A DNA stretch of 64,000 nt, taken from sequence record NC_135730.1. The stretch is one strand, 5' to 3'. Origin of the DNA: a phage. The notes under the pieces were generated by a model, which ran no database searches, was not told the origin of the DNA, and saw nothing but the letters and a program-made list of their open reading frames with translations. The position numbers were made by a program, and so were the translations under genes. Below are positions 1 to 64,000 of the stretch, piece after piece. Positions within the stretch are counted from its first letter, which is position 1; every line of letters starts with the position of its first letter.

Positions 1-39
1 CGCCGTATTGACAAGAAAACGAAAGTTGATGATTTTGCA

Positions 40-270
40 GTGGCAATTACTGCAGAAGCAAAAGATGTCTTGACTAATCTAGCTGAGCCGTTGTACGATT
101 GGATCAAGAACGGTGCTGAGTCCACTGACCATCAAGAACCTCAGGCTGCCAAACAGGAAGCAGCTCCACAGCAAAACACTGTAGACGCTCCTCCTGTAAA
201 TGATGCGGAAGATGACCCAATGGATCAGAATCCAGCACAGTACGTCTTTGATGATGACATCCCATTTTAA
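40..270 (+). CDS. hypothetical acidic Gln/Pro-rich protein (GTG start)
   Basis: 76-codon ORF in track; in-frame stop at 28-30; weak RBS. Confidence 0.3.
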   Translation: MAITAEAKDVLTNLAEPLYDWIKNGAESTDHQEPQAAKQEAAPQQNTVDAPPVNDAEDDPMDQNPAQYVFDDDIPF

Positions 271-333
271 CATTTAGTTAACATAGCCCTGCCCGAAAGG
301 GTGGGGCATTTTTGTATAAGGAGATCTAAAAAA

Positions 334-750
334 ATGACATTAGAAGATATCATTGTTAAACCTGAGAACTATGACCAATACAACCTGTCAACTCAATCTG
401 TAGACCTTGGATGCGCCACGGTCAGTGCGTGGCTGGTTAACGGAAAAGAGCTGGATAAATGCTTAGAAGCTCACATGTCTATTAACAAGTTTCTGGATGA
501 AAATACTCACTGGCTTGAGGGTGCTGGAGTATATGCTTCATGGTTGGAGAGTATGGGATTCGACTACCAATCTGAAGAAGGGTGGTGGAGCTATTTAGCT
601 ATCTGTCCAGAGACGCTACAATGCTTCATGAAATACTCTGAAGATTTAGAGTACCGGGCGGTGGTTGATAGTGCTATTGCCCGTTATAGCCGTAAACCTT
701 TTTCCCACGACATTAAAACTGTGGAAGAGTTTGTTGAAGTTTTCTGTTGA
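334..750 (+). CDS. hypothetical protein
   Basis: ATG at 334 (internal to track ORF 301-750) preceded by AAGGAG at 319-324 and an upstream hairpin. Confidence 0.6.
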   Translation: MTLEDIIVKPENYDQYNLSTQSVDLGCATVSAWLVNGKELDKCLEAHMSINKFLDENTHWLEGAGVYASWLESMGFDYQSEEGWWSYLAICPETLQCFMKYSEDLEYRAVVDSAIARYSRKPFSHDIKTVEEFVEVFC

Positions 751-846
751 CACAGGTTGAAAGGTGTGCAATTATAACTTCATATGACTGGAGGACGTGA
801 TGAACGAAGAAAACTGGGATGTATAACTAACAGGAGGCCACTGCCC

Positions 847-1044
847 ATGATTTATCGAATCCGTGTAAGAGAAGATGCACCAGGCTGTTACTTTGACTGG
901 CGTGGGTGGTGGTTTCTCCACCCAATGGATGGACTCACAGATAGAATGCTGGATGCTGCCCTTTATACAGATACCGACATAGAGTATAATCTCTATCTGA
1001 AGGACGGTATAGATAACGGCCTGTTTGAAGCAATTCCTGTGTAA
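847..1044 (+). CDS. hypothetical protein
   Basis: ATG at 847 (internal to track ORF 784-1044) preceded by AGGAGG. Confidence 0.5.
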   Translation: MIYRIRVREDAPGCYFDWRGWWFLHPMDGLTDRMLDAALYTDTDIEYNLYLKDGIDNGLFEAIPV

Positions 1045-1112
1045 GAGACTGTGATAGCCATGTTTTATGATCTTCCTGTAGCACCACCACCTGTTGAACC
1101 CGGAGAACTAAG

Positions 1113-1538
1113 ATGATCTATGAAATGCCAAAACTGATTCGTGACGATGCCCAAAACGCTCACACCATTATTATGGGCAAACGCATGGATATTATTTGTC
1201 ATAAAGATTTCTGGAAAGGAAGTTACTTCACAGAGTATTTTGGTAAACTGGACAATGGTCTGCTGATCCAGTTCTACACCGATGCGGAAAACAACATTCA
1301 CTGGGAGTTCGAAACTGAAGATATCCATAAACTTTTCACCTTCCTCGGTATTAAGGTTGAGGCCAAGTTTGAAGAAGGTGAGTGCGACGATTGTGGATTC
1401 TATGAGGTAACAGATTTCTATCTTCCAAGTGGTGAGAACCTTTACTATGAAAGCCACTTCGGCAACTCCAATATGCCACAGTGTTGGACTGAGTTTTTTG
1501 AAATTGCGGAAGAGGAGCTGGCATACCGTGATTATTGA
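1113..1538 (+). CDS. hypothetical protein
   Basis: 141-aa track ORF with GGAGAA RBS. Confidence 0.6.
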   Translation: MIYEMPKLIRDDAQNAHTIIMGKRMDIICHKDFWKGSYFTEYFGKLDNGLLIQFYTDAENNIHWEFETEDIHKLFTFLGIKVEAKFEEGECDDCGFYEVTDFYLPSGENLYYESHFGNSNMPQCWTEFFEIAEEELAYRDY

Positions 1539-1986
1539 TACTGTAGGTGGAGATCTAATCTCCATTTTCAAGAAAGGGTCAGGCCACATGATCCACGGTT
1601 GTAACTGCTTTCACACAATGGGTGCAGGTATAGCGAAAGATATTGCCCGTGAGTTCCCTCAAGCACTGGCAGCCGACAAAGAAACTGCTTATGGTAATCT
1701 AGACAAGCTGGGTATGTTTTCTTGTTGGGAGCATTTTGCCAAGAACAGGGTCGTATATGGAATCAACCTGTATACCCAGTTCTACCCAGGGCCCAATGCT
1801 GAATACTTCTCAATCATGAAAGGTTTTGAGCGAGTCAACGAGGTATTCAAAGGTGTGTCATTGCCGTTCTACATTCCTAAAATTGGATGCGGTATTGGCG
1901 GTCTAAAGTGGGAACATGTAGAAGATGTAATTAATCTTGCAACCACAGATATTGATGTGGTTGTAGTAGAGTACAAAAAGTGTTGA
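1528..1986 (+). CDS. macro domain protein (TARG1/OARD1-like ADP-ribose hydrolase fold)
   Basis: GTG at 1528 overlapping upstream stop; motif HGCNCFHTMGAGIA resembles the TARG1/DarG-type macrodomain core; N-terminal GGDL. Confidence 0.6.
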   Translation: MIIDTVGGDLISIFKKGSGHMIHGCNCFHTMGAGIAKDIAREFPQALAADKETAYGNLDKLGMFSCWEHFAKNRVVYGINLYTQFYPGPNAEYFSIMKGFERVNEVFKGVSLPFYIPKIGCGIGGLKWEHVEDVINLATTDIDVVVVEYKKC

Positions 1987-2237
1987 CGACCATCTTCTGA
2001 GGTGATATAGTCTCCACAACAACTAAGAGAGGAGAGCACTGTGGAGACTAGAATCTTAATTCTTGCTGTGGTAGATACAACCGAAGGAGCTATATTCGAA
2101 TCTGCAGGAGGGTATTTCTACCTACCATACGGAAAAAGAACTTCCGAGCCAAGTAAAGATTCAATCCTCAAAGTGTTCCCGTGTGCTTTCTGGCTGGAGA
2201 TTTTGGTATAAGATTGCAGAGGATTTGGGAGAGAATT

Positions 2238-2432
2238 ATGAGAAACAAGAAAGAGCTTTACTCTGGTGAGTGGATCAACGATCAACAGGTTGGAGAGGTG
2301 ACCTGCTTCCGATGTTTTACCAGGTACAATCTTAAAACTGCACCAAAAAGTGTTCCAAAGACTGATGGTTATTACATAAAAGAACCTCATTGCCCAAAAT
2401 GTAAATGCCGATTATACTGGAGTAACCTGTAA
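2238..2432 (+). CDS. hypothetical Cys-rich (Zn-ribbon-like) protein
   Basis: ATG at 2238 within track ORF 2181-2432; CxxC and CPKCKC motifs. Confidence 0.5.
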   Translation: MRNKKELYSGEWINDQQVGEVTCFRCFTRYNLKTAPKSVPKTDGYYIKEPHCPKCKCRLYWSNL

Positions 2433-2495
2433 AAGATTGACATCTGAAAACTGCAGTGTATAATATATGCATAAACTAACAGAGAGTGATGTATT

Positions 2496-2687
2496 ATGGT
2501 AATTTTTAACCGGGATGGTATCATAGTTAGACAGCACCCGTTCCTTGAATACTATCAAATTGAGCAATGGTGCTACGGGGATTGCAGTCACTCTTATGGG
2601 CAAAGTTGGGGATATCGCACAGTTTTTGAATCAACAGACCTTGACAAAGTAAGACAGAAAGTTTTAGACCTTATTAACAACAAGTGA
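2496..2687 (+). CDS. hypothetical protein
   Basis: 63-aa track ORF, weak RBS. Confidence 0.4.
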   Translation: MVIFNRDGIIVRQHPFLEYYQIEQWCYGDCSHSYGQSWGYRTVFESTDLDKVRQKVLDLINNK

Positions 2688-2697
2688 GTATCGTGCC

Positions 2698-3030
2698 ATG
2701 GTAACATTGGAAAGACGTAAAGCTATCGCCGCCACACTGGCAGACATCTTTTGGGATTGCAACTTAAAAGATACTCGAAATTGTGGCGCATCTGTAGATG
2801 TATTATTCCCACGGCCCACCATTGTTGCAATGGGAAACCTGTTAAACGTAGTGTACGGAGCATGGGACAAAGAAGGTGGATTCTATATCTGGCAACCTGA
2901 CTACGGAGCCTGGAAAGAGGTAAGGGGTGCGGATGACTTTGGGCCTACAGTTGCTAAGATGGATGGCTGGGAAATTTATGTTGGAAACGACATGAAGCTG
3001 AAAGGCGAGATTGTTTACTGGTTACCTTAA
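2698..3030 (+). CDS. hypothetical protein
   Basis: 110-aa track ORF. Confidence 0.5.
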   Translation: MVTLERRKAIAATLADIFWDCNLKDTRNCGASVDVLFPRPTIVAMGNLLNVVYGAWDKEGGFYIWQPDYGAWKEVRGADDFGPTVAKMDGWEIYVGNDMKLKGEIVYWLP

Positions 3031-3050
3031 GAAAGCGCAGGAGATAAAGT

Positions 3051-3296
3051 ATGAGCAAAGGGTGGACATTTGTAGACGGCGTTAAAAACATGCCTCTTGG
3101 AAAGTATATCGTAGCCATGGCTGATGAGGATGGCAATGTAGATTTCGGAGCTTGCGAGGTTGTTCTTGCAGGATCTGGTAACTATGTGGACAAAACCGGG
3201 ATAATTAACGGTCAGTTCTACTTTGATCACAACCCTGTTGTAGCGTATATGGCTATGCCAGAGTTCAAGTTCCCAAAGGAGGGTGCAGATGTTTAA
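3051..3296 (+). CDS. hypothetical protein
   Basis: 81-aa track ORF with AGGAG RBS. Confidence 0.6.
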   Translation: MSKGWTFVDGVKNMPLGKYIVAMADEDGNVDFGACEVVLAGSGNYVDKTGIINGQFYFDHNPVVAYMAMPEFKFPKEGADV

Positions 3297-3486
3297 GCTT
3301 AAATCTGCATGGAACATCGCTGTGGGGGACGAGATCCGTATCCCAGGTGGAAAGACCATTATGAAGATATCTCGTATTGAGTACGAAGGTGACCGTGTAT
3401 TCCACATCTTCGCAGAAGATGGTCGAGAAATTTATATACAGGCAGGTTCTCACATCTATATCCGTAAGAAAGGGGACGACAAATGA
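3289..3486 (+). CDS. hypothetical protein
   Basis: ATG at 3289, 7 nt after AAGGAGG; overlaps previous stop. Confidence 0.5.
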   Translation: MFKLKSAWNIAVGDEIRIPGGKTIMKISRIEYEGDRVFHIFAEDGREIYIQAGSHIYIRKKGDDK

Positions 3487-3815
3487 CAGAGATCATCGTT
3501 TCAACTGCAGGGTATGTATTCCTGACAATCATTGCGCTGGCTATTCTGGTGGCGGTGTATGGATTTGTTATCCTGCCTATTCTTGAGACATTTAGTTTGT
3601 GTCGGTGTTGGAGAAAAGCTTACGGACCACAACCGTGGAAAGACTGGTTCCATTTGGTGCGTATAGCGTTCTCTTATGCCTATGACCACTCTAGCAGTGC
3701 ATGCGTAACCGGGTACCATGCCTACAACTGGAACTGGGAAGGGCTGGGGAGATGGACTGTTACAAAAACTATACCCTTACGGTTGTACAAAGGAAAGAAC
3801 ACACTGGGAGCCTGA
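3483..3815 (+). CDS. hypothetical membrane protein
   Basis: 110-aa track ORF with hydrophobic N-terminal segment. Confidence 0.5.
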   Translation: MTEIIVSTAGYVFLTIIALAILVAVYGFVILPILETFSLCRCWRKAYGPQPWKDWFHLVRIAFSYAYDHSSSACVTGYHAYNWNWEGLGRWTVTKTIPLRLYKGKNTLGA

Positions 3816-4416
3816 TATTTTAAGTTATCAGGTTGCCAGAGATCAGGAGGATTTCTAAAATGGATTTCCTCCTTTTGATATTTTACCTGCCAGGATATTT
3901 TAAAATCCTTAGAAAATCAGAAAATGGATCGAAAACTAAAATGGATTTTTCAGAGTAGGCGCGACAAGCTGAATCACTCATCCTACCGTTTGCACCATAT
4001 TCCAGACCACCATTATAGATTTCCCGCACATGCTTACATCTCGCTACTAGAACTTCCTCCACTTACCCTTGACCTTTTATAGCAATAATCCAACCACTAT
4101 CTTGAAGTTGCGGTGCAGCTTTCCAGGTACTCGATCTGTTTTTCGTTTCAAAGATTGAATTTTCTGAAAATTTTTCTCGATAAATTTCTCAGTACTCGAT
4201 CTGTTTTTCGTTTTCTGAATCGGATTTTCTGGAAATCGCTCCGGCTCTTGGCCTAAAATTTTTGGGGACGAAATCGATTTTTCGTTTTCAGAAATGGATT
4301 TTTAAAATTTCTATACGGGAATATTTTATGGGATACTGTTTTATAGGAAATTGTTACGGAGGGTAATTAGCGTGCTAATTAAATTTATTAAATGCGAGGA
4401 GTTCTCATTTAGAATT

Positions 4417-4435
4417 TTGAATGATAATCATTCTC
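4417..4435. promoter_or_regulatory. Fur-box-like site A
   Basis: ttgAATGATAATCATTcTC matches the 19-bp Fur consensus GATAATGATAATCATTATC at about 15/19. Confidence 0.45.
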
Positions 4436-4449
4436 GTTTGCAGAATAAC

Positions 4450-4495
4450 GGGCAGGCCCGGTGATTGTCTCCCGGCCCCTGTTGCCCCGGCTTGT
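4450..4495 (+). repeat. GC-rich hairpin element, copy 1
   Basis: ggcaggcccggtgattgtctccc core shared with 4590-4629 and, inverted, 13459-13507. Confidence 0.6.
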
Positions 4496-4552
4496 TATTA
4501 TAGTATCACACAGGACAAAGAAAGCAAGGATTTTTTGCATAAATTTTTAAAT

Positions 4553-4571
4553 GATAATGATAACCGTTCTC
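4553..4571. promoter_or_regulatory. Fur-box-like site B
   Basis: GATAATGATAAcCgTTcTC matches the Fur consensus at 16/19. Confidence 0.45.
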
Positions 4572-4589
4572 ATTTTATGCAGCGCCCAT

Positions 4590-4629
4590 CCCCGGTGGTT
4601 GTCTCCCCCGTCACCGGTGCCTGCCGTCC
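4590..4629 (+). repeat. GC-rich hairpin element, copy 2
   Basis: ccggtggttgtctcccccgtcaccggtgcctgcc with internal inverted repeat ccggtg/caccgg. Confidence 0.6.
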
Positions 4630-4889
4630 TTTCGATAGGTATATTGTGCCACCTGGCGGGGCCGCTGTCAACACTTTTCAAAAAATTTTTCTAACCTGAT
4701 GCGCTAACCGCTGCCACCTGGCGGGGCCAGCCTGGAAAATGTAGCTATTAATGACGCTGAGGCTATCACCCTGGTTGAAAAGGCCATGGCGGGAGCGTTG
4801 GAACATAAAGAAGAGTACGAAAAAATGATGGTTAACCTGGCAGGGCGGCGGCAGGTGGATTCTATCATAAAAATAATTTAAAATAGTCG

Positions 4890-4918
4890 TTGACAACAAG
4901 GTTAATCATGGTATTATT
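4890..4918 (+). promoter_or_regulatory. sigma70-type promoter
   Basis: TTGACA, 17-nt spacer, ATTATT. Confidence 0.6.
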
Positions 4919-4967
4919 ACCCTACAAGGTGAACAACACCGCACTAACCAGTAAAGAGGATAAATTT

Positions 4968-5165
4968 ATGAACGCATACGGGATCAAAGTACGTCGCAAC
5001 ACTCGCCAGGTGGTCACCAATCAAGTGATTTGCCGGGTGGATGTAACCATCAACAACGGGCAAGGCCTTTATAAATTTCGTCGCGGTCATAGCTATACCC
5101 TGCAACAGCTTAATCGTTGCGCCCTGACAAAAGGTCAGATCAACCACTGGTTTAATAAAAAATAA
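4968..5165 (+). CDS. hypothetical protein
   Basis: ATG at 4968 after AGAGGATAA RBS; internal to track ORF 4890-5165. Confidence 0.55.
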   Translation: MNAYGIKVRRNTRQVVTNQVICRVDVTINNGQGLYKFRRGHSYTLQQLNRCALTKGQINHWFNKK

Positions 5166-5168
5166 GTA

Positions 5169-5197
5169 TTGACATATAGTCCGACACCAAATACACT
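5169..5197 (+). promoter_or_regulatory. sigma70-type promoter
   Basis: TTGACA, 17 nt, TACACT. Confidence 0.55.
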
Positions 5198-5229
5198 AAA
5201 AGCACAAAAGACACTAAGAGGATAAAATC

Positions 5230-5628
5230 ATGAAAACCACAACCTTTAATTTTGATAATGCCGACTTTTCTTTTTCTGATGTCAAGAACTGCCGCCGTGA
5301 TCGTGGATTTTACAAGGCTTATAATCTAGTGGGCCTGGACGATGACAATAATTTGCACGAAGTAGCTGAGATCCGGTATTATGCCGCCGCCAGCGGGAAC
5401 ACTTACTACTGCGTTTTTTGGATACACGACAACAAGAACAATAAGTACGGCTATACTGGCGGCAAGGCGAGCGGTCACGGTTATGATAAAGCTAACGCAG
5501 CATTTGAGAGCGCATTAAATGCTATGGGGATCACTGCCAACGGCTGGATCTATGAAGAAGAGTTTTTGTCGGCACTTGCTAACCACCTAGGCTATAAAAA
5601 GCACATTGTAACATGTGCCCACGAATAA
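5230..5628 (+). CDS. hypothetical protein
   Basis: 132-aa track ORF; AAGAGGA RBS. Confidence 0.65.
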   Translation: MKTTTFNFDNADFSFSDVKNCRRDRGFYKAYNLVGLDDDNNLHEVAEIRYYAAASGNTYYCVFWIHDNKNNKYGYTGGKASGHGYDKANAAFESALNAMGITANGWIYEEEFLSALANHLGYKKHIVTCAHE

Positions 5629-5638
5629 AAAAAAATTA

Positions 5639-5666
5639 TTGACACGCTGCAAAATTAAAGTAAACT
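5639..5666 (+). promoter_or_regulatory. sigma70-type promoter followed by 5' leader hairpin (5677-5695)
   Basis: TTGACA, 16 nt, TAAACT; leader hairpin ggcgggaatgtttcccgcc then CA-rich leader. Confidence 0.55.
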
Positions 5667-5714
5667 AGACACAAAAGGCGGGAATGTTTCCCGCCAACAC
5701 AAAGGAAAAAGATC

Positions 5715-6110
5715 ATGAATAAGAACGTACGCCGCATCATGAACGAACTGGCAAACGATGAAAAAATTATTGATATGCATTTGGTCAACATTTGCCGCCG
5801 TTGTGTAACATATAACAACCGCGCCGCAAAAGCGCGTGAGATGAACGCAAAAGGCACCTTAAAGCCCTTTCAGGTGGTTGTAAAATCTATAGCTAATGCA
5901 GCAGGCCAGGCGCATGACCACAACAACGAGAGCACTAATATTGATCCGTCTTACGTAATGAAACGGATCCGGACTTGCAAGAATAAAGAGCAGGTGTATA
6001 ACGTCATAGATTGGCTGGACTCCATGGGCGATGGGGTTTATAATAGGTTTTCTGCAGCTATCGAGATCCAGCTTGACAGATTGGACGGGAAAGTACTGAA
6101 AACTTACTGA
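5715..6110 (+). CDS. hypothetical protein
   Basis: 131-aa track ORF. Confidence 0.65.
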   Translation: MNKNVRRIMNELANDEKIIDMHLVNICRRCVTYNNRAAKAREMNAKGTLKPFQVVVKSIANAAGQAHDHNNESTNIDPSYVMKRIRTCKNKEQVYNVIDWLDSMGDGVYNRFSAAIEIQLDRLDGKVLKTY

Positions 6111-6121
6111 GTTTATTTTTA

Positions 6122-6158
6122 GATGGCCTTGACACCAGGGCCATCAATAAAGTAAACT
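6122..6158 (+). promoter_or_regulatory. palindrome-embedded promoter, copy 1
   Basis: GATGGCC-ttgacaccag-GGCCATC inverted repeat with TTGACA in the loop; near-identical copies at 6741 and 10484. Confidence 0.55.
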
Positions 6159-6189
6159 AACCACAGTTGAGCGGAAAGGGGGCTTAAAG

Positions 6190-6309
6190 ATGAGTACTAC
6201 ACGCCAGCACACAAAGGTAACTATTATCGTTTGCATCATTGGTTACATCCTGGCGCAAATGTTGATGGGTAGCGCCAACGGTATCGCAAAATTTTTCTTA
6301 AACTTTTAA
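6190..6309 (+). CDS. small hydrophobic peptide (39 aa)
   Basis: MSTTRQHTKVTIIVCIIGYILAQMLMGSANGIAKFFLNF after AAAGGGGG RBS; below track size cutoff. Confidence 0.4.
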   Translation: MSTTRQHTKVTIIVCIIGYILAQMLMGSANGIAKFFLNF

Positions 6310-6337
6310 TTGACAAGCTAACTTAGATCAGTATACT
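6310..6337 (+). promoter_or_regulatory. sigma70-type promoter
   Basis: TTGACA, 16 nt, TATACT; leader hairpin gggaaaacttccc. Confidence 0.6.
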
Positions 6338-6387
6338 AACCACATAAACGGGAAAACTTCCCAGAACACACAAAAGGAGAAAACACC

Positions 6388-6729
6388 ATGACTACTATGA
6401 CCGCCGCAGATAAAGCTATGCAGATCGCCGCGCTGAAAAAACAGATCGCAGACCTTGAGAATAAGATCGATAACTTTGAAATCGACGAGGACAAGTACGA
6501 CGAAAACTATGATGAATGGTTAGACGAGATCTACGGCGAAATTATGATCGGAAACATTTCTTTTCTTCCGTCGCGTATCCTCAAGGAGCTAGATCCTATC
6601 GCTTACCGCTGCGGATTTAGCGACTACATCGACAGCCTGGATATTGAGGACGATGAAGAATACCAGGAATTACAGACAGAGTTGGAAGAAGCAAAAGAAG
6701 AGCTTGCGGAGCTGGAAGAAAACGAGTAA
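6388..6729 (+). CDS. hypothetical acidic coiled-coil protein
   Basis: 113-aa track ORF; AAGGAG RBS. Confidence 0.65.
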   Translation: MTTMTAADKAMQIAALKKQIADLENKIDNFEIDEDKYDENYDEWLDEIYGEIMIGNISFLPSRILKELDPIAYRCGFSDYIDSLDIEDDEEYQELQTELEEAKEELAELEENE

Positions 6730-6740
6730 GATTATTTTTA

Positions 6741-6777
6741 GATGGCCTTGACTCCAGGGCCATCAATAAAGTAAACT
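6741..6777 (+). promoter_or_regulatory. palindrome-embedded promoter, copy 2
   Basis: gatggccttgactccagggccatc. Confidence 0.55.
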
Positions 6778-6818
6778 TTATACTGTTAACACTGAACTAA
6801 TGCATAGGAGTTAAAACC

Positions 6819-7064
6819 ATGGCAGCACTAATCACCAAATATTATGCCCCTACCAACACCAAAAGCGCCCGTATCATGGTAAAAGGCTTCGGACGTAAAA
6901 AGGTTTACACCTGGGATTATGCCTTAGACACGGAAGACAACTACACCAACGCGATGACCGATTTTATTAATGATCTGAACACGCGGATCTTGACAAATTA
7001 TAAAATTACCGATATTGCCTATATAGGGGAAGGCGGGATCTGTTTTGTCGGTATCGTCAAATAA
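6819..7064 (+). CDS. hypothetical protein
   Basis: 81-aa track ORF; ATAGGAG RBS. Confidence 0.6.
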   Translation: MAALITKYYAPTNTKSARIMVKGFGRKKVYTWDYALDTEDNYTNAMTDFINDLNTRILTNYKITDIAYIGEGGICFVGIVK

Positions 7065-7139
7065 GCTGTTTTTTCGGTGGTCCTGGTAGCAGGGCCATCT
7101 ATAAAGATAGTTTATCAACACAATGAAAGGAGAAAGTAC

Positions 7140-7493
7140 ATGATCAGCGGGGCAAGTTTTATTATTGGCGCTATTGCTACGGCTTTAATTGTAAACAAGA
7201 TCCAATCTAAAAACGAAAAAGAGAGCAACGCGCTCACAGAATACCCATTTTGGGTATTCAACGACAATGAAGACTACATTATCAAGTACAAGAATGAGAA
7301 GGGCGACCAGGTAACACCGCGACCGATCCCAGCTTACAAGATGCAAGAAACACTATACCGCCTAAAGGCTGGAGGCGCAAAAATCGTAGACTTTTGGGGA
7401 TATGATTGCAAGGATCAGGAGGTTATAAAGCGCCGTATCCGGGCTATTCAGGCCAATATTGAAGTTAGCAAGGGGGGAATATATGAAGATTAA
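7140..7493 (+). CDS. hypothetical protein with N-terminal hydrophobic segment
   Basis: ATG at 7140 after AAAGGAG; track ORF 7077-7493 starts at a GTG inside the upstream palindrome variant. Confidence 0.55.
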   Translation: MISGASFIIGAIATALIVNKIQSKNEKESNALTEYPFWVFNDNEDYIIKYKNEKGDQVTPRPIPAYKMQETLYRLKAGGAKIVDFWGYDCKDQEVIKRRIRAIQANIEVSKGGIYED

Positions 7494-7680
7494 TTTTGAG
7501 AAGATTGTAAAGCGATCTCATGATTCCAAAGAGCTGCCGGAACGACGCCAGCGCAACAATAAACTGAATAAGCCAAAAAGATTTGGGAAGATCTGGCGGA
7601 ATCATTATGATCGTAAATTGCCGGGCCTACTTTTGGAACGTGAACGACAGGCGGAACGATACCGCCACAAAGGCAAATAA
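7483..7680 (+). CDS. hypothetical basic protein
   Basis: ATG at 7483 within track ORF 7459-7680; followed by a terminator. Confidence 0.5.
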   Translation: MKINFEKIVKRSHDSKELPERRQRNNKLNKPKRFGKIWRNHYDRKLPGLLLERERQAERYRHKGK

Positions 7681-7687
7681 CAACCAA

Positions 7688-7716
7688 CGCCCCGCCATTG
7701 TGCGGGGCTTTTTTAT
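7688..7716 (+). terminator. rho-independent terminator
   Basis: gccccgc-cattgt-gcggggc followed by TTTTTT. Confidence 0.7.
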
Positions 7717-7863
7717 TTCTATCCTACGAATAGCGCCCCTGGTTGGCCCTGTAAACGCCATAAAAGCCCCTACCTATGCAATCCCCTTTCTTAACCTGAA
7801 AACAGCGTCTAGGGCCGTTTTATGGCGTTAAAAATGTTATTGACAGTGATTTTATTTAAAGCT

Positions 7864-7891
7864 TGACACCTTGGAATAGTCCGGATATACT
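7864..7891 (+). promoter_or_regulatory. sigma70-type promoter (second TTGACA at 7839)
   Basis: TTGACA, 16 nt, TATACT. Confidence 0.6.
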
Positions 7892-7926
7892 GACCACATC
7901 AAAGCAAGAAGGAAGGAGTAAACGCC

Positions 7927-8187
7927 ATGCGTAAATTGAAAAATTTTGATAAGGTAGATGTAGTACTGAATAATTTTTACTACTGCAATAATAAAGCCGT
8001 TTGGTGGCGTGATAGTTCCACCGATAAAGTTAAGGCGCGCTTTCTCCAAGGGCACTGGCAAGGCCGTCCAGTGATTAAAATCATGGGGCAATTGGTAGCG
8101 TTTAAAAATTGCCGCCGTGTTGATGACGTTGAAGAGATTTTAAGCATTTTGCGCCACAATAATTTAAAAAATAGTGTTGACAAGTAA
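7927..8187 (+). CDS. hypothetical protein
   Basis: 86-aa track ORF; AAGGAG RBS. Confidence 0.65.
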   Translation: MRKLKNFDKVDVVLNNFYYCNNKAVWWRDSSTDKVKARFLQGHWQGRPVIKIMGQLVAFKNCRRVDDVEEILSILRHNNLKNSVDK

Positions 8188-8204
8188 ATCTCGATAAGTA
8201 TACT
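8177..8204 (+). promoter_or_regulatory. sigma70-type promoter with leader hairpin (about 8215-8233)
   Basis: TTGACA, 16 nt, TATACT; hairpin ggcgggaaaacttcccgcc. Confidence 0.6.
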
Positions 8205-8261
8205 TAAACACACAGGCGGGAAAACTTCCCGCCACTAACAAAGAAAATAGGAGAAAATATC

Positions 8262-8885
8262 ATGACCACCGTTAACATTACCACAGGTTACAATTTATCT
8301 TTCGACGTGCTGACCGATGAACAAAAAGAAAAAGCTATTGAAATGGTCCGCGAAAGAGAAGAACACAGCGGGGATAACTTTTTTGCAGAAAGTGTAATTG
8401 AAGACTATAAAGAACATATCTTTCCAGAGTATGGCCTTGAAGATACCAAGGTACATTGGTCCGGCTTTTGGTGCCAGGGCGACGGCGCGTCAATCAGTGC
8501 GGAAAACGTGGATTTAGAAAAATTCTTGCGTAAAGTCAAGTCTCTGACTAAATTCCGCTCAATTCGTCACTTGTTCGGCACAATGCACGATGGCGAGCTA
8601 TCCGCAAGTGTTGAGCGTGATCCATATAGCCGCTATAGTCACGAAAACACTGTAAGCGGGTACATCGATACTACATGGCTAGACCTGACAGCCAAGCAAG
8701 AAAGTAAGGTTGAAGAGCTGGAAGAGCTGATCACCGAGACGGTACGGGAGCTATCCCGCAAGGTTTATGTAGACCTGGAGGAGGCCTATCTAGAACAGTT
8801 CACTACCGAAAACCTGATCGGCCTTATTGAGGCCAATGATTGGCGGTTTGATGTGGATGAATATGGAGAGATGAGTTTTTCATAA
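8262..8885 (+). CDS. hypothetical acidic protein
   Basis: 207-aa track ORF; largest gene of the early array. Confidence 0.7.
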   Translation: MTTVNITTGYNLSFDVLTDEQKEKAIEMVREREEHSGDNFFAESVIEDYKEHIFPEYGLEDTKVHWSGFWCQGDGASISAENVDLEKFLRKVKSLTKFRSIRHLFGTMHDGELSASVERDPYSRYSHENTVSGYIDTTWLDLTAKQESKVEELEELITETVRELSRKVYVDLEEAYLEQFTTENLIGLIEANDWRFDVDEYGEMSFS

Positions 8886-8974
8886 ATAAAGTGTTGCAAT
8901 AATCTAAAAACTTGCTATATTAAAACTCAAGGGGGCAAGACGTTTGCCCCACACAAAACAAAGAGGAAAACATT

Positions 8975-9355
8975 ATGAAAAACACTACTAAAGCTATTGA
9001 CACCGTTATGTTTAACCTGGTTACCTTTCGCGAGGATATGAAAGATCTTCCACGTGAAACAGTGTGCGATCACATTGAAAACTATCGCAAACTAATCAAA
9101 GAGTTGCCTTTAAAACGTGACCAGTATGCGGCTAACGCTATGCTCAACGCCATGATCAAAAAGATGATTCAGTGTGATTTAACCCTGGCTTATGATTATG
9201 CAGGTGGTCGTTTTGCAGTATACAATCAGCCCGTGCCTGGTATGGGCACCACCGAAGAATTGCACGCGCTCAATCTAAAACAAGACGTGTGGGATAGTAT
9301 GCCCCGCGTGGTGGTGTGGGCAGAAAGCGGAAAGATTTACGGCGATAATTTTTAA
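8975..9355 (+). CDS. hypothetical protein
   Basis: 126-aa track ORF; upstream TTGCAA/TATATT promoter and leader hairpin. Confidence 0.65.
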   Translation: MKNTTKAIDTVMFNLVTFREDMKDLPRETVCDHIENYRKLIKELPLKRDQYAANAMLNAMIKKMIQCDLTLAYDYAGGRFAVYNQPVPGMGTTEELHALNLKQDVWDSMPRVVVWAESGKIYGDNF

Positions 9356-9364
9356 TCAGGTAAC

Positions 9365-9392
9365 AGGCGGCATATTTGCCGCCTTATTGTTA
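9365..9392 (+). terminator. rho-independent terminator
   Basis: ggcggca-tattt-gccgcc followed by TTATTGTT. Confidence 0.55.
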
Positions 9393-9419
9393 AACAGAAC
9401 TGCAAAAGAGGTACATAGA

Positions 9420-9791
9420 ATGGAATTTATTATTTTGGCCGTATTAGTTTCCTTGTTTAACGCCTGGATCGCTGGCAAGATGGGTAGATCCGCCTTTTTA
9501 TGGTTTATTATATCTATTTTCCTGGGGGTGGTTGCAACTATTGTACTTGTTATCCTTGCAATTGTTGACAAGGGGAATAATAGAAAGGGTAAAGTATTTT
9601 CAGACCTGTACGACGCTCAAACATTTGTCAACGCCTACTACAGCGATCTTCCAGTCTCCCTACGTTGCAGCCTTGCACAACAGGTTTTCGATGAAGCTAA
9701 AACCAGAGATCACGCCCATGAGATTTGTTTAACTGAGGCGGATCGCCTATTTGAGAGGAATAGAAAATATGTGGACCAGCCGTTTAAATAA
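9420..9791 (+). CDS. hypothetical membrane protein
   Basis: ATG at 9420 within track ORF 9387-9791; two predicted TM segments. Confidence 0.55.
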   Translation: MEFIILAVLVSLFNAWIAGKMGRSAFLWFIISIFLGVVATIVLVILAIVDKGNNRKGKVFSDLYDAQTFVNAYYSDLPVSLRCSLAQQVFDEAKTRDHAHEICLTEADRLFERNRKYVDQPFK

Positions 9792-9990
9792 TGCCACGTT
9801 AATTAATCCCTTTAGTGAAGATTTGAAGCCAGCCGCCTGGCGCGATGGATTCAATAACGAAAGCTTTATTTTCAGGCCTGATCTTAAGGAATTTTATAAC
9901 AATGGATCGAACAACGACAGAGATAATTTTTCTTGTAATGTGCGTGGTGATAATACTCCTGGGGGCCATTGCAAACCACGTCACTGCTAA
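9769..9990 (+). CDS. hypothetical Asn-rich protein (an alternative frame 9902-10027 encodes a TM peptide)
   Basis: ATG at 9769 with GAGAGGA RBS; competing overlapping frame. Confidence 0.3.
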   Translation: MWTSRLNNATLINPFSEDLKPAAWRDGFNNESFIFRPDLKEFYNNGSNNDRDNFSCNVRGDNTPGGHCKPRHC

Positions 9991-10010
9991 CAGGAGGGGA
10001 GGGGGAGACG

Positions 10011-10130
10011 ATGACAACCAAGGATAAGCCCCGCACCGATAAGGTGCGCCGTGTTATGGTATGGCTTGAGATCATCGCCCTTGAAATATTGTTAGGCGTA
10101 GGGATGTACTTTATCGCTGTAAGTAACTGA
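10011..10130 (+). CDS. small hydrophobic peptide (39 aa)
   Basis: MTTKDKPRTDKVRRVMVWLEIIALEILLGVGMYFIAVSN after AGGAGGGG RBS. Confidence 0.35.
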   Translation: MTTKDKPRTDKVRRVMVWLEIIALEILLGVGMYFIAVSN

Positions 10131-10133
10131 TAA

Positions 10134-10166
10134 CGGCCCCCAATCCCTGGGGGCTTAACTTTTTCA
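10134..10166 (+). terminator. rho-independent terminator
   Basis: gccccca/tgggggc stem followed by a T-run. Confidence 0.5.
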
Positions 10167-10270
10167 AAAATTTTTCTTCCCGGGTGTTGCAATCCGGTCC
10201 GGAATATGGATAATAACAATCAACGGGGAAACATCCCCACCAACACAAAAACCAGAAAGGAGAAACAAAA

Positions 10271-10471
10271 ATGAGCAACAATATCCGCGTTATTAACTTC
10301 AAAAAAGAAGAAAAAATTGCCGTGCTGATTGACGGTCAAGAAATCTTCAAGGGCGACTATGAAGATCATCAAACGGCGATTAGTATCACTCGCGTGATTG
10401 GTTACCATAATTTTTACCCCCAAGGCGCTGAGGCGGCGGTTAAACGAATCAAAGAGATTGTAGGCCTGTAA
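10271..10471 (+). CDS. hypothetical protein
   Basis: 66-aa track ORF; leader hairpin ggggaaacatcccc; AAAGGAG RBS. Confidence 0.6.
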   Translation: MSNNIRVINFKKEEKIAVLIDGQEIFKGDYEDHQTAISITRVIGYHNFYPQGAEAAVKRIKEIVGL

Positions 10472-10483
10472 AATTTATTTTTA

Positions 10484-10520
10484 GATGGCCTTGACTCTAG
10501 GGCCATCAATAAAGTAAATT
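10484..10520 (+). promoter_or_regulatory. palindrome-embedded promoter, copy 3
   Basis: gatggccttgactctagggccatc. Confidence 0.55.
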
Positions 10521-10556
10521 TAAACCCTGTTAAAATAATCAGTGCAAAAAGGAGTA

Positions 10557-10862
10557 ATGATCATGTTTATCCAGGCTAATAATCTTTATTTCTTTGATGG
10601 TCAGATCGTAGACGGCGTGGAGGTGGAAATCACCGGGTGCCCTGGCGGTCAGGTTATGACTTTTCGGAATAATGCCTTTGATGATTCTCATATCGTTATG
10701 AGAATGGAAGTTAGTAAGCTGGATGACAAGAAAACACTTATCGACTATTCTGTGAAAGATCATCCAGACTACCACATGATCTATGGTGATTTGTGCGTTG
10801 TTGACCGTGACAAGGTGGGCGGCATTGTGATCGCTATTGTGAACGATGTTTTCTCAAACTAA
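10557..10862 (+). CDS. hypothetical protein
   Basis: ATG at 10557 (or 10563) after AAAGGAG; within track ORF 10542-10862. Confidence 0.55.
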   Translation: MIMFIQANNLYFFDGQIVDGVEVEITGCPGGQVMTFRNNAFDDSHIVMRMEVSKLDDKKTLIDYSVKDHPDYHMIYGDLCVVDRDKVGGIVIAIVNDVFSN

Positions 10863-10879
10863 TTTCAGCAGGTGATTTT

Positions 10880-11230
10880 ATGAAAGTAAAACTATATTAC
10901 CTTAATGAGCTTAACCCCCTTGCCCAGGTCCGCGCCATAGCTAATACCTTGATTTGTGAGAAATCTGTATATTGTGTTGAGCTTAACGCCATGCGTGAAC
11001 GTCTCAAAGGTGGTTACTTTGACATCCATACTGCAATCAACGGCCTGAATATGGAATTTATACGCTTACGTAACAGCCGCTGGAATCTGGCAAGAATGGA
11101 ACAAGATCCGGCCTACCTTCGTAAGCTGGTTATTGAAAATCATCTGATGTTTAATGCCGAGGGTGATTATTACCATTTTCACCGCAGACGCTGGTACCGT
11201 GGCGGCAATACAGGCAAGAATGCAAAATAA
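10880..11230 (+). CDS. hypothetical protein
   Basis: 116-aa track ORF. Confidence 0.6.
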   Translation: MKVKLYYLNELNPLAQVRAIANTLICEKSVYCVELNAMRERLKGGYFDIHTAINGLNMEFIRLRNSRWNLARMEQDPAYLRKLVIENHLMFNAEGDYYHFHRRRWYRGGNTGKNAK

Positions 11231-11261
11231 GGCCCCTAGCAGGGCCTGCAGCAATATAATC

Positions 11262-11300
11262 ACATAAAGGCTATGCGGTTGCATGGCCTTTATTATTTTG
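11262..11300 (+). terminator. rho-independent terminator
   Basis: 8-bp stem ggctatgc/gcatggcc followed by TTTATTATTTT. Confidence 0.55.
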
Positions 11301-11430
11301 GCGTTACAACGGCATACGGGGCGCTTAAAAATTTTTAAAAAGTACTTGCATCATTCCCGACAATATGGATAATAGGACGCATCAGGGGGGCGGCCCCCAA
11401 TCATTAACCGGATAGATAGGAGTTAAAACC

Positions 11431-11715
11431 ATGGCTATTGTTACCGTTGGCGATGTAGTGGAAATGGAAGCAAAATACTTAAAAGCGGGTATGCATATCC
11501 TTCGGAACGATCAAGAAATGTTGCTGACTATGGTTGACTATAATCCTGGGCAGGATTATCCTAGCGTTGACTACTTTTTCCAGTATGTTGATGAAGAATT
11601 AAAAGAGGATGAGGCTTATTGCGGTGAGTTCTGCAACTTCTTTTGCCCGGATGAAGTTGTAAAAGTTATCTATCAACCTGGCGTACCTTTCCCGCTACAC
11701 GCTATCAATAAATAA
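11431..11715 (+). CDS. hypothetical acidic protein
   Basis: 94-aa track ORF; TTGCAT/GATAAT promoter; ATAGGAGTTAAAACC leader as for the 6819 gene. Confidence 0.65.
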   Translation: MAIVTVGDVVEMEAKYLKAGMHILRNDQEMLLTMVDYNPGQDYPSVDYFFQYVDEELKEDEAYCGEFCNFFCPDEVVKVIYQPGVPFPLHAINK

Positions 11716-11771
11716 ACCTGGCGGGGCCGAAAAGGCCCCCCAATTATGAAAATAAAGAGAGGCAAATCATC

Positions 11772-12002
11772 ATGATGGAACAAATTAAACGCGCCGAGGC
11801 TATTAATGGCAACGTGATCTATTTTGTCAGCAATAACGAAAAAGGCGTACCATATGCGGCGGTAATAGTACAGCCTGACGGCGATTATTGGTTTACTGTG
11901 TACGGCGCTTACTCTTTTGGGCGTCCAGTGCATGATAAAATTTTGAAAGTAGCGAACCCTACCGGGAAGAATATCACAGCAGAAAAATTTTTTGAAAAAT
12001 AG
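11772..12002 (+). CDS. hypothetical protein
   Basis: 76-aa track ORF; leader hairpin ggggccgaaaaggcccc. Confidence 0.6.
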   Translation: MMEQIKRAEAINGNVIYFVSNNEKGVPYAAVIVQPDGDYWFTVYGAYSFGRPVHDKILKVANPTGKNITAEKFFEK

Positions 12003-12082
12003 TTGACATGGCCTTATAAGACTGTAGAATATAAATCAAAGGGGGCAACAAGCCCCACCAACCACAAAGAGGATAAAAAATC

Positions 12083-12262
12083 ATGGCTATTATTGCAAAG
12101 ACTGAGATCGTAGGCTTAGATTCTATTCTCCTCGCATATGAGGAAGCTATAGAAATGTATGTGGTTTCCTATGGTGAATATATCCGTGAATATAAATCTA
12201 TTGATCTGGCTTTTGAATGTTATATTCGCCAGGTTAATAAAGCGTACGATGATTATCGTTAA
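12083..12262 (+). CDS. hypothetical protein (59 aa)
   Basis: own TTGACA promoter, leader hairpin, AAAGAGGA RBS; below track cutoff. Confidence 0.45.
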   Translation: MAIIAKTEIVGLDSILLAYEEAIEMYVVSYGEYIREYKSIDLAFECYIRQVNKAYDDYR

Positions 12263-12352
12263 AATAGCTTGACAACAAACAACCATCTAACAAAGCATAA
12301 TACATAAGGCGGTGGAATGGTCCGCCACCTGGAACAAGAAGAGGAAAACAAG

Positions 12353-12457
12353 ATGAAACAGAAATTAATTGATGCGGTGATCCTGGTTATTGCCCTGGGT
12401 ATTGGCCTGATTGCAACCATGTCTAATATGATCTTGTCTTCCAACGGTATCGGGTGA
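12353..12457 (+). CDS. small hydrophobic peptide (34 aa)
   Basis: MKQKLIDAVILVIALGIGLIATMSNMILSSNGIG after promoter, hairpin and AAGAGGA RBS. Confidence 0.4.
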   Translation: MKQKLIDAVILVIALGIGLIATMSNMILSSNGIG

Positions 12458-12466
12458 GGTTGGCAA

Positions 12467-12682
12467 ATGATCACTAACAAAACAGGCAAAACAGAATTTT
12501 TACGCAACTTACAGATCGGCAAGCCTGAGATCTGGTATTGCACTAAAACACCACGTGACGAAATGAAAGACTTCACCGCCACGCTGCAACGGGTAAAGAT
12601 ATCCATCACGCAGAAAAAGGCCTTATTAGTGGTGGAAGGTGAGATCCCCCAAACCGTTGTTATAGTTGAGCGTACAGCATAG
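12467..12682 (+). CDS. hypothetical protein
   Basis: 71-aa track ORF. Confidence 0.55.
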   Translation: MITNKTGKTEFLRNLQIGKPEIWYCTKTPRDEMKDFTATLQRVKISITQKKALLVVEGEIPQTVVIVERTA

Positions 12683-12773
12683 TTTAATTTATACCGATAC
12701 CCGAAAATTAACCAACAAAGCATAAACAGGCGGTTACCGCCGCCTTAAACGTAGCAGAAAGAGGATAGACACA

Positions 12774-13058
12774 ATGAAAAAGATGATCGCAGTGGTTGCC
12801 CTGGTTGTTGGACTTAATGCGCCTGTAATGGCTAAAGAGCTGGCAAAAGAGGTTAATCTAACGGATATTCATGCCGTCAATCAAATCGGGGTTACTTATC
12901 GCTTATGCCTTGCCGCTAAAACTTTCCAGGACGGCACGACAGAGTACTACGGATTCGAGGGTATCCGGTGCGGTGAGCTTGCTCGCGACCTTAAGGAAGA
13001 TCCAGATCTGGAAGATCTACCCATCACCGTAAACGGTAAAGCTTACGTAAACCGTTAA
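12774..13058 (+). CDS. hypothetical secreted/periplasmic protein
   Basis: 94-aa track ORF; N-terminal signal-peptide-like MKKMIAVVALVVGLNAPVMA. Confidence 0.6.
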   Translation: MKKMIAVVALVVGLNAPVMAKELAKEVNLTDIHAVNQIGVTYRLCLAAKTFQDGTTEYYGFEGIRCGELARDLKEDPDLEDLPITVNGKAYVNR

Positions 13059-13060
13059 CC

Positions 13061-13195
13061 ATGAGAAAGATAACCATCACCTTGGGGATTGTGGTAGCAA
13101 TACTGGCGCTCTTTCCCCTTATGGTTAGGTATGTGCTGATCAGTGTTGTCCTGATAGTCAGTGATCTATTGGAAACGGTTGGCACCTTGTTTTAA
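13061..13195 (+). CDS. small hydrophobic peptide (44 aa)
   Basis: MRKITITLGIVVAILALFPLMVRYVLISVVLIVSDLLETVGTLF; below track cutoff. Confidence 0.35.
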   Translation: MRKITITLGIVVAILALFPLMVRYVLISVVLIVSDLLETVGTLF

Positions 13196-13208
13196 AGAGC
13201 GATAAAAA

Positions 13209-13400
13209 ATGAATATCGAACAAGTTAGAAAGGTATTAGCGGTACTGCGTTATCATAATCATAGAAAGGTCATAGACGATCCTGATTATGTTGATTCAAG
13301 CCTGGAAGAGGATACACTACAAGCCATAAGTAACATGCAAGAATTGCTAAAGCGCATGACAGAGAAAAACCGACCGGACTACATAGGCGAAAAAATATAA
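13209..13400 (+). CDS. hypothetical protein
   Basis: 63-aa track ORF followed by a terminator. Confidence 0.55.
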   Translation: MNIEQVRKVLAVLRYHNHRKVIDDPDYVDSSLEEDTLQAISNMQELLKRMTEKNRPDYIGEKI

Positions 13401-13416
13401 TATTTATAAACTACAA

Positions 13417-13446
13417 AACAGGGCTTGCAATGGTCCTGTTTTTTGT
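13417..13446 (+). terminator. rho-independent terminator
   Basis: acagg/cctgt stem followed by TTTTTTG. Confidence 0.55.
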
Positions 13447-13458
13447 TATACTTATTCC

Positions 13459-13507
13459 ACGGCAGGCACCTGGCGACGGGGGGAGACAATCACCGGGCCT
13501 GCCTGTC
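13459..13507 (-). repeat. GC-rich hairpin element, copy 3 (inverted)
   Basis: reverse complement reads ggcaggcccggtgattgtctccccccgtcgccaggtgcctgcc. Confidence 0.6.
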
Positions 13508-13611
13508 ATATAAGAACTATAAAAACCGTTGACATCTGCCATGGGGTGGGGTAACATTTATCTTGAAGGGGCAAAAGTGCCCACACAACACCCAGGAGAG
13601 AGGAAAACATT

Positions 13612-13884
13612 ATGTCAAGCTGGATTAATCAAGAAGTCGAATCACGTTTTAATGCTATATGGGATCTCATCGAAAAAGAGGACGGAACATCAAGCCCCTA
13701 CCTCAACAATTTGGAATTCCATTTTGTGGAAGCGATGAACGCAGAACATGATCACGAAGGTGGCGCGGATGAGTTCGCTAAAGGTTATGGCTTTAACAAT
13801 GCCAACGAAATGATCGAGGCGGTCGTACTCCAGGCTGAGGAAGATTATCAATTAAAAACGCTTGAATTCTGCCGCCGTAAGTAA
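13612..13884 (+). CDS. hypothetical acidic protein
   Basis: 90-aa track ORF; TTGACA promoter at about 13533; leader hairpin gggcaaaagtgccc. Confidence 0.65.
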   Translation: MSSWINQEVESRFNAIWDLIEKEDGTSSPYLNNLEFHFVEAMNAEHDHEGGADEFAKGYGFNNANEMIEAVVLQAEEDYQLKTLEFCRRK

Positions 13885-13944
13885 TAAGATAATGACATGG
13901 GCCAAAAGGCCCACTAATCAGAACCACACAAAGAGAGAAAGAAA

Positions 13945-14163
13945 ATGACAACCCGTAAAATTAAAGTTGTTTGCATTGAATCGACTGGGGGCGCTTTTGT
14001 AGTTGGTCAGGAATATAATGCGGTTTTAATGGGTACGGATTGGAAGGTTAAAGGCCTTAATGGTTACGAGTACGGCACTACTTGCGGCTTGCGTGGTCGA
14101 ATCGGATACGTGAGTTTAGACAATAAAGAAAAATTTGTTTTCGACACCCTTGTGAGTAAATAG
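13945..14163 (+). CDS. hypothetical protein
   Basis: 72-aa track ORF; leader hairpin gggccaaaaggccc. Confidence 0.6.
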   Translation: MTTRKIKVVCIESTGGAFVVGQEYNAVLMGTDWKVKGLNGYEYGTTCGLRGRIGYVSLDNKEKFVFDTLVSK

Positions 14164-14240
14164 CATGAATTGCTAAAAACTGATCTGCGAACTGCTGTAT
14201 TATCAACTAATCAAAACGAACCACATAAAGAGGAAACATC

Positions 14241-14504
14241 ATGAAACGTCTGGATCAGCTTAAATTAGTTCAGTACATGGCCTACAGAATTCTTGAAGTC
14301 CAAAAAGGTAGCAAAAAAGAGGTTTGCGAGAAAGCTTATAAGATCTTTACCCGCAAAAAAGATGACTGGATGCTACGCCAGACCAAAAAGGCTGACATCT
14401 TGGGGTACCTGGAAGAAGAGATCCGCCTTGAAGAGCAAGAAGAGATCCGCCGTAGTGAGGCAGATTATCAGGCAGCTTGGGAAAGCTGGATGAGTAACAA
14501 ATAA
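14241..14504 (+). CDS. hypothetical protein
   Basis: 87-aa track ORF; AAAGAGGA RBS. Confidence 0.6.
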   Translation: MKRLDQLKLVQYMAYRILEVQKGSKKEVCEKAYKIFTRKKDDWMLRQTKKADILGYLEEEIRLEEQEEIRRSEADYQAAWESWMSNK

Positions 14505-14646
14505 TACAACAAGTTACGGTCAGGGGGTAATAAAGCCCCTTGATCACATAAAAATTATGCTATCCTTGGTTGACAAGGATCGGCAGTTTTGCTATATTCT
14601 TTTTGAAGGGAAGTTGTAAGAAAATTAACTAAGAGGTAAAAACACC

Positions 14647-15066
14647 ATGAACATTAAATCTAATAATCCGGCATATAGCTTTGATAACGCTTTTTGTCAC
14701 GGTCCGGCGGCGAAAGGATTCGAAATCGATGGTAAACTAATTATTGTCAATGTTGACGGGGAAGAGGTTGCAGTATATCCGGTGGCAGACGTTAAAAGCC
14801 GTTTGCAATGCCGCATGGATGTTACCGCCTATCAGCTTGATCCGGTCCGCATAGTTGCCCTGGTCCTGGAAGAAGAAATTAAAGCCATGCACCATAGCAA
14901 CAGGTTTATTGGTGACGCTCAGGATAATATGAAGGTATGCCGCTATAAAGTTAATGAAGTGCTTAAAGAATATGGATTTAAGGATCTGATGATCAAACGT
15001 GATGAAAAATTCCGCTACCGTAACGACCTGGCAAATCGGATTTTTGAAATATACGAATCATTATAA
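14647..15066 (+). CDS. hypothetical protein
   Basis: 139-aa track ORF; TTGACA/TATATT promoter at about 14567-14600. Confidence 0.65.
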   Translation: MNIKSNNPAYSFDNAFCHGPAAKGFEIDGKLIIVNVDGEEVAVYPVADVKSRLQCRMDVTAYQLDPVRIVALVLEEEIKAMHHSNRFIGDAQDNMKVCRYKVNEVLKEYGFKDLMIKRDEKFRYRNDLANRIFEIYESL

Positions 15067-15084
15067 TTTTTTAACTGAATTATC

Positions 15085-15110
15085 AAGGGGCTTAGGCCCC
15101 TTTCTTTTTG
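15085..15110 (+). terminator. rho-independent terminator ending the + strand early block
   Basis: aagggg-cttag-gcccct followed by TTCTTTTTG. Confidence 0.65.
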
Positions 15111-17500
15111 TCTGCTCTTCCCCCTACCATAAACGGCCCTACCTGGCAAGTGGAATAATTGACGAGCCATCAATCCCACACACTGTACAAATATACATGT
15201 AAAATAGCTATTGCATAACCTTTCATTGTGTGGTAGCAGGGCTATTTTACCCGTTTTCCCTTCCAAAATTGCACGTAATGCCGCTATTGCACAAATTTTA
15301 ACCTGATGCAGATCTTCAATATCTTGTCAACAAATAAAAATTCTTATAAGTCATACACTTACACCAACACAAAAGCGTTTTCTACGTGAAAAATCGAGTA
15401 TAACTATAGCCGCCAGATCTCAGAATTTACGTACGCTCACCATTCTATAGCCTGCTAAGTATTTATTCCAACCATAGAATAATGGAATAGTCAATACCTG
15501 CATAAAATAATTATTCGTTTAAATTGCATAACATAAATCAGCCAGGGTGTCAACATTTTTCGTAAACAGTCCGAAATTATCGCTGTGAATTATCATAAAC
15601 AGAGAAATCTTTAGTCGTCTAATGTTTACTGTACGTTACTATACTGACTGGAATCATTAGATGACTAAGAGAAAGATAAGAAATAATTAACAATACAATT
15701 ATTTTATCTGTAACAATAAGGCAACTATGCAAACGAATGGCATGGCGCGACGGAGTCGCGACATAATATAAAAGCAGTAACCATCACCCCCGTGATAGTT
15801 TGTCTGCAATCTATTAATCAGATCATAGTTGCCTTGTATTTAGTTAATCATGACATAACAAGCAAGGCAACTATAGATCTTCTAATAGTTGCCCTGCTTT
15901 TATATTATGTCATAGAAACACCCGAAGGGGTGACCAAAGGTCACCTGGCATAGCCAGCGAAAGATTATTAACTTGCTAATCGTTATCATGCAAACGAATG
16001 GCATGGCTTATAATTTTTGAGCAAATAGTCTATACGTGAACAGTGAGGCATGCAATAGTAACAATTGTTATTATATCCAGTGTTTAGTATGCCCAGTGTG
16101 TCAAAGGTGTCTAAAGTGTCAGACAAGTTTTTCTCCTCTTTGTCAAGTGCTGCATGAAAAATTTACAATCTGGTATGGTAGCATTTTTGCGGCCCTGTTT
16201 ACATCCAGTTGTGTATGTATAACCCTTGTTGTGTGGGCGTTTAGACGTCTGGACGGTTGGAAGTCTACAGGTCAATATCTAATCTATCGGCTGCTAACTA
16301 TATCCCACACAAATAGTAAGAAATATAATTGTTATATGCGTAAACAGTAACTCATGTTATCAATCCCTGTATGTATCGCCAGTGGTGCGCATAATGGGTA
16401 TTATGTTAAATTGCCCGTAATGATAATGGTTCTCACAATGATATGTATTCTCATTCCCCCACACAAAATAGATTGCAAATGTTGTGCCACTATGTGAACG
16501 GCCTCACCTATTAATTTGCCTCACTGCCTCGATATTTGAGAATTGTTATAAGAATGAGAAGTATTCCCATTTCGTCCGCCTGGCAGCACTCCTGTCGGTC
16601 AGGTCAAAATCGTGGTATAACTGGACCTGTTCAGATATTTCTGGCTGACTCTTCAGGCCTGTGTGGGAAAAGCCGACCCCTCCGGCGGCGGGGAGGGGGT
16701 CAATTAAAAAATTTACGGGGTATATGAAGCGCTCTTCAGGTAAGGCAGGTATTATGGGATGAAACCCTCTTCAGGTAATGATATTTGTGGGTGTGATATT
16801 TGCTGGAAAGCCAGATATGACGGGACTCCCGGCGGGGCAGGGGTAGTACAGACAGGGAAAATATGGAGGATGTGGTTGGGTAAATTGATCAGACAGGTAG
16901 AGTATGGAATATGTTATGAATATGTTAAATATAGAGGTTGAATATCTGTAGGATTTGTGTGTAAAATCAAAGACTTAAGTGGTGTTGTGGTATTTTCTAT
17001 AAATAATTCAAGTTTAATAGGTGATATTTGTCCCTATCTACTTTGTGTGGTAAACAGATTCAGATGAGATTGGTTTACGAGTGTATACATAATATACAAA
17101 TTAAAGATACAAGAAACCCCCCTCCCCCTTCGGCTACCATTCACCTTTTCCTCTGACTGGTACTTAAACACTTATTCAGACTCTTCAGGTTATCACCCAT
17201 ATATCATATGGCAGTGACTGGTGTCCTCCGGCCCCTCTTTCGTCACCCGTCCGCTTCGCCATGCTAATGCCATAGCCAAATGTTCGGTTGTTCACCCTGT
17301 TCACTCAGGTGTATCTCCATACCCCTTCAAACCGAAGAGAACAGAAAACCCGAATTACTCGGTAAAAGAAAAGAGAAGAACTTAATTTTATCAGGATAGG
17401 CAAGAATGTCAAGGCATGACTGCTCACTAAACAAGCAAACAGTCATGTGTGGGAGGTAAGTGATTGTGGTGGTGGGAAATTTAGTTGAAAGATGTGCTAC
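15111..17500. other. 2.4 kb non-coding repeat-rich region at the convergence of the two transcription blocks
   Basis: no credible ORF with RBS; nested inverted repeats 15757-15915, duplicated atgcaaacgaatggcatggc, four ctcttcagg repeats, CCCCTCCCCC motifs. Confidence 0.6.
16672..16705 (-). terminator. candidate minus-strand terminator
   Basis: gacccctcc/ggagggggtc hairpin followed on the minus strand by GGCTTTTCC. Confidence 0.35.
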
Positions 17501-17541
17501 AGGTGCGCTTCCAGCACTTTAGCCGGGCAGCTAATTGTGTG

Positions 17542-17757
17542 TCAGTCCAGCGGTTCATCCTCTACTTCACTGAAATCAATGTTCATGGTCTCTTCCCAAC
17601 CATCGATCTCAGCACAAGAGTGGAGTTCTTTAGGGTTTACTCCCAAAGCCTCAGCAACAGAGTCTATATTTAACACCTCTGGCAGGTATGATTCATCGAA
17701 TTCAAGGTAAATCAGGCCACGAGTGTTGTCAGCTCCACCAAATATTTCTATCTTCAT
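17542..17757 (-). CDS. small acidic protein (family A-like)
   Basis: ATG at 17757 after AGAGGAG RBS; starts MKIEIF; within track ORF 17542-17823. Confidence 0.5.
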   Translation of the reverse strand: MKIEIFGGADNTRGLIYLEFDESYLPEVLNIDSVAEALGVNPKELHSCAEIDGWEETMNIDFSEVEDEPLD

Positions 17758-17877
17758 GAAATCTCCTCTGGAAATGAGAATGTGAACAGGGTTTATATGT
17801 TCCAATGCACTGGAATTATGCACGTTTGCCTCTTCAGGCCATGCTTTAGCATGAGGAACCTGTGTGGGCTCGGTGCT

Positions 17878-18090
17878 TCATAGTCTACCACCTCTGAACT
17901 CTTCGTGCTCAGGCATAATAGAGAACCAGATATCTACGATGTCTTCCCACGTTAGGTCATCAGCCTCAGGATCTACCTGGAGCGAAGATGGAGAATCTTC
18001 AGAATCGAAGTTTTCCTCTTGCACTGGCTCAGTCAAGGGACATATAGTCACTCCTTTGGATGTCTCTTCAGATGCATGTGTGTTTATCAT
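17878..18090 (-). CDS. hypothetical acidic protein
   Basis: ATG at 18090 overlapping the stop of an upstream 29-aa TM peptide (ATGA coupling); within track ORF 17878-18291. Confidence 0.4.
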   Translation of the reverse strand: MINTHASEETSKGVTICPLTEPVQEENFDSEDSPSSLQVDPEADDLTWEDIVDIWFSIMPEHEEFRGGRL

Positions 18091-18176
18091 GTTCCACCCG
18101 TGAGTATTCCGGCAACAGCCACTATGGACGTAATGATCATCAGGATCACCACCAAAACCTCTGACAATGTTTTCAT
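18087..18176 (-). CDS. small hydrophobic peptide (29 aa)
   Basis: MKTLSEVLVVILMIITSIVAVAGILTGGT downstream of a minus-strand TTGACA promoter near 18225-18255. Confidence 0.3.
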   Translation of the reverse strand: MKTLSEVLVVILMIITSIVAVAGILTGGT

Positions 18177-18450
18177 TGTGTATCCCATATTCTCCAAACG
18201 ATGTGTGGATACTATCACTGGAGCGGCAATGTGTCAACAGAAACGCCGCGAGGGTTTGGTTAAAATCCGAGCGTATGGTGATTTGGGTCAAAACGGACGT
18301 GCGTTCTCGCTACGCTCGAAAAAGAGAGTTGTTTGTAGGAAGCTCTTAAACGCTCTGTAAGGAGATTATCTGTCCAAGGTATGCAATCGTGCACCAGATA
18401 AAGAAAAGGACGCCACAGAGCGTCCTAGGTGTCTTAAATTTGATATTTTG

Positions 18451-18750
18451 CTATACCCATGATGGCTTATCAAGGTTGGAGTAGCTGAAAGGTGTCAAAA
18501 GGTGACTGTCAAAATCTCTCAAACTATCCAGATCTTTTTCCTCGTCCTGACACCATCTGTGCCTGCATTTATTGTTGTAGTGCATAGAATGCATGGCGTT
18601 CTGCAACTTAACAGGCACAAGTGATTCCGGAGTAGATAGTATTGTTGGGTATGCTAGAACCACCTCAAACAGTGGAAACACATCGAAACTAAAATCTACC
18701 TCTGCAGAGGTTGATGGCATGTAGGAGTATTTAGCCGTCTTTGTAGACAT
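18451..18750 (-). CDS. hypothetical protein
   Basis: ATG at 18750 after GAGGTGGA RBS. Confidence 0.5.
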   Translation of the reverse strand: MSTKTAKYSYMPSTSAEVDFSFDVFPLFEVVLAYPTILSTPESLVPVKLQNAMHSMHYNNKCRHRWCQDEEKDLDSLRDFDSHLLTPFSYSNLDKPSWV

Positions 18751-18758
18751 AATCCACC

Positions 18759-19085
18759 TCACACAGGTTTGATAATACCTTCACCGAATAACTCTTCATA
18801 TCTAATCTTATCCGGATCCCACTCCTGGATAATTTCGAAGACAATATCCAACCCTGGGATAATCACTTCTCCAGTGTCAAGTTTGGCAAGAACAAAACCA
18901 GAAGGCTGAATGGTTTCCCAGTTGCGACGATTGGAATAGAAGACCTCGAAAATATCACCGACCTTGATCTGTTGATCAAGATGTTCAAGGTTCTCTTTCA
19001 TGTAGACGCAGCGTATTTTTCGTGCAGGCCATAGACCACCTGCATCACGTTCATTCAATTCTTTTACAGTGATCGGTATACCCAT
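18759..19085 (-). CDS. hypothetical protein
   Basis: 108-aa track ORF; GAGGGAG RBS. Confidence 0.6.
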   Translation of the reverse strand: MGIPITVKELNERDAGGLWPARKIRCVYMKENLEHLDQQIKVGDIFEVFYSNRRNWETIQPSGFVLAKLDTGEVIIPGLDIVFEIIQEWDPDKIRYEELFGEGIIKPV

Positions 19086-19104
19086 CTCAAATCTCCCTCA
19101 TAGA

Positions 19105-19135
19105 TAGTAAAAAGAGGGGCTTTGGCCCCTCTTTG
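19105..19135 (-). terminator. rho-independent terminator (hairpin usable on both strands)
   Basis: agaggggc-tttg-gcccctct with T-run on the minus strand. Confidence 0.55.
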
Positions 19136-19138
19136 TCA

Positions 19139-19444
19139 TTATTCTACAGAACGTTTGAACAGAATGTCTGCCTCGGACATGTGTTCAACCTCTTCTTCGA
19201 TTTTAGCTCGACGTTTTTCAGCCTCATAGCGAATATCGAACTCGGTAGCCACCAGAGATTTGATGAATTTAGGAGAATACAGGTGATCCTGCTTCTCAAC
19301 GAGAATGATATCCTTAATGGCATCTTTCAGATCTTTAATCTGAAGTTGGAGTTCTACCAGTTCTTCGATTGTTTTGCGAAGGCGATCACGCTCTGCAGTG
19401 TCAGAAGGAAGAGAGGTGAACAGTTCAACTTTAGATTTAGCCAT
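19139..19444 (-). CDS. hypothetical coiled-coil protein
   Basis: 101-aa track ORF; TAAGGAG RBS. Confidence 0.65.
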   Translation of the reverse strand: MAKSKVELFTSLPSDTAERDRLRKTIEELVELQLQIKDLKDAIKDIILVEKQDHLYSPKFIKSLVATEFDIRYEAEKRRAKIEEEVEHMSEADILFKRSVE

Positions 19445-19472
19445 AGTAAGAGTCTCCTTATGTTGTTTTAAA

Positions 19473-19724
19473 TTAACGTTCTACAAAAATACCGTTCAGT
19501 TCAATAACCAGGAATTTCTGGTCTTCACTATCGTCTCGTGCCAGCACCTCACAGACGTATCGGTCATCCCCATCATCATCGCAGTCAAATACAAGACTGA
19601 GGACTTTATCATGGTAAACCTTCGCCACTACCGCCTCGTAAGTATTGCCGATTGTGAATCCAAGATAATCTCCGATGCATTTGACAACAACATGGTCTCC
19701 AGCATTTAAGTCAATCTTCGTCAT
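19473..19724 (-). CDS. hypothetical acidic protein
   Basis: ATG at 19724 after AAGGAG; within track ORF 19473-19790. Confidence 0.55.
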   Translation of the reverse strand: MTKIDLNAGDHVVVKCIGDYLGFTIGNTYEAVVAKVYHDKVLSLVFDCDDDGDDRYVCEVLARDDSEDQKFLVIELNGIFVER

Positions 19725-19879
19725 TACTGCGCTCCTTGGGTAATAATACTGTATGTAAAACTTTAACCAGAGATGTGAATAACGCCCCAAAACACACCGA
19801 TAGCGCTAAAACAGACAAGGCCATCATTAAAGCTTCAGTAAAATCAGTCATTCCTCACCTCTTGTTAGTCACTATACTA

Positions 19880-20143
19880 TCATTTATCCTTGTCGTCAAG
19901 AACTTTTTTAAATCTTTCAGGGATATCTCCCGTTCTTAGATAGTTCATGACCTCGCAAGGTTCCCACTTGAATTTCTTACAGAGCAGGGCGGCTGAGATT
20001 GTTTCATTGCGAAAAGAAAGGATATTAATATCCCACTCTGAGAACCCCAACTTCCGAAGGGTAGCTACAGAAATCCTCACCGCAACCCAGCAGCAAAAAC
20101 ATGCAACAAACGCCACTGCTACAACCCACATCAGGATGTTCAT
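19880..20143 (-). CDS. hypothetical membrane protein
   Basis: 87-aa track ORF; N-terminal TM ILMWVVAVAFVACFCCWVAV. Confidence 0.55.
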   Translation of the reverse strand: MNILMWVVAVAFVACFCCWVAVRISVATLRKLGFSEWDINILSFRNETISAALLCKKFKWEPCEVMNYLRTGDIPERFKKVLDDKDK

Positions 20144-20232
20144 ATAAGCACCTTACTGAAATACAAGACACAGTGTTAAGGTTACTGACCAGCAAATAAT
20201 TAACAGTGCCGTTGCAACCTTGGCAAGATTTA

Positions 20233-20520
20233 TCATAGTGCCTCTAAGATTTCATATCCTTCGGGTCGGAATACAAGCCACTCCGTGGCTCCGTTTGGTC
20301 GATACGCTTTATACAGAACAACCTGGTCTCGGCACATGCACATGGCTACATAGTTTTCATCCACACCTGCAGCCTGCATTGCATCTTCTTCTCCGGCAAC
20401 TGCTTTGCTTACAACTTCCTTGGTAGGCAGGTGTGCGATCAGCTCGTCACCATCATTAATTCCAAAATGGCCGAGTTCGCCGTTGGTATCTTTAATCTTA
20501 ATCTTAACCAGATCTTTCAT
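20233..20520 (-). CDS. small acidic protein
   Basis: 95-aa track ORF in tightly packed operon. Confidence 0.6.
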   Translation of the reverse strand: MKDLVKIKIKDTNGELGHFGINDGDELIAHLPTKEVVSKAVAGEEDAMQAAGVDENYVAMCMCRDQVVLYKAYRPNGATEWLVFRPEGYEILEAL

Positions 20521-20849
20521 TAGTCTTCCCCCAGGTTCAAAGGTCCTAAGATTTCATATGCCAGATTAGAAGTTACAAGAGGGTCTTCTGCGTCTTTAGT
20601 ATTATACCACCCGTGAATAACCAGAGTCCCACTCTGTTTCATATCTAACTGGAACTGTTCTGCAGTTTCCTCATCCATCTCTAAGATCTCCATAAGGTAC
20701 TTGATGTTAGGAAGGTATGCAGCTGTTACAGTTCCCTCTACCAGACCTTCGGGCCAACCTACATCCGGATGACAAGTAGGAACCAGATTAGTCAGCTTAA
20801 TAGTGTACGCTTTTTCTGCACGAGCCTTCAGTAACGGGTCAATCTTCAT
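20520..20849 (-). CDS. hypothetical acidic protein
   Basis: 109-aa track ORF; stop/start overlap with neighbours. Confidence 0.6.
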   Translation of the reverse strand: MKIDPLLKARAEKAYTIKLTNLVPTCHPDVGWPEGLVEGTVTAAYLPNIKYLMEILEMDEETAEQFQLDMKQSGTLVIHGWYNTKDAEDPLVTSNLAYEILGPLNLGED

Positions 20850-21199
20850 TATTCGTCCTCCTCTTCGGTGCCTGCTTCCAGTAATAAGTTAAGAATATCT
20901 TCTGCACAAGGTTCATAGAACTCTTGGCCTTCATTATCGATGATTTTGTAGTCATCTCCACGAATAATCAGGGGATCACTCTCAAAATTATCGAGACCTT
21001 TAACAACGACAACACGATCGATTGCCATCATTGTAAGAACTTTATCGACATCTTCCTCTGCTACACCATACTGCAGCAGAATGTCTTTGGTAGGAGGAAC
21101 AGCATCCACCACAACGCCGTTACCAAAACCTTCTGGAAGTTTAGCTAAAATATCTTCCGGAACCACATTCACATCAAAACCGGTAATTTCTACTTTCAT
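20849..21199 (-). CDS. small acidic protein (family A-like)
   Basis: 116-aa track ORF; starts MKVEITGFD. Confidence 0.6.
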   Translation of the reverse strand: MKVEITGFDVNVVPEDILAKLPEGFGNGVVVDAVPPTKDILLQYGVAEEDVDKVLTMMAIDRVVVVKGLDNFESDPLIIRGDDYKIIDNEGQEFYEPCAEDILNLLLEAGTEEEDE

Positions 21200-21460
21200 T
21201 TACAGCACCTCTTCGTCAACTACTTCATAAAAATGGCCTGGGATTGCAATAGCGTTCTCACCTTCACCTACAAACACAGTTCCGTCAAGAATCAACATCA
21301 TAAGAATTTCTGTAATATCCTCTTCCGGAACGTTGCCAAAACCTTTAATCAGCTCGTAGGTTGGAATATTTACCTCTAAGATGTCACCATCTTTAGAACG
21401 GAAATCAACACCGTCCTGAATCTCTGCCGTTTCAAGGTTTTTCAATTTAATCTTCATCAA
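21200..21460 (-). CDS. small acidic protein (family A-like)
   Basis: 86-aa track ORF; starts MMKIKL. Confidence 0.6.
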   Translation of the reverse strand: MMKIKLKNLETAEIQDGVDFRSKDGDILEVNIPTYELIKGFGNVPEEDITEILMMLILDGTVFVGEGENAIAIPGHFYEVVDEEVL

Positions 21461-21536
21461 TCGGTCTCCTGTCTTGTTAAGATGAAGGTATTATTTCACA
21501 CAGGGTTGGCGTTGTCAACACCTGTGTGCAAGAAAA

Positions 21537-21932
21537 TTACTGAAACAGTGCGGATAAATTACCTTCTGGTGGGAACTTATCTGCCAAAAACGGTGTTAGC
21601 ACAGTAGCCTTCTGAAGATCTGGGGTCCACTCGTTGTTCAGAACATCCCAGTAGTACGCAATGTTGCTGTGTGGGTGCCGCATTACGAACTTTTTCCCTT
21701 CGTAGTCATCTGAAACCTCTACAGAAGAAATAACAACAGAATCTTCAAGGGTTTCTTCATAGAAAGATCCGCCTTCAAATTTCCAACGAGATGCAAGAGC
21801 CCCTGCCTTGAACGCTGCAGATAACGGACTGTCGGCAAGAACATACATTTCTTGCACTCTGTCGCTGCGATCTTTGCTTCTTACGTTGTATACAGTATCT
21901 GAGCTATACTCAACACGGTATAGGCTTACCAT
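21537..21932 (-). CDS. hypothetical protein, paralog family B
   Basis: 131 aa; shares HP(D/H)S...YW(N/D)...(T/E)WTP with 23739-24137. Confidence 0.65.
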   Translation of the reverse strand: MVSLYRVEYSSDTVYNVRSKDRSDRVQEMYVLADSPLSAAFKAGALASRWKFEGGSFYEETLEDSVVISSVEVSDDYEGKKFVMRHPHSNIAYYWDVLNNEWTPDLQKATVLTPFLADKFPPEGNLSALFQ

Positions 21933-22264
21933 TACCGCACCTCCTCAATAACTTCCACATCTGAACCTACCACAAATGCAAAAGGACAGGTTTCATGAAA
22001 GACATCCGGATCGCCGCCAAGCTTGCTAACAATCTCTCCACCACTAATAAACACAAGCTCACCGATATTCATCAGATTGCTGAAATAGTACCCATAATGA
22101 TTAAAGAATGCAGCAGGGTCAGGTAGACTAGTAGCCTCAAGCACTACATCAGTTGAGGTTACTTTCTTATCATAACCTCTCGCCTTCTGAGATGCAAGAT
22201 CTGCAGAATCTTCAGGCGACCGGAGATGCACAGGAATTGTTTCACCAATAAAGCGTACTTTCAT
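21932..22264 (-). CDS. small acidic protein (family A-like)
   Basis: ATG at 22264 (MKVRFIG); C-terminal FAFVVGSDVEVIEE resembles family A tails. Confidence 0.55.
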   Translation of the reverse strand: MKVRFIGETIPVHLRSPEDSADLASQKARGYDKKVTSTDVVLEATSLPDPAAFFNHYGYYFSNLMNIGELVFISGGEIVSKLGGDPDVFHETCPFAFVVGSDVEVIEEVR

Positions 22265-22268
22265 ATTA

Positions 22269-22532
22269 TCACCCAACAACCATAGCTTCAAAAGGGGTCA
22301 TGAACGAATAAACGGCATCATCATCTGCTTCAGGGAATGCTCCCAAAGACTTCATGTCTGAGCCTTTGACAAATACAAGGTTTTGATCAAAAGCTTCTTG
22401 GGGGTCAATCCGATACATATTTCGTAGAATATCGCCTACCTCCTCATCAAGAGGTGAGTATGCTGTGCACGTTTTTCCGATCAAGCTTTGAGAATCAGGG
22501 TATCCACCTGAAGTTTTAAAATAAACAATCAT
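22269..22532 (-). CDS. small acidic protein (family A-like)
   Basis: 87-aa track ORF; VFVKGSDMKSLGA motif. Confidence 0.6.
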   Translation of the reverse strand: MIVYFKTSGGYPDSQSLIGKTCTAYSPLDEEVGDILRNMYRIDPQEAFDQNLVFVKGSDMKSLGAFPEADDDAVYSFMTPFEAMVVG

Positions 22533-22623
22533 ATAGTATCACCTATGGTAAGAGATTGGGATTCCTTTCCCACAAATAATTACAAACCTTCCTTGTCGAG
22601 GAAGTATGCTAATCCAAGCAGGA

Positions 22624-22893
22624 TTATTCCTCTACAATCTCATACACATCCGGAGTTACAATCAACTCTTCTCCGTTACCTGGTGCAACAAACACCACCA
22701 TTCCTTCAGGTGTGTGCTTTTTAGCCATCTCGATAACATCTTCTCGCAGAGCTGGCTCCATCAGATCAAAACCTTCACCCAGGGCATCACGAACCACCTT
22801 CATATAGTCAACTGGTTGTGCTTCGACAATCATGCCTTCAACCAGTCCACAGTTTTTGTCTGCCAGCTCAGTTTTGAATAATTTAATTTTCAT
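22624..22893 (-). CDS. small acidic protein (family A-like)
   Basis: 89-aa track ORF; MKIKLF start, YEIVEE end. Confidence 0.6.
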   Translation of the reverse strand: MKIKLFKTELADKNCGLVEGMIVEAQPVDYMKVVRDALGEGFDLMEPALREDVIEMAKKHTPEGMVVFVAPGNGEELIVTPDVYEIVEE

Positions 22894-23030
22894 TTAGAGG
22901 TCTCCTCAATTATTTGATATTAATAGCCGTAACCTAACACATTAACTACAACTGCGATTGCAAACATAATTTCAAAGCATGCAATCTCTACATTTGGGAC
23001 TAGTTTCTTAATCACGCCCATTGTAGCACC

Positions 23031-23348
23031 TCATTCTCCAAAGTCAATCTTTACTTTGCCTTTCCCCTTACCTTTCTTTCCACCGCATTTAGCCAGCTGA
23101 CGTGCTGCAACATCTACCATACGGTCAGTTGCCTCGTAAGCATCACCACCTTTAGCCTTGGCAATAACTTCTTTTCCAGAATTGTCAAAAATGAGCGCCA
23201 TAACTTCCTGGTGATCATTTTCAACTTTTACACTCACACGTGCATAGTTGGCAGAGGGGTGCAAACGCTCCAGCTTAGACATTTTGTGGGAAATGAAAGA
23301 CACCATACCTTCAGTGATTTCTACGTTGCCAGTGATTTCAATTTGCAT
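23031..23348 (-). CDS. hpf: ribosome hibernation-promoting factor (HPF/RaiA family) homolog with Lys/Gly-rich C-terminal tail
   Basis: MQIEITGNVEITEGM...KLERL...VKVEN...ARQLAK parallels E. coli HPF MQLNITGNNVEITEAL...KLEQY...LKVEK...ARQLTK as recalled. Confidence 0.65.
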   Translation of the reverse strand: MQIEITGNVEITEGMVSFISHKMSKLERLHPSANYARVSVKVENDHQEVMALIFDNSGKEVIAKAKGGDAYEATDRMVDVAARQLAKCGGKKGKGKGKVKIDFGE

Positions 23349-23430
23349 AACGTGTTCCTTTTAAAGAAGAGGGAACCAAACCCTCTTTGAAAACAATGAT
23401 ACTAAATCTGAAGCGTTGTGTCAACAGTTT

Positions 23431-23721
23431 TTACAGCTTGTTGTCGATAGTTTTTAAAATATCCACAGCAAGATCTGCCATTTTTCGAACATACTCTGCA
23501 AACTCAACAGGATCCTTGATCAAAGAATTCACAGGGTCGTACCCTAGAGCGTTTAAAATGGCTGCAGCATCTACAACCTTCTCATCATTTGCGAAGATCT
23601 CTCCGTCAAACTTGTAGGTCCATTTTGAGTCAACCTTAGCAGAGCAGGGTTTGTCCATGCTTGTTACACCATCGTCTTTAAACTCTCCTGCGTTATCAAT
23701 ATTTAGAATTAAATCCATCAT
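23431..23721 (-). CDS. hypothetical acidic protein
   Basis: 96-aa track ORF. Confidence 0.6.
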   Translation of the reverse strand: MMDLILNIDNAGEFKDDGVTSMDKPCSAKVDSKWTYKFDGEIFANDEKVVDAAAILNALGYDPVNSLIKDPVEFAEYVRKMADLAVDILKTIDNKL

Positions 23722-23738
23722 GGTGACACCTCACTGTT

Positions 23739-24137
23739 TCAGTTTAGCTTTTCTTCAACAACCCCATAACTTGGGGCAGAGTCAAGAGCTTTCTGGTTTA
23801 AAAGTGGCGTAGCAGAATCTGCAAACGGTGTCCAAGTTTTTGTTCTGGCATTCCAGTAATGCTTCACTCTGGAATCTGGATGCACTATAACAAAAACTTT
23901 TTCACTTGTCAACACATTAATTTCTTCTACACCCTTGCTGATAATTTCTCCGTCATAGCCCCCAGTCTGGTATCCTTCGTACCAGGTTCTTGCATAGGCA
24001 TAGCCAGCCTGCCAGCATGCAGCCTCCTCCGAGGTGGAGACTACGTAGAAGTCTTTCTCAAATTCTGGAATACGCCCTTGCTTTACGCTCCAAGCCCCGC
24101 GAATTTTCATTGTAACTTTAAACAGTTTATTTTTCAC
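23739..24137 (-). CDS. hypothetical protein, paralog family B
   Basis: 132 aa; paralog of 21537-21932. Confidence 0.65.
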   Translation of the reverse strand: MKNKLFKVTMKIRGAWSVKQGRIPEFEKDFYVVSTSEEAACWQAGYAYARTWYEGYQTGGYDGEIISKGVEEINVLTSEKVFVIVHPDSRVKHYWNARTKTWTPFADSATPLLNQKALDSAPSYGVVEEKLN

Positions 24138-24149
24138 AACGGTTACCCA

Positions 24150-24404
24150 TCACAGCTCTACAATATCTGCATCTGACCCTACCCCAAAGGCATAATAGGA
24201 CTCTTCCCCGAAATAGTATTCAGGTGCACCAGCGGTGATCAGGTCTGATCCCAAGATAAACACCACGTTGTGGCCTACATAACTGTGATGTTGCCGCACA
24301 GGATCATCCCACGGCAACCCTTCAAAGTATACCGCAGGAACGACCTTTCCATTCAGGAAGGATTGTCCCAAGTAGACGTTAGAATCAAGAATTTTAACCT
24401 TCAT
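24150..24404 (-). CDS. small acidic protein, paralog family A
   Basis: MKVKILDSNVYLGQ...GSDLITAGAPE...DADIVEL. Confidence 0.65.
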   Translation of the reverse strand: MKVKILDSNVYLGQSFLNGKVVPAVYFEGLPWDDPVRQHHSYVGHNVVFILGSDLITAGAPEYYFGEESYYAFGVGSDADIVEL

Positions 24405-24621
24405 GATCGTCCTCCACTACCTCTACATCCTCACCTAGGGCAAAGTTATAGGTCCACTGACTGTCAAAGCATTCCTGAGATGCACCAGCGGCAATAAGAT
24501 CTGCTCCTTTTATTTTTAAAAGGTCAGGGTAATCTTCGTTAGGGACAGCAGTAAACACTTTTCCTACTAAAGGCTCCTGACCAATATAGAAGCTTGAATC
24601 TAAAACTTTAACTTTCATCAA
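24394..24621 (-). CDS. small acidic protein, paralog family A
   Basis: MKVKVLDSSFYIGQ...GADLIAAGAS...DVEVVED. Confidence 0.65.
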   Translation of the reverse strand: MMKVKVLDSSFYIGQEPLVGKVFTAVPNEDYPDLLKIKGADLIAAGASQECFDSQWTYNFALGEDVEVVEDDHEG

Positions 24622-24905
24622 CGGTCTCCATCGGGTGGTTGTGGGACGTAAACACTGTTACGAATATCGTCAGCAGTGTAGTAATAAGTGGTTCCAACCC
24701 TGTCTCGGGCTGCAATGTACTCTGCTATACCAATAAGTGCCATTGATTTGGTGGCGTATCTTCCCAACTCGTTAGCTCCCCAGTAGAGTTTAGACCAGTA
24801 GGGAATAAGACCGAACAAATATACCTTTTGACGAACTTCCCAGTAAGTGCCTTTTCCGACAAGTTTAAACTCTACTTCACTACTGTTAATCTTTTTCATT
24901 ATCAA
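24618..24905 (-). CDS. hypothetical protein
   Basis: 95-aa track ORF. Confidence 0.6.
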   Translation of the reverse strand: MIMKKINSSEVEFKLVGKGTYWEVRQKVYLFGLIPYWSKLYWGANELGRYATKSMALIGIAEYIAARDRVGTTYYYTADDIRNSVYVPQPPDGDR

Positions 24906-25198
24906 TCTCCCTCTACCGTGGTCGGATTGTCAGTAAGAAATTGAGCATTGGCTGGAGGCACGCCTGACATTTTCCACACAACCATAAGTTTGTAACCAGG
25001 CACTCTATTAAGTGCAGATCGAGTAGAGTTTGTGCACGTATACTTTCGCTTTCCAAACCCGTTCTCCATCATAATCCAGTACCCAGTATCTTTGTCACCA
25101 GGTATCGGTAGACCACCTTCATCAACCCACTGAATGGACCACGGCACGATGGCTACAGCTTTATATTTAAACTTTTTAAACCACTCAAAAAGTTTCAT
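24902..25198 (-). CDS. hypothetical protein
   Basis: 98-aa track ORF. Confidence 0.6.
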   Translation of the reverse strand: MKLFEWFKKFKYKAVAIVPWSIQWVDEGGLPIPGDKDTGYWIMMENGFGKRKYTCTNSTRSALNRVPGYKLMVVWKMSGVPPANAQFLTDNPTTVEGD

Positions 25199-25383
25199 AA
25201 TTCAGCCTCGCTTGGCAACTCTTCTACCTTAACATGCCGAAAAGTGTTACCGTAATGGTTGATCCATGACATCAGCTCGCTTTCTTGCTCTTCCTCTGGG
25301 ATGAACTCTCGAATGCTGACAAGTTTTAAGAAAACCCAATCACAATCTGCACCCATTCTACCAGACAGGCAATAGTGCTTCAT
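25195..25383 (-). CDS. hypothetical protein
   Basis: 62-aa track ORF, overlapping stop/start. Confidence 0.5.
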   Translation of the reverse strand: MKHYCLSGRMGADCDWVFLKLVSIREFIPEEEQESELMSWINHYGNTFRHVKVEELPSEAEL

Positions 25384-25401
25384 AAAACCCTCCTGCCTGG
25401 T

Positions 25402-25596
25402 TTAGAATATTGCTTCTTCCATTGCGCCTGAGAGCAACAAAGAGGTGATCTGGCTAACATTCATCTCAGACTCTACTTCCTCCCCTTTGAAAGGTTCGCG
25501 GCAGAATAGGACTGTTTCAGGACTTTTACTTCGAACAATATAATACAAATCATTCAATGTGTTGTAGTAATAAGTGTTAAAACGTAAGTTTTTCAT
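25402..25596 (-). CDS. hypothetical protein
   Basis: 64-aa track ORF. Confidence 0.5.
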   Translation of the reverse strand: MKNLRFNTYYYNTLNDLYYIVRSKSPETVLFCREPFKGEEVESEMNVSQITSLLLSGAMEEAIF

Positions 25597-25880
25597 TTTC
25601 TAGTCCTCTTCTTAGATTTTTGGGGAGAAACGCTTTCTGCAATACGAGACAGACGTTCTTCTGAAGCCTTACCTACTCCAGGTTTTTTGAGTGGATTATC
25701 TTTATGACCACAATCCAACTGGATATTGGATACCTCTCCAACTTTGTAAGTCAATTCTAGCAAAAGGTTGTCGTCCTTGTCAAATGTTTTTACGATAAAT
25801 TTTTTATCGTTCTCCTGAACTTCATATCTGGTACCTGCAGTATACAGCATGGTGCCATCAGCATAGGATATCCAGATCAT
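25593..25880 (-). CDS. hypothetical protein with basic C-terminus
   Basis: 95-aa track ORF. Confidence 0.55.
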   Translation of the reverse strand: MIWISYADGTMLYTAGTRYEVQENDKKFIVKTFDKDDNLLLELTYKVGEVSNIQLDCGHKDNPLKKPGVGKASEERLSRIAESVSPQKSKKRTRK

Positions 25881-26224
25881 TGAGCCTCCTTTTGCTGCAA
25901 CAGCATTAACTCTTTGTTAGAGATCTTTACTGCTGTTTTTATTGTTCCATCTTCACGAAACCACGACCAGAACTCTACAGTGTCACCACTATCAAGTAAA
26001 GCATGCCCATGGTAAAAATCTTTGTCCTTAGACAGTTTCTCATCTATATCTGCATCAACACATTCGTGATCCATAGCATTTTGCCTGAACGCATCGGTTA
26101 TGCCAATGCACGCCTTGCTCTCAAGACTGGTATATCCGATATCTTTTAATTCAGTTTCCCAAGTCCAGTACCCTATAAAAGCTAAAACAGCTACCCACAG
26201 TAATAACGTTTTAATCTTTGGCAT
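25877..26224 (-). CDS. hypothetical exported/membrane-anchored protein
   Basis: 115 aa; N-terminal hydrophobic LLLWVAVLAFIGYW. Confidence 0.55.
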   Translation of the reverse strand: MPKIKTLLLWVAVLAFIGYWTWETELKDIGYTSLESKACIGITDAFRQNAMDHECVDADIDEKLSKDKDFYHGHALLDSGDTVEFWSWFREDGTIKTAVKISNKELMLLQQKEAQ

Positions 26225-26286
26225 TCTCTCTACCTCTTTCTTAGTTTATTTCACTATGGCACATCCTTTGTGCCATATCTCAACTA

Positions 26287-26757
26287 CTACTTAAATAGTA
26301 GTTCAAAATAGTGCAAAATTAACAGAAGTTGAACTACACCTAGTGCAACGGCGAGTATGTTAATCTTAGAATCGAAAAACTTCTTAACTTTTACTCTAAA
26401 AGGTTCCTTAATGTCCTTTACGATCCTATCTATAGATGACCTCATATCTCTGATTACCATCCTGAACATTAAAGACGGATGCTCCCCCATCTCTGTAACG
26501 GAATCGAAAACATACTCTCTTCGGTCATAAGGGCCGCCAGCTCTGCGTATTAACCTCTCCACAGAGACCTCGAACGTCACACCTGTAACGTAATCATCTA
26601 TAACAAGTCGTGACGGGTCTTTACCTTTACTATCAAGAGGTATCAAAGTTATCTTTCCAGATTTTGTTAAAATTTCCCCTTTTTCAAGCAAGGTGTACCA
26701 ATGCTCTCTGCCAAGACTGTTGAGGCACGTTTTTACATATTTAACAAACATCGTCAC
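26287..26757 (-). CDS. hypothetical protein with C-terminal TM anchor
   Basis: 156 aa; C-terminal ILAVALGVVQLLLILHYF. Confidence 0.55.
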   Translation of the reverse strand: MTMFVKYVKTCLNSLGREHWYTLLEKGEILTKSGKITLIPLDSKGKDPSRLVIDDYVTGVTFEVSVERLIRRAGGPYDRREYVFDSVTEMGEHPSLMFRMVIRDMRSSIDRIVKDIKEPFRVKVKKFFDSKINILAVALGVVQLLLILHYFELLFK

Positions 26758-26939
26758 CCCTCATCGCACGTCTGATATAACCACTCTATAAAATCTTGAT
26801 ACCATTCGCCCTCTGAGCGCTCCGTAGGCCAATAATCTTCACCCTCTCGTGCATTAAAATCTGAGTATTCAACTTTCCACTCCTTTACCAGCTCGTGGAG
26901 AAGGTTTTCAGCCTGCTCTAAAGATTTATTTTTTACCAT
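26754..26939 (-). CDS. hypothetical acidic protein
   Basis: ATG at 26939 after AAAAAGGAGA; track ORF starts at upstream TTG. Confidence 0.5.
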   Translation of the reverse strand: MVKNKSLEQAENLLHELVKEWKVEYSDFNAREGEDYWPTERSEGEWYQDFIEWLYQTCDEG

Positions 26940-27022
26940 TGCTGTCTCCTTTTTCAAGATAGTTATACATCAGAACTGCACCACCTAAGATGGCTACCAG
27001 TAACAATATCCCAGATAGCATC

Positions 27023-27175
27023 TCAATAAACATGGCTTGAAACACTGGAAGGTCTCCCTAAATTAACGCACCATTTTAAATACATGCTCTTTTCCCATAA
27101 AGGTGCCTGGCTAAGATCTGCGTAGAACGCAATCTCTTTAAGAACAGTATAGATAGTTTTAGGTGCGGTCTCCAT
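27023..27175 (-). CDS. hypothetical small protein
   Basis: ATG at 27175 (METAPKT) after AGGAAGGAGAG. Confidence 0.35.
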   Translation of the reverse strand: METAPKTIYTVLKEIAFYADLSQAPLWEKSMYLKWCVNLGRPSSVSSHVY

Positions 27176-27386
27176 CCCTACTCTCCTTCCTGATATTCTT
27201 GTAGTAATCAACTAGGCACATTATTACGATGAAGATAACAACAGGCCAAAAAGGTGCAGCAGTGATGATGGTGATAAAATCATCAAACTTCACCCTTCGT
27301 CTGGACACGATGCATACACCTGTCAAGAATACCGCTGTTATAACGGACATTACCAGGTAACCTATTAGCACAACATTTATACTCAT
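27159..27386 (-). CDS. small two-TM membrane protein (holin-like topology)
   Basis: 75 aa; two hydrophobic helices and charged C-terminus KNIRKESRDGDRT. Confidence 0.45.
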   Translation of the reverse strand: MSINVVLIGYLVMSVITAVFLTGVCIVSRRRVKFDDFITIITAAPFWPVVIFIVIMCLVDYYKNIRKESRDGDRT

Positions 27387-27416
27387 TGGTCCTCCCTTTG
27401 TAGGTTAAATTGTATA

Positions 27417-27950
27417 CTACAAATGGTCGCTGAGGGTGTCAAGAAAATTATCCCGTTCTTTCTCAGAGTTTTCATGTGTGTAGCTGAAAAACATATCGAG
27501 AATAACCTTATTGATATATTCCAGCTCCTCTGTGTTCAGATGCTTAGCAGGATCTACAATGACATCCCAAATATCATACAGACCACACTCATGATACCCA
27601 TAACGCCACTCAATTGTCAAGCTGAGCGGCAAATCTTTACCTTCACAAACAACCTTCCATCTACATATGTTGGTATCTGGTCGTACCTGTGCACGGTACA
27701 CCTGCACAAAATCCAATTTGAATTTGAGGTACTCGTCATACAATTTAAGCACAAAGCTCTCGATTTGTGGAGACACTTTTGCAGCAAACTGTGCGTATTT
27801 GTACTTGCACTGGATGATCTTTCTGCGTTTTGCAGTTAAATTTTTTGCCGCCAGTTGTTCTTCAGTGTATCTCCACCTACGATCAACAAACGCAACAGGG
27901 TCTTTGTCCCCATAGAGGTCTTCCCAGTTAATCAGAAGCATACCTGTCAC
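27417..27950 (-). CDS. hypothetical protein
   Basis: 177-aa track ORF. Confidence 0.65.
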   Translation of the reverse strand: MTGMLLINWEDLYGDKDPVAFVDRRWRYTEEQLAAKNLTAKRRKIIQCKYKYAQFAAKVSPQIESFVLKLYDEYLKFKLDFVQVYRAQVRPDTNICRWKVVCEGKDLPLSLTIEWRYGYHECGLYDIWDVIVDPAKHLNTEELEYINKVILDMFFSYTHENSEKERDNFLDTLSDHL

Positions 27951-28180
27951 TCCTCCACAACTTCAAGGCCTTTACCGCCTCGCTCTGGCAGATTACTTAA
28001 AGATAGGTAATACATATAATCAGGAGAGATCCTGCCAGACTCTGCACCTGCAGCTAGTAAATCCTTCCCTTTAACCAGGACAACATTCTCGTTTGCAGAT
28101 AGCCGTTTTGCTTCCACAATTTTACCGACACAGTCAACCAAGGAAGGGTACCCTAAATCTGTAAGAAATTTAACTTTCAT
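27947..28180 (-). CDS. small acidic protein, paralog family A
   Basis: MKVKFLTDLGY...GKDLLAAGAESG...GLEVVEE. Confidence 0.65.
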   Translation of the reverse strand: MKVKFLTDLGYPSLVDCVGKIVEAKRLSANENVVLVKGKDLLAAGAESGRISPDYMYYLSLSNLPERGGKGLEVVEE

Positions 28181-28217
28181 GCTACCTCCTACCTACCGTC
28201 CCTGGTAAGATAAATTA

Positions 28218-28616
28218 TTACTGAACAGAGCGCGGTGCTGGGAAGGATAACTCTTCTAAAGAGAAGATTTCATTTCCTACCACCCAAGTTGCTGGGTCAT
28301 CTGGATCAACAGGTTGGATAATCATTACCTCATCCGCCTCGCACACACGTTTCCCACCCATAGTAGCGTCAGCCACTAACATACGCGGCTCTTCAGAAAT
28401 GCACAGGTAGCCACCTCGGCCCACTGTTCCTTCCACGGGATCCTGCCCTTTGACCACAATGAATACCTTCTCTCCTGTGGAGATATTACTTTTCACACTA
28501 ACAGTTTGACCAACTTTAGATGTACCGATCTTGGTGGCTTCAAACATTAAATCTCGAATTACTGTTGCATAGTTGCCGGACACTTTCTTACCTTCTTTAG
28601 TAATCTCAATCTTCAT
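28218..28616 (-). CDS. hypothetical protein (MKIEIT start, family A-like N-terminus)
   Basis: 132-aa track ORF. Confidence 0.6.
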   Translation of the reverse strand: MKIEITKEGKKVSGNYATVIRDLMFEATKIGTSKVGQTVSVKSNISTGEKVFIVVKGQDPVEGTVGRGGYLCISEEPRMLVADATMGGKRVCEADEVMIIQPVDPDDPATWVVGNEIFSLEELSFPAPRSVQ

Positions 28617-28888
28617 AATCTAGGCTCCTTAAATGAATCTATGTAATCAATTAAATCCCAAGCATCGCGATGGGCTGTCAGAGGGTATACTTCTCCGAGA
28701 GGGATCATAGCAATAAGTCTATCAAAAACCCAGTCTGGACGCAACATTTTATGGTGATATTCCCACTCACCTTCCACAGATTTTTTCTGAGTGATCAGGA
28801 TCTCTGTGTAGTGTTTCGCCTGTCTTGAGTAGATTGAAAATGACTTGTACATAAATGACCCCCTCTTGTTGAAAACAACAATACACAA
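28613..28888 (-). CDS. hypothetical protein
   Basis: 91-aa track ORF. Confidence 0.55.
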   Translation of the reverse strand: MCIVVFNKRGSFMYKSFSIYSRQAKHYTEILITQKKSVEGEWEYHHKMLRPDWVFDRLIAMIPLGEVYPLTAHRDAWDLIDYIDSFKEPRL

Positions 28889-29203
28889 CTACCAGGTTAC
28901 TGTCAAGTAGGCAACCGTATTATTTTTCTCTGGGGAGATCCCAACAACATCTACCTGCAGACCTCCTGCCCTTAAATCTCCAACAATGTGCGGGAAGTAA
29001 TCTGAGAGATGCGAGGGTAGATTTATCGAAAATCCGCACCCCAGAAAGCCTGCTAACGCTTTATTTTGTATCTCCCCTACAATCGCATCATAAATGGAGT
29101 TAAGCTCGTCAGGGAGCGTTACAGGGCGTTTTAGCGCTAGCTGGTGTAATTTGTCCTTAGCACTCATTTTCATTTCAGGTCTACCTCTGGGGGTGCCAAC
29201 CAC
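28889..29203 (-). CDS. hypothetical protein
   Basis: 104-aa track ORF. Confidence 0.55.
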   Translation of the reverse strand: MVGTPRGRPEMKMSAKDKLHQLALKRPVTLPDELNSIYDAIVGEIQNKALAGFLGCGFSINLPSHLSDYFPHIVGDLRAGGLQVDVVGISPEKNNTVAYLTVTW

Positions 29204-29703
29204 ATAAACGGCGGCAAGTCTAAACGGTTTTTCTTATCCCACACAAAATATGCATATGCTTGCCCGTCAGTTCTGCCGTTTGATTGAAATGATGGACGCT
29301 TAGATATTGTGATCACAGTAGTAGGTGCATTATCAAGCCACCATTCAAATCTGGCTTTGCTTTCCAGAAAATTAAGACGCAAAAGCATAATAACTACGTC
29401 AGCATCTTTCAACGCCTTGTCTACAAACTCACGAGCCAGGCTGTATGGTGGGTTGGTGATAATACAGTCAACATGGTTGTATTCTGTATTCAGATAGTCA
29501 ACACCTTCTTGTATTTCTCCCCATGCAGATCCTAACGGCATACGGGAGTAGAACACACCTGAGGCACTATTCCTGCAAGGCTCTAAGTAGGTCCAGTCTT
29601 CTGGGAACGGAATAAGGTCATACAGCCCTTCTGCACACCACTCCGGTGTCACATACTCATCGTAGGCGTTACGTTGTTCATCAGGTTTTCTAGCACAAGT
29701 CAT
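29170..29703 (-). CDS. DNA N6-adenine methyltransferase
   Basis: catalytic motif IV CIITNPPY. Confidence 0.65.
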   Translation of the reverse strand: MTCARKPDEQRNAYDEYVTPEWCAEGLYDLIPFPEDWTYLEPCRNSASGVFYSRMPLGSAWGEIQEGVDYLNTEYNHVDCIITNPPYSLAREFVDKALKDADVVIMLLRLNFLESKARFEWWLDNAPTTVITISKRPSFQSNGRTDGQAYAYFVWDKKNRLDLPPFMWLAPPEVDLK

Positions 29704-29754
29704 GCAAATCTCCAGATCATAAAAGCCCTCCGAAGAGGGCTTTAGAATTAATGT

Positions 29755-30804
29755 TTAAGCTTCTTCGACAATTCCTGCACCCAGGATTTTTTCATTGAGC
29801 TCTTTTGCTGTTTTAATAATATTGTCCACCAGACGCTTGCGAGTCTTATCTTTCACCTTAACCTCTTCACCGCCGTTCAGAGTAGTCTTCAATTGAGACA
29901 GAATATCCTGAAGTTCAACGACAGAGAATCTCTGCAGATCTTCTGAAGTAATCTCACCCAGGGCAATTCTGACGGTCTCGCCACTCTCCATCTGCAGATT
30001 CAGGAACACAGTGTGAACATCACCTTTCGAACCACCCGCTTTTGCAGATTCAACAGCATGAACTAACTCATCTAAAGATGTGCACTGGTGAATCTCCGGA
30101 AGACCTGCTTCACCTAACACGCCTTCTTCATCACCTTTTGCCAGAAGCTTTTTCGGTTTTTGTCCGTTCTGGATGCGTTGTATGTTGCCTTCATCCAGAA
30201 TAATAGCTCCAGTGCGTGCTGCCAGCTCTTCTCCGTCCAACCACACTTCGCCACCAGCTGTGATGGATGCGATCTCATCTTCTGTCAGCACCCCACCGTA
30301 GTATTTTTCGATCAGGCGTTCAAAACGTTTTTTCCAGTAGCTGACCTGAGTATTCATGTTCACACCGTTACCATAAGTGCCACCTTGATAGTAGTGGAAC
30401 ATAAACTCTGTGTCCGGAGCCACAGTACGTTCTTTACAACCAAGCCATAAGATTGTTCCAGCAGAGCAGCACATCCCTTCAGCATGTGCAACAACGCTTG
30501 CCTGAGACTCGCGGAATGCCTGCAAATACGCCATAGCAATGTGAACGCAACCACCAGGACTGTTAATGATTACACGGATACTTTCTTCTGGCTGAGCCAT
30601 ACGGATCGTCTGCAGACGAGACATATGATCTTGTAAGTCTTCCAAATCGTCGATATAAAGAACGTGGTCAACAACAGGTGTTGGGTAGCTGTATGTTTCC
30701 ATAATACCACCCGGCATACCAAACATTTTATTACTCATAGGTTCGAAACCGTTCTGTTTTTCTTTCATGCCGTGTACCATGGTGCTGCGAGGTGTTAAAT
30801 TCAT
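29755..30804 (-). CDS. ClpP-like serine peptidase (S14) with about 170-aa helical C-terminal extension
   Basis: SPGGCVHIAMAYL and GMCCSAGTILWLG resemble the ClpP active-site region; Lys/Glu-rich C-terminus. Confidence 0.6.
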   Translation of the reverse strand: MNLTPRSTMVHGMKEKQNGFEPMSNKMFGMPGGIMETYSYPTPVVDHVLYIDDLEDLQDHMSRLQTIRMAQPEESIRVIINSPGGCVHIAMAYLQAFRESQASVVAHAEGMCCSAGTILWLGCKERTVAPDTEFMFHYYQGGTYGNGVNMNTQVSYWKKRFERLIEKYYGGVLTEDEIASITAGGEVWLDGEELAARTGAIILDEGNIQRIQNGQKPKKLLAKGDEEGVLGEAGLPEIHQCTSLDELVHAVESAKAGGSKGDVHTVFLNLQMESGETVRIALGEITSEDLQRFSVVELQDILSQLKTTLNGGEEVKVKDKTRKRLVDNIIKTAKELNEKILGAGIVEEA

Positions 30805-30864
30805 GAGAAATCCTTAATATTGGAAGTTGAAAGCTATTTATTTAAAACTGATTCACATTTACCT

Positions 30865-31176
30865 TTATTTAGCAATCACTAGGGAATACTTACGATTGTC
30901 AGAAGCATCACAGCTCAATGATTGCCAGTCTACCACATACCACGTATCATTGTCAACAATTACTTTATCGCCTGTTCTGTAGCAGGTGCTGCTTTCAATA
31001 ATCCGAGACTCGATAAAGAATCTGTGTCGGCGCTCACGTAGCAACGCTAAGTTGATTATATTACCACCACTGTCCTTGATCCACACATTCTTGGATCCTT
31101 TATTTGCCAAAATTGTCTCGCCGTTATAGACAAACAGGCAGTATATTTTATTCAGTCTCTCTTGTATTGTAGCCAT
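30865..31176 (-). CDS. hypothetical protein
   Basis: 103-aa track ORF. Confidence 0.55.
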   Translation of the reverse strand: MATIQERLNKIYCLFVYNGETILANKGSKNVWIKDSGGNIINLALLRERRHRFFIESRIIESSTCYRTGDKVIVDNDTWYVVDWQSLSCDASDNRKYSLVIAK

Positions 31177-31231
31177 ACTATCTCCTTCTCCTTGTTTTGT
31201 CCGATAATAATACCTAAAGCTTATCTGTTTG

Positions 31232-32161
31232 TCAACAATTGTCTTCTAGAAACTCTACAATATCATGAGAGTACCAGAACCACTCCGTTGCCCCGTCGAA
31301 ACCTTCGAAGTGGCAGTTGCGATCTGCAAAGACTTTATGCACCAATTTTTCAAGCTGCATGGTAGCACACCCCTGCTCGAAAGTAAATACTTTAAGCACG
31401 TGAACAGGAAAATTTGTGTTCCTTCTTATGTTGTATAGTCTGCTCTGTAGATTGATAGTCACCCCAACTTTTATAACCGTGGGAATGGTAAGATCATCAA
31501 CAAGAAGGTACAGACAGCTCTCTTTAGTACTCTGCCTGAATCCTGAAGTAGAGCATTCTGGGCAACCGTTACCGCACAGGTGGTTTGCAGGCTGTTGAAG
31601 AAACTTACACCCGCAAGACTTGCAGATAATGGTTACAGGAGTGTGGGTATTCACATACTTCACTTCTGAATAGTCATATATGTCTCCGTGTAGTTGAGTA
31701 GCATCCTCTATGAATCTATCTTTAGACTTCCTCATCTTTTTAGCTGTCGCTCTTTTTCCACACTTGTAGCACCCACCAGCTAAATGATTTGCAACTGTCT
31801 GCTTGAACTCTCCGTGGATGGGGCAAATAATAGTAACAGTGTCGTTCCTGTTAGAAAAACTTTTTACAAGAGAGTAGTCATACTTCCCCTTGTGCAGTTC
31901 TGTTGCCCTTTTTACAAACTCCTCCTTAGACATTCGGAATCTCTCACTTAACTCCCTGTTCTTACAATCTGGGCATCCTGCGCCTATAAGGTGAGACTTA
32001 GGAGTTTTACTAAAAACTGTACCACACTTGTTGCACACTATATTCACAGGTGTTGTGTTGTTTTTGTATACAACTTTGGAGTAATCATACTTGTCACCAT
32101 GCTTATCAGTAGCTTTCTTGATAAACACTTCTTCTCGTGATAACTGTTCTCCTAAACGCAT
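31232..32161 (-). CDS. putative free-standing homing-endonuclease-like protein (three Zn-ribbon repeats plus T5orf172/GIY-YIG-like C-terminal domain)
   Basis: three tandem repeats KYDYS...P(V)(N/T)I(V/I)C..CG..F...P..HL.G.GCP.C; C-terminal domain family named from memory. Confidence 0.45.
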   Translation of the reverse strand: MRLGEQLSREEVFIKKATDKHGDKYDYSKVVYKNNTTPVNIVCNKCGTVFSKTPKSHLIGAGCPDCKNRELSERFRMSKEEFVKRATELHKGKYDYSLVKSFSNRNDTVTIICPIHGEFKQTVANHLAGGCYKCGKRATAKKMRKSKDRFIEDATQLHGDIYDYSEVKYVNTHTPVTIICKSCGCKFLQQPANHLCGNGCPECSTSGFRQSTKESCLYLLVDDLTIPTVIKVGVTINLQSRLYNIRRNTNFPVHVLKVFTFEQGCATMQLEKLVHKVFADRNCHFEGFDGATEWFWYSHDIVEFLEDNC

Positions 32162-32202
32162 CTTAAATAGAGGGTGAATAATATCACCCTCTCTCCTATA
32201 TA

Positions 32203-32997
32203 TTATAAACCTGCCTCAGGGGTCCACACACCTTTATTACGGTCAGTCATAAGGCCTAGTGCAAACAGTCTACCAATGCCTGAGCGAACCACATCTTCTG
32301 GCTCGTCAAAATCTACGATACCAACACCGTTGATTTCGTGCCTCGTTACAAAGTCGATCAGCCACTGAAGTCCTGAGGTGCCTTTGAGATCGTTCTGTCG
32401 TAAGTCTCCCATGCAAATCATTTGTGCATGCTCACCAAGCCGTGTGGCAATTGCCAAAGCCTCTGCACAGGTTGTCAACTGAAACTCATCAACTAGGATG
32501 ATGCAACGATCAGAGAAATCTCGACCTCGGATTGTTGCAACCTCTTGCACCTCGATGCGCCCAGTCTGACCGTCTCCCAATAACGTACTATAAGCACCAG
32601 GTCCGAGTCGTTTTTTGAGAGTTTCTAAAATTGATTTTAAGAAAGGTTCGTTTTTCTGTAATACACCTCCAGGTTTGAACCCCGTGCCATGGCTTCCACA
32701 TTCAACATTTGGGCGGCAAACAATAATTCTATCAATCTCGTTCTTACGAAGCAGGTCTGCAGCATAAGCTGCAGCCATAAACGACTTGCCTGTGCCAAAC
32801 AGCCCTGTTGCGATCACTAACTGTTTAGTTTTAAGAAGGTGGAGATAATACTCTTGTTTTTTATTCATCGGTCGGAGAGCTGGAGCTGTGTGCTCTCGTT
32901 CTTCAGCAAATTTCTCAGCAGCTTTACGCAGGCGATCAGATTTGCGAGCCTCTTTAGCTTCATCACGCATGCGTTTTGTTTCTTTAGCTCGACCCAT
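32203..32997 (-). CDS. phoH: PhoH-like ATPase
   Basis: P-loop ATGLFGTGKSFMAAA and Walker B ILVDEFQ in PhoH-like arrangement. Confidence 0.7.
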   Translation of the reverse strand: MGRAKETKRMRDEAKEARKSDRLRKAAEKFAEEREHTAPALRPMNKKQEYYLHLLKTKQLVIATGLFGTGKSFMAAAYAADLLRKNEIDRIIVCRPNVECGSHGTGFKPGGVLQKNEPFLKSILETLKKRLGPGAYSTLLGDGQTGRIEVQEVATIRGRDFSDRCIILVDEFQLTTCAEALAIATRLGEHAQMICMGDLRQNDLKGTSGLQWLIDFVTRHEINGVGIVDFDEPEDVVRSGIGRLFALGLMTDRNKGVWTPEAGL

Positions 32998-33035
32998 GTT
33001 GGGACTCCTTTCAGATTGAGATGTGTCTGGAACTT

Positions 33036-33386
33036 TTACTGCAACAGTTTTTCAATAGCCGCTTCCATGCTGCTTGCAACAGCCTGAACTCGGATATTCA
33101 TCTCTTCTTGGTGGATCAGCTCCTTAAGCTCTTTAATGGTAAATTCTTTAGAGAAACCTTCCACCATAATCTTGTGTAAGGCTTCTTGCGTACCTACTTG
33201 CAAGAACTTTTCCAGTTTGTTGGCAGAGGCTTCTAAATCAGCCCGAATACGAGGGTCATCTGTGCGATTCAGCATTAGACGTAAGCCATCAAGATTAGTA
33301 GAAATAGCATCTGCATGTTGAGTAACTAACCGTGGCAAAATGAGATCTACAAACTTATTAGCCAAATCGATACGTTCTTGTGTCAC
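33036..33386 (-). CDS. hypothetical alpha-helical protein (GTG start)
   Basis: 116-aa track ORF; GTG start overlaps stop of upstream micro-ORF. Confidence 0.55.
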   Translation of the reverse strand: MTQERIDLANKFVDLILPRLVTQHADAISTNLDGLRLMLNRTDDPRIRADLEASANKLEKFLQVGTQEALHKIMVEGFSKEFTIKELKELIHQEEMNIRVQAVASSMEAAIEKLLQ

Positions 33387-33496
33387 TGTTGCACCCCCTC
33401 TTCATCTTCATGATGTTTCTTTTCACGCTTGTGTTTTTTCTTAAGCTCAAGCGCAATCTCTTTCTTGTACGCCTTCTTCAAGGCTTTTTTAGCCAT
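33383..33496 (-). CDS. Lys-rich micro-protein (37 aa)
   Basis: MAKKALKKAYKKEIALELKKKHKREKKHHEDEEGVQQ after GAGGAGGTG RBS; coupled to downstream GTG. Confidence 0.4.
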   Translation of the reverse strand: MAKKALKKAYKKEIALELKKKHKREKKHHEDEEGVQQ

Positions 33497-33560
33497 TTGG
33501 CACCTCCTCTGCTTTCATTTTACGATAATTATACCTATCTAAACAAAGCTTTGTCAACAA

Positions 33561-34034
33561 CTAGTCTACCTGGACCCAACCGCCTGCTACTTTTTTAAAC
33601 ATTCTTTGGTTATCGCTACCTCGGAACGGTTTCTTGGTTGGTAAATCTTTTACATACTTACCGTCAATGATGATATCAGCCAGTTTAAGAACATTACTAG
33701 AGATATGGTCAAATGTGAACCCAGTATATACAAGAATAGTTTTCTTGTCACCAAATTTTTCCTTAATTTTCTCCATCAGGCTAATAATATCTGGCTCATT
33801 ATAGTATGCTAAGGGTTCTCCACCCAGCAGAGAGATACCGCACACAGACGGGTTATCTAAATCTGACAAGATTTTTTGCAAGTCTTCTTCAGTAAACTCT
33901 CTCCCCTTATCTTTTGACCAAAATGCCTGATTAAAGCAACCAGGGCAAGCGTGTGGGCACCCAGATACCCATAAGGCAGTTCTAATACCTGGCCCTTCGG
34001 TGTAAGATATTTCTGTGTATCCGGCAATATTCAT
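33561..34034 (-). CDS. nrdG: anaerobic ribonucleotide reductase activating protein (radical SAM)
   Basis: CPHACPGC cluster near N-terminus; adjacent to nrdD. Confidence 0.8.
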   Translation of the reverse strand: MNIAGYTEISYTEGPGIRTALWVSGCPHACPGCFNQAFWSKDKGREFTEEDLQKILSDLDNPSVCGISLLGGEPLAYYNEPDIISLMEKIKEKFGDKKTILVYTGFTFDHISSNVLKLADIIIDGKYVKDLPTKKPFRGSDNQRMFKKVAGGWVQVD

Positions 34035-34147
34035 AGATACTCCGCATCACATTTAGGGCAATGCCAAATAAAATCGTCCAGTGCCTTGCACCAACGAAGA
34101 TTGCAACGACAACCACACTTGCAAATTTTATAAATACCTGTAGACAT
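34031..34147 (-). CDS. Cys-rich Zn-ribbon micro-protein (38 aa)
   Basis: MSTGIYKICKCGCRCNLRWCKALDDFIWHCPKCDAEYL after AGGAGG; stop overlaps nrdG ATG. Confidence 0.45.
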   Translation of the reverse strand: MSTGIYKICKCGCRCNLRWCKALDDFIWHCPKCDAEYL

Positions 34148-34210
34148 ACTGTACCTCCTAGCTCACTGTGTGTCAATAATATGCCACATCCTTGTGGCTT
34201 TTGTCAAGTA

Positions 34211-35206
34211 TCAGCAACCACAACTTCCGTAGTGCTTAACCCGTTCTATAACTTCCGCTTGCTTACCTTTATTGTAAGGACGGGAGTTTGGACTAGACAG
34301 GTACCCGGATACACGTCTGATCACACTGATCGTTCCCTCTTCATGGTTTCCACACTCTGGGCATACGAATCCCTTAGCTGTTGCACTGAACTCACCAGAG
34401 AAACCACACTTAAGACATTTATCCACAGGCTGGTTGATACCAAAATACATAATGTGTTTATATCCGAAATCAACAAGAGCTTCCAAAGCATCTAAGTTGT
34501 TTTTCAGATTTGGTGTCTCTACGTATCCGATGTTGCCACCAGAGGAGATCATAGCAAAACCTTCCTCATACTCCCACTTATCAAAAGGAGAGCTATTGAT
34601 CCATACTGGCTGATGGAAACTGTTGGTGAGATATTCATGCTCGTGCTTCAACACTTCAGGATATTCACGATCCAGACAGGTTGCAGCTTTATAGCATAGA
34701 CTCTCAGAAGGGGTGCCGTACAAGCTAAATGCTAGTCCACTTTCCTTCTTATATCGCTCACAAGCATCTTTCATGTGCTGAAGGATTCCAAGAGCTAAAG
34801 CCTTGTCACCCTCTCTGCCCAAAATCTGACAGGTTTCATACACACCAATATACCCAATACTGATGGAAGCGTACCCGTCATAGAAGAGTTTATCAATACT
34901 CTCTTCAGGATCCAGGCGAGCAAGAGCGCCTTCACACCACATGATGGGGTTCTGCCCTGCCTTTGTTCCTTTTAGACGGTTAACCCTTACAAGGTGAGCC
35001 TCGTATGCAAGATCTAAGTATTCGTCAAGAACTGCAAAGAAATCAACACCTTCCGTCTTAGCTTTTGCCGCAATCATTGGCAAGTTAAGGCTAACAACAC
35101 CCAAGTTGAATCTGCCAAGGTATTTCTCCTCGCCTGTTACAGGGTCGCTATATTTCGATAAGAAACTTCTACACATTATGTTCAGGGTGGTTCGCAAGTC
35201 CACCCC
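34211..35206 (-). CDS. nrdD: anaerobic ribonucleoside-triphosphate reductase NrdD, exon 2 (C-terminal part; 5' boundary approximate)
   Basis: glycyl-radical region RVSGYL and C-terminal Zn-ribbon CPECG...CGC; frame open upstream of the first track Met. Confidence 0.75.
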   Translation of the reverse strand, partial: GVDLRTTLNIMCRSFLSKYSDPVTGEEKYLGRFNLGVVSLNLPMIAAKAKTEGVDFFAVLDEYLDLAYEAHLVRVNRLKGTKAGQNPIMWCEGALARLDPEESIDKLFYDGYASISIGYIGVYETCQILGREGDKALALGILQHMKDACERYKKESGLAFSLYGTPSESLCYKAATCLDREYPEVLKHEHEYLTNSFHQPVWINSSPFDKWEYEEGFAMISSGGNIGYVETPNLKNNLDALEALVDFGYKHIMYFGINQPVDKCLKCGFSGEFSATAKGFVCPECGNHEEGTISVIRRVSGYLSSPNSRPYNKGKQAEVIERVKHYGSCGC

Positions 35207-35935
35207 CGCACCTTTACGTGCTGCTGCATGTTCCCATGCAGATCAGACTATATCTTCACACTTAGTGTGTCTACCATTTCGAGTGTCATCGGCTTACACC
35301 CTACACCGCTACATTCATCACGGTTAGTCGTTAGGCATTTCGTAACAGAACTCGTAATCATAGTTATTAGGCGCACCACGTTTCAGGATAGCAGATATTC
35401 TTTTTCTATCCACTCCTAAAACATCAGCACAACATCTCAGACTTTTAAAGTGGAAAACCTCACCAGTTAATTTGTTGGTGGCTTTCACACCGTGGCATCT
35501 TGTGTAAAAAGCATAACAGTTGTTGTTGTATCCTTCTTGCGTATTGTCTGGGCAAGCTCCCCACTCAAGGTTGTATACACTGTTATCTTTCCTGTTGTCC
35601 CCTTTGTGCTTAACATAGGGTAAATTGTCTGGATTTGGTAAGAACGCTTCAGCAACAAGTCTGTGAACCCTTAGGCAAACAGTCTTTTTGTTCTTGCGTA
35701 TCCTAACAAGACGGTAACCTGTGTTTATCTCTTCCCACGAATGAATAATTCTTTCATTTTCGTAGCGGGTGCAATAAACATTGCCCATCTCGTCAATTTC
35801 ATAACCTTCAAAATCACGAATTTGTTTTCTCATTTCAGGACTCCTCTTGGTCAGGAGTTCTGTTACGTTTAGCACGGGATTGTCCGTTCTGGAGTTTCCC
35901 CGTTTAGATAGATTTTACATGAGCAGTTATAGTTT
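35207..35935 (-). mobile_element. group I intron in nrdD (boundaries approximate)
   Basis: core elements on minus strand: P-like cuaAACGGGGAAAcucc, Q-like AAUCCCGUG, R-like AACGACUAA, exact S AAGAUAUAGUC; exon ends GGGU. Confidence 0.65.
35324..35875 (-). CDS. HNH homing endonuclease (intron-encoded)
   Basis: HRLVAEAF...VKHKGDNRKDNSVYNLEW HNH motif; lies between the two NrdD halves. Confidence 0.7.
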   Translation of the reverse strand: MLNVTELLTKRSPEMRKQIRDFEGYEIDEMGNVYCTRYENERIIHSWEEINTGYRLVRIRKNKKTVCLRVHRLVAEAFLPNPDNLPYVKHKGDNRKDNSVYNLEWGACPDNTQEGYNNNCYAFYTRCHGVKATNKLTGEVFHFKSLRCCADVLGVDRKRISAILKRGAPNNYDYEFCYEMPND

Positions 35936-37096
35936 ACCCATGCTCGTTACTTTGCCATCTGTCGAGCCTGTCACTTTACGATTTAGTGGAACAGAAACAA
36001 AGTCAGGATAAATCCGCTCTGCAGAGCATTCCAGAGCTAATCGTTTCAAATCATAGTTAGGATCTCCAGGGTTCATGTTGACACCCTCTTCTAGGAAGAA
36101 CAGCACTTTAGGGAACACAGGTGTGATACGTTCTTCACCAAGACCCATTTTGTGGACTTTCAAGTAATTTTTGGTAATCATTCTACCAAAGACCGAGGTA
36201 TCCAGACCTAAACTTAATGTGATGAATGGGGTTTGCCCGTTGACAGAAGTTAACGTATTGATTTGATAGAGTAAAGTCTGCATGCTGTCAAATACGTCTT
36301 TATCTGTCATCTGCATTGCAACAGTCTCAGCATCTGGCAACCAATGTTCCTGGCAAAATTTAAGGTTCTTCTCATAAGTCGCCTCAGCATACTGTGCCAG
36401 ATAATGATCAATATGGCTCATAGTCTGACCCCCATATTGAGCACTAGCTACCGCACTAGAGATTTGGCTAAGGATTGTTGTTGCAACCCCTATTGACTTC
36501 GGCTTACTGACATGGGCGTTACCAATGTTGAATCCGTTTTCCAACATATCTGGATAATTTACCAAACAACAGTTTGTTAACGGACTGATCAAGTAGTCAA
36601 GATCATGCACATGGATGAAGCCTTTATTGTGCTCTTCTGAGACACGGTCTGGCAGGATCTGTGTTGATGCAAGGTGTTTGCTAAGGATGCCTGCAAGCAG
36701 GTCACGATGAGTGTGTACATGATTGGTAGGCTTATTTGCGTTTTCTTTTGTAAATTCATCACAAGTTCGATCCAAGAAGCCACTAATATCTGCAAGCAGT
36801 TTTCCACCTGCCTCTCTGTTATTATCTCTTGTCTGTCTATACTGGATGTATTCTCTGGCTGCACATTTTAAACCCATATCCATAAGAGCATCTTCAACAA
36901 GGATATGGATATTTTTTACAGAGATCGTGCACTGGTCGGTTGGTAGATTGTTAGCAACAACTTCATTAACCGCACAAGCGATCCGGTAAGCTTCTTCTTC
37001 AGTATGTCCAGACTCAAGTAAGGCGGACTCTGCCGCCTTGATCACCTTAATTCCGTTATAGAACTCTTCTCTACCGTCCCGTTTTACAACTTTCAC
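35936..37096 (-). CDS. nrdD: NrdD, exon 1 (N-terminal part; track ORF reads through 3 codons to stop at 35927)
   Basis: N-terminal ATP-cone-like MKVVKRDGREEFYNGIKV; ends where intron begins. Confidence 0.75.
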
Positions 37097-37371
37097 TTTT
37101 TCTCTCCAAAACCATTCTTAACAAAAGAGATGAAATCGTCGGCACCGCCTATATGGATACTGTCAAGATCGCTTTCTAAGAAGATCTGCGGCAACGTTCT
37201 GGGGACGATTGGACTACACTTCTCAATAAGCTCTTCTTTTGTGTAGCCCTCGCCAAGTGTCTTATATACAAAAGGCAGACCTTTGCTGATTGCAAATTCT
37301 TTTGCTCTGACACAATGTGGGCAGTTATCCTTACCGTAAATGATGATGAAAAAAGATTTTTCGCAGCTCAT
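37093..37371 (-). CDS. glutaredoxin/NrdH-like redoxin
   Basis: CPHC active-site motif; 92 aa; between nrdD and nrdB. Confidence 0.75.
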   Translation of the reverse strand: MSCEKSFFIIIYGKDNCPHCVRAKEFAISKGLPFVYKTLGEGYTKEELIEKCSPIVPRTLPQIFLESDLDSIHIGGADDFISFVKNGFGEKK

Positions 37372-37374
37372 ATA

Positions 37375-38463
37375 TTAAAACTCCCAAATTTCTTCTTCAG
37401 CGTCGTTAACAGTTGTGTTGACGCGGTAGTCAGTGTTCGACATTTCTTGGTTCGCCGTCTGTTGTAATGAAGGTTTCATCCACACCTGCATAAACGGTAG
37501 CGGGTCCTTTGTTGGCGGCACAAAGTCTTTGTCGATGTCGTAGTAATCATAAATCGGTGAGCAGTTATAGTCAACCCACTCTTTAAGCAACGGTGAGTTA
37601 AGACCTATAATCGCTCTTCCTTCGCTGAAAATATAGTCACTCCAACCGTACTCTTTGGTTCGTACTTCATCAAGAATCTCTTTTAACTCCCCCTTTATCT
37701 CAAGGAAGCTTTTCTCCCATGCGGGATCATTAAGCAAGATATCAATGATGGCAAAATCACCTTTCGAATGCAGCATTTCGTCAAGCATGATTTTTTGAAC
37801 AAGCTGCGCCACCTGAACAAAGATACCCTGTTCAGCTACTGCGAAAGTGCATGCAAAACTTGCAATAAACTCAATACTTTCCAGAGCTAAAAGCGCAAAA
37901 AGCGCTCTAAGAATGCATTTCCGCACAATATCTTCTTCAACACTAGAAGGATCCAGGCGGTATTTTGCACCAATAACCTCAAGCTCTTGCATGTATTTGA
38001 CAATAACGCCGGATCTGCTCAGAACGTTTTGGTTTTCCTGAATCTCTTCTATAATCTCACGGGCATTGGGGAGGCATTGTCTAACAATCTCTGAGTAAGT
38101 TAGTGCGTGAAGAACTTCAATCTCTGACTGTTTCATCAATAGAGTGAAAAGCTCACTATTAGTGATGAATGGTGAAAAGAGGCAGATGATCGATCTTGCC
38201 GCAACGCTATCAGCCTCCCATTGCCACATCAAGGTCTGCACCATCACGTCATAAGTTGACTTTGAGCATGTTACAAAATCTGAAATAGATTGCGACAAAT
38301 CCACTTCATCCTCTGCCCAATCTTGCTCTTTTTGTTTTTTGTATAGTTCAAACAGTTGTGGATATTTTTTGTTGATAGAGTCGTACATACCCATTTGCTG
38401 TCCCAGAAACAGCGGATAGTCACCAGTTTTATGAGCGGTGTTCTCAGCATTAAATACAGCCAT
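37375..38463 (-). CDS. nrdB: ribonucleotide reductase class Ia beta subunit
   Basis: ATG at 38463 after AGAGGTAG RBS; size and position next to nrdA. Confidence 0.8.
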   Translation of the reverse strand: MAVFNAENTAHKTGDYPLFLGQQMGMYDSINKKYPQLFELYKKQKEQDWAEDEVDLSQSISDFVTCSKSTYDVMVQTLMWQWEADSVAARSIICLFSPFITNSELFTLLMKQSEIEVLHALTYSEIVRQCLPNAREIIEEIQENQNVLSRSGVIVKYMQELEVIGAKYRLDPSSVEEDIVRKCILRALFALLALESIEFIASFACTFAVAEQGIFVQVAQLVQKIMLDEMLHSKGDFAIIDILLNDPAWEKSFLEIKGELKEILDEVRTKEYGWSDYIFSEGRAIIGLNSPLLKEWVDYNCSPIYDYYDIDKDFVPPTKDPLPFMQVWMKPSLQQTANQEMSNTDYRVNTTVNDAEEEIWEF

Positions 38464-38501
38464 TATTCTACCTCTAAAATGGGGCCGAAGCCCCTTTAAA
38501 A

Positions 38502-40817
38502 TTATAGTGCACAGCTTTCGCAATACGGATCTTCAACTGAACTATCTGCAATCAAAGGATAGTTCTTTCTGGTTTCATCTTCAGCCTGTTTCTTGGCATG
38601 AAGTTCCTCTGCCAAGGAGTCACCAGCACCAACCCTAGAGTTTAAATAATACCATGTCTTCATCCCGAATTTAGTGGCACGGATAAGGTACCCTAACTGC
38701 TCCTTCATTGAAATTTTACCATCTTTCAACTTGGTGTAGTCTATGTATAAATCCGCGCTGATTGCCTGACCTGTGAATTTTTGAATCACGGCATACATAT
38801 CGATCATGTCGTTAGTATCAACGTCCCAAGCCGAGGTGTAATACTCTTTCAACTCATCATAGTCAGGAACGATAAACAGCACCTGCCCTTGTGGCGACTT
38901 TTTAAAGATAATGTGCTCACGGACAGGATAAACCCCGTTAGTGGTGTTTGTTGCCAGCGAAGAGCTTTCATTAGGCATATATGCTTCAAGAACGCTATTA
39001 CGTAGCCCACCATTCTCAATGATTTCTTTACGTAACCCTTCCCAATCCTGTTTAAGAGAAGGATCTTTCACCACGCTATCGACCTCTTTGTTATAGGTGT
39101 CGATTGGTAACCAACCTTCTGGATATTTTGTTTTATGCATCCACTCGCAGACACCACGCTCTTTTGCCAACCGTAAACTTGCCTTATGCAAGCTGTAGCT
39201 GTGAAGTTCTGCAAGATCGTGAACGAGCTGTTTACTTTCAGGAGACCCGTAAGTAACCTTGTGGCTGGCAATAAAATGTGCAACATTGGTAAGGCCAACC
39301 CCGATGGATCTGCGTTTTTTAACTGTGCTTTCCATATTTTCATACGGATATGTCATGATTTCCATAACATTGTCAATCATAAGCACCGTATAGTATGCAA
39401 CATCCTCATACTCCTCTGGAGTAACCCTCCCAGCTACAAGAGATGACAGGAAGCACAATGCAACCTCTCCATCATCAGCATCGTACTTGAAGATATTACG
39501 CATATCTGAATAGCCTTTTGTCGGGAGGGCTATTTCTGCACACAGGTTGCTTGAATAGATCACATCTTTAAAAGGTGTATGTCTATTCATCTCATCTGTC
39601 CAGTATACGTACAGCCTTCCCACCTCAGTGCGCTGCGTGATCAGTTCAACAGCAAGATCTCTAGCTCGGATCCATGTTTTAGGAATACTGTCATCTTTAG
39701 CAATACGATCAACCTCTGCATCAAACTCCTCCATAGACATGGTGAAGATACCCTCATGCAGTTGAGGCGCGTGCTTATAAGAAACAAGCATCCAATCTAA
39801 ATTCTTAGCCACACGGTTGATAAACGACCTATTAATACCGATGGAGTAGTCCATGGTGTTGATTCTTTTTGAAGCAACAGTCATAGGGTTTCTCAAACGG
39901 ATTAGCTCATCAATCTGCGGGTCCAGTGCAAGGAATGATACTGTTGCAGAACCACCACGTGATTGTTGTCTGTTCTCCTTAACCCCAGCATCAATACCTC
40001 GATAATATGGAATCTTACCCATATGTTTAATAGTGTTACCACGAACACCATCGCCTGCAGATCTTGAGGATAAGTAGTAGCCGATACCTGCTTGGTTAAC
40101 CGTCATTGTGTACGCAACTTCACGTGCCACACCAATAGATTTTGCTGTATCGTCAGCTTTTATTACACAACAAGATGCATACCCTGTCTTACCTGTGCGC
40201 AGCCCGTTTAAGTACGGTGTTGGGGCATTGATCTTTAAGTCGGACAGATAAGTGTATAATTTTACAACATCGTTGATACGACGTTCTTTCGGCATATTCT
40301 TCATGACAGCCATTGCTATCCCCATAAACATCATCTGGGGAGATTCAAACAAGGTGTCTTTAAGAGTATCCTTGATCCCGTATTTGTCGCGAAACTGTTT
40401 AAGGACTGCATAGCCATAACCGAGATCTTTACTGTGGTCAATAACAGCGTCTAAAGTGTTTAGCTCGGTAAAGCTATAACCCATATCCTCCCAATAACCT
40501 TTCTTAACCATGTCATTGTAAAATGATGGTAAGGAAGGGATCTTTGTAAACCCTCCAAAAGCCTCTTTATAGATCTGACCAATAAGAACACGACCAGCCA
40601 TACGGGAATGTGCTTCGTCTTTACGGCTAACACAAGAGTCTATAATAGCTTGGTTAACTTCTTTGGTTGTACATCCATCATACAACCGCTTGTAGGCATC
40701 CAGTGCAATATGTGACCAATTGCCGTTACCATCGTCACCGAAAATAGCTGCCTTATTTAAACGTTCTGGATCGAATGCCACTTCACATCCGTTGCTTTTA
40801 ATTACCTTGGTGATCAA
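38502..40817 (-). CDS. nrdA: ribonucleotide reductase class Ia alpha subunit (TTG start)
   Basis: 771 aa; N-terminal ATP-cone; TTG start 6 nt after GGAGGA, no in-frame ATG/GTG upstream. Confidence 0.85.
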   Translation of the reverse strand: MITKVIKSNGCEVAFDPERLNKAAIFGDDGNGNWSHIALDAYKRLYDGCTTKEVNQAIIDSCVSRKDEAHSRMAGRVLIGQIYKEAFGGFTKIPSLPSFYNDMVKKGYWEDMGYSFTELNTLDAVIDHSKDLGYGYAVLKQFRDKYGIKDTLKDTLFESPQMMFMGIAMAVMKNMPKERRINDVVKLYTYLSDLKINAPTPYLNGLRTGKTGYASCCVIKADDTAKSIGVAREVAYTMTVNQAGIGYYLSSRSAGDGVRGNTIKHMGKIPYYRGIDAGVKENRQQSRGGSATVSFLALDPQIDELIRLRNPMTVASKRINTMDYSIGINRSFINRVAKNLDWMLVSYKHAPQLHEGIFTMSMEEFDAEVDRIAKDDSIPKTWIRARDLAVELITQRTEVGRLYVYWTDEMNRHTPFKDVIYSSNLCAEIALPTKGYSDMRNIFKYDADDGEVALCFLSSLVAGRVTPEEYEDVAYYTVLMIDNVMEIMTYPYENMESTVKKRRSIGVGLTNVAHFIASHKVTYGSPESKQLVHDLAELHSYSLHKASLRLAKERGVCEWMHKTKYPEGWLPIDTYNKEVDSVVKDPSLKQDWEGLRKEIIENGGLRNSVLEAYMPNESSSLATNTTNGVYPVREHIIFKKSPQGQVLFIVPDYDELKEYYTSAWDVDTNDMIDMYAVIQKFTGQAISADLYIDYTKLKDGKISMKEQLGYLIRATKFGMKTWYYLNSRVGAGDSLAEELHAKKQAEDETRKNYPLIADSSVEDPYCESCAL

Positions 40818-41044
40818 TTTGCTTCCTCCACTTCACTAACGTATTTATCAAGGCAGGTATCAGTATCTTGCTGGATAAAAGTATCCTCTTCTACAGAGAT
40901 ATTTATAATTTTACCTGTATACTCGTCATAATAGACATCATCATACATTTTAATATCGTTTGTCAGGCCATTGAACCAAAGCCAACCAACATACTCTGCC
41001 CGACTTGCAAAACCAAGATCCTTCCACTTGGAGTTATGACTCAT
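40814..41044 (-). CDS. hypothetical protein
   Basis: ATG at 41044 after AAGGTGGTG RBS. Confidence 0.5.
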   Translation of the reverse strand: MSHNSKWKDLGFASRAEYVGWLWFNGLTNDIKMYDDVYYDEYTGKIINISVEEDTFIQQDTDTCLDKYVSEVEEAN

Positions 41045-41054
41045 CTTCACCACC

Positions 41055-41555
41055 TTAGCTTTCAATACCGAATAATTTTTCCAGGCGATGCAGATCTTCA
41101 AAATTGAAAGGTTCATCAACAATATGAATATCTTCAGCCTTTTCAGATTGTTTTGTATACTTTCTTACATTAACACGATCCTCTACAGGGATATCATACG
41201 GGAGATCTTGAACAAGCATTGCCTCACCAGGTGCTTTATCTACATCTAAAATATCTACACCGTTATACATTTGTGGGTATCTAAAGTCTGCACGCATGAC
41301 ACCAGCAAATACATCTGCCTTTCGATAATGTGTTGGCTTATTTTTGCATCGAACGTTTTTTCCACGAAGAACATCAATACTTTTTAAATCAAACCCTACG
41401 GCAAAGAGTGCAGCTCGGAGACCGTTTCGTGTGCGAACGTTAAACCCGGGGACGGTAGATAGAAAATCTAAAGTAACTGAAATAAATGTCTTTTTAGGAA
41501 TCATAACATTACTCATATCTGTCTCCATTTCTGGCTCACCAACAAAGTGAGCCAT
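41055..41555 (-). CDS. hypothetical protein
   Basis: 166-aa track ORF in nucleotide-metabolism block. Confidence 0.6.
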   Translation of the reverse strand: MAHFVGEPEMETDMSNVMIPKKTFISVTLDFLSTVPGFNVRTRNGLRAALFAVGFDLKSIDVLRGKNVRCKNKPTHYRKADVFAGVMRADFRYPQMYNGVDILDVDKAPGEAMLVQDLPYDIPVEDRVNVRKYTKQSEKAEDIHIVDEPFNFEDLHRLEKLFGIES

Positions 41556-41614
41556 TATTATAGATTATCTAATACTATTAGTCAACACAAAAGTTACCTA
41601 TCGCTGTGATAGGA

Positions 41615-42598
41615 TTAACCTTTCACGAAGTGGTTATTAAGCAGCTGTCTGTGCTGAACCCACCCACAAAAGTTGGCAGACCAGAATTTACCATCACGGT
41701 CTTGATGGGTTACACCTTCCTGCCAAGTACTGATGTCTTGTGTGATTTCACATGAAGACAGGTAGTAGTTTAAACGTTCCATTGCGTTATCGTGATCCAT
41801 AGGTGTTGCCTGGTGCTCGTAAGGGCTTGCATGAATACGATCCCCACCAATCAATTTTTTAGCCACACTATCTGCCTTTTCAAACGTGCTGTCAATATTT
41901 CGATAAGATACTTGTGCACAGCAACTAGCACTGATAGACAGAGCTTCTTTAGTATCGAGAATGCAGAGCTTTCCTTCTGTGTCACGTACAGCGTAGTTAA
42001 ACTCTCCGTCCAAATAAACGTGCTCTACATATGGGGTGTGCCATTGACCCGGTTTAAGGATTTCAGGAGTGCTATTCTCAAGAGCCTCCCACATACAATT
42101 AGCTAACATCTGAATTGTAGGATCCGCATCGTGCCAGCAACGGAGGTGGAAAAAATTATTCCACTCGGTGCTTGTTACAACTGTTTTCATGCGCTGGAAC
42201 GGCTCCACTAAGCGGTTACATACTTGCTTATGGTAACCAGCAAGGGCGAACTTCTCTGCATGCCAAGCGGCGTTTTTTGCAGCTTCTTTCCAAAACTCTT
42301 CAGGAGTTAGCTCCATGTCAGTGTACTCTACACGGATCTTTTGATCGTGTTCCCCACCATCTTCCATTCCTCGCTTATTTACACCGAAGCGAACTGGCAT
42401 TGCCGGATTCTCCACAATCTGTTGTAGCATCTTGCCGACAGGTACTGCACGGGAAGACATGGCGTTTCGGCTGAACACTCGGTGCGTCATAAGCTCTGAG
42501 TGAATAATTCGAGGATACTCTAGTTCAAAAGTGGTGATACGCTTACCTTTCTCGGAAATGCTGTCAGCAATAATCTTTGCAGTGCACAGTTTTAGCAT
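41615..42598 (-). CDS. thyX: flavin-dependent thymidylate synthase (ThyX-like)
   Basis: ELMTHRVFSRNAMSSRAV resembles the ThyX HR...S.N..S.R signature. Confidence 0.6.
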   Translation of the reverse strand: MLKLCTAKIIADSISEKGKRITTFELEYPRIIHSELMTHRVFSRNAMSSRAVPVGKMLQQIVENPAMPVRFGVNKRGMEDGGEHDQKIRVEYTDMELTPEEFWKEAAKNAAWHAEKFALAGYHKQVCNRLVEPFQRMKTVVTSTEWNNFFHLRCWHDADPTIQMLANCMWEALENSTPEILKPGQWHTPYVEHVYLDGEFNYAVRDTEGKLCILDTKEALSISASCCAQVSYRNIDSTFEKADSVAKKLIGGDRIHASPYEHQATPMDHDNAMERLNYYLSSCEITQDISTWQEGVTHQDRDGKFWSANFCGWVQHRQLLNNHFVKG

Positions 42599-42798
42599 TA
42601 TTTAGCTCTCCTTGTTTTAATTTTGGAAATTTCGTCTGGGTTTATGTTGGCCTTAAATGCAAGGTATCTGTTGAACATGTCAGAGCACATATCTTGGGTG
42701 ATCCTAGAGGCATACACTAGCTTACCTCCTAGATCATACACCTCTAGCCAGTCACCGTATCTGACTACAGGATCGCCACCTTTAGAACATCTGCCCAT
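42598..42798 (-). CDS. hypothetical protein
   Basis: 66-aa track ORF. Confidence 0.5.
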   Translation of the reverse strand: MGRCSKGGDPVVRYGDWLEVYDLGGKLVYASRITQDMCSDMFNRYLAFKANINPDEISKIKTRRAK

Positions 42799-42799
42799 T

Positions 42800-43393
42800 T
42801 CAAATACCTTCTAAAAATTTTCCTATTTTATACCAGCTATTAGCGGTATAGTCAACACTGACCTTTAACTCCTCGAATTGCTCATAAGGCGTATCTTTTA
42901 GGATTTTAATAACTTCAGGTCGTGAAGCGAATTGGTTCAGGTATTCATGCCTGTCGTCAATTATAACATCTACAGCCACATTCCCTTTGAAATGTGTGGC
43001 GTAGAAGCCGTGGCCCTGGGTGTGATCGTCCAGATCCATAAAATCACTGGTCCAACGCTTTAAGAACCTTGATTTAGATGCAAGGTGACCTTTCTTGCAT
43101 ACCGAGATAAATGCAAGCTTGTGACCACGAGCCACCAAATCTTTCATAACCTCAATAGCCCCCTCTTCAGGCTTAAGGAAGTCGTAGAGGAACGGATCAC
43201 TCCAGAAATCAAAAGGTCCTATGATGTTTTCTTTGGGACGATCAGGCCAATACTTTGACAGATCGTAATACATTAACCCATTAGAAGGTTTAGCTACTGT
43301 CTTACTGGCTGGACCATACAAACGCTCCAACCACTCCCACCATGCTGTTCCTGAATCTACCAGTGTCAGATCTACATCAATTCCGATTAACAT
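42800..43393 (-). CDS. HAD-superfamily phosphatase (5'-deoxyribonucleotidase-like)
   Basis: N-terminal GIDVDLTLVD (DxDxT motif I). Confidence 0.5.
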   Translation of the reverse strand: MLIGIDVDLTLVDSGTAWWEWLERLYGPASKTVAKPSNGLMYYDLSKYWPDRPKENIIGPFDFWSDPFLYDFLKPEEGAIEVMKDLVARGHKLAFISVCKKGHLASKSRFLKRWTSDFMDLDDHTQGHGFYATHFKGNVAVDVIIDDRHEYLNQFASRPEVIKILKDTPYEQFEELKVSVDYTANSWYKIGKFLEGI

Positions 43394-44001
43394 TCTTCTT
43401 GGGCCTCTTTAGCATCAATATACTTGCACACAATCTCCGATGCACACTCCCAAGGTGCACCTTCAGGGTTTACAACATCAAACTCAACCCCTTTTATTCC
43501 GTTCTTTTCCAGACTTAGATAGGTTCTGGAATCATTTCCCCAGTCATATCCTACACGGTGAATACGGAACAACAACAGACCTCCACCTGTGCTGTATGCG
43601 TACTCGCTAAGGCATGCCAGCTCCTCTTTGAATCCCCCATCGGAGTAAACAATAACCCCTTTACCTTCAGGGAAATCTTTCTTCAAAGATGCGACTGCGG
43701 CTTTACCGAAAGCATCTTCACCAAAGATAGGTTTAATCAGATTTTCACTACAATGGATCATCCATTCTCGCGGAGAAACATGCTTGCCGTCTATCATTAA
43801 GAAAGGGCAAGGCTCTTCTTTGTAGTGGCGGTCATAAAGTGCATTCCAGAGTTGAGGAGTTACACCAGCTGCCTTAATTGCCACACTGAAGAGCATTTCC
43901 TTAACCTCACGGTGGTGTGAGTTAGGAATAGCTTCCAACAAGAGATCTGCAATGTGATCCTTACCACTGCTGGGTGGGGCGTTAAGAACAATAATATCCA
44001 T
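43387..44001 (-). CDS. deoxynucleoside monophosphate kinase
   Basis: P-loop NAPPSSGKDHIAD resembles T4 gp1 GVKRSGKDTTAD. Confidence 0.6.
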   Translation of the reverse strand: MDIIVLNAPPSSGKDHIADLLLEAIPNSHHREVKEMLFSVAIKAAGVTPQLWNALYDRHYKEEPCPFLMIDGKHVSPREWMIHCSENLIKPIFGEDAFGKAAVASLKKDFPEGKGVIVYSDGGFKEELACLSEYAYSTGGGLLLFRIHRVGYDWGNDSRTYLSLEKNGIKGVEFDVVNPEGAPWECASEIVCKYIDAKEAQEEC

Positions 44002-44204
44002 TAAAAACCTCCGTGGTATTCTTCAACTGCATCAATAATACTTTTACACTTATCTACCAGCTCGTTAGCCACTACAGCATCGTCTTCCCAAACAGCCTCC
44101 TCAATCTGATCAAGCAATGATCGCATCTTACTCATCATTTCTGGGATAAAGTTTTCTGAAAAGCTGTCTGGAATTGTTAACTCTAGTGTCATTTCGGTCT
44201 CCAA
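44001..44204 (-). CDS. hypothetical acidic protein
   Basis: 67-aa track ORF. Confidence 0.5.
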   Translation of the reverse strand: METEMTLELTIPDSFSENFIPEMMSKMRSLLDQIEEAVWEDDAVVANELVDKCKSIIDAVEEYHGGF

Positions 44205-44219
44205 TCATACTATGCGTTA

Positions 44220-44678
44220 TTAGAAGTTTGTTTTTACACGTCCCTTCTCATCAACCTCGTTGTTAGCTAAAAGCGTTACAAAGTCTGTGAAACGAACATG
44301 AAGAACCCTTTTCTTATCAAGGTATCCTAAAGCCACCCCTGAGAAATTTAGCATCAAAGGGGCTAAAGAAGCTCTGGCACTGAAATGCTGTTGTTCTACC
44401 CTTCCAACACCCTTAGTGTAGGATGGGTTAAGATTGTAAGTTCTGAATCCCAGTTTTGTTGGAGCTTTAGAATTAAAAACGACTTTATAGCGTTTCTTAC
44501 TCAACTTATGCTCCAGGATAAGCATTCCCTTATCACCTTTGATAAGTTGAAAATCTGTAAAGTGCTCTTTTAAGACGAAAGGTAGTGCCAGTCCCATCGC
44601 CTGTCCTCTTTGTACCGCTGTCTCACCAAAAGCTTTTGCATCAGTAAGTTCTTTGGTCAAGTCTATGCTTTTGATCAT
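44220..44678 (-). CDS. hypothetical protein
   Basis: 152-aa track ORF. Confidence 0.55.
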   Translation of the reverse strand: MIKSIDLTKELTDAKAFGETAVQRGQAMGLALPFVLKEHFTDFQLIKGDKGMLILEHKLSKKRYKVVFNSKAPTKLGFRTYNLNPSYTKGVGRVEQQHFSARASLAPLMLNFSGVALGYLDKKRVLHVRFTDFVTLLANNEVDEKGRVKTNF

Positions 44679-45459
44679 ACCTGGTCTCCAAAATGTATTG
44701 TAGTTCTTTCTTACCTATACTCTTCATTCCAGCAGTCTTACCTGCTTCTTCTTGAAAAGAAGAATAGCATTCAGCAAACACTCTGTCAACACCGTTAACT
44801 AAAGATTTTATGAAATATGTTGATTCTTCAGATTTTGGGTCATCATCCCCCAATACTTTTCCAGCATTATACCCAACACGTCTTACACAGAAGTCGTAGT
44901 CATCTGGTGTGCTAAAAGAAAATAACTTATTCTCTCCAATCTCTACAGGATCCCTATTGCACGCCTTTTTCTCCCAAATTTGGAAAACACATGGCACGTC
45001 ATAAGGTTTGCCATTAAGTAAAAACGAATTCTTAGGGCACCTTTCGCTGTAGACAAGGTGCATCGACATGTCCAGTTTGTTTGCAAAAAATATTTTTTCA
45101 AATGTCCGTGGCAAGATGAAGGCTATAGCCCCTCCAAGCTCTAGCAATGATGCACAATGGTTAAAGAATTTGCAAGCTAAGGATGAATTCTTGCCAAATG
45201 GTGGGTTACCTATGAAGACATCTGCCTTGGGATGCACCTCCAAGAAGTTTGCCTGAATGCACGGTGTTGGTCCTTCAAATTCAGGATCTGGTACTAAATC
45301 GTACGACAGTATCTCTGAAAATAGTTTTGAAAAAGAACCCCTTCCAGCAGAAGGCTCAACGTATGCACAATTCCCATACTTATCTTTTACTTTACCAACA
45401 AGATATTCTGCATACTCAGGGTTTGTGTAGTATTTGTCGTTGGACTCTTTCTTGCTCAA
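44641..45459 (-). CDS. DNA N6-adenine methyltransferase (second)
   Basis: motif I EPSAGRGSF and motif IV IGNPPFG. Confidence 0.6.
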   Translation of the reverse strand: MSKKESNDKYYTNPEYAEYLVGKVKDKYGNCAYVEPSAGRGSFSKLFSEILSYDLVPDPEFEGPTPCIQANFLEVHPKADVFIGNPPFGKNSSLACKFFNHCASLLELGGAIAFILPRTFEKIFFANKLDMSMHLVYSERCPKNSFLLNGKPYDVPCVFQIWEKKACNRDPVEIGENKLFSFSTPDDYDFCVRRVGYNAGKVLGDDDPKSEESTYFIKSLVNGVDRVFAECYSSFQEEAGKTAGMKSIGKKELQYILETRYDQKHRLDQRTY

Positions 45460-45504
45460 AGTGCCTCCAAAAGGAAAAGGGAGGCTTGCGCCTCCCTATA
45501 ATTG

Positions 45505-46488
45505 TTAGATTATCTGAATCAGGGTATTTTTCATTTCTTCTCTGGTGCGGATGTTGTTACGGTCACGAACAACAGATCCACAACCTTCACAGCGGTATGT
45601 TTTAAATGCACTCAGTTGAGTATACGCCAAAGCTTCTTCCTCGTGAAGGTGTTCTCCACCACAGCGTGGGCAACGAACTTTTGGCTCCTCATCCTGGTAG
45701 TACAATGACATGTTGGGGTGCTGCTTAGCAAACGGGCGAGCCAGCAAATACAAGCCTTCCAGAGACAGGATATCACCAACATTATACTCCCGCATCTGTT
45801 TAAATGCCTCAAGATCGCCATGGACACACTTGATCCACATTTCAAATGTGTGGTCAATCAGTTTCTGTCGGGCCAGTTGGAAGTATTTGCATGCATACTC
45901 TAAAGTGTTTGCATTCAAACGGAATGCCTTCTTGATCATTTTAAGGGTGTCAACCTCTTTGTAGGGGCTTGTTGGAGGCAACCCGTGAAATGCAAATCGT
46001 TGGTTGGCCCACCCGCAGTCAAAACCTGAATTGTGGGCTACTGCGACATCGCATTTATCCAGATAATACCACAAATCCTGAATCAATTCGAGATCATTGT
46101 GAATATCCTCATCCCACATTTTGTAATCTGGAAGAGCGCAGTCAACCACACTAGGGCTGTCTAACCACTTACCTGCGAAAGTTAGCATATAGGGCATAAC
46201 TTCAATACCACAGGTTTGAATGTTGGTCTTATAGTGCCCAAAGAACCAGCCGTTTGTTGGGGATGTCTCTGTATCATACACCCAAACTTTAGCACCTTTG
46301 TGCTCTTCAAGGAAGCGCTCCGTTGCTTCTCCTACAATCTCTGACATATTCTCTTGTGCACGTTTAAGCTGTAGTCGGATCCAGCTCTCACGTGACTCAC
46401 GGCCTAAAAATTCACGAGCAATTTGTCTATTAGTGTATCCTTGTTGCTTTAGTGTTAAAATTTGCTCAAGAGTTAACTTTGTCATCAT
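45505..46488 (-). CDS. DnaQ-like DEDDh 3'-5' exonuclease with N-terminal HTH
   Basis: VYDTET (Exo I), HNSGFDCGW (Exo II), HGDLE (Exo III). Confidence 0.6.
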   Translation of the reverse strand: MMTKLTLEQILTLKQQGYTNRQIAREFLGRESRESWIRLQLKRAQENMSEIVGEATERFLEEHKGAKVWVYDTETSPTNGWFFGHYKTNIQTCGIEVMPYMLTFAGKWLDSPSVVDCALPDYKMWDEDIHNDLELIQDLWYYLDKCDVAVAHNSGFDCGWANQRFAFHGLPPTSPYKEVDTLKMIKKAFRLNANTLEYACKYFQLARQKLIDHTFEMWIKCVHGDLEAFKQMREYNVGDILSLEGLYLLARPFAKQHPNMSLYYQDEEPKVRCPRCGGEHLHEEEALAYTQLSAFKTYRCEGCGSVVRDRNNIRTREEMKNTLIQII

Positions 46489-46500
46489 CGTTAAGATTCC

Positions 46501-46722
46501 TTAGTAAAACTGAAGAATGTCTTTTAAAGCGAAGTCACGATATTCGCCCTTGTCTACATCGAAGGCACGCATCAACCACTGCTCTTCTTTATGATACTCT
46601 GTAGAGCCAAACCATAAATTAGGCTCAGTAACGCAGCGATCTGCAACAACACCTTTCCAGTTACGGTATTTCATCCTGATCAGGACTGAGTCGCAAGGAT
46701 TGAATACCTTTTTCATCCCCAT
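46501..46722 (-). CDS. hypothetical protein
   Basis: 73-aa track ORF. Confidence 0.5.
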   Translation of the reverse strand: MGMKKVFNPCDSVLIRMKYRNWKGVVADRCVTEPNLWFGSTEYHKEEQWLMRAFDVDKGEYRDFALKDILQFY

Positions 46723-47266
46723 AGAAATCTCTCTCCTCAGTTTTCTTTATAAACTCCTGCATGTAGAGCTCAATAGCCTCATGCTTGGTGCACTCTGGAT
46801 TAATGACAAGATTGAGATCTGATTCTGCTCGTGCAATAATCGTAGCTTTAGAGCATCTCCTCAAGAACTTTGTCATATCATCTCTGTAGTTTTTGTGGAG
46901 CGGGAAGTCGCTGTAGTCTTTCTCCAAATAGTCAGCCATCCGGCGCAACGCCTCTGATAAACTGCAATCTGTATACTCGTTACAGTATTTCATCCAGTAT
47001 TTAAGCACATACCCCTCAAAGGTATTAGTGCATTGAGACAAAACACCCCTGCAACGACCAGTCAGATGATCATGATCTAAACAAGGCTTACGAAGTGGCT
47101 CGCACAAGATCGGATCAAGACCATCCTGCTCCTCTGACAATTCTTTTCGAAAGTTGGCTATGTCCTTAGAATCTTTTAACCACCCGTTATGAACTGGGGC
47201 TTTGACAGCTTTCTTTCTTATTTTACGCTTTGCGATAATCCCTCCAGATGAGCCCTGCCTATCCAA
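46661..47266 (-). CDS. endonuclease VII-like Holliday junction resolvase
   Basis: CLDHDHLTGRCRGVLSQCTN parallels T4 endo VII HLDHDHELNG...RGLLCNLCN. Confidence 0.7.
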   Translation of the reverse strand: MDRQGSSGGIIAKRKIRKKAVKAPVHNGWLKDSKDIANFRKELSEEQDGLDPILCEPLRKPCLDHDHLTGRCRGVLSQCTNTFEGYVLKYWMKYCNEYTDCSLSEALRRMADYLEKDYSDFPLHKNYRDDMTKFLRRCSKATIIARAESDLNLVINPECTKHEAIELYMQEFIKKTEERDFYGDEKGIQSLRLSPDQDEIP

Positions 47267-47847
47267 TAAGCATCTGCGAGATCGGTCTTACCTTGTACCA
47301 AATTGATCCCGTCTAGGAACCCAGGTTCAGATACTTCGCAGGCCTTAACCATCAACTTTTTATCCATTGTAACAGGTTTCTTCACAGTATGCTCTTTACC
47401 TGTCTTTTTGTCAAGCTTTTTCTTCTCCTCAAAAGCAAGTTCTTCAGGAAGATGACTACGAGCAAACTTTTTGGCAGTTGTTGGTGTCACTGTGTGGACC
47501 TTAAACAGGCCGTCATTTTCACAATCAGCTAAGGCATCCCAAAGCATAATTTCAAGACCGTAAAACAACCCAGCCAGTTCACGTGTGGCATCCCCGCGTG
47601 ATCCAAAGGAAAGCCCTTCCATAACCACGGTGTCAACGTGATGCGTGTGGATATAATATCTGACCTGTTTGCAGATCCAGTCAATACGCTCAGCAGCTGT
47701 TGCAAAAGAAACCGTCCCTGGTTTCTTCTCTTTTGCAGATGAGCTTTGAGTTCGTAACACAACCTTATGAACAGGCTTTCCATCGTCCCATACAACGCAA
47801 GCTGTGTGTGTCAACGACTGGTCTATGGATAATAGACGCTCTCTCAT
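47218..47847 (-). CDS. putative RuvC/YqgF-like nuclease
   Basis: N-terminal LLSIDQSLTHTACVV resembles the RuvC-fold first catalytic strand. Confidence 0.4.
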   Translation of the reverse strand: MRERLLSIDQSLTHTACVVWDDGKPVHKVVLRTQSSSAKEKKPGTVSFATAAERIDWICKQVRYYIHTHHVDTVVMEGLSFGSRGDATRELAGLFYGLEIMLWDALADCENDGLFKVHTVTPTTAKKFARSHLPEELAFEEKKKLDKKTGKEHTVKKPVTMDKKLMVKACEVSEPGFLDGINLVQGKTDLADAYWIGRAHLEGLSQSVK

Positions 47848-48179
47848 GCTTCCTCATCCTCCTCTCCTTCATCAGGAGCATAAGCCTTATCTTTGAACAA
47901 GACGAGAGAGCAAAGCTTAACATCTGTTTCCACACTGGTGAACATGCATAACCGCTCGCCCTCAATCAACTCACAATCCTCTTTTAAAACAGCAGACCAT
48001 ACACGGTCATCTGCGTAATCATCTGTGTACAGGATGTATGAAATAGTGTCATCTTCATACAACCGCCACATACCTGTGGCAACAATAAATGTATTTTTTG
48101 TTTTAATGGTCCCTGTTGTATGATCATCCTCAAAAACAGCTTCCATAATTGCATTATCTACAGAATTTTTAGTCATCAA
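47844..48179 (-). CDS. hypothetical acidic protein
   Basis: 111-aa track ORF. Confidence 0.55.
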   Translation of the reverse strand: MMTKNSVDNAIMEAVFEDDHTTGTIKTKNTFIVATGMWRLYEDDTISYILYTDDYADDRVWSAVLKEDCELIEGERLCMFTSVETDVKLCSLVLFKDKAYAPDEGEEDEEA

Positions 48180-49315
48180 ATTGCTCCAACATTTCTAAGA
48201 ACGTTAACAAGTTTTGTTCGATCATTGAATGTTCGCTTCATATACAAACAGTCAAAAATTATACTCATCCACTGACCTACGGAAATTCTACGATCAATAC
48301 CATTGAAGTCAGTATACTTAACAACACCTTTCGGGAACCACTTCTTGTACTGATCAATAATAGCCGCCCACATCTCCTTTGGAGTGCTGCACTGAGACAG
48401 TAGGTAGAATGCTGAGGCATCCCCGAACTTACCCTTACCGATAAGTCCTTGATACGGCTTGATGTTGTCAGCAGAGTCACCACACAGCATTTGGTATCCG
48501 AAGAACAGCATTCCGTAACCACCAACCTCTCCATTAGGCTTCATGAAGATGTTACCCATACCGTTATCGATCAGCATAGGGGTTTCCCTTACAAAATCTC
48601 CCTTATCATTTCGCATGGGATCGAACACAAGCCCCGGTAGTGTTCTTTGGTCCTTATCAATAGAGATAATAAACTTGTTGAACTTACCTGTTTTTTGGTA
48701 GTGGTTCCAACCTTCAAATTGCTGGATAGCTAACCAGTCGTCAGCCTCGATACCGTTGATCACTTGAGCATTATACTGCTTTTGGAGATACTGTCTTGCA
48801 TCTCCAAGCAGCAGTGGTCGAAGAGTATTGTTACGGTTGGCTTTATATCTTTCCGGCATTGGGAGATCTAGTCTGAAGTTACCTGTGCCTCCCAGCACCC
48901 CAACGCACCGATCTTCCGGAATACCGAGATAATTAAGGACTGCATTAGCTTTACACTTAATTGTGTGCAAGCAGTTCTCTACAGGATCTGGGGTTTGGAT
49001 ATCCAAGACGTCGAAATCTTCTCGTGTCCACGGAATAAACTCCTTGCCAGCCTTTTTACATGCAGCTTCACGGTTGGTATTCTCAGCTTTTAACCAACCA
49101 CCAACGGTGTTCTTCTGCCGCCCCCAGAACTCTGTTCGTGTTTTAAACATCTTCTTACGTCCGGAGGCTTTGTGTGTTACCTCAATTGTCCTTTTTTCAC
49201 AACTTGCTGCAGCTTGATATGCAACCTGATCGAAGTCATAATAAACTATAGCGTCAGGTTCAAGAAGATCAGCCAGACAATCTATGGACTCAATAAGTGG
49301 ATATTCTCTACTCAA
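48176..49315 (-). CDS. putative 5'-3' exonuclease / flap endonuclease
   Basis: INGIEADDWLA resembles FEN motif G(Y/I)EADD. Confidence 0.5.
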   Translation of the reverse strand: MSREYPLIESIDCLADLLEPDAIVYYDFDQVAYQAAASCEKRTIEVTHKASGRKKMFKTRTEFWGRQKNTVGGWLKAENTNREAACKKAGKEFIPWTREDFDVLDIQTPDPVENCLHTIKCKANAVLNYLGIPEDRCVGVLGGTGNFRLDLPMPERYKANRNNTLRPLLLGDARQYLQKQYNAQVINGIEADDWLAIQQFEGWNHYQKTGKFNKFIISIDKDQRTLPGLVFDPMRNDKGDFVRETPMLIDNGMGNIFMKPNGEVGGYGMLFFGYQMLCGDSADNIKPYQGLIGKGKFGDASAFYLLSQCSTPKEMWAAIIDQYKKWFPKGVVKYTDFNGIDRRISVGQWMSIIFDCLYMKRTFNDRTKLVNVLRNVGAI

Positions 49316-49616
49316 AGACCCTCCTGTTAGTTATTCTGCAAGATGGTTGGATGCTGTAATGGAATGCATCATCACTCTCTGCAATAAGTGACTCAACATC
49401 CCAATACTTTTCAAAAAGGAACGGATTAGACCCCCAGTGGTGGGTTATTTTCATCAAGGAGTCTGGTATCATATAACCACAGATCTTAATTACATCGCCA
49501 GGTTGAATTGTGTTTTCATGAAGGTTGCTTGCCTTCTTCAGAATCATACCTTTATGATTCTCGTTTGCATACAACTGGACAATATCTTTATCTTCAATAA
49601 TAAAAATTTTAAGCAT
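49308..49616 (-). CDS. hypothetical protein
   Basis: 102-aa track ORF. Confidence 0.55.
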   Translation of the reverse strand: MLKIFIIEDKDIVQLYANENHKGMILKKASNLHENTIQPGDVIKICGYMIPDSLMKITHHWGSNPFLFEKYWDVESLIAESDDAFHYSIQPSCRITNRRVFE

Positions 49617-49675
49617 ATCTAGTTCTCCTAGTTTATAGATATCTGACCGATAATATCAGATTAATAACACTTTTG

Positions 49676-49969
49676 TCAAGACTTTTTAGTCTTTCTTGGA
49701 GAGCTTTTTGTTGATCTTTTCCTTTTGTGGTAGATTCCAAGTGCAGCGTTTTCTTGGGCGCACGTTTTAACAGTTCTCAGACAAGAACTTTCAGCTTTAG
49801 GCAGGTTTAACTCCCACCAACCAAGCCAGTAAAGTTCTGATTCAGACAACTGCTCAGATTCAGCCTTCCGATACAAGGCTTGCATACCTCTGATGATATC
49901 GTCCAGAGGTGTATCGAATACAAAAGCTGTCTTATCGAATTTCTCTTTTACAGGTCTCTTAGCCATCAA
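49676..49969 (-). CDS. hypothetical protein
   Basis: 97-aa track ORF. Confidence 0.55.
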   Translation of the reverse strand: MMAKRPVKEKFDKTAFVFDTPLDDIIRGMQALYRKAESEQLSESELYWLGWWELNLPKAESSCLRTVKTCAQENAALGIYHKRKRSTKSSPRKTKKS

Positions 49970-50423
49970 GGTAACCCTCTATCCACGAAAAGTCAGTCTT
50001 CCATTCTGGAACTTTACTAAGCTCACGCCACTCTGCAAAGCAGTCTCGGTAATACGCCTCTGCCATACCTTTGGTGATCTTATTCACCTTAGCCAACTGA
50101 TTAACTGCCTGAGCATACTTTCCACGGATATTTGCTAACCCAGGATGCACCGATGTGTGACAATCTGGGCACAACGCTATCAGTCCGACAAGCCGGATCA
50201 CTCCCTCTTCGAAAGTGTAAAGTTCATGACACTCCACTGGGTGTTTGCTGCCTTTACCGCCGCACACCTCACAGGTGTAGTTGGCTTCTCTATAGCACTT
50301 CTTGCGGATCTTATCCCACTCACTCTTCTTTACAGCGTTTCGGAGGTTATTATACCAAGCTGTTTCTGGGATCAGTTGCACAATAAGCCTGCGTTCAGAC
50401 TTCATTAAACGTCCGTCTTCCAC
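49959..50423 (-). CDS. putative HNH/Zn-finger nuclease
   Basis: CEVCGG...HPVECHELYTF...CPDCH. Confidence 0.45.
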   Translation of the reverse strand: MEDGRLMKSERRLIVQLIPETAWYNNLRNAVKKSEWDKIRKKCYREANYTCEVCGGKGSKHPVECHELYTFEEGVIRLVGLIALCPDCHTSVHPGLANIRGKYAQAVNQLAKVNKITKGMAEAYYRDCFAEWRELSKVPEWKTDFSWIEGYLDG

Positions 50424-50432
50424 GTATTCTCC

Positions 50433-50639
50433 TCATTCAAAGAAATGGGTGCGAGGGCAGGAACCTGCCTCACCTTGTTTCACAAGTTCGTAGAGCTCAC
50501 CTTGGCTTGTCTCATAAAGGCAAATACGTTTACCATTGTCCCGATATACATCGACAAGATACGCTGTTTCACCTGCAAACACGACACCACAGGCCAGACA
50601 TGCTGCCATGAACAAAATTGCCAACAGAAAATCTTTCAT
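50433..50639 (-). CDS. small lipoprotein
   Basis: LFMAACLACG signal plus lipobox Cys; 68 aa; immediately downstream of endolysin. Confidence 0.55.
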   Translation of the reverse strand: MKDFLLAILFMAACLACGVVFAGETAYLVDVYRDNGKRICLYETSQGELYELVKQGEAGSCPRTHFFE

Positions 50640-50702
50640 GGTTAAACCCTCCTAAACATTTTATGAGGTAAAAATACCACGTCCGTGTGGTTATGTCAAT
50701 GA

Positions 50703-51173
50703 TCAATCAAGGACAACACCGCCTGCCTTTTTAAACACCTCGATCAACTTCTCAATCTTCTGTTCATGCTGACCATATCCAGCACCAGGTAACGAAGCCC
50801 AGCGGGAACGGCATTTATGGATAGCCTGGTGAATACGACCTTCATCAATATCATCGAGCGCCTTACACTCACGGATCAGTTGCAACGCAATCTTGTCCTG
50901 GCTGGCAGGTCCAAAATCTGGTAATCCTAGCTGTTTCATATAGTGTTTAGCAAACTTCTCCAAAATCTGGTAACGCCCAGCAGCAGAAGAGGTAAGTTTA
51001 GCATTTAGCTTAACGTAAACACCTGGATGCTTGCTGTAATCGCTGAACAGATTGCCACCGACTATGACATCGTATCCACGATCCTTGGTAGGTTGTCTAC
51101 CATTATCTGTGCCTTCTGAATATGCGATCATATCCAAGAAAGCTTTTCGTTGAACATTTTTATCAAGTTTCAT
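50703..51173 (-). CDS. endolysin, lambda R-like lytic transglycosylase
   Basis: QRKAFLDM...EGTDNGRQ...GYDVIVGG...AGRYQ...WASLPGAGYGQ closely parallels lambda R as recalled. Confidence 0.85.
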   Translation of the reverse strand: MKLDKNVQRKAFLDMIAYSEGTDNGRQPTKDRGYDVIVGGNLFSDYSKHPGVYVKLNAKLTSSAAGRYQILEKFAKHYMKQLGLPDFGPASQDKIALQLIRECKALDDIDEGRIHQAIHKCRSRWASLPGAGYGQHEQKIEKLIEVFKKAGGVVLD

Positions 51174-51296
51174 TTTTCATACTCTCCAGTTTACTCATAA
51201 CTAACCCGATCAACAACACTACACAGTGTGGTTATGTAGGTGCCGATTGAAAACCATCATTCAATTGGCTACCGTTACCTACTGAACCTTCCTACA

Positions 51297-52580
51297 TCAT
51301 TCAAGCACCTCCCAAGTATCTGGGTTAACATTTCGGACGCAGATACCGACAGGGAATTGGTAGTTGTTGTCTTCTGTCCTTGCTTGGTATTTGAAGGTGA
51401 CAAACTTGCCGATCATTTCCTGCATCCTGTCATAGCTACGCTCCTCGTGCGTGCCTTTCATCTTCATTTTAACAACAATACCTTCCTTGTCAACGCAGAT
51501 AAGAACACCTTCATCATTCTTATCTTTCTCAACGTCAATAACTTTCACCTCTGCGTCGTTGAACTTTTTCCATTTCAATGCTTCAGATGTTCGCTGACCG
51601 TACTCGTATTTACCGCAGAAATTACGCATGATAGTACCTTCATATCCTTCGGACATGAATATACCAACAGATTCTTCGCAATGATCAACTGTGTACGCAA
51701 GCTCTGCGTCAACAACCTTGATATGGTCAAGCATCAGAGTGGTAACGGTATCCTCTGCATCCATAAGATCCTTGCAGCGTCCAGACTCTGTTTCTGGATC
51801 CCACCACACCTTGTCGCTAGGAATATCAAAAATGTGATACTCCAGATCGTAGCTACAGTATCCACCGTAACGCAAATCATCACGAACAGGCTCAACATCG
51901 ACAGGAATATCTACCTTGTTGAAGTTTTTGTATGTTGATAAGCCTGCCTTAATTGCTGCATGACGGCGTTTTTTATCTGCCTCATAGTCTTTATCGATCT
52001 CGGCCTGAATCTCTTCCTGTGTGCGCCACCGTTTAGCAAGAGACACTATTTTCTGCAAAGGAAGACCATGAATGTATAGTTCCCCATCAAGTTGTTTAAT
52101 CCCAGTGGTAGAATGGAAAGAACGAAGTTGCTCTAAAAGCTTTCCTTGAATAGGGTAGGACTTATTACCACGGGAAATAAATTTAGGCTCACCATTTTGG
52201 AAAACAACAAGCAGACGAAGGCCATCTAACTTACGCAAGATCCAGCAAGGTAATTTAAGTGCCTTGCCACGCTTCAGGTAGTCATGCACCAGCATAGGTA
52301 AAAGATCAACACCCTGCTCGCAATCTTCCATGTTTTCAACATACCCCAGACGGACTTGTTTTTCCCACTTGCTGATAGCCTCAAGCTCGGCCTGTTGCTC
52401 AGCTGTAGTCTCGTTGGCACGACCTACGTTTTTAGGTGTACATACCGTCTCTTTGTACTGCAATTTACCGTCAAGCTTGCCAAACTCTACGATAACCTTT
52501 TCGCCATCAGTGAATACTTTCCACTGTTGGTAGCTGCCATCTTTGTTCAGTGCGTACAGTGTTGTTTTGATTTGATGCAT
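51297..52580 (-). CDS. ATP-dependent DNA ligase
   Basis: adenylation motif I KLDGLR; 427 aa. Confidence 0.8.
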   Translation of the reverse strand: MHQIKTTLYALNKDGSYQQWKVFTDGEKVIVEFGKLDGKLQYKETVCTPKNVGRANETTAEQQAELEAISKWEKQVRLGYVENMEDCEQGVDLLPMLVHDYLKRGKALKLPCWILRKLDGLRLLVVFQNGEPKFISRGNKSYPIQGKLLEQLRSFHSTTGIKQLDGELYIHGLPLQKIVSLAKRWRTQEEIQAEIDKDYEADKKRRHAAIKAGLSTYKNFNKVDIPVDVEPVRDDLRYGGYCSYDLEYHIFDIPSDKVWWDPETESGRCKDLMDAEDTVTTLMLDHIKVVDAELAYTVDHCEESVGIFMSEGYEGTIMRNFCGKYEYGQRTSEALKWKKFNDAEVKVIDVEKDKNDEGVLICVDKEGIVVKMKMKGTHEERSYDRMQEMIGKFVTFKYQARTEDNNYQFPVGICVRNVNPDTWEVLE

Positions 52581-52849
52581 TACTCGGCCTCTTCCTTAAA
52601 AATTTTAAACATCTCTTCTTTACTCATTACCAACCAGTCTCCCATAAAGTCAACTAACCAATCTCCCTGGTACAAAACCAAGTTGCCAAACGGCTCAACA
52701 AGCTCACACATGCGACGAATATCTCTGGTCCGAACAGGTGACGATGTAAACACACCTGTATCAATCCACCGTTGCAGATCAGATACTGATGAAGAGCTTC
52801 CATCAAACTGGTGTGCTTCTACAGGTTTAGCAAGATTAAATAACGGCAT
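52580..52849 (-). CDS. hypothetical protein
   Basis: 89-aa track ORF. Confidence 0.55.
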   Translation of the reverse strand: MPLFNLAKPVEAHQFDGSSSSVSDLQRWIDTGVFTSSPVRTRDIRRMCELVEPFGNLVLYQGDWLVDFMGDWLVMSKEEMFKIFKEEAE

Positions 52850-53144
52850 TGCAGTCCTCCTTCTGTAGTAGGTCTTTTATAGGATAAACAAGTAAGTGTG
52901 GATAGGAATAACGTATAGTCCTATTCTGCCACACTATGAACTTTATTACAACCAAATTTACAATATCTTTATCACCATGTAGCCCAACACACACATTTGT
53001 CCATATTTTGTGGTTGAAGATCTTGCTATCGATGTAGATTTTAGTGTCAAACTTATCTTCCATTCTACCTATAAGTTTGATCAGCTCCTTCATCTGATCG
53101 CCAAACACAGCATCTTTTTCAAGATCTCTGGAATGCTTGTACAT
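52836..53144 (-). CDS. hypothetical protein
   Basis: 102-aa track ORF. Confidence 0.55.
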   Translation of the reverse strand: MYKHSRDLEKDAVFGDQMKELIKLIGRMEDKFDTKIYIDSKIFNHKIWTNVCVGLHGDKDIVNLVVIKFIVWQNRTIRYSYPHLLVYPIKDLLQKEDCNAVI

Positions 53145-53206
53145 AACTAACTACCTCACTGCATACTTTCCATAATAAGTAAAGCCGGGTAATCCCGGCT
53201 ATGTTG

Positions 53207-53920
53207 TTAAATATACTCTGTTACATCCTTGAAGCTCGAAGGCTTCATGATCTTACCTTTACTGTCAAGGAATATGATAACTTTATTACCGTTGTAGAAT
53301 TCTTCCTTGGCAACAAAACCTTCATATCGACCATCAAAGCGGCGTTCAAGATCTTTAATCTCCAACTCGATTAGTTGTTCAGCAGGCATATCTGCACTGG
53401 CACCGTGTGAATACCGTAGATGGTTGACCCGTGCAAACTTGCTGTCATTCGATTTGAGAACCTTACGCATCATCCCGCACACATCGCCGCGAAGCTGGAA
53501 CAGCAAAGCTGTTGACAACTCTGCTAAGCGGTAAGCAGACGCTCTTTGCTTAGAGGTGTTTTTCGCAGCGATCAGTGTATCATAGAACTCGCCGATCTTG
53601 AACTTAAGACCTCGTGGATTATCAAACAGGTTTGACCACTTTTCGTGATTATCATTAACAAGATAAGCGGCATAACTTGTGACAACGTGAAGATCGCAGG
53701 CCTCTTTTAGCAGGTGATCTCCACCATCACCTTTCTCCAGCTCTTCCAAAACCTCATTGAACTCTTCCTCAATGAAGCTAAGCTGTAATTCGAATGGCGT
53801 GTATGATTTTTTCACTTTAGCTGCCACACGGTTCCAGTTTTCCACCCAATTGGCAGACCAAAGGTAGTTTTCAGGCTGAGACAGTTTTTCCAGGTTGTCG
53901 ATCAGTTTAGTATTCAGCAT
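53207..53920 (-). CDS. hypothetical protein with MazG-like all-alpha NTP pyrophosphatase motif
   Basis: EEEFNEVLEELEKGD...LLKEACDLHVV resembles MazG/HisE EExxE repeats. Confidence 0.35.
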   Translation of the reverse strand: MLNTKLIDNLEKLSQPENYLWSANWVENWNRVAAKVKKSYTPFELQLSFIEEEFNEVLEELEKGDGGDHLLKEACDLHVVTSYAAYLVNDNHEKWSNLFDNPRGLKFKIGEFYDTLIAAKNTSKQRASAYRLAELSTALLFQLRGDVCGMMRKVLKSNDSKFARVNHLRYSHGASADMPAEQLIELEIKDLERRFDGRYEGFVAKEEFYNGNKVIIFLDSKGKIMKPSSFKDVTEYI

Positions 53921-53933
53921 TAAAGGTCTCCTT

Positions 53934-54695
53934 TTAAAGTTCCATAAAGTTTTCTACAGTTTCAATAAATGCTTTATCAGAGAAAGCGTCAACAGCACCG
54001 TTAAACCATACAGGGATCCCGCGATCCTCATATTGATAAAGGTCGCTACGTGAAATGCCACTTCCATCTGCACTCTGCGAATCATACTTGTTTACAATCA
54101 GCAGTTTTGTTCCTTTACAAGTAGCAGGAAACAATTCCCAGTTAAAATTAATAACTGTGTTAGAACAACCCACTAGGATCACCATATCATTGCTGGTGAG
54201 AGATGTCAACAGGTCATACATGTCTGTATACTTAGGAGCAACCTCGCCGAAGAACACTACATTGGGCTTAACCCAGGTATACTTGCCTGTATCTACCTCC
54301 GTGTATCCGATATTTTTAATTACATCATTACCTTCAGCATCTTCGTAGGTGATTTCAGGCAAATACCCGTGGACATGTAAAATATCTTCATGTTTTACAC
54401 CAGCCCGCTCCAGCAAATCATCTACATTGGTGGTAAGGTTGATCACACGACCAGACCAGCGGGAATACCACTCAGCGATCCGAAGATGTGCAAGGTTAGG
54501 ATCAACACTGCCCAGAGCTACACGACGTGCATTGTAAAAGTCATGCACCTTGTAGTAGTTCTTGGCAAAGGTGTGGATGTTGCACACCTCATCGATGCTG
54601 AAATTCTCCCACATTGCAGTGCTACCAGATCGGAAAGTGGGAATACCAGATTCAGCGCTCAAACCAGCACCGGAGATAATAATCAGTCGTCGCAT
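53934..54695 (-). CDS. Sir2-family NAD-dependent deacylase/ADP-ribosyltransferase
   Basis: GAGLSAESGIPTFRS NAD-binding motif, TTNVDDL, HG. Confidence 0.75.
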   Translation of the reverse strand: MRRLIIISGAGLSAESGIPTFRSGSTAMWENFSIDEVCNIHTFAKNYYKVHDFYNARRVALGSVDPNLAHLRIAEWYSRWSGRVINLTTNVDDLLERAGVKHEDILHVHGYLPEITYEDAEGNDVIKNIGYTEVDTGKYTWVKPNVVFFGEVAPKYTDMYDLLTSLTSNDMVILVGCSNTVINFNWELFPATCKGTKLLIVNKYDSQSADGSGISRSDLYQYEDRGIPVWFNGAVDAFSDKAFIETVENFMEL

Positions 54696-54703
54696 AAGTG
54701 TCC

Positions 54704-55054
54704 TCAGTAGATGTTTTGTTTAATCTCTATTCCAAACTTTTTAAACGAGTCAGCTGCAAGCATGAATTTACGAGCCGCTGATGGGTTAGAAGTATGCACG
54801 AAAATCTTCACGTTGTCAACTACAGGGGGCTTACCAAATACAAATTTTTCCTCCAACATAGATAGGCAATCGTACCCTTCGAACAACTCTCCAAGGTCGT
54901 TGTCCATGTGCCACTCAGAAACGCGTCTGTAGAGCTTTCTATTATCGTTAATAAAATCTATAAACTCGGAGGAATTCTTTAGCCAAACAGCGTCTTGGAG
55001 CCCGTAATTTGACGGATCTCTCAAGTCATCCAGCCACACAATCAACTTCTTCAT
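54704..55054 (-). CDS. hypothetical protein (possible flavodoxin-like fold)
   Basis: 116-aa track ORF; IVWLDDLRDP motif. Confidence 0.5.
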   Translation of the reverse strand: MKKLIVWLDDLRDPSNYGLQDAVWLKNSSEFIDFINDNRKLYRRVSEWHMDNDLGELFEGYDCLSMLEEKFVFGKPPVVDNVKIFVHTSNPSAARKFMLAADSFKKFGIEIKQNIY

Positions 55055-55986
55055 TGCATATAGTTCTCGTTGTGGAAATAGTAATCAAGTATCTCACGGC
55101 GTTCCTGCTCCAGGAGGCAGTTCCACACATCTTCTGTGTAATTGTTACGAATGAAGTTTACCATGCCGTAAAACTCTTCGTCAACACGTTTAAAGATATC
55201 ATCATCCCAAATCTTCCAAGCTTTACCCCTCATTACGGCCTTCCGTGCCAGGTAGTATGGAGACTTGATCTTCAGCTGCAGGTCATAAGGGTAGTAAGGC
55301 TTACGGATCATATACCCTTCGCCCATTGTTTCTGCAGCTAATTCTTTTGCATAGCTGAACGGGATTTCACGCACAGTGTGAGGACGTTTTGCACCAAGGT
55401 ATTTGGCAATCCCATCTAAAGCTGCTTCTGGTAGCATTATTCCAGAATCATTATATCTGCAACCTATCAAATATGCGCCATGGTCTTCTTGAACAATATG
55501 CGGATCTGAAGGGTGACAAATTTCAAACATGAATGTCATGTTTTCATTGCCCATAACCTTCTTGATAAGATCTAAATTACCACATTGCTCTTGGATGGTT
55601 TCCTTTGCAAGGTTACAATATGGAGAATCAAGAGACCCGGTTGTTGAGAACAATAGGTCACCTTTATGAGATGATACCACACCAAGGAATCCGTTCTTTT
55701 TCTCTACCGCCGTCACAAGCTTATTGTCAGGCAGGTTGGTGGAGTTTTCTCCCAAGTTAAACACTTTTGTGAAGGGCCATGCCACAACATTCCCTTCATT
55801 ACCTACAACAATGCCTCGGCACTCCAGCAGACGAGGAGACAAATGCCATAAATTGTTGTAAAATACTTTTCTGGCATATTTATAGATCTTTAATCCAAGA
55901 TCTGGGTAATATCTGCTGGTTACAAGACCTTTGTCAACTAGGTCGTCTGCATTAAAATACTTCATCATGCGTTCCTCATTTGTCAT
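55051..55986 (-). CDS. putative RNA ligase (Rnl1/Trl1-type nucleotidyltransferase)
   Basis: motif I KKNG, motif IV EGYMIRK, motif V LKIK; separate from the KLDG DNA ligase. Confidence 0.55.
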   Translation of the reverse strand: MTNEERMMKYFNADDLVDKGLVTSRYYPDLGLKIYKYARKVFYNNLWHLSPRLLECRGIVVGNEGNVVAWPFTKVFNLGENSTNLPDNKLVTAVEKKNGFLGVVSSHKGDLLFSTTGSLDSPYCNLAKETIQEQCGNLDLIKKVMGNENMTFMFEICHPSDPHIVQEDHGAYLIGCRYNDSGIMLPEAALDGIAKYLGAKRPHTVREIPFSYAKELAAETMGEGYMIRKPYYPYDLQLKIKSPYYLARKAVMRGKAWKIWDDDIFKRVDEEFYGMVNFIRNNYTEDVWNCLLEQERREILDYYFHNENYMQ

Positions 55987-56029
55987 TTTGTCAGTCTATC
56001 CTGCCACACAAATAACCTGGTGTCAACAC

Positions 56030-56058
56030 TTGAAATTAACAAAACAGTTGGGTATACT
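56030..56058 (+). promoter_or_regulatory. sigma70-type promoter in divergent intergenic region
   Basis: TTGAAA, 17 nt, TATACT; a TTGACA box for the minus-strand RNA ligase lies back-to-back. Confidence 0.55.
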
Positions 56059-56087
56059 ATCGTTGAAATTAAAACGGAGGATTACTA

Positions 56088-56497
56088 TGTCTAAAATGCT
56101 ATATATCGTGCGTGGTCTACCAGGGTCTGGCAAATCAACACTGGCAAATGCGCTATCTTTAGACGGTCTGTATCCACATTTTGAGAACGACATGTTCTGG
56201 TACGACGATGATGGAAATTATAACTGGGGTGCAAGTAAAGTAACACTTGCAGCAAAATGGTGCAAAGATAACGTAGAAGATATGATGCGTATGGGATACG
56301 ACCGTATCGTGGTAAGTAATACGTTTACAAAAGAAAAATATGTGCAAGAATATATTGACATGGCGATCAGTCATGGGTATAGTTATACCGTGATCGTGGT
56401 TGAAAACCGCCATGGTAATAAAAGCATTCATGATGTTCCAGACAGGGTTGTGGATCGTATGGAACGCCAGCTTAAAAACTGCATTAAACTTAAATGA
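56088..56497 (+). CDS. polynucleotide 5'-kinase-like P-loop kinase
   Basis: GLPGSGKST resembles T4 Pnk kinase domain GCPGSGKST; ACGGAGGA RBS. Confidence 0.6.
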
Positions 56498-56504
56498 GGA
56501 ATGT

Positions 56505-57059
56505 ATGAAATACTTTGTAACAAGCGACACACACTTTCTCCACCAGCGGGTCATGGAGTTCGATTCATGTCAAAAACACAGATCTCAGTATGATCACAAT
56601 CTTGACAGTATGAATGCGGGAATCATCACCAAGTGGAACTCTGTTGTGTCACCTGCAGACACTGTGTTTCACTTGGGAGATATTGCGTGCACTAATGATA
56701 AGAATATCAACAAATTGCTCCCAGATGTTCTAAATATGTTGAACGGACATATTATTCTTGTTCGTGGTAACCATGACACAAGGACGACTGTCAGAATTAT
56801 GAAAGAGTTCGGTCATGAGGTTGTAGATTATTACGAGCTTCGCCACAACAAGAATTTGATCTGTATGAGCCATTACCAGTTTGCAAAGTGGAACAGAAAG
56901 CCTCACGGATCAGTCCAACTGTTCGGTCATGCTCACGGAACCACACAGCAGTTGTTTGGCAGGCAGTTTGATGTCGGTTGGGATGTGTGGGGGAGACTCT
57001 TACCATTGGAAGAGGCATACCGTATTGCAATGAGTCTTGCTATTGACAGCGGGGAGTAA
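56505..57059 (+). CDS. calcineurin-like metallophosphoesterase
   Basis: ATG at 56505 (MKYFVTSDTHF) within track ORF; GDI, GNHD and HAHG metal-binding motifs. Confidence 0.7.
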   Translation: MKYFVTSDTHFLHQRVMEFDSCQKHRSQYDHNLDSMNAGIITKWNSVVSPADTVFHLGDIACTNDKNINKLLPDVLNMLNGHIILVRGNHDTRTTVRIMKEFGHEVVDYYELRHNKNLICMSHYQFAKWNRKPHGSVQLFGHAHGTTQQLFGRQFDVGWDVWGRLLPLEEAYRIAMSLAIDSGE

Positions 57060-57106
57060 TCCCTGCTATTTTAAAGAAAATTGCCACACAAGGAGAATCA
57101 GGAGAT

Positions 57107-57457
57107 ATGAAAGATGGGGATAAGCTGCTATATCTTAAAGTCCCCCTTGAAATACTGTCTATGTCAAAAGTTTTGAATGACACAACTGGGGAGGTTGTTG
57201 TTCTTGACTTATATGACAAGATCGTATACTGCTACCTGCACAACTGGTATAAGCTTGGAGGAAATTCACGCTTCACACCCAGCACAAGGAAAATTGCAGC
57301 AGATGTTGGGATAAAGAAAACAAAAGCAGCAGCGTGCGTTAAAACTTTAGAATGTGCAGGAGTGGTTGAAATATCCACACAAGGGAGAGGTAAAAGATGT
57401 ACATTTTCCAAAGTTTTGCCACCAGAAGAGGTTATTCGAATGTCAACAACTGGTTAG
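57107..57457 (+). CDS. hypothetical protein, possible DNA-binding protein adjacent to iterons
   Basis: 116-aa track ORF; CAGGAGA RBS. Confidence 0.55.
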   Translation: MKDGDKLLYLKVPLEILSMSKVLNDTTGEVVVLDLYDKIVYCYLHNWYKLGGNSRFTPSTRKIAADVGIKKTKAAACVKTLECAGVVEISTQGRGKRCTFSKVLPPEEVIRMSTTG

Positions 57458-57531
57458 ACCAGTAAAAACTTAAATATCTGTACTATAAGGATTAGTATGT
57501 TTTATGTTCGCTCTGGAACAGAGGTTAGTAA

Positions 57532-57760
57532 CTGTCCGTGATACGGACACTACTGTCCGTCACGCGGACACATCTGCCCGTAATACGGACACTAACTGTC
57601 CGTGATACGGACACATAAAGAATATAACTAAAATAACTAAATAATAAAAATAAAAGATCTAGTACTTATGGTACTAAGTACATATACTTAACTTATGTAG
57701 AATATACTAGATCCTAAGTACCATGTTTTAAAATTATTACTTACTATAGGTAGTGTCGGC
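57532..57760. promoter_or_regulatory. origin-like element: four palindromic iterons plus AT-rich tract
   Basis: CTGTCCGTgATACGGACAc repeated at about 57532, 57553, 57574, 57596 (21-22 bp period), then about 150 bp of AT-rich DNA. Confidence 0.55.
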
Positions 57761-58010
57761 CCTTCATTGGCACTCGCCTACGAGGGGCGAGATGCCGGGC
57801 CTCCTTGGTGCACACAATAACAGAAGTGCATACATGCAGGTCTGTTAACATGTGTGGGAGCGAAGCGATAGCGCAGGCCAAAGGCCGAGCACTGATGTGG
57901 ACCACCGACGAAAGCTTGCCAGCGCCGTAAGGAGTCGGTTGAGAGTCTCCCGCGCGAGCTTGGATGAAGTTTATGTGTGGAAACTGACAAGAAGGCCCCT
58001 AAATCGCTCC
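57760..58010. other. GC-rich structured segment (candidate ncRNA or cis-element)
   Basis: about 250 bp GC-rich island with many short hairpins; only a spurious-looking minus ORF. Confidence 0.3.
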
Positions 58011-58116
58011 ACAGCTATATAAACTATACCAGGTAATGCAATCGCACCAGTTTGATAGAAAAGCTCGTTACAAAGTGATACAGTGAGTTTTTCTATAACT
58101 TGAAGAGGAGGCAGCT

Positions 58117-58695
58117 ATGGGTTCACGCAAAGATGACCGTGAAAAGATTGCAAAACGTTATCAGAATGAAGAACAGATGGAGAAAACTTTCAAGTGGAAG
58201 CCTGGTTTCCAGCGTAATCATTCTAACGCTCGTGATCGTAAGCATCCGGATAAGTGGCTAACACCGCCAAATGATGGCATGCAGGTTGGTGATGAGAAGG
58301 AGATGTCACCTGGAAAAGATGGCAACTACATTCGCACTAAGGAAGCTGGTCCAAAGGATGACAGCTATCTTGTAGATAAGGTTCTTAATGGTATTGATGT
58401 AGATGTTGACACTGCACGAAACCTTTTTCTTGGTTGGTATCGTACAGGGTTTTTCGACATCAAGGCTATTCGTCGTGTTTGCGATATTAAAAAGTCTGCC
58501 TATGATGATGACTCCCTACATCGCACTCTGAGACAATACTCAGAGAGATACGGTCATCCAGTTATCACTCTTGACGATATTAACGAAGTGATGTATCATG
58601 CAGAGGTTGTTGCAGGTAGATTCGGTGATGCATATCTAGATATCCTTTCTGCAAAGGATGAGGTAATGTTAAATAAGATTTACTATGAACGCTGA
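58117..58695 (+). CDS. hypothetical protein
   Basis: 192-aa track ORF; AGAGGAGG RBS. Confidence 0.65.
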   Translation: MGSRKDDREKIAKRYQNEEQMEKTFKWKPGFQRNHSNARDRKHPDKWLTPPNDGMQVGDEKEMSPGKDGNYIRTKEAGPKDDSYLVDKVLNGIDVDVDTARNLFLGWYRTGFFDIKAIRRVCDIKKSAYDDDSLHRTLRQYSERYGHPVITLDDINEVMYHAEVVAGRFGDAYLDILSAKDEVMLNKIYYER

Positions 58696-58705
58696 GGGGT
58701 GCTTA

Positions 58706-58894
58706 ATGAACAATCCGGTAGCAAAGAACTGTACTAAGTTTAACAAGTCTGCGATTCACACTGACAGGAAAAAGGGCTGGTCTCCTGACATTGACGAGGA
58801 GCTTGAGAGTTACTTTGAAGACCTGGTCACTAATGCAGATGAGGTTGCGATTAAAGAATACGCAGACAGGAAGGATAAGGCCGGAATCTGTTGA
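58706..58894 (+). CDS. hypothetical acidic protein
   Basis: ATG at 58706 within track ORF 58685-58894; GAGGGG RBS. Confidence 0.5.
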   Translation: MNNPVAKNCTKFNKSAIHTDRKKGWSPDIDEELESYFEDLVTNADEVAIKEYADRKDKAGIC

Positions 58895-58970
58895 CAAAAA
58901 TAGTGTTACCTGATAAGATCTGCAATATGATGTGATGCAATTTTAACTTACGAGGTCTACAGGTAATGCT

Positions 58971-59213
58971 ATGTTTAAGGTTAAGCTCGTTTTTCGTTCC
59001 ATGAATGAGGATTATTTAGAAGATGAAGGTGAATTTCGTGCACTGGATGATGCAATAGATTTTGCCAACGATTTAGCTTGTATGAATACAGGTTATGGGC
59101 TATGTTGTTGGGATGGTGGTGTTCAGATCGGTGATAGCAAGATCTTCTACTTCTACCCTGAGCCTGATAACAAACAAATTAAGTATGTTTTATTTATTTG
59201 TGCTTTACAATGA
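58971..59213 (+). CDS. hypothetical protein
   Basis: 80-aa track ORF; TTGACA promoter at about 58893. Confidence 0.5.
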   Translation: MFKVKLVFRSMNEDYLEDEGEFRALDDAIDFANDLACMNTGYGLCCWDGGVQIGDSKIFYFYPEPDNKQIKYVLFICALQ

Positions 59214-59239
59214 GGTTGTTTTCGTGTATCATGATGAAT

Positions 59240-59500
59240 ATCCAATTTAAAGATGAATTTGATGGCTTTATCTCTGGATGCTTTGAAACAGGGTTCGGAG
59301 AAGGCTGAGTTCCCCTTAGAGGGCTTGATAGTGCACCACACTTAAAATGGTAGGGGCAGCCAGCACATGACGATGTGACCCCAGCCAACCTGTAACAAGG
59401 TCGAGCCGAAGCGCGGGTAATAGGCCTCTGGTAACCCACTTGGTGGGTCTTGCTGGTCCAGGACGCTGGACAAGTCGCAGGGAATACCACCCTGCGGCGA
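59240..59500. other. GC-rich structured segment (candidate ncRNA or packaging element)
   Basis: clean hairpins gtccag-gacg-ctggac and cgcaggg-aatacca-ccctgcg; no credible ORF. Confidence 0.3.
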
Positions 59501-59502
59501 AC

Positions 59503-59531
59503 TTGACAATCAGTATTTGCTATGATAAAAT
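59503..59531 (+). promoter_or_regulatory. sigma70-type promoter
   Basis: TTGACA, 17 nt, TAAAAT. Confidence 0.55.
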
Positions 59532-59559
59532 CCACCTATCACGTGATAATGGAGGAAAC

Positions 59560-59898
59560 ATGGCGGATACAACTAAAAAGCGTCGCCGTAGAGGCAGACC
59601 TCTGAAAGAGGAGTCCAACGCCATTCAGCTAGAGAAGAACATCCTTGATATGAAGGAATCTTTTATAGCGATGGTTCCAGAAGCTCACAAAGTTTTAAGA
59701 GAGCTGATGTTGGACCCGAAAACCAAACAAAATATTCGTCAAAGCATTGCAGAGTATGTTCTTGATAAGGCAGACCGAATGCAGGAAGAATATGATGAGA
59801 TGTTTGGTGAAGAGGAAGAGGTGGTAGTGGAAGAGGCTGAAAAACCAGCACCTTTTATGCCATTTACTACAGAAATACAGCCTGTTAGCAATAGCTAA
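59560..59898 (+). CDS. putative terminase small subunit / DNA-binding protein
   Basis: ATG at 59560 after AATGGAGGA; basic N-terminus KKRRRRGRPLK, acidic C-terminus; upstream of terminase large subunit. Confidence 0.4.
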   Translation: MADTTKKRRRRGRPLKEESNAIQLEKNILDMKESFIAMVPEAHKVLRELMLDPKTKQNIRQSIAEYVLDKADRMQEEYDEMFGEEEEVVVEEAEKPAPFMPFTTEIQPVSNS

Positions 59899-59907
59899 AA
59901 TATTTTC

Positions 59908-59936
59908 TTGACAAACTTTGCTTAACAGTGTAATAT
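59908..59936 (+). promoter_or_regulatory. promoter of tRNA cluster
   Basis: TTGACA, 17 nt, TAATAT about 60 nt upstream of first tRNA. Confidence 0.55.
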
Positions 59937-59994
59937 TGTAAACATGGTCTCCCACCTTTTCTGGCGGCTAAGGTGTAAAAGAAAGCCACCCAGT

Positions 59995-60069
59995 GCCCTG
60001 TTAGCTTAGTGGATAAAGCAGCGGCCTTCTAAGCCGTTGACACTGGTTCGAGTCCAGTACGGGGTGCCA
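59995..60069 (+). tRNA. tRNA-Arg (anticodon UCU)
   Basis: manual cloverleaf; anticodon loop CTTCTAA; T-loop GGTTCGAGTCC; CCA present. Confidence 0.7.
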
Positions 60070-60073
60070 AATT

Positions 60074-60160
60074 GGGGAGTTATCCCGTAGAGGTAGCGGT
60101 GTAGACTGTAAATCTATTGTCATTGCGACTCGGGTGGTTCGACTCCACCACTCCCCACCA
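60074..60160 (+). tRNA. tRNA-Tyr (anticodon GUA), type II
   Basis: acceptor GGGGAGT/ACTCCCC; loop CTGTAAA; long variable arm; T-loop TTCGACT. Confidence 0.7.
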
Positions 60161-60274
60161 AATTTATATTTTTAGATGCATAAATAATACAGATAATGGC
60201 ATTGATATTTATCGTCGTTTATACTAGTCACTAACTGCTCGAAAATCAGTGTCATTATCAGTATAATTTATAAA

Positions 60275-60365
60275 GGAGGGTAGGGAGCAATGGTGCTCAA
60301 GCGGTCTTGAAAACCGTCCCGTTGAGGATGACTCGATGATGGTTCGATTCCATTACTCTCCGCCA
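60275..60365 (+). tRNA. tRNA-Ser (anticodon UGA), type II
   Basis: anticodon arm CGGTCTTGAAAACCG matches E. coli tRNA-Ser as recalled; long variable arm. Confidence 0.75.
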
Positions 60366-60463
60366 CATTGTTGACCTTGTAATTAAGCGAAAGCCGGAAG
60401 CAGAACCGGATTATCAAATGTTACAGTCGTCATCGCCGACTAGCAACATGGTCAACATACTGA

Positions 60464-60562
60464 GCTAGGTAAGCCCTTTGGCAAGGGCGAGGATTTTTAA
60501 TCCTGAAAATAGACGAGGTAGTCGTTGAATACATAGGTGGTTCGATTCCATCGCCTAGCACC
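60464..60562 (+). tRNA. atypical type-II-length tRNA-like gene, anticodon ambiguous (UUU or UAA)
   Basis: good acceptor, D and T arms; anticodon stem only 4 bp; about 29-nt variable region. Confidence 0.4.
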
Positions 60563-60567
60563 TTTTT

Positions 60568-60643
60568 GCTGATGTAGCACAATCGGTAGTGCAATTGATT
60601 TGTAATCAATAGGTTGTAGGTTCAAGTCCTGCCATCAGCACCA
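60568..60643 (+). tRNA. tRNA-Thr (anticodon UGU)
   Basis: all four stems pair cleanly; loop TTTGTAA. Confidence 0.8.
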
Positions 60644-60644
60644 A

Positions 60645-60719
60645 GGCCCTGTAGCTGGAAGGTTCAAGCAAGCGACTCATAATCGCCAGACGGTGGTTCA
60701 ATTCCACCCAGGGCCACCA
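60645..60719 (+). tRNA. tRNA with CAU anticodon (Met or lysidine-Ile)
   Basis: acceptor GGCCCTG/CAGGGCC; loop CTCATAA; T-stem GGTGG/CCACC. Confidence 0.7.
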
Positions 60720-60730
60720 AATAGTAAATA

Positions 60731-60807
60731 CTCCGCGTAGCTCAGCTTGGTAGAGCGCCTGATTTGGGATCAGGAGGTCGAGTGTTCGAATCACTCCGTG
60801 GAGACCA
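60731..60807 (+). tRNA. tRNA-Pro (anticodon UGG)
   Basis: C1:G72 first pair typical of bacterial tRNA-Pro; loop TTTGGGA; clean cloverleaf. Confidence 0.8.
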
Positions 60808-60853
60808 CTTTCAGTTATACTTTAAACATATACAAACAAAAGGAACCTTTAAA

Positions 60854-61123
60854 ATGTATACACTTAAAATTGTAGAGCGTGTAAATCCAACCCATACCGT
60901 AGATTTTCGTGACGATTTCAATCCTCTGGCTGTAAATCTTCGAGAGTCATATCATGAACTCAGCTGCGATGCAGTGGTGGTCTTTTTTGAAGACAACTCT
61001 GAAGGGGCAGTAGCTTGTGTTGTTGATAGTGAGCAGAAGTTTTATATTTACAGAGATGTAGATGCATACTTGATGAATGAAAATGCAGTTACTGTTAGAA
61101 TCATCCACCGAGTGCCTCGATAA
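60854..61123 (+). CDS. hypothetical protein
   Basis: ATG at 60854 (MYTLKIV) after AAAAGGAA; track ORF 60764 start overlaps tRNA-Pro. Confidence 0.55.
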   Translation: MYTLKIVERVNPTHTVDFRDDFNPLAVNLRESYHELSCDAVVVFFEDNSEGAVACVVDSEQKFYIYRDVDAYLMNENAVTVRIIHRVPR

Positions 61124-61174
61124 GTATTAGTCTCCTTTTAGTTAGTTTCGATCTATTTAGGTTACTCAATTTTA

Positions 61175-61215
61175 ACCCGCCCCGTTAGCTGCATAGCTGC
61201 GGGGTTTTTTCGTTT
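61175..61215 (+). terminator. rho-independent terminator
   Basis: GC stem around agctgcatagctgcgggg followed by TTTTTT. Confidence 0.5.
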
Positions 61216-61228
61216 CTGGAGCCTTAAA

Positions 61229-61627
61229 ATGATTTCAGTTTTAACATGGCTGAGTAGGTATAAAGGGATCATAAAAGGTTTAGTTTTTGCAGCTGCGATA
61301 GGTACAGCTTATCTTGGGGCCGTGTATTGGTTTAACTCTAAGCTTAATGATGCCTACCAGGAGGGTGTGTCAGCAACAGAGTTAAAGTGGGAACGGATCC
61401 TTGATCAGCAACAAAAGCAGGCCGACAAGATTAAAATGGGCCACGCAGAGGAGGTTAAAAACCTTGAAAAATCTCTTTCTGATCTGCAGGATAAATTAAA
61501 TATAGCTGAGAGGGCAGGTAGAGAAAAGCAGATTATCTACCTCCAATCACCTGAAGGTAAGAAGTCAACACTCCCTGATCAGCTTATAGATATTTATAAT
61601 GAGAGTATCAATCAGGAGGATCGATGA
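61229..61627 (+). CDS. i-spanin (Rz-like)
   Basis: N-terminal TM LVFAAAIGTAYLGAVYWF then coiled-coil; overlaps next gene start. Confidence 0.6.
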   Translation: MISVLTWLSRYKGIIKGLVFAAAIGTAYLGAVYWFNSKLNDAYQEGVSATELKWERILDQQQKQADKIKMGHAEEVKNLEKSLSDLQDKLNIAERAGREKQIIYLQSPEGKKSTLPDQLIDIYNESINQEDR

Positions 61628-61911
61628 GAGTTGCTGCACTGTTTATTGTGTGCTTTTTATTATGTGGGTGTGCAACCAGCGTTGAGAGAGAATACAAGAT
61701 TGACCCTCCAGATGTAGGAAGGTTGATTGTTAAACCCCCGGAAGGTGCCATGAAACCACCTGCTAAAGCTATGCCTTTGAAGAAAGGTGCTCCAGATGCA
61801 GTAAATTCTGGCATTATGAGGGATAATAATTTGTCTTGTAGCAATGATAGAGCTAAATTGATCATTTTGCAAGACTATATTAGAACACTGTTTCCAAAGG
61901 AGAGAGGTTAA
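61624..61911 (+). CDS. o-spanin (Rz1-like lipoprotein)
   Basis: signal plus lipobox FLLCGCATS; Pro-rich mature region. Confidence 0.6.
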   Translation: MRVAALFIVCFLLCGCATSVEREYKIDPPDVGRLIVKPPEGAMKPPAKAMPLKKGAPDAVNSGIMRDNNLSCSNDRAKLIILQDYIRTLFPKERG

Positions 61912-62336
61912 TGTCTAAGATTTACGGACCGTGTTCTGAAAAGCAGAAGATGATCCTCGAAAACGATGCAGATATTTTGGTAATCGGCGGTGCCGCAGGG
62001 TCTGGCAAGTCGTTCCTCTTGCAGTTGATGCCGCTTAAAATTATTGATGACCCCCACAGCTCTGTGGTTATGTTCCGAAGAACAACCCCACAGTTGGAAG
62101 GTGAGGGTGGGCTATGGCCTAAAGCAGTAGCTATTTATAGTGATCTGCCTGAAAACATTAAGCCAAAGTTCAGAGAGAAGGATCATAAGTTCATTTTCCC
62201 ACGGTTTGATCCGAGCACTGGCAAGTGGGATAGAAGCAAAAAGGGAGCTGTTGTAAAATACTGCCACATGGAGTATGTCCAAGATAAGCTTAACCATCAA
62301 GGTCTTGAGTACACCATGGTTTGCTTCGATGAGGGT
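61911..62336 (+). CDS. terminase large subunit, exon 1 (ATPase domain)
   Basis: Walker A GGAAGSGKS, Walker B MVCFDE; ends at intron 5' splice site. Confidence 0.8.
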
Positions 62337-62653
62337 TAATTTGTAGCTCTCGTAAAACCTCCCTAATTGCGGGGAAATCTTTACTATTAATACCACCAAC
62401 CTGTCATGGTAACATGATAGAGGCTTCGAAGAGAGATCGAAGGTATGGTAACAGTGTGTTAATTTAGATAATCCGCAGCGAAGCATCCGAGAGGATGAAC
62501 GTTCAACGACTAGTCGAAAGACGTAGAATCAAGCGATTCGAAACGGGAGGGTAAGCGGTTGTTGTCGCTTATAAGATATAGTCTGGTCTGCATGGAGACA
62601 TGCAGCTGCCTGAAAAATGGCGGGGCAAGACTAGCGACCTTGCCCGAACATAG
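62337..62653 (+). mobile_element. ORF-less group I intron in terminase large subunit gene (3' boundary +/- 3 nt)
   Basis: all four core elements in order: P AAUUGCGGGGAAA (about 62364), Q AAUCCGCAGC (about 62470), R GUUCAACGACUAG (about 62501), S AAGAUAUAGUCU (about 62573). Confidence 0.75.
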
Positions 62654-63778
62654 ACGACACAATTCGAATGGGAGCAGATAGACTATCTGATGTCTCGTCT
62701 GCGATCTCAGTCAAAGTATCCATCAAGAATGGTTATCAGCTGTAACCCCGATTCAGAACACATGCTTGCCAAACTGGTTAGATGGTGGTTGGACGATGAA
62801 GGGTATCCAGATCCGGAGAAATGCGGTAAGAAAAGATATTTTATCCGACGCGACGGTGAATTTATATGGGGAGATTCTAAAGAAGAGTTGATAGAGAAAT
62901 ACACCACGGTTAACGGACTGGGTGTGGAGATCAAGCCAAGACCGTTGTCATTCTCGTTTATAGGCGCAACAATATTCGATAATCCTGTTTGCTTAAGAGA
63001 CAACCCAGAATACCTTGCTTTCCTTGAAGGTCTGCCGGAACTGGAAAAAGCTCAGCTTCTTCATGGTAACTGGTTTGCAAAGCCTGAGGGTGCAAACTAT
63101 TTTCAAAGATCTTTCCTTCGTGATGCCGATAGAGTACCCCTTGGATCAGTATCTTGCAGGGCATGGGATAAGGCAGGAACCGAGAGAACTTCCGGTAATA
63201 AATTTCCTGACTTTACCGCCAGTATTAAGGTAAGTAAAGATAGCGACGGCTTTTATTACCTGTCCGGTGATTATTGTCCTGAGAACGTGGATGACGGGAG
63301 GTATTCCACAGGTCTGGAAGGCAAGTTCTGTAAAAAGGCTGGTGAACGAGATGTGATCATCAGGAAACAGGCGCAGTTTGATGGTGATGATTGCATAATC
63401 GTATTCTCTGTGGACCCTGGTCAGGCAGGTAAGAGTGAGTTCTTAACCTCATCCAGATCCTTGCTTGCCGAAGGGTTCAGGGTTGAAGAAGACCCAATGC
63501 CTTCCAACAAGTCTAAACTGACAAGGTTCTCACCTTTTGCCAATCTTGCCCAACAAGGAATGGTGAGGATTGTAAAATCCAGTTTCCATCCTGATACTCT
63601 GGAAGCATTTCTGACTGAACTTGAAAAATTCAACGGGGAAAGATCAACATTTAACAGAAAAGACGACTGGGCCGACTGTGTAGCTTCTGCGATTAATTTC
63701 CTAGAGAAAGAGGAGGTAGCACTTCCTTGTGTGATTCCATCAATCTCATCACCTTCTATGTTCAAGCGTTTTATCTAA
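62654..63778 (+). CDS. terminase large subunit, exon 2 (nuclease domain)
   Basis: frame open from 62654; nuclease-domain region IVFSVDPGQAGKSE; track ORF begins at internal Met 62690. Confidence 0.75.
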   Translation, partial: TTQFEWEQIDYLMSRLRSQSKYPSRMVISCNPDSEHMLAKLVRWWLDDEGYPDPEKCGKKRYFIRRDGEFIWGDSKEELIEKYTTVNGLGVEIKPRPLSFSFIGATIFDNPVCLRDNPEYLAFLEGLPELEKAQLLHGNWFAKPEGANYFQRSFLRDADRVPLGSVSCRAWDKAGTERTSGNKFPDFTASIKVSKDSDGFYYLSGDYCPENVDDGRYSTGLEGKFCKKAGERDVIIRKQAQFDGDDCIIVFSVDPGQAGKSEFLTSSRSLLAEGFRVEEDPMPSNKSKLTRFSPFANLAQQGMVRIVKSSFHPDTLEAFLTELEKFNGERSTFNRKDDWADCVASAINFLEKEEVALPCVIPSISSPSMFKRFI

Positions 63779-63827
63779 GTGTTGCCAATCTTAATTAGAT
63801 GTGGTACAATAAAGTAATTGGAGATAC

Positions 63828-63855
63828 TAGCCCTCTGACGAGGGCTATTTTGTTA
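63828..63855 (+). terminator. rho-independent terminator
   Basis: agccctc-tgac-gagggct followed by ATTTTGTT. Confidence 0.55.
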
Positions 63856-63878
63856 TACTGTTTTGAGGGGTAAAGCTT

Positions 63879-64000
63879 GTGTCCAAAAAGAACCGCAGGA
63901 AACACAACGCCACAGCCAAAACTGTGAATAAATCTGGGAACGCAGGCGCACCAACTCATAATGTTCGTATGAGTGAGATCGGTTCTGGCGCACTTTCCCA
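63879..64000 (+). CDS. hypothetical protein, 5' partial at window edge (GTG start)
   Basis: GAGGGG RBS then open frame to window end; position after terminase suggests a structural gene. Confidence 0.35.
   Translation, partial: MSKKNRRKHNATAKTVNKSGNAGAPTHNVRMSEIGSGALS

Follow-up and report, generated by a model that had tools for sequence, protein, structure and literature searches.

The sirtuin gene of a lytic Escherichia coli myovirus lies in a group of six genes which, together with nearby tRNA genes, may well constitute an RNA (tRNA) break-repair island, of a kind deployed against host anticodon nucleases; this is the best explanation of the locus, and we hold it at a little under an even chance of being correct. 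The DNA analysed (the window) is a stretch of 64,000 nucleotides (NC_135730.1), the source of which is a Vequintavirus with 96–97.5% identity to rV5 and JES2013. The preliminary description of this DNA was concerned with three genes only, i.e., those for a Sir2-family enzyme and its two immediate neighbours, and the context beyond these three genes is decisive: genes for a P-loop kinase, a metallophosphoesterase and an Rnl1-family RNA ligase lie nearby, as do tRNA genes, and the region is therefore read as an RNA end-repair island.

The observation is not new, because the island of rV5-like E. coli phages and its predicted role were published in 2022 (Iyer, Burroughs, Anantharaman & Aravind, Viruses 14:1977; PMC9503650). 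These authors described a sirtuin-centred phage RNA-repair neighbourhood (type 2, with Escherichia phage V5 and Proteus phage Mydo as prototypes) and predicted that the sirtuin removes 2′-phosphates from RNA in the manner of KptA/Tpt1. The window has the identical set of genes (sirtuin, T4-like tRNA ligase, cREC, nucleotide kinase, MazG-superfamily pyrophosphatase and calcineurin-like phosphoesterase); nothing essential differs, and the published role is a prediction. Added here are the modelled dimeric-dUTPase-type fold of the MazG-like protein and the tracking of DNA ligase by its gene, and also the proximity of Sir2 and cREC in four clusters, the HAD_SAK neighbour in T5-like phages, and the frequent NAD-salvage neighbours.

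Organization of the locus

Three open reading frames on the minus strand, of 237, 253 and 116 amino acids, exactly fill positions 53207–55054, with gaps of 13 nt (MazG-like/Sir2) and 8 nt (Sir2/cREC) between them. These open reading frames, together with Pfam and PHROG matches, confirm the earlier statement that a Sir2 gene lies between the genes for a MazG-like protein and a 116-aa protein. They are not the product of chance, since they match Pfam SIR2, Pfam cREC_REC and PHROG 671 and are conserved across phage records: the 1848-nt stretch has 90–99% identity in 119 of the 120 matching records, and its coverage is at least 80% in 117 of them. The stop codon of the Rnl1 gene and the start codon of the cREC gene overlap by 4 nt (ATGA). 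The genes for Rnl1, cREC, Sir2 and the MazG-like protein are a four-gene minus-strand unit with operon-like packing, in which Rnl1 is first and the other three form the distal part, and this unit lies back-to-back with the plus-strand genes for the kinase and the metallophosphoesterase. A scan of both strands for terminator-like structures revealed a hairpin (AGCCGGG-ATTA-CCCGGCT; 53183..53200, assigned to neither strand), read directly from the sequence, which begins 7 nt past the MazG-like stop codon and is a 7-bp palindrome (6 G–C) with a weak T-tract; it is a candidate terminator, which would end transcription of the four-gene unit. The promoter scan gave no excess over the shuffled expectation and no convincing minus-strand promoter upstream of the RNA ligase gene, and Rfam found neither a Y-RNA-like nor any other repair-associated RNA near the module.

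The Rnl1-family (T4 RnlA-like) ATP-dependent RNA ligase (311 aa; 55051..55986, minus strand) is a homologue of rV5 gp078 that matches Pfam RNA_lig_T4_1 over the full profile (E=1.6e-14) and PHROG 562 (6e-66), and its translation has the nucleotidyl-transferase motifs KKNG, EGYM and LKIKS. Divergent from the ligase gene is that of a polynucleotide-5′-kinase-like P-loop kinase (136 aa, GLPGSGKST; 56087..56497, plus strand), a homologue of rV5 gp077, with matches to Pfam AAA_33 (9e-10) and Zeta_toxin (2.6e-5) and to PHROG 2071 and PHROG 505 “polynucleotide kinase” (1e-9). It is followed by the gene for a calcineurin-like metallophosphoesterase (184 aa; 56505..57059, plus strand), which matches Pfam Metallophos (5e-6), Metallophos_2 (3.6e-6) and PHROG 547 (5e-51) and has DTH, GD, GNHD and GHAHG motifs; it is a candidate for the enzyme that heals 2′,3′-phosphate and cyclic-phosphate ends, and in every Vequintavirinae-type or phi92-type locus surveyed its gene is linked to those of cREC, Rnl1 and the kinase. 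The co-located RNA ligase, 5′-kinase and 2′/3′-phosphoesterase make up a T4-type heal-and-seal gene set, and these genes are colinear in at least 14 related loci. A cluster of phage tRNA genes (Arg, Tyr, Ser, Thr, Met and Pro, plus one odd tRNA-like call; ARAGORN and Rfam; 59995..60807, plus strand) lies 3 kb beyond the kinase/phosphoesterase pair, and the phage tRNAs are the likely clients of the repair module. To the other side of the three genes, an ATP-dependent DNA ligase (427 aa, Pfam DNA_ligase_A_M and DNA_ligase_OB_2; 51297..52580, minus strand) provides further context.

In T4, the PseT polynucleotide kinase-phosphatase and RnlA (Rnl1) repair tRNA-Lys that has been cut by PrrC. T4 and the phage of the window are alike in being lytic E. 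coli myoviruses with an Rnl1-family ligase, a P-loop 5′-kinase and a 3′/2′-end phosphatase. However, in the window two proteins take the place of the one kinase-phosphatase, the phosphatase resembles calcineurin (like that of Clostridium thermocellum Pnkp) instead of being of the HAD type, and there are sirtuin and cREC partners, both of which T4 is without.

The sirtuin and the cREC protein

The Sir2 protein (253 aa; 53934..54695, minus strand) is a zinc-less class III (CobB/SIRT5-like) sirtuin by Pfam, PDB matches and alignment: it matches Pfam SIR2 (PF02146) with E=6.9e-28 (98.2 bits, cutoff 24) over profile positions 1–178 of 180, and in the PDB its sequence is best matched by E. coli CobB (1s5p, 3e-21) and SIRT5. 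In an alignment of 12 diverse phage homologues, residues G9, A10, G11, F21, R22, N90, H109, G110, F149 and E151 are invariant, D92/D93 and G176 are invariant or nearly so, and V91 is also conserved; residues 9–23 are GAGLSAESGIPTFRS and residues 107–110 are HVHG. Absence of the catalytic histidine had been named beforehand as the mark of a dead enzyme; His109 is present, invariant in these 12 homologues and aligned with the HMHG motif of CobB, so that on this residue the case for a dead enzyme fails. The NAD+-binding and catalytic apparatus is, as judged from sequence, intact. The protein shares with E. coli CobB and human SIRT5 the GAG, FR, N-V-D, HxHG and FGE motifs and the class III YxxR pair (Y54 is invariant, R57 occurs in at least 90% of sequences, and FYNARR matches FYNARR of CobB). 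It differs from them in having TTN for TQN (i.e., Thr in place of Gln), in scoring below the NCBIfam CobB equivalog cutoffs (104 vs 320 bits for NF040867; 122.6 vs 243 for NF001753), and in lacking the four zinc-binding cysteines between the HG and FGE motifs. These cysteines are absent from all 12 aligned phage homologues, the region carrying an invariant G130–Y131 instead, and their loss has likewise been noted in Vibrio phage sirtuins (PMC5107563). A Pfam search with the protein gave the SIR2 family alone and no homology to Tpt1/KptA (PTS_2-RNA fold); any likeness to these RNA 2′-phosphotransferases would be functional convergence.

The 116-aa protein (54704..55054, minus strand), which had been left unassigned, can be assigned: it consists of a cREC (cyclic-phosphate-processing receiver) domain (Pfam cREC_REC, PF20274; E=3.1e-15, 57.1 bits, cutoff 27), found in nearly all of 55 homologues, and the motif IVWLDDLRDP occupies residues 5–14. 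Structure prediction, the check suggested for this protein at the outset, gave a receiver (CheY-like) fold with conserved Asp and His residues and with the acidic pocket present (a DD pair after strand 1 and an Asp after strand 3). There is no histidine-kinase partner, and the associations of cREC are instead with genes for RNA ligases or for ADP-ribose processing. Searched by profile, the PDB gave spurious acyl-carrier-protein motif matches only, with no solved relative detectable by sequence. A scan of viral contigs with the single cREC sequence recovered one near-identical locus only, and therefore an alignment-based scan was needed. The cREC gene lies in or near tRNA arrays in seven of 11 lineages, and in Proteus phage Privateer it adjoins the genes for an RtcB ligase and an SPFH protein. 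According to Iyer et al. (PMC9503650), the family is experimentally uncharacterised, and cREC and Nudix proteins are viewed as processors of ADP-ribose derivatives.

Gene linkage and the place of the MazG-like protein

In Seunavirus/Mydovirus-type phages, where Sir2 is 55–59% identical, the same gene set is colinear in the order phosphoesterase..Rnl1-cREC-kinase-Sir2-DNA ligase..MazG-like, i.e., with the kinase between cREC and Sir2. In PVP-SE1, the genes for Sir2 and DNA ligase overlap; a mycobacterial Sir2-NHEJ paper exists in the literature. A link between Sir2 and DNA ligase was set aside because rV5-type, T5-type and jumbo loci do not have it.

Four separate clusters of Sir2 sequences have a cREC gene within 2 kb of Sir2. 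In a Yersinia jumbo phage, Sir2 (43% identical) adjoins a Nudix-cREC fusion and a 2H phosphoesterase, the flanking proteins being of the Nudt16-like and Acb1-family types, respectively, and in a second jumbo cluster these genes occur without the fusion. In T5 and Erwinia phage KEY, a HAD_SAK_2 “Swiss-army-knife RNA repair” phosphatase is encoded no more than three genes (~1 kb) from Sir2, and the same family occurs within three genes of Sir2 in 29 of 80 IMG/VR Sir2 loci. Genes for NAD salvage (Nampt and/or NadM) lie within ~7 kb of Sir2 in nine of 24 Sir2 clusters, four of the nine having no repair genes nearby; 10 of the 24 clusters have no tracked gene of either kind (repair or NAD salvage) within 7 kb. 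The repair genes of phi92-like and phAPEC8-like phages are together, with Sir2 elsewhere in the genome, and the Sir2 neighbours in Vibrio phage nt-1 and Escherichia phage ukendt have no Pfam assignment. A tblastn search of the window found no homologues of Nampt, NadM, PRPP synthetase, HAD_SAK, 2H or Nudix-cREC, and thus the NAD-salvage link of other phages does not apply to this phage. The identities of the genes, their intact catalytic residues and their conserved linkage are matters of observation; the apparent linkage of Sir2 to repair genes could be inflated by a shared early-gene location.

The MazG-like protein (237 aa; 53207..53920, minus strand) is an all-alpha NTP pyrophosphohydrolase of the MazG/HisE superfamily. 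It carries FIEEEFNEVLEELE, an acidic motif of the EExxE type, and matches PHROG 671 “nucleotide pyrophosphohydrolase” (5e-22), and its score on Pfam PRA-PH (13.7 bits) is below the curated cutoff of 21.3. As a family, however weak the individual scores, PRA-PH is matched in nine of nine members (best 2.7e-6) and MazG in six of nine, and the Pfam dimeric dUTPase family is absent from the matches. A PDB sequence search found nothing and a PDB profile search gave a marginal match to HisE only (E=0.72), and so the assignment rests on fold comparison. The model has a dimeric-dUTPase-type architecture and a four-helix core with metal ligands in the pattern E-x-x-E ... E-x-x-D (E52/E53, E56, E73 and D76). 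This spacing is typical of MazG-type pyrophosphatases. Identity to dimeric dUTPases (staphylococcal phage Dut, C. jejuni, L. major) and to MazG/HisE is just 8–15%, and the protein has, in addition, a conserved C-terminal beta-hairpin (KGKIMKPS). Membership of the MazG superfamily, as had been suggested from the acidic repeats, is thus supported by the family Pfam matches and the fold comparison.

It had also been suggested that the neighbours form a functional unit. This is plausible for Sir2 with its neighbours, but the case for membership is weakest for the MazG-like gene, which tracks DNA ligase rather than Sir2: in every surveyed lineage it lies 0–3 genes from the ATP-dependent DNA ligase gene, even at loci without Sir2. 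It is an evenly balanced question, then, whether the gene stands outside the Sir2 unit altogether, encoding a dimeric-dUTPase-like house-cleaning enzyme for dNTPs that is grouped with DNA ligase and nucleotide metabolism and that came to lie beside Sir2 by a Vequintavirus-specific rearrangement. The MazG-type spacing of the acidic residues is in keeping with such an enzyme, as is the annotation of rV5 (59.7–126 kb), which has ThyX and Nrd genes but no dUTPase. On the other hand, Iyer et al. (PMC9503650) list the MazG enzyme within the sirtuin neighbourhood, jumbo phages have a Nudix gene in the corresponding place, a hint that Sir2 and cREC call for a pyrophosphatase beside them, and the sequence is nearer to PRA-PH and MazG than to the dimeric dUTPases of Pfam. 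Such a separate role would be compatible with any reading of Sir2.

A predicted repair pathway and its alternatives

The scheme considered here follows the proposal of Iyer et al. 2022 (PMC9503650) for the V5 neighbourhood, and all of its substrates and the order of its steps are those that we infer. A metal-independent host RNase would leave 2′,3′-cyclic-phosphate and 5′-OH ends; the 5′-OH would then be phosphorylated by the kinase, and the cyclic phosphate opened by cREC (with its receiver fold and Asp/His site) and/or by the metallophosphoesterase, after which Rnl1 would seal the break. The remaining 2′-phosphate would be stripped by the sirtuin with NAD+, in a reaction like that of Tpt1/KptA, and the by-product of this step would be degraded by cREC and possibly also by the pyrophosphatase.

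The fungal and plant tRNA ligase pathway, i.e., Trl1 (cyclic phosphodiesterase, kinase and ligase) followed by Tpt1/KptA and then by clean-up by Cpd1 (2H) and Poa1 (Macro), has the same logic: conversion of the cyclic phosphate to a 2′-phosphate, 5′ phosphorylation, Rnl1-type sealing, NAD+-dependent removal of the 2′-phosphate and hydrolysis of ADP-ribose cyclic phosphate. In contrast to that pathway, the window has no homologue of Tpt1, 2H or Macro proteins (by Pfam; for 2H also by tblastn), and sirtuin and cREC, by their predicted activities, would be non-homologous substitutes. Established chemistry is in keeping with removal of 2′-phosphates by Sir2: Tpt1 (PMC11417386) and sirtuins have in common an attack by an oxygen of the substrate on C1″ of NAD+, after which attack by the 2″-OH of the ribose gives a 1″,2″-cyclic species. 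A point against the scheme is that kinase, metallophosphoesterase and Rnl1 are a complete T4-like set, which would leave no 2′-phosphate for Sir2. For the zinc-less clade of phage sirtuins as a whole, we raise only tentatively the idea that its members act on RNA rather than protein, as NAD+-dependent RNA 2′-phosphotransferases or as modifiers or demodifiers of RNA ends, partnered by cREC and, in many lineages, with NAD+ resupplied by phage salvage genes. Literature searches turned up no experiments on either phage sirtuins or cREC.

The main alternative to RNA repair, possible but on balance doubtful, is that Sir2 is the phage's own version of a CobB-type enzyme, i.e., an NAD+-dependent protein lysine deacylase (deacetylase/desuccinylase) that re-tunes host or phage proteins, e.g., by activating acetyl-CoA synthetase, its proximity to repair genes reflecting a shared early/accessory region. 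CobB, SIRT5 and the NCBIfam CobB-type models are its closest relatives, and an ordinary deacylase is equally compatible with the sequence, because it retains the acyl-carboxylate pair Y54-x-x-R57, the FGE loop and the acyl-lysine tunnel residues, with F21, V91 and the catalytic histidine among the conserved positions. Skliros et al. 2016 (PMC5107563) modelled a Vibrio-phage member with the same conclusion and reported its transcription in mid-infection, and the phages and clusters (10 of 24) in which Sir2 is unlinked to repair genes also count in favour of this reading. However, all CobB equivalog scores are far under their cutoffs, and the zinc module that has lost its cysteines across the phage clade is the one that shapes the peptide cleft. 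Nor would a deacylase give any reason for Sir2 to recur, in otherwise dissimilar phage lineages, beside cREC, HAD_SAK and 2H, which are three unrelated families acting on RNA ends or ADP-ribose phosphates.

Less probable still, and in our view improbable, is that Sir2, cREC and the pyrophosphatase form an NAD+/ADP-ribose counter-defence unit, which would have no part in RNA repair and would destroy or divert NAD-derived immune signals, NAD/ADP-ribose caps or toxic ADP-ribose phosphates; this refines the interference with NAD-based immunity suggested in the preliminary description. The Nampt/NadM neighbours, including those in the four clusters without repair genes, would suit such a unit, as would the Acb1-family 2H and Nudix-cREC proteins that flank Sir2 in jumbo phages and the role in ADP-ribose processing that Iyer et al. 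(PMC9503650) give to cREC and Nudix; the MazG-like pyrophosphatase beside Sir2 in this phage has its counterpart in the Nudix protein of jumbo phages, in what looks like a non-homologous replacement. Against this, the known signals of the Thoeris, CBASS and CRISPR types are without the nicotinamide-ribosyl bond on which sirtuins act, a sirtuin consumes NAD+ yet the phage needs it, the phage of the window has no NAD-salvage gene, and its tightest partners are RNA ligase, kinase and phosphoesterase.

A defence-type Sir2 NADase, the NAD-depleting setting in which the preliminary description had placed the protein, was rejected: no PADLOC model matched it at E<=0.01, its nearest relatives are class III deacylases, and it is a phage-encoded, CobB-like single domain of 253 aa with RNA-repair neighbours and no SLOG, HerA or Argonaute partner; with ThsA, DSR1/2, SIR2-HerA and SPARSA it has in common NAD+ use and a Sir2 Rossmann domain.

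The genes of the proposed RNA break-repair island receive routine annotation and the hypothesis has already been published, so the value of the locus is as a clean set of testable enzymes rather than as a discovery; because an RNA-directed sirtuin has already been published as a prediction, its confirmation would be new biochemistry, not a new observation. If the repair reading is true, RNA 2′-phosphates would be a new class of sirtuin substrate, and the enzyme would stand in for Tpt1 without being its homologue, as the first sirtuin directed at nucleic acids, while the receiver fold would gain a catalytic role unrelated to signalling. Large lytic enterobacterial phages would then carry a second, NAD+-dependent repair route for tRNAs cut by host defence nucleases, which would bear on why some therapeutic phages, rV5-like and T5-like, escape tRNA-targeting immunity.

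The three genes and their products

The stretch 53207-55054 is filled exactly by three minus-strand open reading frames (ORF list) encoding proteins of 237, 253 and 116 amino acids, separated by 13 and 8 nt, and the motifs quoted in the preliminary description are found in them. At the DNA level, it is 96-97.5% identical to Escherichia phages JES2013 and rV5 and to related members of the genus Vequintavirus. Of 120 matching phage records, 117 retain the stretch, and the rV5 counterparts of the 237-, 253- and 116-aa genes are gp081, gp080 and gp079, respectively. Eighteen unannotated GenBank records (MG0656xx; “Campylobacter phage” A140, D1, C14 and others), labelled as Campylobacter jejuni phages, are ~97% identical over 53207-55054 to E. 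coli rV5-like phages; their host labels look doubtful.

The 253-aa protein matches Pfam SIR2 (E = 7e-28). The closest solved structures are those of class III sirtuins, i.e., E. coli CobB (1s5p, 3e-21) and human SIRT5, and the best NCBIfam matches are CobB-type models, yet far under the equivalog cutoffs. When 12 phage homologues (identity down to 42%) are aligned, the GAG loop, F21-R22, N90, D92/D93, H109-G110 and F149/E151 show little or no variation, and the same holds for the class III Y54-x-x-R57 pair; the catalytic histidine, the possible loss of which had been raised, is therefore present. The four zinc cysteines are absent throughout the phage clade, with a segment containing an invariant Gly130-Tyr131 in their place, a loss noted earlier for Vibrio phage sirtuins (PMC5107563). 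Earlier, the protein had been seen against the background of NAD-depleting defence systems; none of the PADLOC defence models matches it, and its CobB-derived appearance also speaks against this framing. Together, the conserved motifs, the affinity to CobB and the lack of a PADLOC match suggest an enzyme that looks catalytically competent and CobB-derived, unlike a defence NADase. By tblastn, the clade is present in 1011 phage records, from Vequintavirinae, Phapecoctavirus and Justusliebigvirus, T5-like Demerecviridae, KVP40-like Vibrio phages and jumbo phages.

The 116-aa protein (54704-55054, minus strand), previously left unassigned, can be assigned to Pfam PF20274, the “cyclic-phosphate processing receiver domain” (cREC; 57 bits, cutoff 27), which is present in nearly all of its 55 database homologues. 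The family was defined in a 2021 jumbo-phage paper by the group of Iyer et al. (PMC7824862) and has been described as experimentally uncharacterised (PMC9503650). Structure prediction, as had been suggested for this protein, gave a confident AlphaFold model (pLDDT 92.6, with 21 homologues as input); no related solved structure was detectable by sequence search. The IVWLDDLRDP motif comprises strand 1 and the receiver “DD” pair. D51, D53, H87 and N90 do not vary among 14-21 aligned homologues, and D9, D10, R12 and P14 hardly do. Thus, the acidic pocket of the receiver has been retained and a family-specific His-x-x-Asn added.

A Pfam search with the 237-aa protein gives nothing above cutoff. 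Weak PRA-PH matches are found in all nine aligned family members (best 2.7e-6) and MazG matches in six of them; full conservation is seen for E52, E53, E56 and D76 and for two motifs, SNDSK and the C-terminal KGKIMKPS; and the AlphaFold model (pLDDT 74.6) shows a bundle of helices plus a hairpin at the C-terminus. These observations bear out the label “MazG-like” at the superfamily level and, with the model, point to a predicted architecture of the dimeric dUTPase type.

Surroundings in the window

The stop codon of an Rnl1 (T4 RnlA-type) RNA ligase gene (55051-55986, minus strand) overlaps the cREC start. Beyond a divergent region of 100 nt lie genes for a polynucleotide-kinase-like P-loop kinase (56087-56497, plus strand) and a calcineurin-like phosphoesterase (56505-57059, plus strand). 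On the other side, a G+C-rich hairpin comes right after the MazG-like gene, and an ATP-dependent DNA ligase gene (51297-52580, minus strand) is located two small genes past the hairpin. This DNA ligase shares only 56% identity with its rV5 counterpart and 92.5% with that of an IMG/VR contig, and cREC has 84.5% identity with rV5 gp079; the Sir2, MazG-like and Rnl1 proteins, whose genes flank the divergent ones, are 98-100% identical. Such mosaic identity among near-identical phages points to allele replacement by recombination.

The phage tRNA cluster starts 3 kb beyond the phosphoesterase gene. ARAGORN predicts a tRNA-Ser (60275-60365, plus strand, 91 nt) and a tRNA-like gene with a four-base anticodon (atcc; 60464-60562, plus strand, 99 nt), the latter also occurring in rV5 and an IMG/VR relative; both are under the Rfam tRNA gathering score, which the other five tRNAs reach. 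A group I catalytic intron (62327-62605, plus strand; Rfam RF00028, 84 bits, cutoff 50, full-length model) lies in the region for which the rV5 annotation gives a large terminase subunit as three joined segments. The first 29.7 kb of the window (1-29700) contain a single ORF of at least 200 aa. GC content dips to 0.389 at 14-16 kb, and the sign of the GC skew reverses around 17-18 kb. Positions ~16100-18800 correspond to a 2.6-kb stretch of rV5 (104013-106618), lacking annotated genes, at a strand switch, and may be an origin or regulatory region.

Linkage across phage lineages

Linkage was surveyed in 30 loci with locally built HMMs. In Vequintavirus, the order is phosphoesterase and kinase, divergent from Rnl1, cREC, Sir2 and MazG-like, with DNA ligase further on. 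In Seunavirus/Mydovirus-type phages (Sir2 55-59% identical), all genes are on one strand: phosphoesterase, then Rnl1-cREC-kinase-Sir2-DNA ligase, then MazG-like at a distance. The phi92-like phages have cREC-phosphoesterase-Rnl1-kinase, followed at a distance by DNA ligase-MazG-like, with Sir2 elsewhere in the genome, and phAPEC8-like phages have only cREC-phosphoesterase-DNA ligase-MazG-like. Such Phapecoctavirus-type loci (L009, from phAPEC8; L019; L024) have a tRNA array a few kb away and no RNA ligase or kinase; the retention of cREC there is unexplained if it serves RNA ligation only.

The Sir2 of a Yersinia jumbo phage is 43% identical; its gene comes after an Acb1-family 2H phosphoesterase and immediately before a Nudt16-like Nudix-cREC fusion, with NadM and Nampt 3-5 kb upstream. 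T5 and Erwinia phage KEY have a HAD_SAK_2 “Swiss-army-knife RNA repair” phosphatase at most three genes (~1 kb) from Sir2. The Sir2/HAD_SAK pair of T5 is followed by tandem DUF7415 proteins, T5.106 and T5.107 (locus L003, 7651-8481), a family recurring 3′ of Sir2 in 31 surveyed loci. Taken on its own, cREC adjoins an SPFH protein and an RtcB ligase in Proteus phage Privateer. There, RtcB, a 415-aa protein, the SPFH/band-7 protein and cREC follow one another (locus L010, 2488-6339), starting from tRNA genes ~4.8 kb upstream, and make up an RNA-repair cassette of the RtcB type that includes cREC. Several Proteus phage contigs and a Morganella T4-like phage carry cREC within tRNA arrays.

Among 80 IMG/VR loci centred on Sir2 (24 Sir2 sequence clusters), HAD_SAK is present in 29, the Vequintavirinae-type set in ~14 and the jumbo-phage set in six; 25 have no tracked gene. 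RNA-end-processing genes are within 7 kb of Sir2 in 10 of the 24 clusters, and NAD+ salvage genes (Nampt and/or NadM) within ~7 kb in nine, four of these being without a nearby RNA-repair gene; ten clusters have neither. Sir2 is near salvage genes in loci L007 (792-7671), L092, L096, L097, L100, L102, L014 and L074-L076; such genes are absent from the 64-kb window.

Proposed roles

To judge from the identities of the genes, their operon packing and conservation, and the fact that cREC is linked to two unrelated families of ligase, it is very probable that ligase, kinase, phosphoesterase and cREC make up a module for healing and sealing RNA/tRNA ends. Whether Sir2 acts within this pathway is evenly balanced. 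Its recurrent neighbours in distant phages (cREC, HAD_SAK, 2H) favour such a role, as does its chemistry. In sirtuins, C1″ of NAD+ is attacked by a substrate oxygen, followed by attack by the ribose 2″-OH. This closely parallels Tpt1/KptA, the NAD+-dependent RNA 2′-phosphotransferase, for which the same two steps have been described (PMC11417386). However, the T4-like pathway is already complete with kinase, phosphoesterase and Rnl1, the features of CobB that bind acyl-lysine are kept, and several lineages have not kept the linkage. The narrower proposal of Iyer et al. 2022, who reported this sirtuin neighbourhood with phage V5 as a prototype and also cover jumbo-phage and HAD variants, is KptA-like removal of 2′-phosphates (PMC9503650); that Sir2 is specifically a Tpt1-like 2′-phosphotransferase seems rather doubtful. 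Phage sirtuins have alternatively been proposed to deacetylate host proteins, e.g., acetyl-CoA synthetase (Skliros et al. 2016, PMC5107563). A full-text literature search found no experimental test of either activity.

For the MazG-like pyrophosphatase, two roles appear about equally likely. It may clean up an ADP-ribose by-product, consistent with the Nudix protein that jumbo phages have at the equivalent position. Alternatively, it may sanitise dNTPs as an unrelated, dUTPase-like enzyme associated with DNA ligase: in the 30-locus survey, its gene is always 0-3 genes from DNA ligase and beside Sir2 only in Vequintavirus.

Thus, the preliminary description is borne out as an observation and holds in part as an interpretation, the defence framing finding no support. 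The system in this region has been described before, as a computational prediction, and belongs to a phage genus that is well sequenced.

Follow-up and report, generated by a model that had tools for sequence, protein, structure and literature searches.

What might a coliphage do with a predicted RNA ligase, a polynucleotide kinase and a phosphoesterase that are encoded side by side? The locus that raises this question lies in a 64,000-nucleotide stretch of sequence record NC_135730.1 (hereafter the window), which belongs to a Vequintavirus (rV5-like) and is 95–99% identical to more than 100 E. coli phages. A first-pass annotation of the window had proposed a three-gene RNA-repair cassette, located next to a tRNA cluster, that counters host anticodon nucleases.

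Layout of the locus

The three open reading frames of this proposal, together with all of the motifs quoted for them, are present at the positions originally given. The minus strand encodes an Rnl1-family ATP-dependent RNA ligase (311-aa ORF, 55051–55986; Pfam RNA_lig_T4_1, E 1.6e-14), separated by a divergent intergenic region of 100 bp (55987–56086, assigned to neither strand) from two plus-strand genes. These encode a stand-alone P-loop protein resembling 5'-OH polynucleotide kinases (136 aa, 56087–56497; Pfam AAA_33, E 8.9e-10) and, starting 7 nt beyond the kinase stop codon, an Aq_1665-like, calcineurin-type binuclear metallophosphoesterase, or MPE (184 aa, 56505–57059; Pfam Metallophos_2 and Metallophos, E about 2–4e-6). 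All of these Pfam matches are much too strong to have arisen by chance. The switch in coding strand and a change of sign in GC skew (at about 56 kb) coincide with the intergenic region, in which a promoter scan found one weak sigma-70-like site upstream of the kinase (56030–56058, plus strand; a consensus match only) and no usable site for the ligase. A GGAGG Shine-Dalgarno sequence lies 7 nt upstream of the kinase. The true start of the ligase is probably at M7/M8 (ATG at 55968), giving a protein of about 305 aa, because a GAGGA Shine-Dalgarno sequence precedes this codon, homologues begin there and phage Bas56 is annotated likewise.

Contrary to the three-gene extent first described, the unit is larger, with three more minus-strand genes following the ligase. 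These encode a cREC (cyclic-phosphate-processing receiver-like) protein (116 aa, 54704–55054; Pfam PF20274, E 3e-15), a Sir2-family protein (253 aa, 53934–54695; Pfam SIR2, E 7e-28; PHROG 2162, E 1.5e-108) and, last in the ligase operon, a MazG-like nucleotide pyrophosphohydrolase (237 aa, 53207–53920; PHROG 671, E 5e-22, with no Pfam match). The ligase stop codon is overlapped by the cREC start (ATGA, 55051–55054), and these two genes are predicted to be coupled in translation; the gaps that follow are 8 nt (cREC to Sir2) and 13 nt (Sir2 to MazG-like). In a scan for terminator-like structures, a GC-rich hairpin (7 bp, 6 of them G-C; 53183–53200) was reported on both strands directly past the MazG-like stop codon and is the probable terminator of the ligase-cREC-Sir2-MazG unit. 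In the rV5 genus the ligase gene is co-transcribed with these three, of which the Sir2 protein is zinc-less.

The tRNA cluster (59995–60807, plus strand; ARAGORN, Rfam and the Bas56 annotation), which serves here as context only, does contain seven genes and begins 2.9 kb past the MPE stop codon. It comprises tRNAs Arg-UCU, Tyr-GUA and Ser-UGA, an atypical Lys-UUU-like gene, Thr-UGU, a CAU tRNA (Met according to ARAGORN, tRNA-Ile in the Bas56 annotation) and Pro-UGG. The Lys-UUU-like gene is 99 nt long, has an extra arm and is kept in more than 110 rV5-like phages; an intron within it, whose removal would call for a ligase, was considered and ruled out, as it forms a continuous cloverleaf plus the extra arm. 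Adjacency to tRNA genes was likewise rejected as a conserved trait: among 60 related loci, 23 have tRNA genes within 8 kb and 37 have none. The proximity emphasized in the first-pass annotation, although real in this window, is thus unconserved and for that reason weak support for the reading given there.

Predicted enzymes and their partners

Searches of the PDB with the single ligase or kinase sequence returned noise, and family profiles were required. The ligase carries a complete catalytic set: Lys96 in KKNG (residues 96–99; 55690–55701), E155 in motif III, E223-G224 in motif IV (EGYMIRK, residues 223–229; 55300–55320) and K239/K241 in motif V (LKIK, residues 238–241; 55264–55275). Across 30 ligase homologues, R57, K74, F76, K96, G99, E155, E223, G224, K239 and K241 are invariant, and the profile built from them has T4 Rnl1 as its sole PDB match (E 1e-13). 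The invariant set aligns with residues essential in T4 Rnl1: K96, E155, E223 and K239/K241 align to T4 Rnl1 K99, E159, E227 and K240/K242, and R57, K74 and F76 align with ATP-contacting residues of its N-terminal subdomain, where Arg54, Lys75 and the adjacent Phe have been named as essential ATP contacts (PMC6379707). The fold of the adenylyltransferase domain is also similar to that of the Rnl1 family. Absent from the ligase is the T4-type all-helical C-terminal domain (about aa 255–374 of T4 Rnl1, 120 aa), which is the source of tRNA specificity (PMC6379707) and a defining trait of the Rnl1 clade; its own C-terminal domain is helical and short (about 69 aa), and it scores 38 bits against the T4 RnlA equivalog model, for which the cutoff is 242 bits. 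By sequence, the protein belongs to the Rnl1-type RNA ligases and is separate from the phage's DNA ligase, a DNA_ligase_A_M protein with a KLDG motif (51297–52580), a distinction that the first-pass annotation had drawn correctly. In several GenBank records the ligase goes by the name "tail fiber attachment catalyst."

For the kinase, the P-loop GLPGSGKST spans residues 10–18 (56114–56140), and G10, G13, G15, K16 and D35 are invariant among 32 homologues. T4 Pnk is the top full-length PDB match of the kinase profile (E 5e-8), with D35 aligned to T4 Pnk Asp35, which bears out the earlier description of the protein as T4-Pnk-like; further matches include the Rhizopus RNA kinase (9D8A), PSTK, mammalian PNKP and the kinase domains of CthPnkp and Pnkp1 (E about 2e-7 to 7e-7 for these two). 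An Arg38-type residue in T4 Pnk contacts the 5' terminal nucleotide. In the profile alignment this Arg38 has no counterpart, the position being occupied by W38 in the kinase and by an aromatic residue or His in its homologues. The 136-aa protein consists of the kinase domain only, and the C-terminal DxDxT (HAD) 3'-phosphatase fusion is absent. The kinase family, with at least 7986 matches, is far bigger than the ligase family (1678), suggesting that the kinase also works in other contexts.

The MPE carries SDTHF, LGDI, GNHD and GHAHG and so has all of the two-metal motifs of the calcineurin-like superfamily (DxH, GD, GNH[DE], H, GHxH). With D8, H10, D59, N89, H90, H123, H142 and H144 invariant among homologues and scores above the Pfam cutoffs for PF12850 and PF00149, the calcineurin-type assignment made earlier is well founded. 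The sole solved structure with a detectable sequence relation is Aq_1665 (1XM7, E 5e-22), and Aq_1665 is also the best fold neighbor of the AF2 model (pLDDT 94), followed by Mre11, MJ0936, LpxH and GpdQ; a weak match to ligase-associated PdeM was seen as well (NCBIfam, E 2e-4). The MPE is thus unlike the lambda-phosphatase or CthPnkp type; the folds next to Aq_1665 are generic metallophosphoesterases, and an attempt to read a substrate from these matches gave none. Because its closest structure lacks a known function, it is from genomic context only that we infer an end-healing role for the MPE on RNA 2',3'-cyclic or 3' phosphates.

Among the ligase's operon partners, the Sir2 protein has the GAGxS...GIPxFR NAD motif and the catalytic His of HVHG and is without zinc-ribbon cysteines, having only 3 Cys and no CxxC pair. 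The function of cREC is a published prediction, and MazG is listed in the same neighborhood (PMC9503650). All three partners probably process unusual end groups or by-products derived from NAD or ADP-ribose, and the presence of their genes suggests that the 3'-end chemistry either differs from the one first proposed or goes beyond it.

Conservation and proposed function

Our survey covered 41 dereplicated lineages of phages, with ligases only 35–49% identical to one another. The kinase is present in 39 of them and the MPE in 37, both are next to the ligase in 35, and no lineage lacks both. Genes for the kinase and the MPE lie within 1.5 kb of the ligase in 34 and 32 lineages, respectively, and although gene order is shuffled, the linkage is kept. 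In some lineages kinase and ligase are fused into one ORF (L037 2209–3474 and L046 6881–8179), and PHROG 8238 shows an N-terminal match to the kinase and a C-terminal one to the ligase. Such clustering and fusion uphold the original suggestion that the three genes function together, and indicate that ligase, kinase and MPE form one real unit. Sir2, cREC and MazG are found in only 7, 6 and 8 lineages, showing that ligase, kinase and MPE are a widespread core and the other three lineage-restricted add-ons. Elsewhere in related loci, an RNA-repair-specific HAD_SAK_2 phosphatase adjoins the ligase in some lineages, a second RNA ligase is among the genes associated with the trio, an ATP-dependent DNA ligase lies no more than a few kilobases away in 18 of the 41, and neighbors include NAMPT and PRPP synthetase (NAD salvage), Macro, Nudix and the Thoeris inhibitor Tad3; the neighbor census yielded no KptA or 2H genes.

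Our preferred reading is that the locus is probably a heal-and-seal module with which the phage repairs RNA, its steps divided among separate proteins. The protein families, their unbroken catalytic sites, the layout of the operon, the lasting linkage and the fused genes are seen directly; the activities, the RNA substrate and the part in counter-defense are inferred. The V5 neighborhood has been read as RNA repair before (PMC9503650). In such a module, the P-loop kinase would phosphorylate the 5'-OH, the MPE, aided or replaced by cREC in rV5-like phages, would open and remove the 2',3'-cyclic or 3' phosphate, and the ligase would seal the break by the classical lysyl-AMP route through Lys96, which could restore translation during infection. 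By analogy with T4, the breaks may be those made by anticodon nucleases.

It is conceivable, if rather unlikely, that the pathway resembles that of Trl1 and Tpt1 rather than that of T4: MPE and/or cREC would open the cyclic phosphate to a 3'-OH,2'-PO4 end, the ligase would require this 2'-phosphate and leave it at the junction, and Sir2, or host KptA where Sir2 is missing, would strip it using NAD+, with ADP-ribose-derived by-products cleared by MazG and cREC. The ligase would then be a viral equivalent of the Trl1-type (Rnl6-like), 2'-phosphate-requiring tRNA ligases of eukaryotes, and not of T4 Rnl1, MPE and/or cREC would be cyclic phosphodiesterases only, and removal of the 2'-phosphate would fall to the zinc-less Sir2 or host KptA, a set of identities that we regard as doubtful. 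Comparison of the ligase family with Trl1-LIG by hhalign (probability 86.5%, E 4.6e-6) pairs invariant N98 with Trl1 Asn150 and invariant H163 with His227, where T4 Rnl1, which cannot join 2'-phosphate ends, has Asp and Ile. In Cth Trl1 these residues, the Asn of KxNG and a His nine residues past the motif III Glu, touch a 2'-PO4 mimic, and His227 is part of a triad enforcing the 2'-PO4 requirement (PMC6379707, PMC11404444). The ligase's motif IV EGYMIR resembles Trl1 EGFVIR, its C-terminal domain is nearer in length to that of Trl1 (79 aa) than to that of T4 Rnl1, its fold match to Trl1 equals that to T4 Rnl1 while spanning more residues, Sir2, cREC and NAD-salvage genes recur beside the trio, and the idea of Sir2 acting as KptA is in print (PMC9503650). 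On the other hand, the ligase-family HMM that finds T4 Rnl1 in the PDB leaves Trl1 undetected even at E up to 10, so that the relation is seen solely by profile-profile and fold comparison, for which Trl1 sequences came from PDB chains only. The C-terminal domains on their own have no sequence similarity (E 0.55), so that a C-domain homology to Trl1, in which this domain is a distinctive bundle of five helices, is no more than a structural hint. The RxxR pair that follows motif V in Trl1 (Cth Arg334 and Arg337) is without a secure counterpart: if the alignment is extended without gaps, Arg334 falls opposite R/K248 and Arg337 opposite V251, global hhalign puts a gap there, and the residues invariant across the 30 homologues close to this region are K249 and R253. 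Most trio lineages also have neither Sir2 nor cREC, and the missing KptA and 2H genes argue in the same direction. Were the Trl1-type reading true, a junction 2'-phosphate might briefly shield the RNA against re-cleavage, and its NAD+-dependent removal would be a new sirtuin activity.

The remaining explanations appear highly improbable. That the enzymes work in RNA metabolism of the phage itself and not in counter-defense, through maturation or quality control of its transcripts or of its tRNAs, including the Lys-UUU-like one, is suggested by the tRNA cluster nearby, the wide retention of the 99-nt gene and tRNA or tmRNA genes near several related loci, but the absence of tRNA genes from the vicinity of most related loci speaks against it, as does the failure to identify an endonuclease partner or intron, and the odd tRNA folds uninterrupted, making splicing unnecessary. 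Equally remote is action on DNA ends, in which 5'-kinase, 3'-phosphoesterase and ligase would mend damaged phage DNA, or a mainly non-catalytic role of the ligase in tail-fiber attachment as reported for T4 gp63, to which the GenBank names allude. T4 Pnk-type kinases and mammalian PNKP, both matched by the kinase, also act on DNA, Mre11 is among the fold neighbors of the MPE, PdeM is a weak match to it, and the nearby DNA ligases of related phages would fit; yet this phage already has a dedicated DNA ligase, the fold and motifs of the enzyme in question are of the RNA-ligase type, the associated cREC, HAD_SAK_2 and second RNA ligase are linked to RNA repair, the cassette is not among tail genes, and the invariance of all catalytic residues argues against a purely structural role. 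We also give very little credence to the genes being independent members of a counter-defense or auxiliary-metabolism island with no single pathway. NAMPT, PRPP synthetase, Macro, Nudix and Tad3 are a mix typical of accessory islands, but close spacing of the trio at such low ligase identity, linkage that outlasts rearrangement, kinase-ligase fusions and translational coupling in the window all argue against independence.

A heal-and-seal repair module would matter because tRNA-cutting nucleases are the effectors of many bacterial defenses (PrrC, RloC, PARIS, OLD, retron-Septu, Cas13 and others), and the literature now describes many such defenses in E. coli. The only phage repair response understood by experiment is T4 Pnkp/Rnl1; our literature search found no biochemical or genetic experiments on RNA repair proteins of rV5-like phages. 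The cassette represents a widespread alternative design, with a stand-alone kinase, an Aq_1665-type MPE and a short ligase; no fewer than 41 divergent lineages of phages carry it. Its characterization could reveal how rV5-group coliphages, which are common therapeutic candidates, escape RNA-targeting immunity, provide a function for the Aq_1665 phosphoesterase family and cREC, and establish whether 2'-phosphate-dependent, NAD-linked ligation, known so far only in eukaryotic tRNA splicing, runs in phage-infected bacteria. A test of the 2'-phosphate pathway would also inform the question of why E. coli has KptA.

Comparison with known systems

The annotation had likened the trio to activities fused in T4 Pnk/Rnl1, which is correct for kinase and phosphatase, whereas Rnl1 is a separate protein. 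In T4 Pnkp, which with Rnl1 counters PrrC, the kinase is fused to an HAD (DxDxT) phosphatase; here the kinase stands alone, and a binuclear metallophosphoesterase unrelated to that phosphatase takes its place. T4 Rnl1 has Asp in motif I where the rV5-like ligase has Asn, and bears the tRNA-specificity domain that the latter lacks; the rV5-like ligase also scores far under the RnlA equivalog cutoff. Relative to T4, cREC, Sir2 and MazG are extra.

The same three chemistries, predicted for the rV5-like locus, are found in bacterial Pnkp-Hen1 systems (Clostridium thermocellum; Capnocytophaga Pnkp1-Rnl-Hen1), and in both a calcineurin-superfamily phosphoesterase replaces the HAD phosphatase. Bacterial Pnkp, however, joins the kinase, an MPE domain of lambda-phosphatase type and an Rnl4 ligase in one chain and has the methyltransferase Hen1 as its partner, an architecture unlike that of the phage locus. 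The phage MPE is instead closest, in sequence and fold, to Aq_1665 of Aquifex aeolicus, a structural-genomics protein whose lack of a known function means that it gives no information on the MPE substrate.

With Trl1, the tRNA ligase of fungi and plants, the ligase shares KxNG in motif I, a His after motif III and EG[FY]xIR in motif IV, and, as in the split system of Mucorales (a stand-alone RNL plus an RNA 5'-OH kinase), ligase and kinase are separate proteins. In contrast to Trl1/Tpt1 systems, the rV5-like locus lacks both a 2H cyclic phosphodiesterase and Tpt1/KptA, and its ligase neither securely retains the Arg334/Arg337 pair nor has detectable C-domain sequence similarity.

Finally, the six-gene neighborhood is already known as an in silico prediction. 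Iyer, Burroughs, Anantharaman and Aravind (2022; PMC9503650) described a type 2 sirtuin-centered, predicted RNA-repair neighborhood in "Escherichia phage V5" and "Proteus phage Mydo" whose members are a sirtuin, a T4-like tRNA ligase, cREC, a nucleotide kinase, MazG and a calcineurin-like phosphoesterase. The locus described here is theirs, and all six genes are found at 53207–57059 of the window. Whereas that study builds its system around the sirtuin and describes the phosphoesterase as "occasional," our 41-lineage survey places ligase, kinase and MPE at the core in 35 lineages.

Ligase, kinase and phosphoesterase genes

The first-pass annotation described a three-gene RNA-repair cassette in this region, and our ORF map, motif coordinates and Pfam searches bear out each of its members. 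The minus-strand ligase is a 311-aa ORF (55051-55986; Pfam RNA_lig_T4_1, E 1.6e-14) carrying the motifs KKNG (residues 96-99), EGYMIRK (223-229) and LKIK (238-241); its start is probably the ATG at 55968, which has a GAGGA Shine-Dalgarno sequence and is the start used both by homologues and in the Bas56 annotation. As claimed, it is distinct from the DNA ligase, a separate ATP-dependent enzyme encoded by ORF 51297-52580. On the plus strand lie a 136-aa kinase with the P-loop GLPGSGKST (56087-56497; AAA_33, E 8.9e-10) and a 184-aa metallophosphoesterase (MPE) with DxH, GD, GNHD and GHxH motifs (56505-57059; Metallophos_2/Metallophos, E about 2-4e-6). The window's coding strand and its GC skew both switch within the cassette. 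The 4-kb region around the cassette shares 95-99% identity with more than 100 genomes of rV5-like E. coli myophages (Vequintavirus), among them AlexBoehm/Bas56, PDX and FV3, and the Bas56 record labels the three ORFs "RNA ligase," "polynucleotide kinase" and "putative phosphoresterase." Eighteen GenBank records, within MG065635-MG065682, are named "Campylobacter phage" with host C. jejuni and are unannotated; given their 97-98% identity to the E. coli rV5-like region, this host attribution looks doubtful, and contamination or mislabelling is possible.

A PDB search with the single ligase sequence returned no match, while a profile of 30 homologues (41-49% identity) matched only T4 Rnl1 (E 1e-13), and there only the adenylyltransferase domain (T4 residues 30-249). 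Ligase residues R57, K74, F76, K96, G99, E155, E223, G224, K239 and K241 are invariant among the 30 homologues and align to residues essential in T4 Rnl1 (PMC6379707). Past motif V, however, the ligase has only ~69 helical residues in place of the 120-aa domain that gives T4 Rnl1 its tRNA specificity. Assignment as an RnlA equivalog was ruled out (TIGR02308 score 38 bits; cutoff 242).

For the kinase, a 32-homologue profile found T4 polynucleotide kinase as its best full-length PDB match (E 5e-8), followed by Rhizopus RNA 5'-OH kinase, Pnkp1, PSTK, the CthPnkp kinase domain and mammalian PNKP. The P-loop and Asp35, which aligns to the catalytic Asp35 of T4 Pnk, are invariant, but T4 Pnk Arg38 has no counterpart and, unlike T4 Pnk, the protein has no fused phosphatase domain. 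Every metal-binding motif of the MPE is invariant in the homologue alignment. Its sole solved relative by sequence, Aquifex Aq_1665 (1XM7; E 5e-22), also headed a fold search with the AF2 model (pLDDT 94), ahead of Mre11, MJ0936, LpxH and GpdQ; lambda-phosphatase and the Pnkp phosphatase were not among the fold matches. Action of the MPE on RNA 2',3'-cyclic or 3'-phosphate ends is therefore proposed from its genomic context.

Linkage of the three genes across phages

We mapped homologues of each window protein in 83 loci with ligase relatives (35-49% identity), which dereplication at 80% ligase identity reduced to 41 lineages in which both flanks of the ligase extend for 3 kb or more. Of these, 39 have the kinase (34 of them within 1.5 kb of the ligase) and 37 the MPE (32 within 1.5 kb); 35 lineages have both and none lacks both. 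Gene order varies while linkage stays constant, with kinase-ligase-MPE in 16 and MPE-ligase-kinase in 14 of 51 clusters, and the divergent arrangement is found in the rV5 group only. In two lineages without an MPE (L037, 2209-3474; L046, 6881-8179), an N-terminal kinase and C-terminal ligase are fused in one ORF of 421-432 aa, a layout shared by PHROG 8238. Linkage kept despite changed order, together with these fusions, is strong evidence that the ligase, kinase and MPE share a common pathway, and we conclude that the trio is a genuine, conserved cassette, predicted to heal and seal RNA.

Several other features were observed at these loci. Seven loci of the fusion group (L042, L050, L051, L053, L055, L057 and L058) have a phage tmRNA gene ~5 kb downstream. 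The ORF directly after the L037 fusion (3550-4356) encodes an OB-fold domain (PHA02142, E 7e-27) characteristic of a different RNA-ligase family, and then an intein-splicing-domain match (E 1.7e-5). In L003, a homologue of the window's ATP-dependent DNA ligase is apparently split into two adjacent ORFs (7983-8435 and 8447-9079, corresponding to residues 1-142 and 246-427 of the window's enzyme).

Neighboring genes and a possible Trl1-like alternative

Although the cassette itself was recognized correctly, its extent was drawn too short, missing three further minus-strand genes. The stop codon of the ligase and the start codon of cREC (54704-55054) share an ATGA. Sir2 (53934-54695) comes 8 nt after cREC and a MazG-like gene (53207-53920) 13 nt after Sir2, with a GC-rich hairpin beyond. 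Sir2 keeps the NAD-binding signature GAGxS...GIPxFR and the catalytic His of HVHG; it has only three cysteines and no CxxC...CxxC zinc ribbon, which fits what Iyer et al. call a "distinct clade of sirtuins." Those authors described this neighborhood computationally in Escherichia phage V5 and proposed that the sirtuin strips RNA 2'-phosphates like KptA/Tpt1 (PMC9503650). Given that published computational prediction, the locus is already known in silico. Our survey shifts the emphasis: the widespread core is ligase, kinase and MPE, whereas Sir2, cREC and MazG occur in 7, 6 and 8 of the 41 lineages, and only in rV5/phi92-like phages roughly 145 kb in size.

A Trl1-like ligase would be a possible new lead, one we consider improbable. 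Unlike T4 Rnl1, the ligase domain of fungal/plant Trl1 (Trl1-LIG) requires a 2'-phosphate, enforced by His227, Arg334 and Arg337, and its Asn150 also touches the phosphate mimic (PMC6379707, PMC11404444); T4 Rnl1 does not join 2'-phosphate ends. Using Trl1-LIG chain sequences drawn from a PDB search, hhalign aligned the phage ligase family to Trl1-LIG (probability 86.5%, E 4.6e-6), pairing (phage/Trl1) K96/K148, N98/N150, E155/E218, H163/H227, EGYMIR/EGFVIR and K239-K241/K323-K325, and the family's invariant N98 and H163 are Asp and Ile in T4 Rnl1. Yet an HMM search with the same family found T4 Rnl1 and not Trl1, comparing the C-domains by themselves gives no sequence similarity (E 0.55), the Arg334/Arg337 pair has no secure phage counterpart, and Sir2 and cREC are absent from most of the 41 lineages.

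A Pfam census of 265 neighboring ORFs listed PRPP synthetase (8), NAPRTase (7; two in each batch also match NAMPT_N), SIR2 (7), cREC (7), the "Swiss-army-knife" RNA-repair phosphatase HAD_SAK_2 (3), Macro (3), Nudix (1) and Tad3 (1), and no KptA or 2H families; a second RNA ligase is also present among ligase-neighboring ORFs. NAD+ salvage genes (PRPP synthetase with NAPRTase/NAMPT) adjoin the trio in several unrelated phage lineages (L002, 7565-8452 and 9707-11431; L004, 852-3595; and others), and one lineage carries the Thoeris inhibitor Tad3, which points either to a common counter-defence island or to a repair step that uses NAD. Two more ORFs were noted in the window. Following the MPE on the same strand is a 116-aa HTH protein (57107-57457; DUF6945/HTH_36; PHROG 12838 "replication initiation protein," E 2.5e-80), absent near the cassette in every other lineage examined. 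A 154-aa Cys/His-rich minus-strand ORF (49959-50423), annotated in Bas56 as "putative homing endonuclease," separates the endolysin/DNA-ligase block from upstream genes.

tRNA genes and anticodon nucleases

The seven tRNA genes reported beside the cassette are present (59995-60807). Among 60 related loci, however, just 23 carry any tRNA gene up to 8 kb away, so this adjacency is weak evidence for its role. One plus-strand tRNA-like gene of 99 nt (60464-60562), called "tRNA-??? (atcc)" by ARAGORN, shows by hand a UUUUUAA anticodon loop (Lys-UUU) and a ~25-nt extra arm; it scores barely above the Rfam tRNA threshold (29.4 against 29 bits), and MFE folding (z -3.4) yields a cloverleaf with one additional hairpin. 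More than 110 rV5-like phages have kept the gene, whose annotation varies between Lys, OTHER, TERM and none. Since PrrC targets tRNA-Lys(UUU), this gene could be a nuclease-resistant substitute.

Our literature search found no experiments on rV5-like repair proteins. Many E. coli defences that cleave tRNA are now known, making it more plausible that the cassette may act against anticodon nucleases, a functional reading modelled on T4 Pnkp/Rnl1 versus PrrC.

Follow-up and report, generated by a model that had tools for sequence, protein, structure and literature searches.

Gene neighbourhood and transcription of the locus

The locus described here consists of a gene for a 116-aa winged-helix protein, an array of four palindromic iterons and an adjoining AT-rich tract, and lies in a 64,000-nt stretch of phage DNA (hereafter the window, by which the whole of this stretch is meant). 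The positions of these and the neighbouring features are summarized in Table 1. More than 100 GenBank records of rV5-like myoviruses (genus Vequintavirus) match the 3.5 kb around the array with 98–99.8% identity; among them are rV5, FFH2, PDX, and several records that were deposited as "Campylobacter phage". Genome-wide scans were run on the closest relative, MG065646 (137,167 bp), which is near-identical and was assembled whole. In searches of plasmids and E. coli chromosomes, the sole match was an entire phage genome that had been entered as a "plasmid" (circular, 137.5 kb) of an E. coli isolate.

Table 1. Positions of the features at and around the iteron array (numbering of the window)
Feature	Position	Strand	Remark
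Sigma-70-like promoter, TTGACA-18-TATTTT with TG	57043–57072	+	10/12, extended −10; consensus match only
Gene for the 116-aa winged-helix protein (rV5 ORF79), candidate iteron-binding protein	57107–57457	+	
Variable spacer between gene and iterons	57458–57528		Leftward promoter-like site in one lineage
Iteron 1, TGTCCGTGATACGGACA	57533–57549		Palindrome
Iteron 2, TGTCCGTCACGCGGACA	57554–57570		T·G at the innermost pair
Iteron 3, TGCCCGTAATACGGACA	57575–57591		Degenerate left half-site TGCCCG
Iteron 4, TGTCCGTGATACGGACA	57597–57613		Absent from the FFH2 record
AT-rich tract, candidate DNA-unwinding element	57614–57745		132 bp, lowest GC and stability
Conserved GC-rich (0.56–0.60) non-coding block	57752–58000	+	
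Conserved 12-bp hairpin, ATAGAAAAGCTC / GAGTTTTTCTAT	58055–58096	+	Immediately precedes the next gene's ribosome-binding site
Next gene, 192-aa protein, phrog_12226	58117–58695	+	

To the left of about 55,990, the genes (RNA ligase, cREC-like, Sir2-like) are encoded on the minus strand, and from 56,066 rightward the plus strand encodes an AAA_33 kinase-like (polynucleotide-kinase-like) protein, a metallophosphoesterase, the 116-aa protein, small proteins of unknown function, and a tRNA cluster. With these opposed orientations, transcription diverges at a major switch point that lies 1.5 kb to the left of the array, and the two long arms of genes are directed away from the array locus. The global minimum of the cumulative GC skew of MG065646 (at 65,437) falls within the same divergent intergenic region, 1.5 kb from the iterons. 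The rV5 genome paper, in which a T7 gp4/DnaB-like primase-helicase and a PIF1/RecD-like SF1B helicase were also reported, had noted a skew switch at this very place (66,675–66,725 in rV5 coordinates), left the origin undefined, and ascribed all skew switches to the direction of transcription. The GC skew is compatible with an origin; since it tracks transcription direction, however, its minimum does not constitute independent evidence for one.

At the place equivalent to the promoter upstream of the gene, the GenBank record of rV5 also carries an annotated promoter. A scan for the sigma-70 consensus detected no site matching at 9/12 or better from 57073 to 58478, and under relaxed settings the matches in the AT-rich tract and the spacer reached 8/12 at most. 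As there is neither a terminator nor a strong promoter between 57072 and 58571, the array probably lies inside a transcribed stretch that is read from the promoter at 57043–57072. In the L004 lineage, a leftward (minus-strand) site, TGGACA-17-TATAAT, which matches the consensus at 11/12, was found beside the array without overlapping it, leftward of iteron 1 by about 22 bp; the equivalent site of the window scores 8/12, and no part of the region is less conserved than the one in which it lies.

The GC-rich block downstream of the AT-rich tract overlaps ORF78 of the rV5 annotation (57852–58022), which was rejected as a coding sequence on the basis of its variable sites (8/6/9 by codon position). 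The RNA fold of the block was more stable than those of shuffled sequences on the plus strand (z −3.67) and on the minus strand (z −2.45). Sequence changes within it were mostly one-sided G-C to G-U replacements, fitting the plus strand, with one compensatory pair, and Rfam gave no match at the locus under gathering and E-value thresholds. The block may be a structured leader or a small non-coding RNA.

The iteron array and the AT-rich tract

The four iterons are 17-bp palindromes of the form TGTCCGT-N3-ACGGACA, which together span 57533–57613 within four 22-nt units (57529–57550, 57550–57571, 57571–57592, and 57593–57614). Iterons 1 and 4 form the sole identical pair, and copies 2 and 3 show 77% and 82% identity, respectively, to the reference unit. 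With start-to-start distances of 21, 21, and 22 bp, the array bore out the original prediction of a four-fold repeat of inverted-repeat units at 21–22 bp spacing, and this phasing, which corresponds to two helical turns, also fits its claim that the repeats lie on the same face of the helix.

To the pattern TGTCCGTNNNNCGGACA with at most two mismatches, nine matches were found on both strands of the 64-kb window, against 0.73 expected; eight of the nine are in the array, and none of 100 shuffles reached nine. In the 137-kb genome of MG065646, the palindrome proved to be unique to the array locus even with one mismatch allowed. In scans of this genome for clustered k-mers, the 9-mer and the 10-mer search both flagged only the iteron array and an array of AAGGCAACTAT at about 25.6–25.8 kb; the 9-mer scan alone picked up another two clusters, both small, near 13.9 and 26.6 kb. 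Repeats and AT-rich DNA also occur together in a second non-coding region, at about 15.1–16.5 kb of the window. The window has three conserved non-coding blocks, and these are mutually unrelated. A scan of IMG/VR for the iteron yielded 104 loci, all unrelated and mostly consisting of lone palindromes, none of which encodes a relative of the 116-aa protein.

The AT-rich DNA that had been predicted to follow the iterons is indeed present and carries repeats of its own; its length, however, is 132 bp rather than about 150 bp. Its GC content is 0.24 per 100 bp in the window and 0.19–0.20 at the minimum (genome mean, 0.436), which is the lowest of the MG065646 genome at window sizes of 60, 100, and 130 bp. 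According to nearest-neighbour energies, the tract is also the least stable duplex genome-wide, with −102.6 kcal per 100 bp (mean −133.5, sd 5.7), i.e., about 5.4 sd above the genome mean. The tetramer GTAC recurs in it at 57662, 57671, 57678, and 57718, an interleaved inverted repeat, ATGGTACTAAG / CTAAGTACCAT, lies at 57668–57678 and 57714–57724, and two GATC sites are present at 57656 and 57710. The minus strand of the tract further contains, at 57647–57659, the 13-mer GATCTTTTATTTT, the only perfect match in the genome to GATCTnTTnTTTT, the 13-mer consensus of unwinding elements of the E. coli oriC type; the tract thus contains one perfect copy, not three in tandem. Among sites for host factors, DnaA boxes showed no local clustering and no IHF consensus sites were found.

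In comparison with the most divergent Vequintavirus relatives found, in which the homologues of the 116-aa protein were 86–88% identical, nucleotide identity was 96.5% in the iterons, 95% in the AT-rich tract, 85% in the gene, 79% in the spacer, and 70% in the divergent intergenic region. On the strength of these alignments, the iterons and the AT-rich tract are judged to be under purifying selection. The right half-site CGGACA was invariant in all compared sequences, and changes in the iterons were confined to the 3–5 central bases or to positions 3 and 7 of the left half; position 7 of iteron 2 is C in the L004–L009 lineage, which makes this copy a perfect palindrome. The spacer (79% identical to that of L004) is wholly different in the L013 contig, where the homologue P0022 is only 71% identical and where, after the unrelated spacer, an iteron TGTCCGTCACACGGACA follows, with the next TGTC 21 bp after it at the contig end. 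FFH2 has three iterons instead of four, a state that may be real or may be due to assembly collapse.

A tblastn search of the phage collection with the 116-aa protein retrieved Vequintavirus only, with all matches at least 88.8% identical. At the syntenic loci of Mydovirus, Seunavirus, and Phapecoctavirus, the gene order was different and no equivalent array was found; a 118-aa protein encoded there after the phosphoesterase was considered as a counterpart and rejected as unrelated. The module of gene and iterons is accordingly missing in the sister genera Mydovirus and Seunavirus, which share the replication genes, and in Phapecoctavirus as well. Being confined to one genus and absent from its sister genera, it is excluded as the ancestral origin of the subfamily. 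The non-coding gaps beside the distant homologues (L014–L020) contained no compact palindromic array, those of L017 and L020 having only scattered GCCGCTTAGCGGC palindromes, and tblastn searches of the named phages with P0018 and P0024 returned nothing useful. In L015, two 21-nt direct repeats with 22-bp spacing were observed beside an AT stretch, and their AGGTACA cores are conserved in an alignment with L014; this resemblance lends weak support and does not enter the argument below.

Homology and predicted fold of the 116-aa protein

The open reading frame upstream of the repeats, which had been proposed as a candidate gene for their binding protein, does exist at the predicted position and encodes 116 aa. 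Its product has been annotated either as "putative transcriptional regulator" (rV5 ORF79) or, on the basis of PHROGs, as "replication initiation protein". In Pfam it scored 27.1 bits for DUF6945 (PF22182; gathering cut-off 28) and 24.5 bits for HTH_36 (PF13730; gathering cut-off 25). PF13730 is listed among the precomputed Pfam matches of the cluster representatives P0001 and P0003, and the distant relatives P0011 and P0014 pass the cut-off of PF22182. RepA_N (PF06970) gave no match to the protein at E values up to 1, and phmmer comparison with the 4PQL, 5KBJ, and 4PT7 chains gave an E value of about 1.2.

A word-indexed single-sequence protein search retrieved close relatives only, an exhaustive HMMER search of 1.8 billion representatives yielded 10 matches, including P0013, a relative that combines GIY-YIG with DUF6945, and a profile search of a 5.8-billion-sequence collection yielded 19. 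Judged by these searches, the protein family is an isolated one. The best PDB match by sequence was 4RO3, with an E value of 1.4e-6 for the single sequence and 1.9e-11 for the profile; this structure is the N-terminal domain of RepA from the Vibrio cholerae satellite PLE (PMC7145576).

A first structure model, built from five near-identical sequences, was unusable (pLDDT 47), and a model built from 19 sequences reached a pLDDT of 79 and a pTM of 0.75. In the latter, two short strands, a long helix, a helix-turn-helix, a two-stranded wing, and a final helix are predicted to follow one another. When this model was compared with the PDB by Foldseek, 4RO3 again ranked first (E 1.5e-6, TM 0.65), with the fold shared over the whole domain, and the staphylococcal RepA_N initiator domains 4PQL, 5KBJ, and 4PT7 came next with TM values of about 0.5–0.55, sharing the fold of their N-terminal domain. 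Generic winged-helix regulators (CodY, MarR, SlyA, LexA) ranked after the initiator domains by profile and by structure, and the structural matches in BFVD comprised ICP1 ORF88 plus several annotated phage replication proteins. As far as sequence comparison can tell, the 116-aa protein is a free-standing homologue, by descent, of the PLE RepA N-terminal domain (DUF6945/HTH_36 class).

The protein ends right after the winged helix and one further helix, and has no recruitment domain for a helicase, a primase, or a loader; because such a domain is lacking, it is not a full initiator of the RepA_N or O type. All Vequintavirus homologues are 116 aa long. The distant relatives are 174–217 aa long and possess C-terminal extensions, many of which end in an acidic ...DDxx(I/L/V)PF/Y tail that resembles the C-terminal tip of SSB. 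A protein consisting of the binding domain alone could be a pure regulator.

Candidate origin of replication and alternative readings

The annotated lambda origin, which was read as a positive control, has four 18-bp dyad-symmetric iterons at distances of 20, 24, and 23 bp, with an AT tract coming directly after them, and the rV5-like array is built similarly from 17-bp units at 21, 21, and 22 bp. As in lambda, the initiator gene would lie in cis and transcription probably passes through the array. The lambda origin is situated inside gene O, whereas the rV5-like array is 76 bp downstream of the gene, and the rV5-like AT tract is about three times longer than that of lambda. No homology to lambda O was detectable (hhalign probability 0.2%; no match to Pfam Phage_rep_O), and the C-terminal domain by which O recruits P-DnaB has no equivalent in the 116-aa protein.

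RepA of PLE is required for PLE replication and binds the semi-palindromic iterons of the PLE origin in EMSA; it differs from the 116-aa protein in having a C-terminal domain, and the iterons of the PLE origin number three, measure about 30 bp each, and are located in non-coding DNA that is separated from repA by several genes (PMC7145576). Furthermore, PLE is a satellite dependent on a helper phage, whereas rV5-like phages are autonomous lytic myoviruses. In the RepA_N plasmids of Firmicutes (pSK41, pTZ2162), the Rep boxes are four semi-palindromic direct repeats, the same number as in the rV5-like array; the 120-residue winged-helix RepA_N domain of pSK41 Rep dimerises, binds the four Rep boxes, and bends the DNA by about 30 degrees, and in pPR9 a PF13730 N-terminal domain replaces RepA_N in a working initiator (PMC5703833). 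The origin of these plasmids lies inside the rep gene, with iterons converging on a poly-A tract, whereas the rV5-like array comes after the stop codon, and the C-terminal domain of pSK41 Rep, which is essential and binds the primase DnaG, is missing from the 116-aa protein (PMC5703833). The origin-directed nuclease Odn (Gp88) of ICP1 reuses the iteron-reading domain of PLE RepA against the PLE origin (PMC8263062). In Odn this domain is fused to a nuclease and has a foreign target, whereas the 116-aa protein has no catalytic domain and its candidate sites are in its own genome, beside the gene that encodes it. Members of the protein family are linked to origins (PMC7145576, PMC8263062), yet the domain, as Odn demonstrates, also occurs outside initiators.

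The locus combines two hallmarks of an iteron-type origin, at least three closely spaced, phased repeats and an adjacent AT-rich tract. The original prediction of an origin made up of iterons and an unwinding element was thus supported, though not proven, by the unique phased motif, the AT and stability minimum, the conservation, the nearby skew minimum, and the homologue of an initiator domain. On balance, we consider it probable that lytic (theta-mode) replication of rV5-like phages has its iteron-type origin at this locus, which would also include the gene of the origin-binding protein. From the features described above we infer binding, bending, melting, helicase loading, and a start of replication at this locus. 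The 116-aa winged-helix protein would be made early from its own sigma-70-type promoter, and its dimers would bind the four 17-bp palindromes; as the sites are two helical turns apart, all dimers are proposed to sit on one face of the DNA. They would bend the DNA into a nucleoprotein complex comparable to the lambda O-some or to that of RepA_N Rep with its boxes, and the strain would be relieved through melting of the adjacent 132-bp tract, the weakest duplex of the genome. The phage's own helicases (the gp4/DnaB-like primase-helicase and the PIF1/RecD-like SF1B helicase) would then load on the bubble, and read-through transcription from the upstream promoter may help. Several findings speak against this reading: the protein comprises the DNA-binding domain alone, the same domain is used outside initiators, the module is restricted to one genus, DnaA-box clusters and IHF consensus sites are lacking, and the window has a second non-coding region with repeats and AT-rich DNA.

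The same features could be read in terms of gene control, the operator array named as the alternative in the original prediction, with the winged-helix protein as a transcription factor that acts from the four palindromes on adjacent or through transcription. It would either block read-through from its own promoter into the genes from 58117 onward or regulate itself by controlling a leftward antisense promoter in the spacer, the AT tract being spacer or promoter DNA. The OR and OL operators of lambda, which are bound by dimers of CI and Cro, are 17-bp pseudo-palindromes with short spacers, and the geometry of the iterons, 17-bp palindromes with 4–5-bp spacers, matches theirs. Operators of the lambda type, however, are present at more than one place in the genome and overlap promoters, whereas the rV5-like motif is found in one place and has no conserved promoter overlap. 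The winged-helix fold is a generic one and the regulators CodY, MarR, SlyA, and LexA do follow among the matches, but it is initiator domains, rather than regulators, that are most closely related to the protein. A role as a regulator would also suit a protein without any domain past the DNA-binding one, which the rV5 record calls a transcription factor, and an array embedded in a probably transcribed stretch; the leftward promoter-like site of the L004 lineage close to iteron 1 points the same way, and antisense RNA control of rep is known in RepA_N plasmids (PMC5703833). Against this, conserved sigma-70 promoters are lacking both across the array and after it, the leftward site of the window being the weak match mentioned above, and this absence weakens the operator reading. 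Neither is there a palindrome at the protein's own promoter or a second site anywhere in the 137 kb, and the genome-minimum stability and the 95% conservation of the flanking tract would be left unexplained. We therefore regard an operator or roadblock array, the main rival of the origin reading, as unlikely.

Other cis-acting sites bound by the protein, such as a pac, centromere-like, recombination, or replication-restart site, appear very improbable. Small dimeric proteins on repeat arrays also define centromere-like and pac sites, and the phage genome deposited as a circular "plasmid" would be compatible with a carrier state needing maintenance functions; the neighbouring genes, however, encode AAA_33, metallophosphoesterase, and RNA ligase proteins rather than a ParA/ParM-type NTPase or a terminase, easy melting is needless for partition or packaging, and the origin-linked protein family argues against such a site. 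The chance that the palindromes act at the RNA level, with the 3' untranslated region of the winged-helix mRNA forming four hairpins that serve as stabilisers, processing sites, or attenuators, seems slighter still. Each palindrome can form a hairpin of 7 bp in the stem and 3 nt in the loop (−7 to −8.5 kcal/mol), the array is probably transcribed, and as single-stranded DNA it folds far better than shuffles (z −7.5). On the plus strand, however, the hairpin of iteron 3 is weak (−3.5), on the minus strand that of iteron 2 is weaker, and the natural changes T3C and T7C produce mismatches on one strand or the other; since the four hairpins are never all kept on one strand, an RNA-level role is unlikely, and the exact two-turn phasing would be meaningless for RNA. 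The hairpins are not followed by a U-tract and are hence not terminators. Promoters of the N4 type are likewise hairpins with a 7-bp stem and a 3-nt loop; they were rejected as a counterpart, because a tandem series of four within 85 bp does not resemble a promoter arrangement, and no sign of an N4-type virion RNA polymerase was noticed.

We put forward, as a doubtful proposal, that the free-standing 116-aa RepA_N-like/DUF6945 domain is the complete initiator of a 137-kb lytic phage, a minimal "origin opener". Such a protein would only bend the DNA and melt the adjacent element, and the self-loading gp4-like and SF1B helicases would do the rest, with the structured GC-rich transcript beside the AT tract possibly serving as an R-loop or primer; the longer relatives would recruit otherwise, via their SSB-like acidic ...DDxxIPF tail.

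Targeted full-text searches of the literature found no mention of iterons or of a "replication initiation protein" for Vequintavirinae or Vequintavirus. The kind of origin is familiar, and for rV5-like phages it is so far undescribed. These phages are common phages of E. coli and O157, are used in typing and biocontrol and in the BASEL collection, and their replication origin has never been defined. The prediction of about 700 bp, comprising the gene, the four iterons, and the unwinding element, provides a handle for engineering, e.g., for origin-trap plasmids or replication-defective phages. If it is true, the iteron-binding domain of PLE RepA/DUF6945 would extend from a Vibrio satellite to an autonomous coliphage, and the question would be raised of how an initiator without a recruitment domain works.

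Oriented elements and repeat number at the iteron array

Within the AT-rich tract that follows the iterons, GATCTTTTATTTT (57647-57659, minus strand) was found to be the sole perfect match in the 137-kb genome of the near-identical relative MG065646 to GATCTnTTnTTTT, the 13-mer consensus of E. coli oriC; in this post hoc check, 0.21 perfect matches would be expected per genome. The FFH2 record carries three iterons (L002, 3032-3095) versus four in the window, which may be a true difference or a collapse in assembly. Two metagenomic contigs, L008 and L013, terminate within or just past the iteron array, most likely reflecting an assembly break at the exact 22-nt repeat.

Non-coding regions and RNA features of the window

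The further features located in the window are summarized in the table.

Non-coding and RNA features of the window
Feature	Position	Properties	Setting or source
Non-coding region	15070-16500	>1.4 kb	Begins directly 3' of a rho-independent terminator (about 15087-15112)
Conserved non-coding block	57752-58000	GC 0.56-0.60
Hairpin	58055-58096	12 bp	Upstream of gene 58117
Second conserved non-coding block	59214-59556		Between two small genes
tRNA-like gene	60464-60562	99 nt, four-base anticodon	ARAGORN; within the tRNA cluster
Group I intron	62327-62605	84 bits	Rfam RF00028

Downstream of the array, the plus strand of the first conserved block was predicted to fold as RNA with a z-score of -3.67, and neither this block nor the neighboring hairpin was matched in Rfam. 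The ORF that has been annotated in this stretch in rV5 (ORF78) shows no coding-like pattern of evolution. The second block shares 93-96% identity with relatives, reaches a GC content of 0.63 locally, and gave a z-score of about -2.3 for the fold of its plus strand; the two blocks are not related by sequence. The tRNA-like gene was not reported by Rfam at the gathering threshold, and is entered as tRNA-OTHER in some GenBank records.

The long region at 15-16.5 kb, which adjoins the stretch that ranks second in AT content across the genome, contains four copies of AAGGCAACTAT in both orientations (15719, 15826, 15864, and 15886) and two of GCAAACGAATGGCATGG (15730 and 15990). It probably corresponds to the box labeled 'non-coding' on the rV5 map, and could serve as a second origin or a pac site, or else encode an RNA.

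Database records of near-identical phages

Eighteen near-identical genomes, including MG065646, have been filed in GenBank as 'Campylobacter phage' and marked UNVERIFIED; taxonomically they are members of Vequintavirus, a genus of coliphages, and the host assignment is probably wrong. In addition, a complete rV5-like genome of 137,565 bp from a cattle E. coli isolate (CP057073.1, locus L130) has been deposited as a circular 'plasmid' without replicon or relaxase typing, which either a carrier state or phage contamination may explain.

Distant relatives of the winged-helix protein

Distant winged-helix relatives of 174-217 aa (P0011, P0012, P0019-P0021, and P0023-P0026) were identified in uncultured phages (loci L014-L020). 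These proteins carry an acidic C-terminal tail, ...DDxx(I/L/V)PF/Y, similar to the C-terminal tip of SSB, which reads DDDIPF. In every contig examined (L014-L020), a divergent point with a non-coding gap of 500-850 bp precedes the gene by two or three genes. The large gaps of L017 and L020 (about 2900-3500) hold three to four dispersed copies of the palindrome (T)AGCCGCTTAGCGGC, together with further short GC-rich palindromes with 3-nt centers. Another homolog, P0013 (228 aa), combines a GIY-YIG nuclease domain with a C-terminal DUF6945-like domain. Since the domains of Odn, the origin-directed nuclease of ICP1, are thus present in the opposite order, P0013 may be another origin-directed nuclease.
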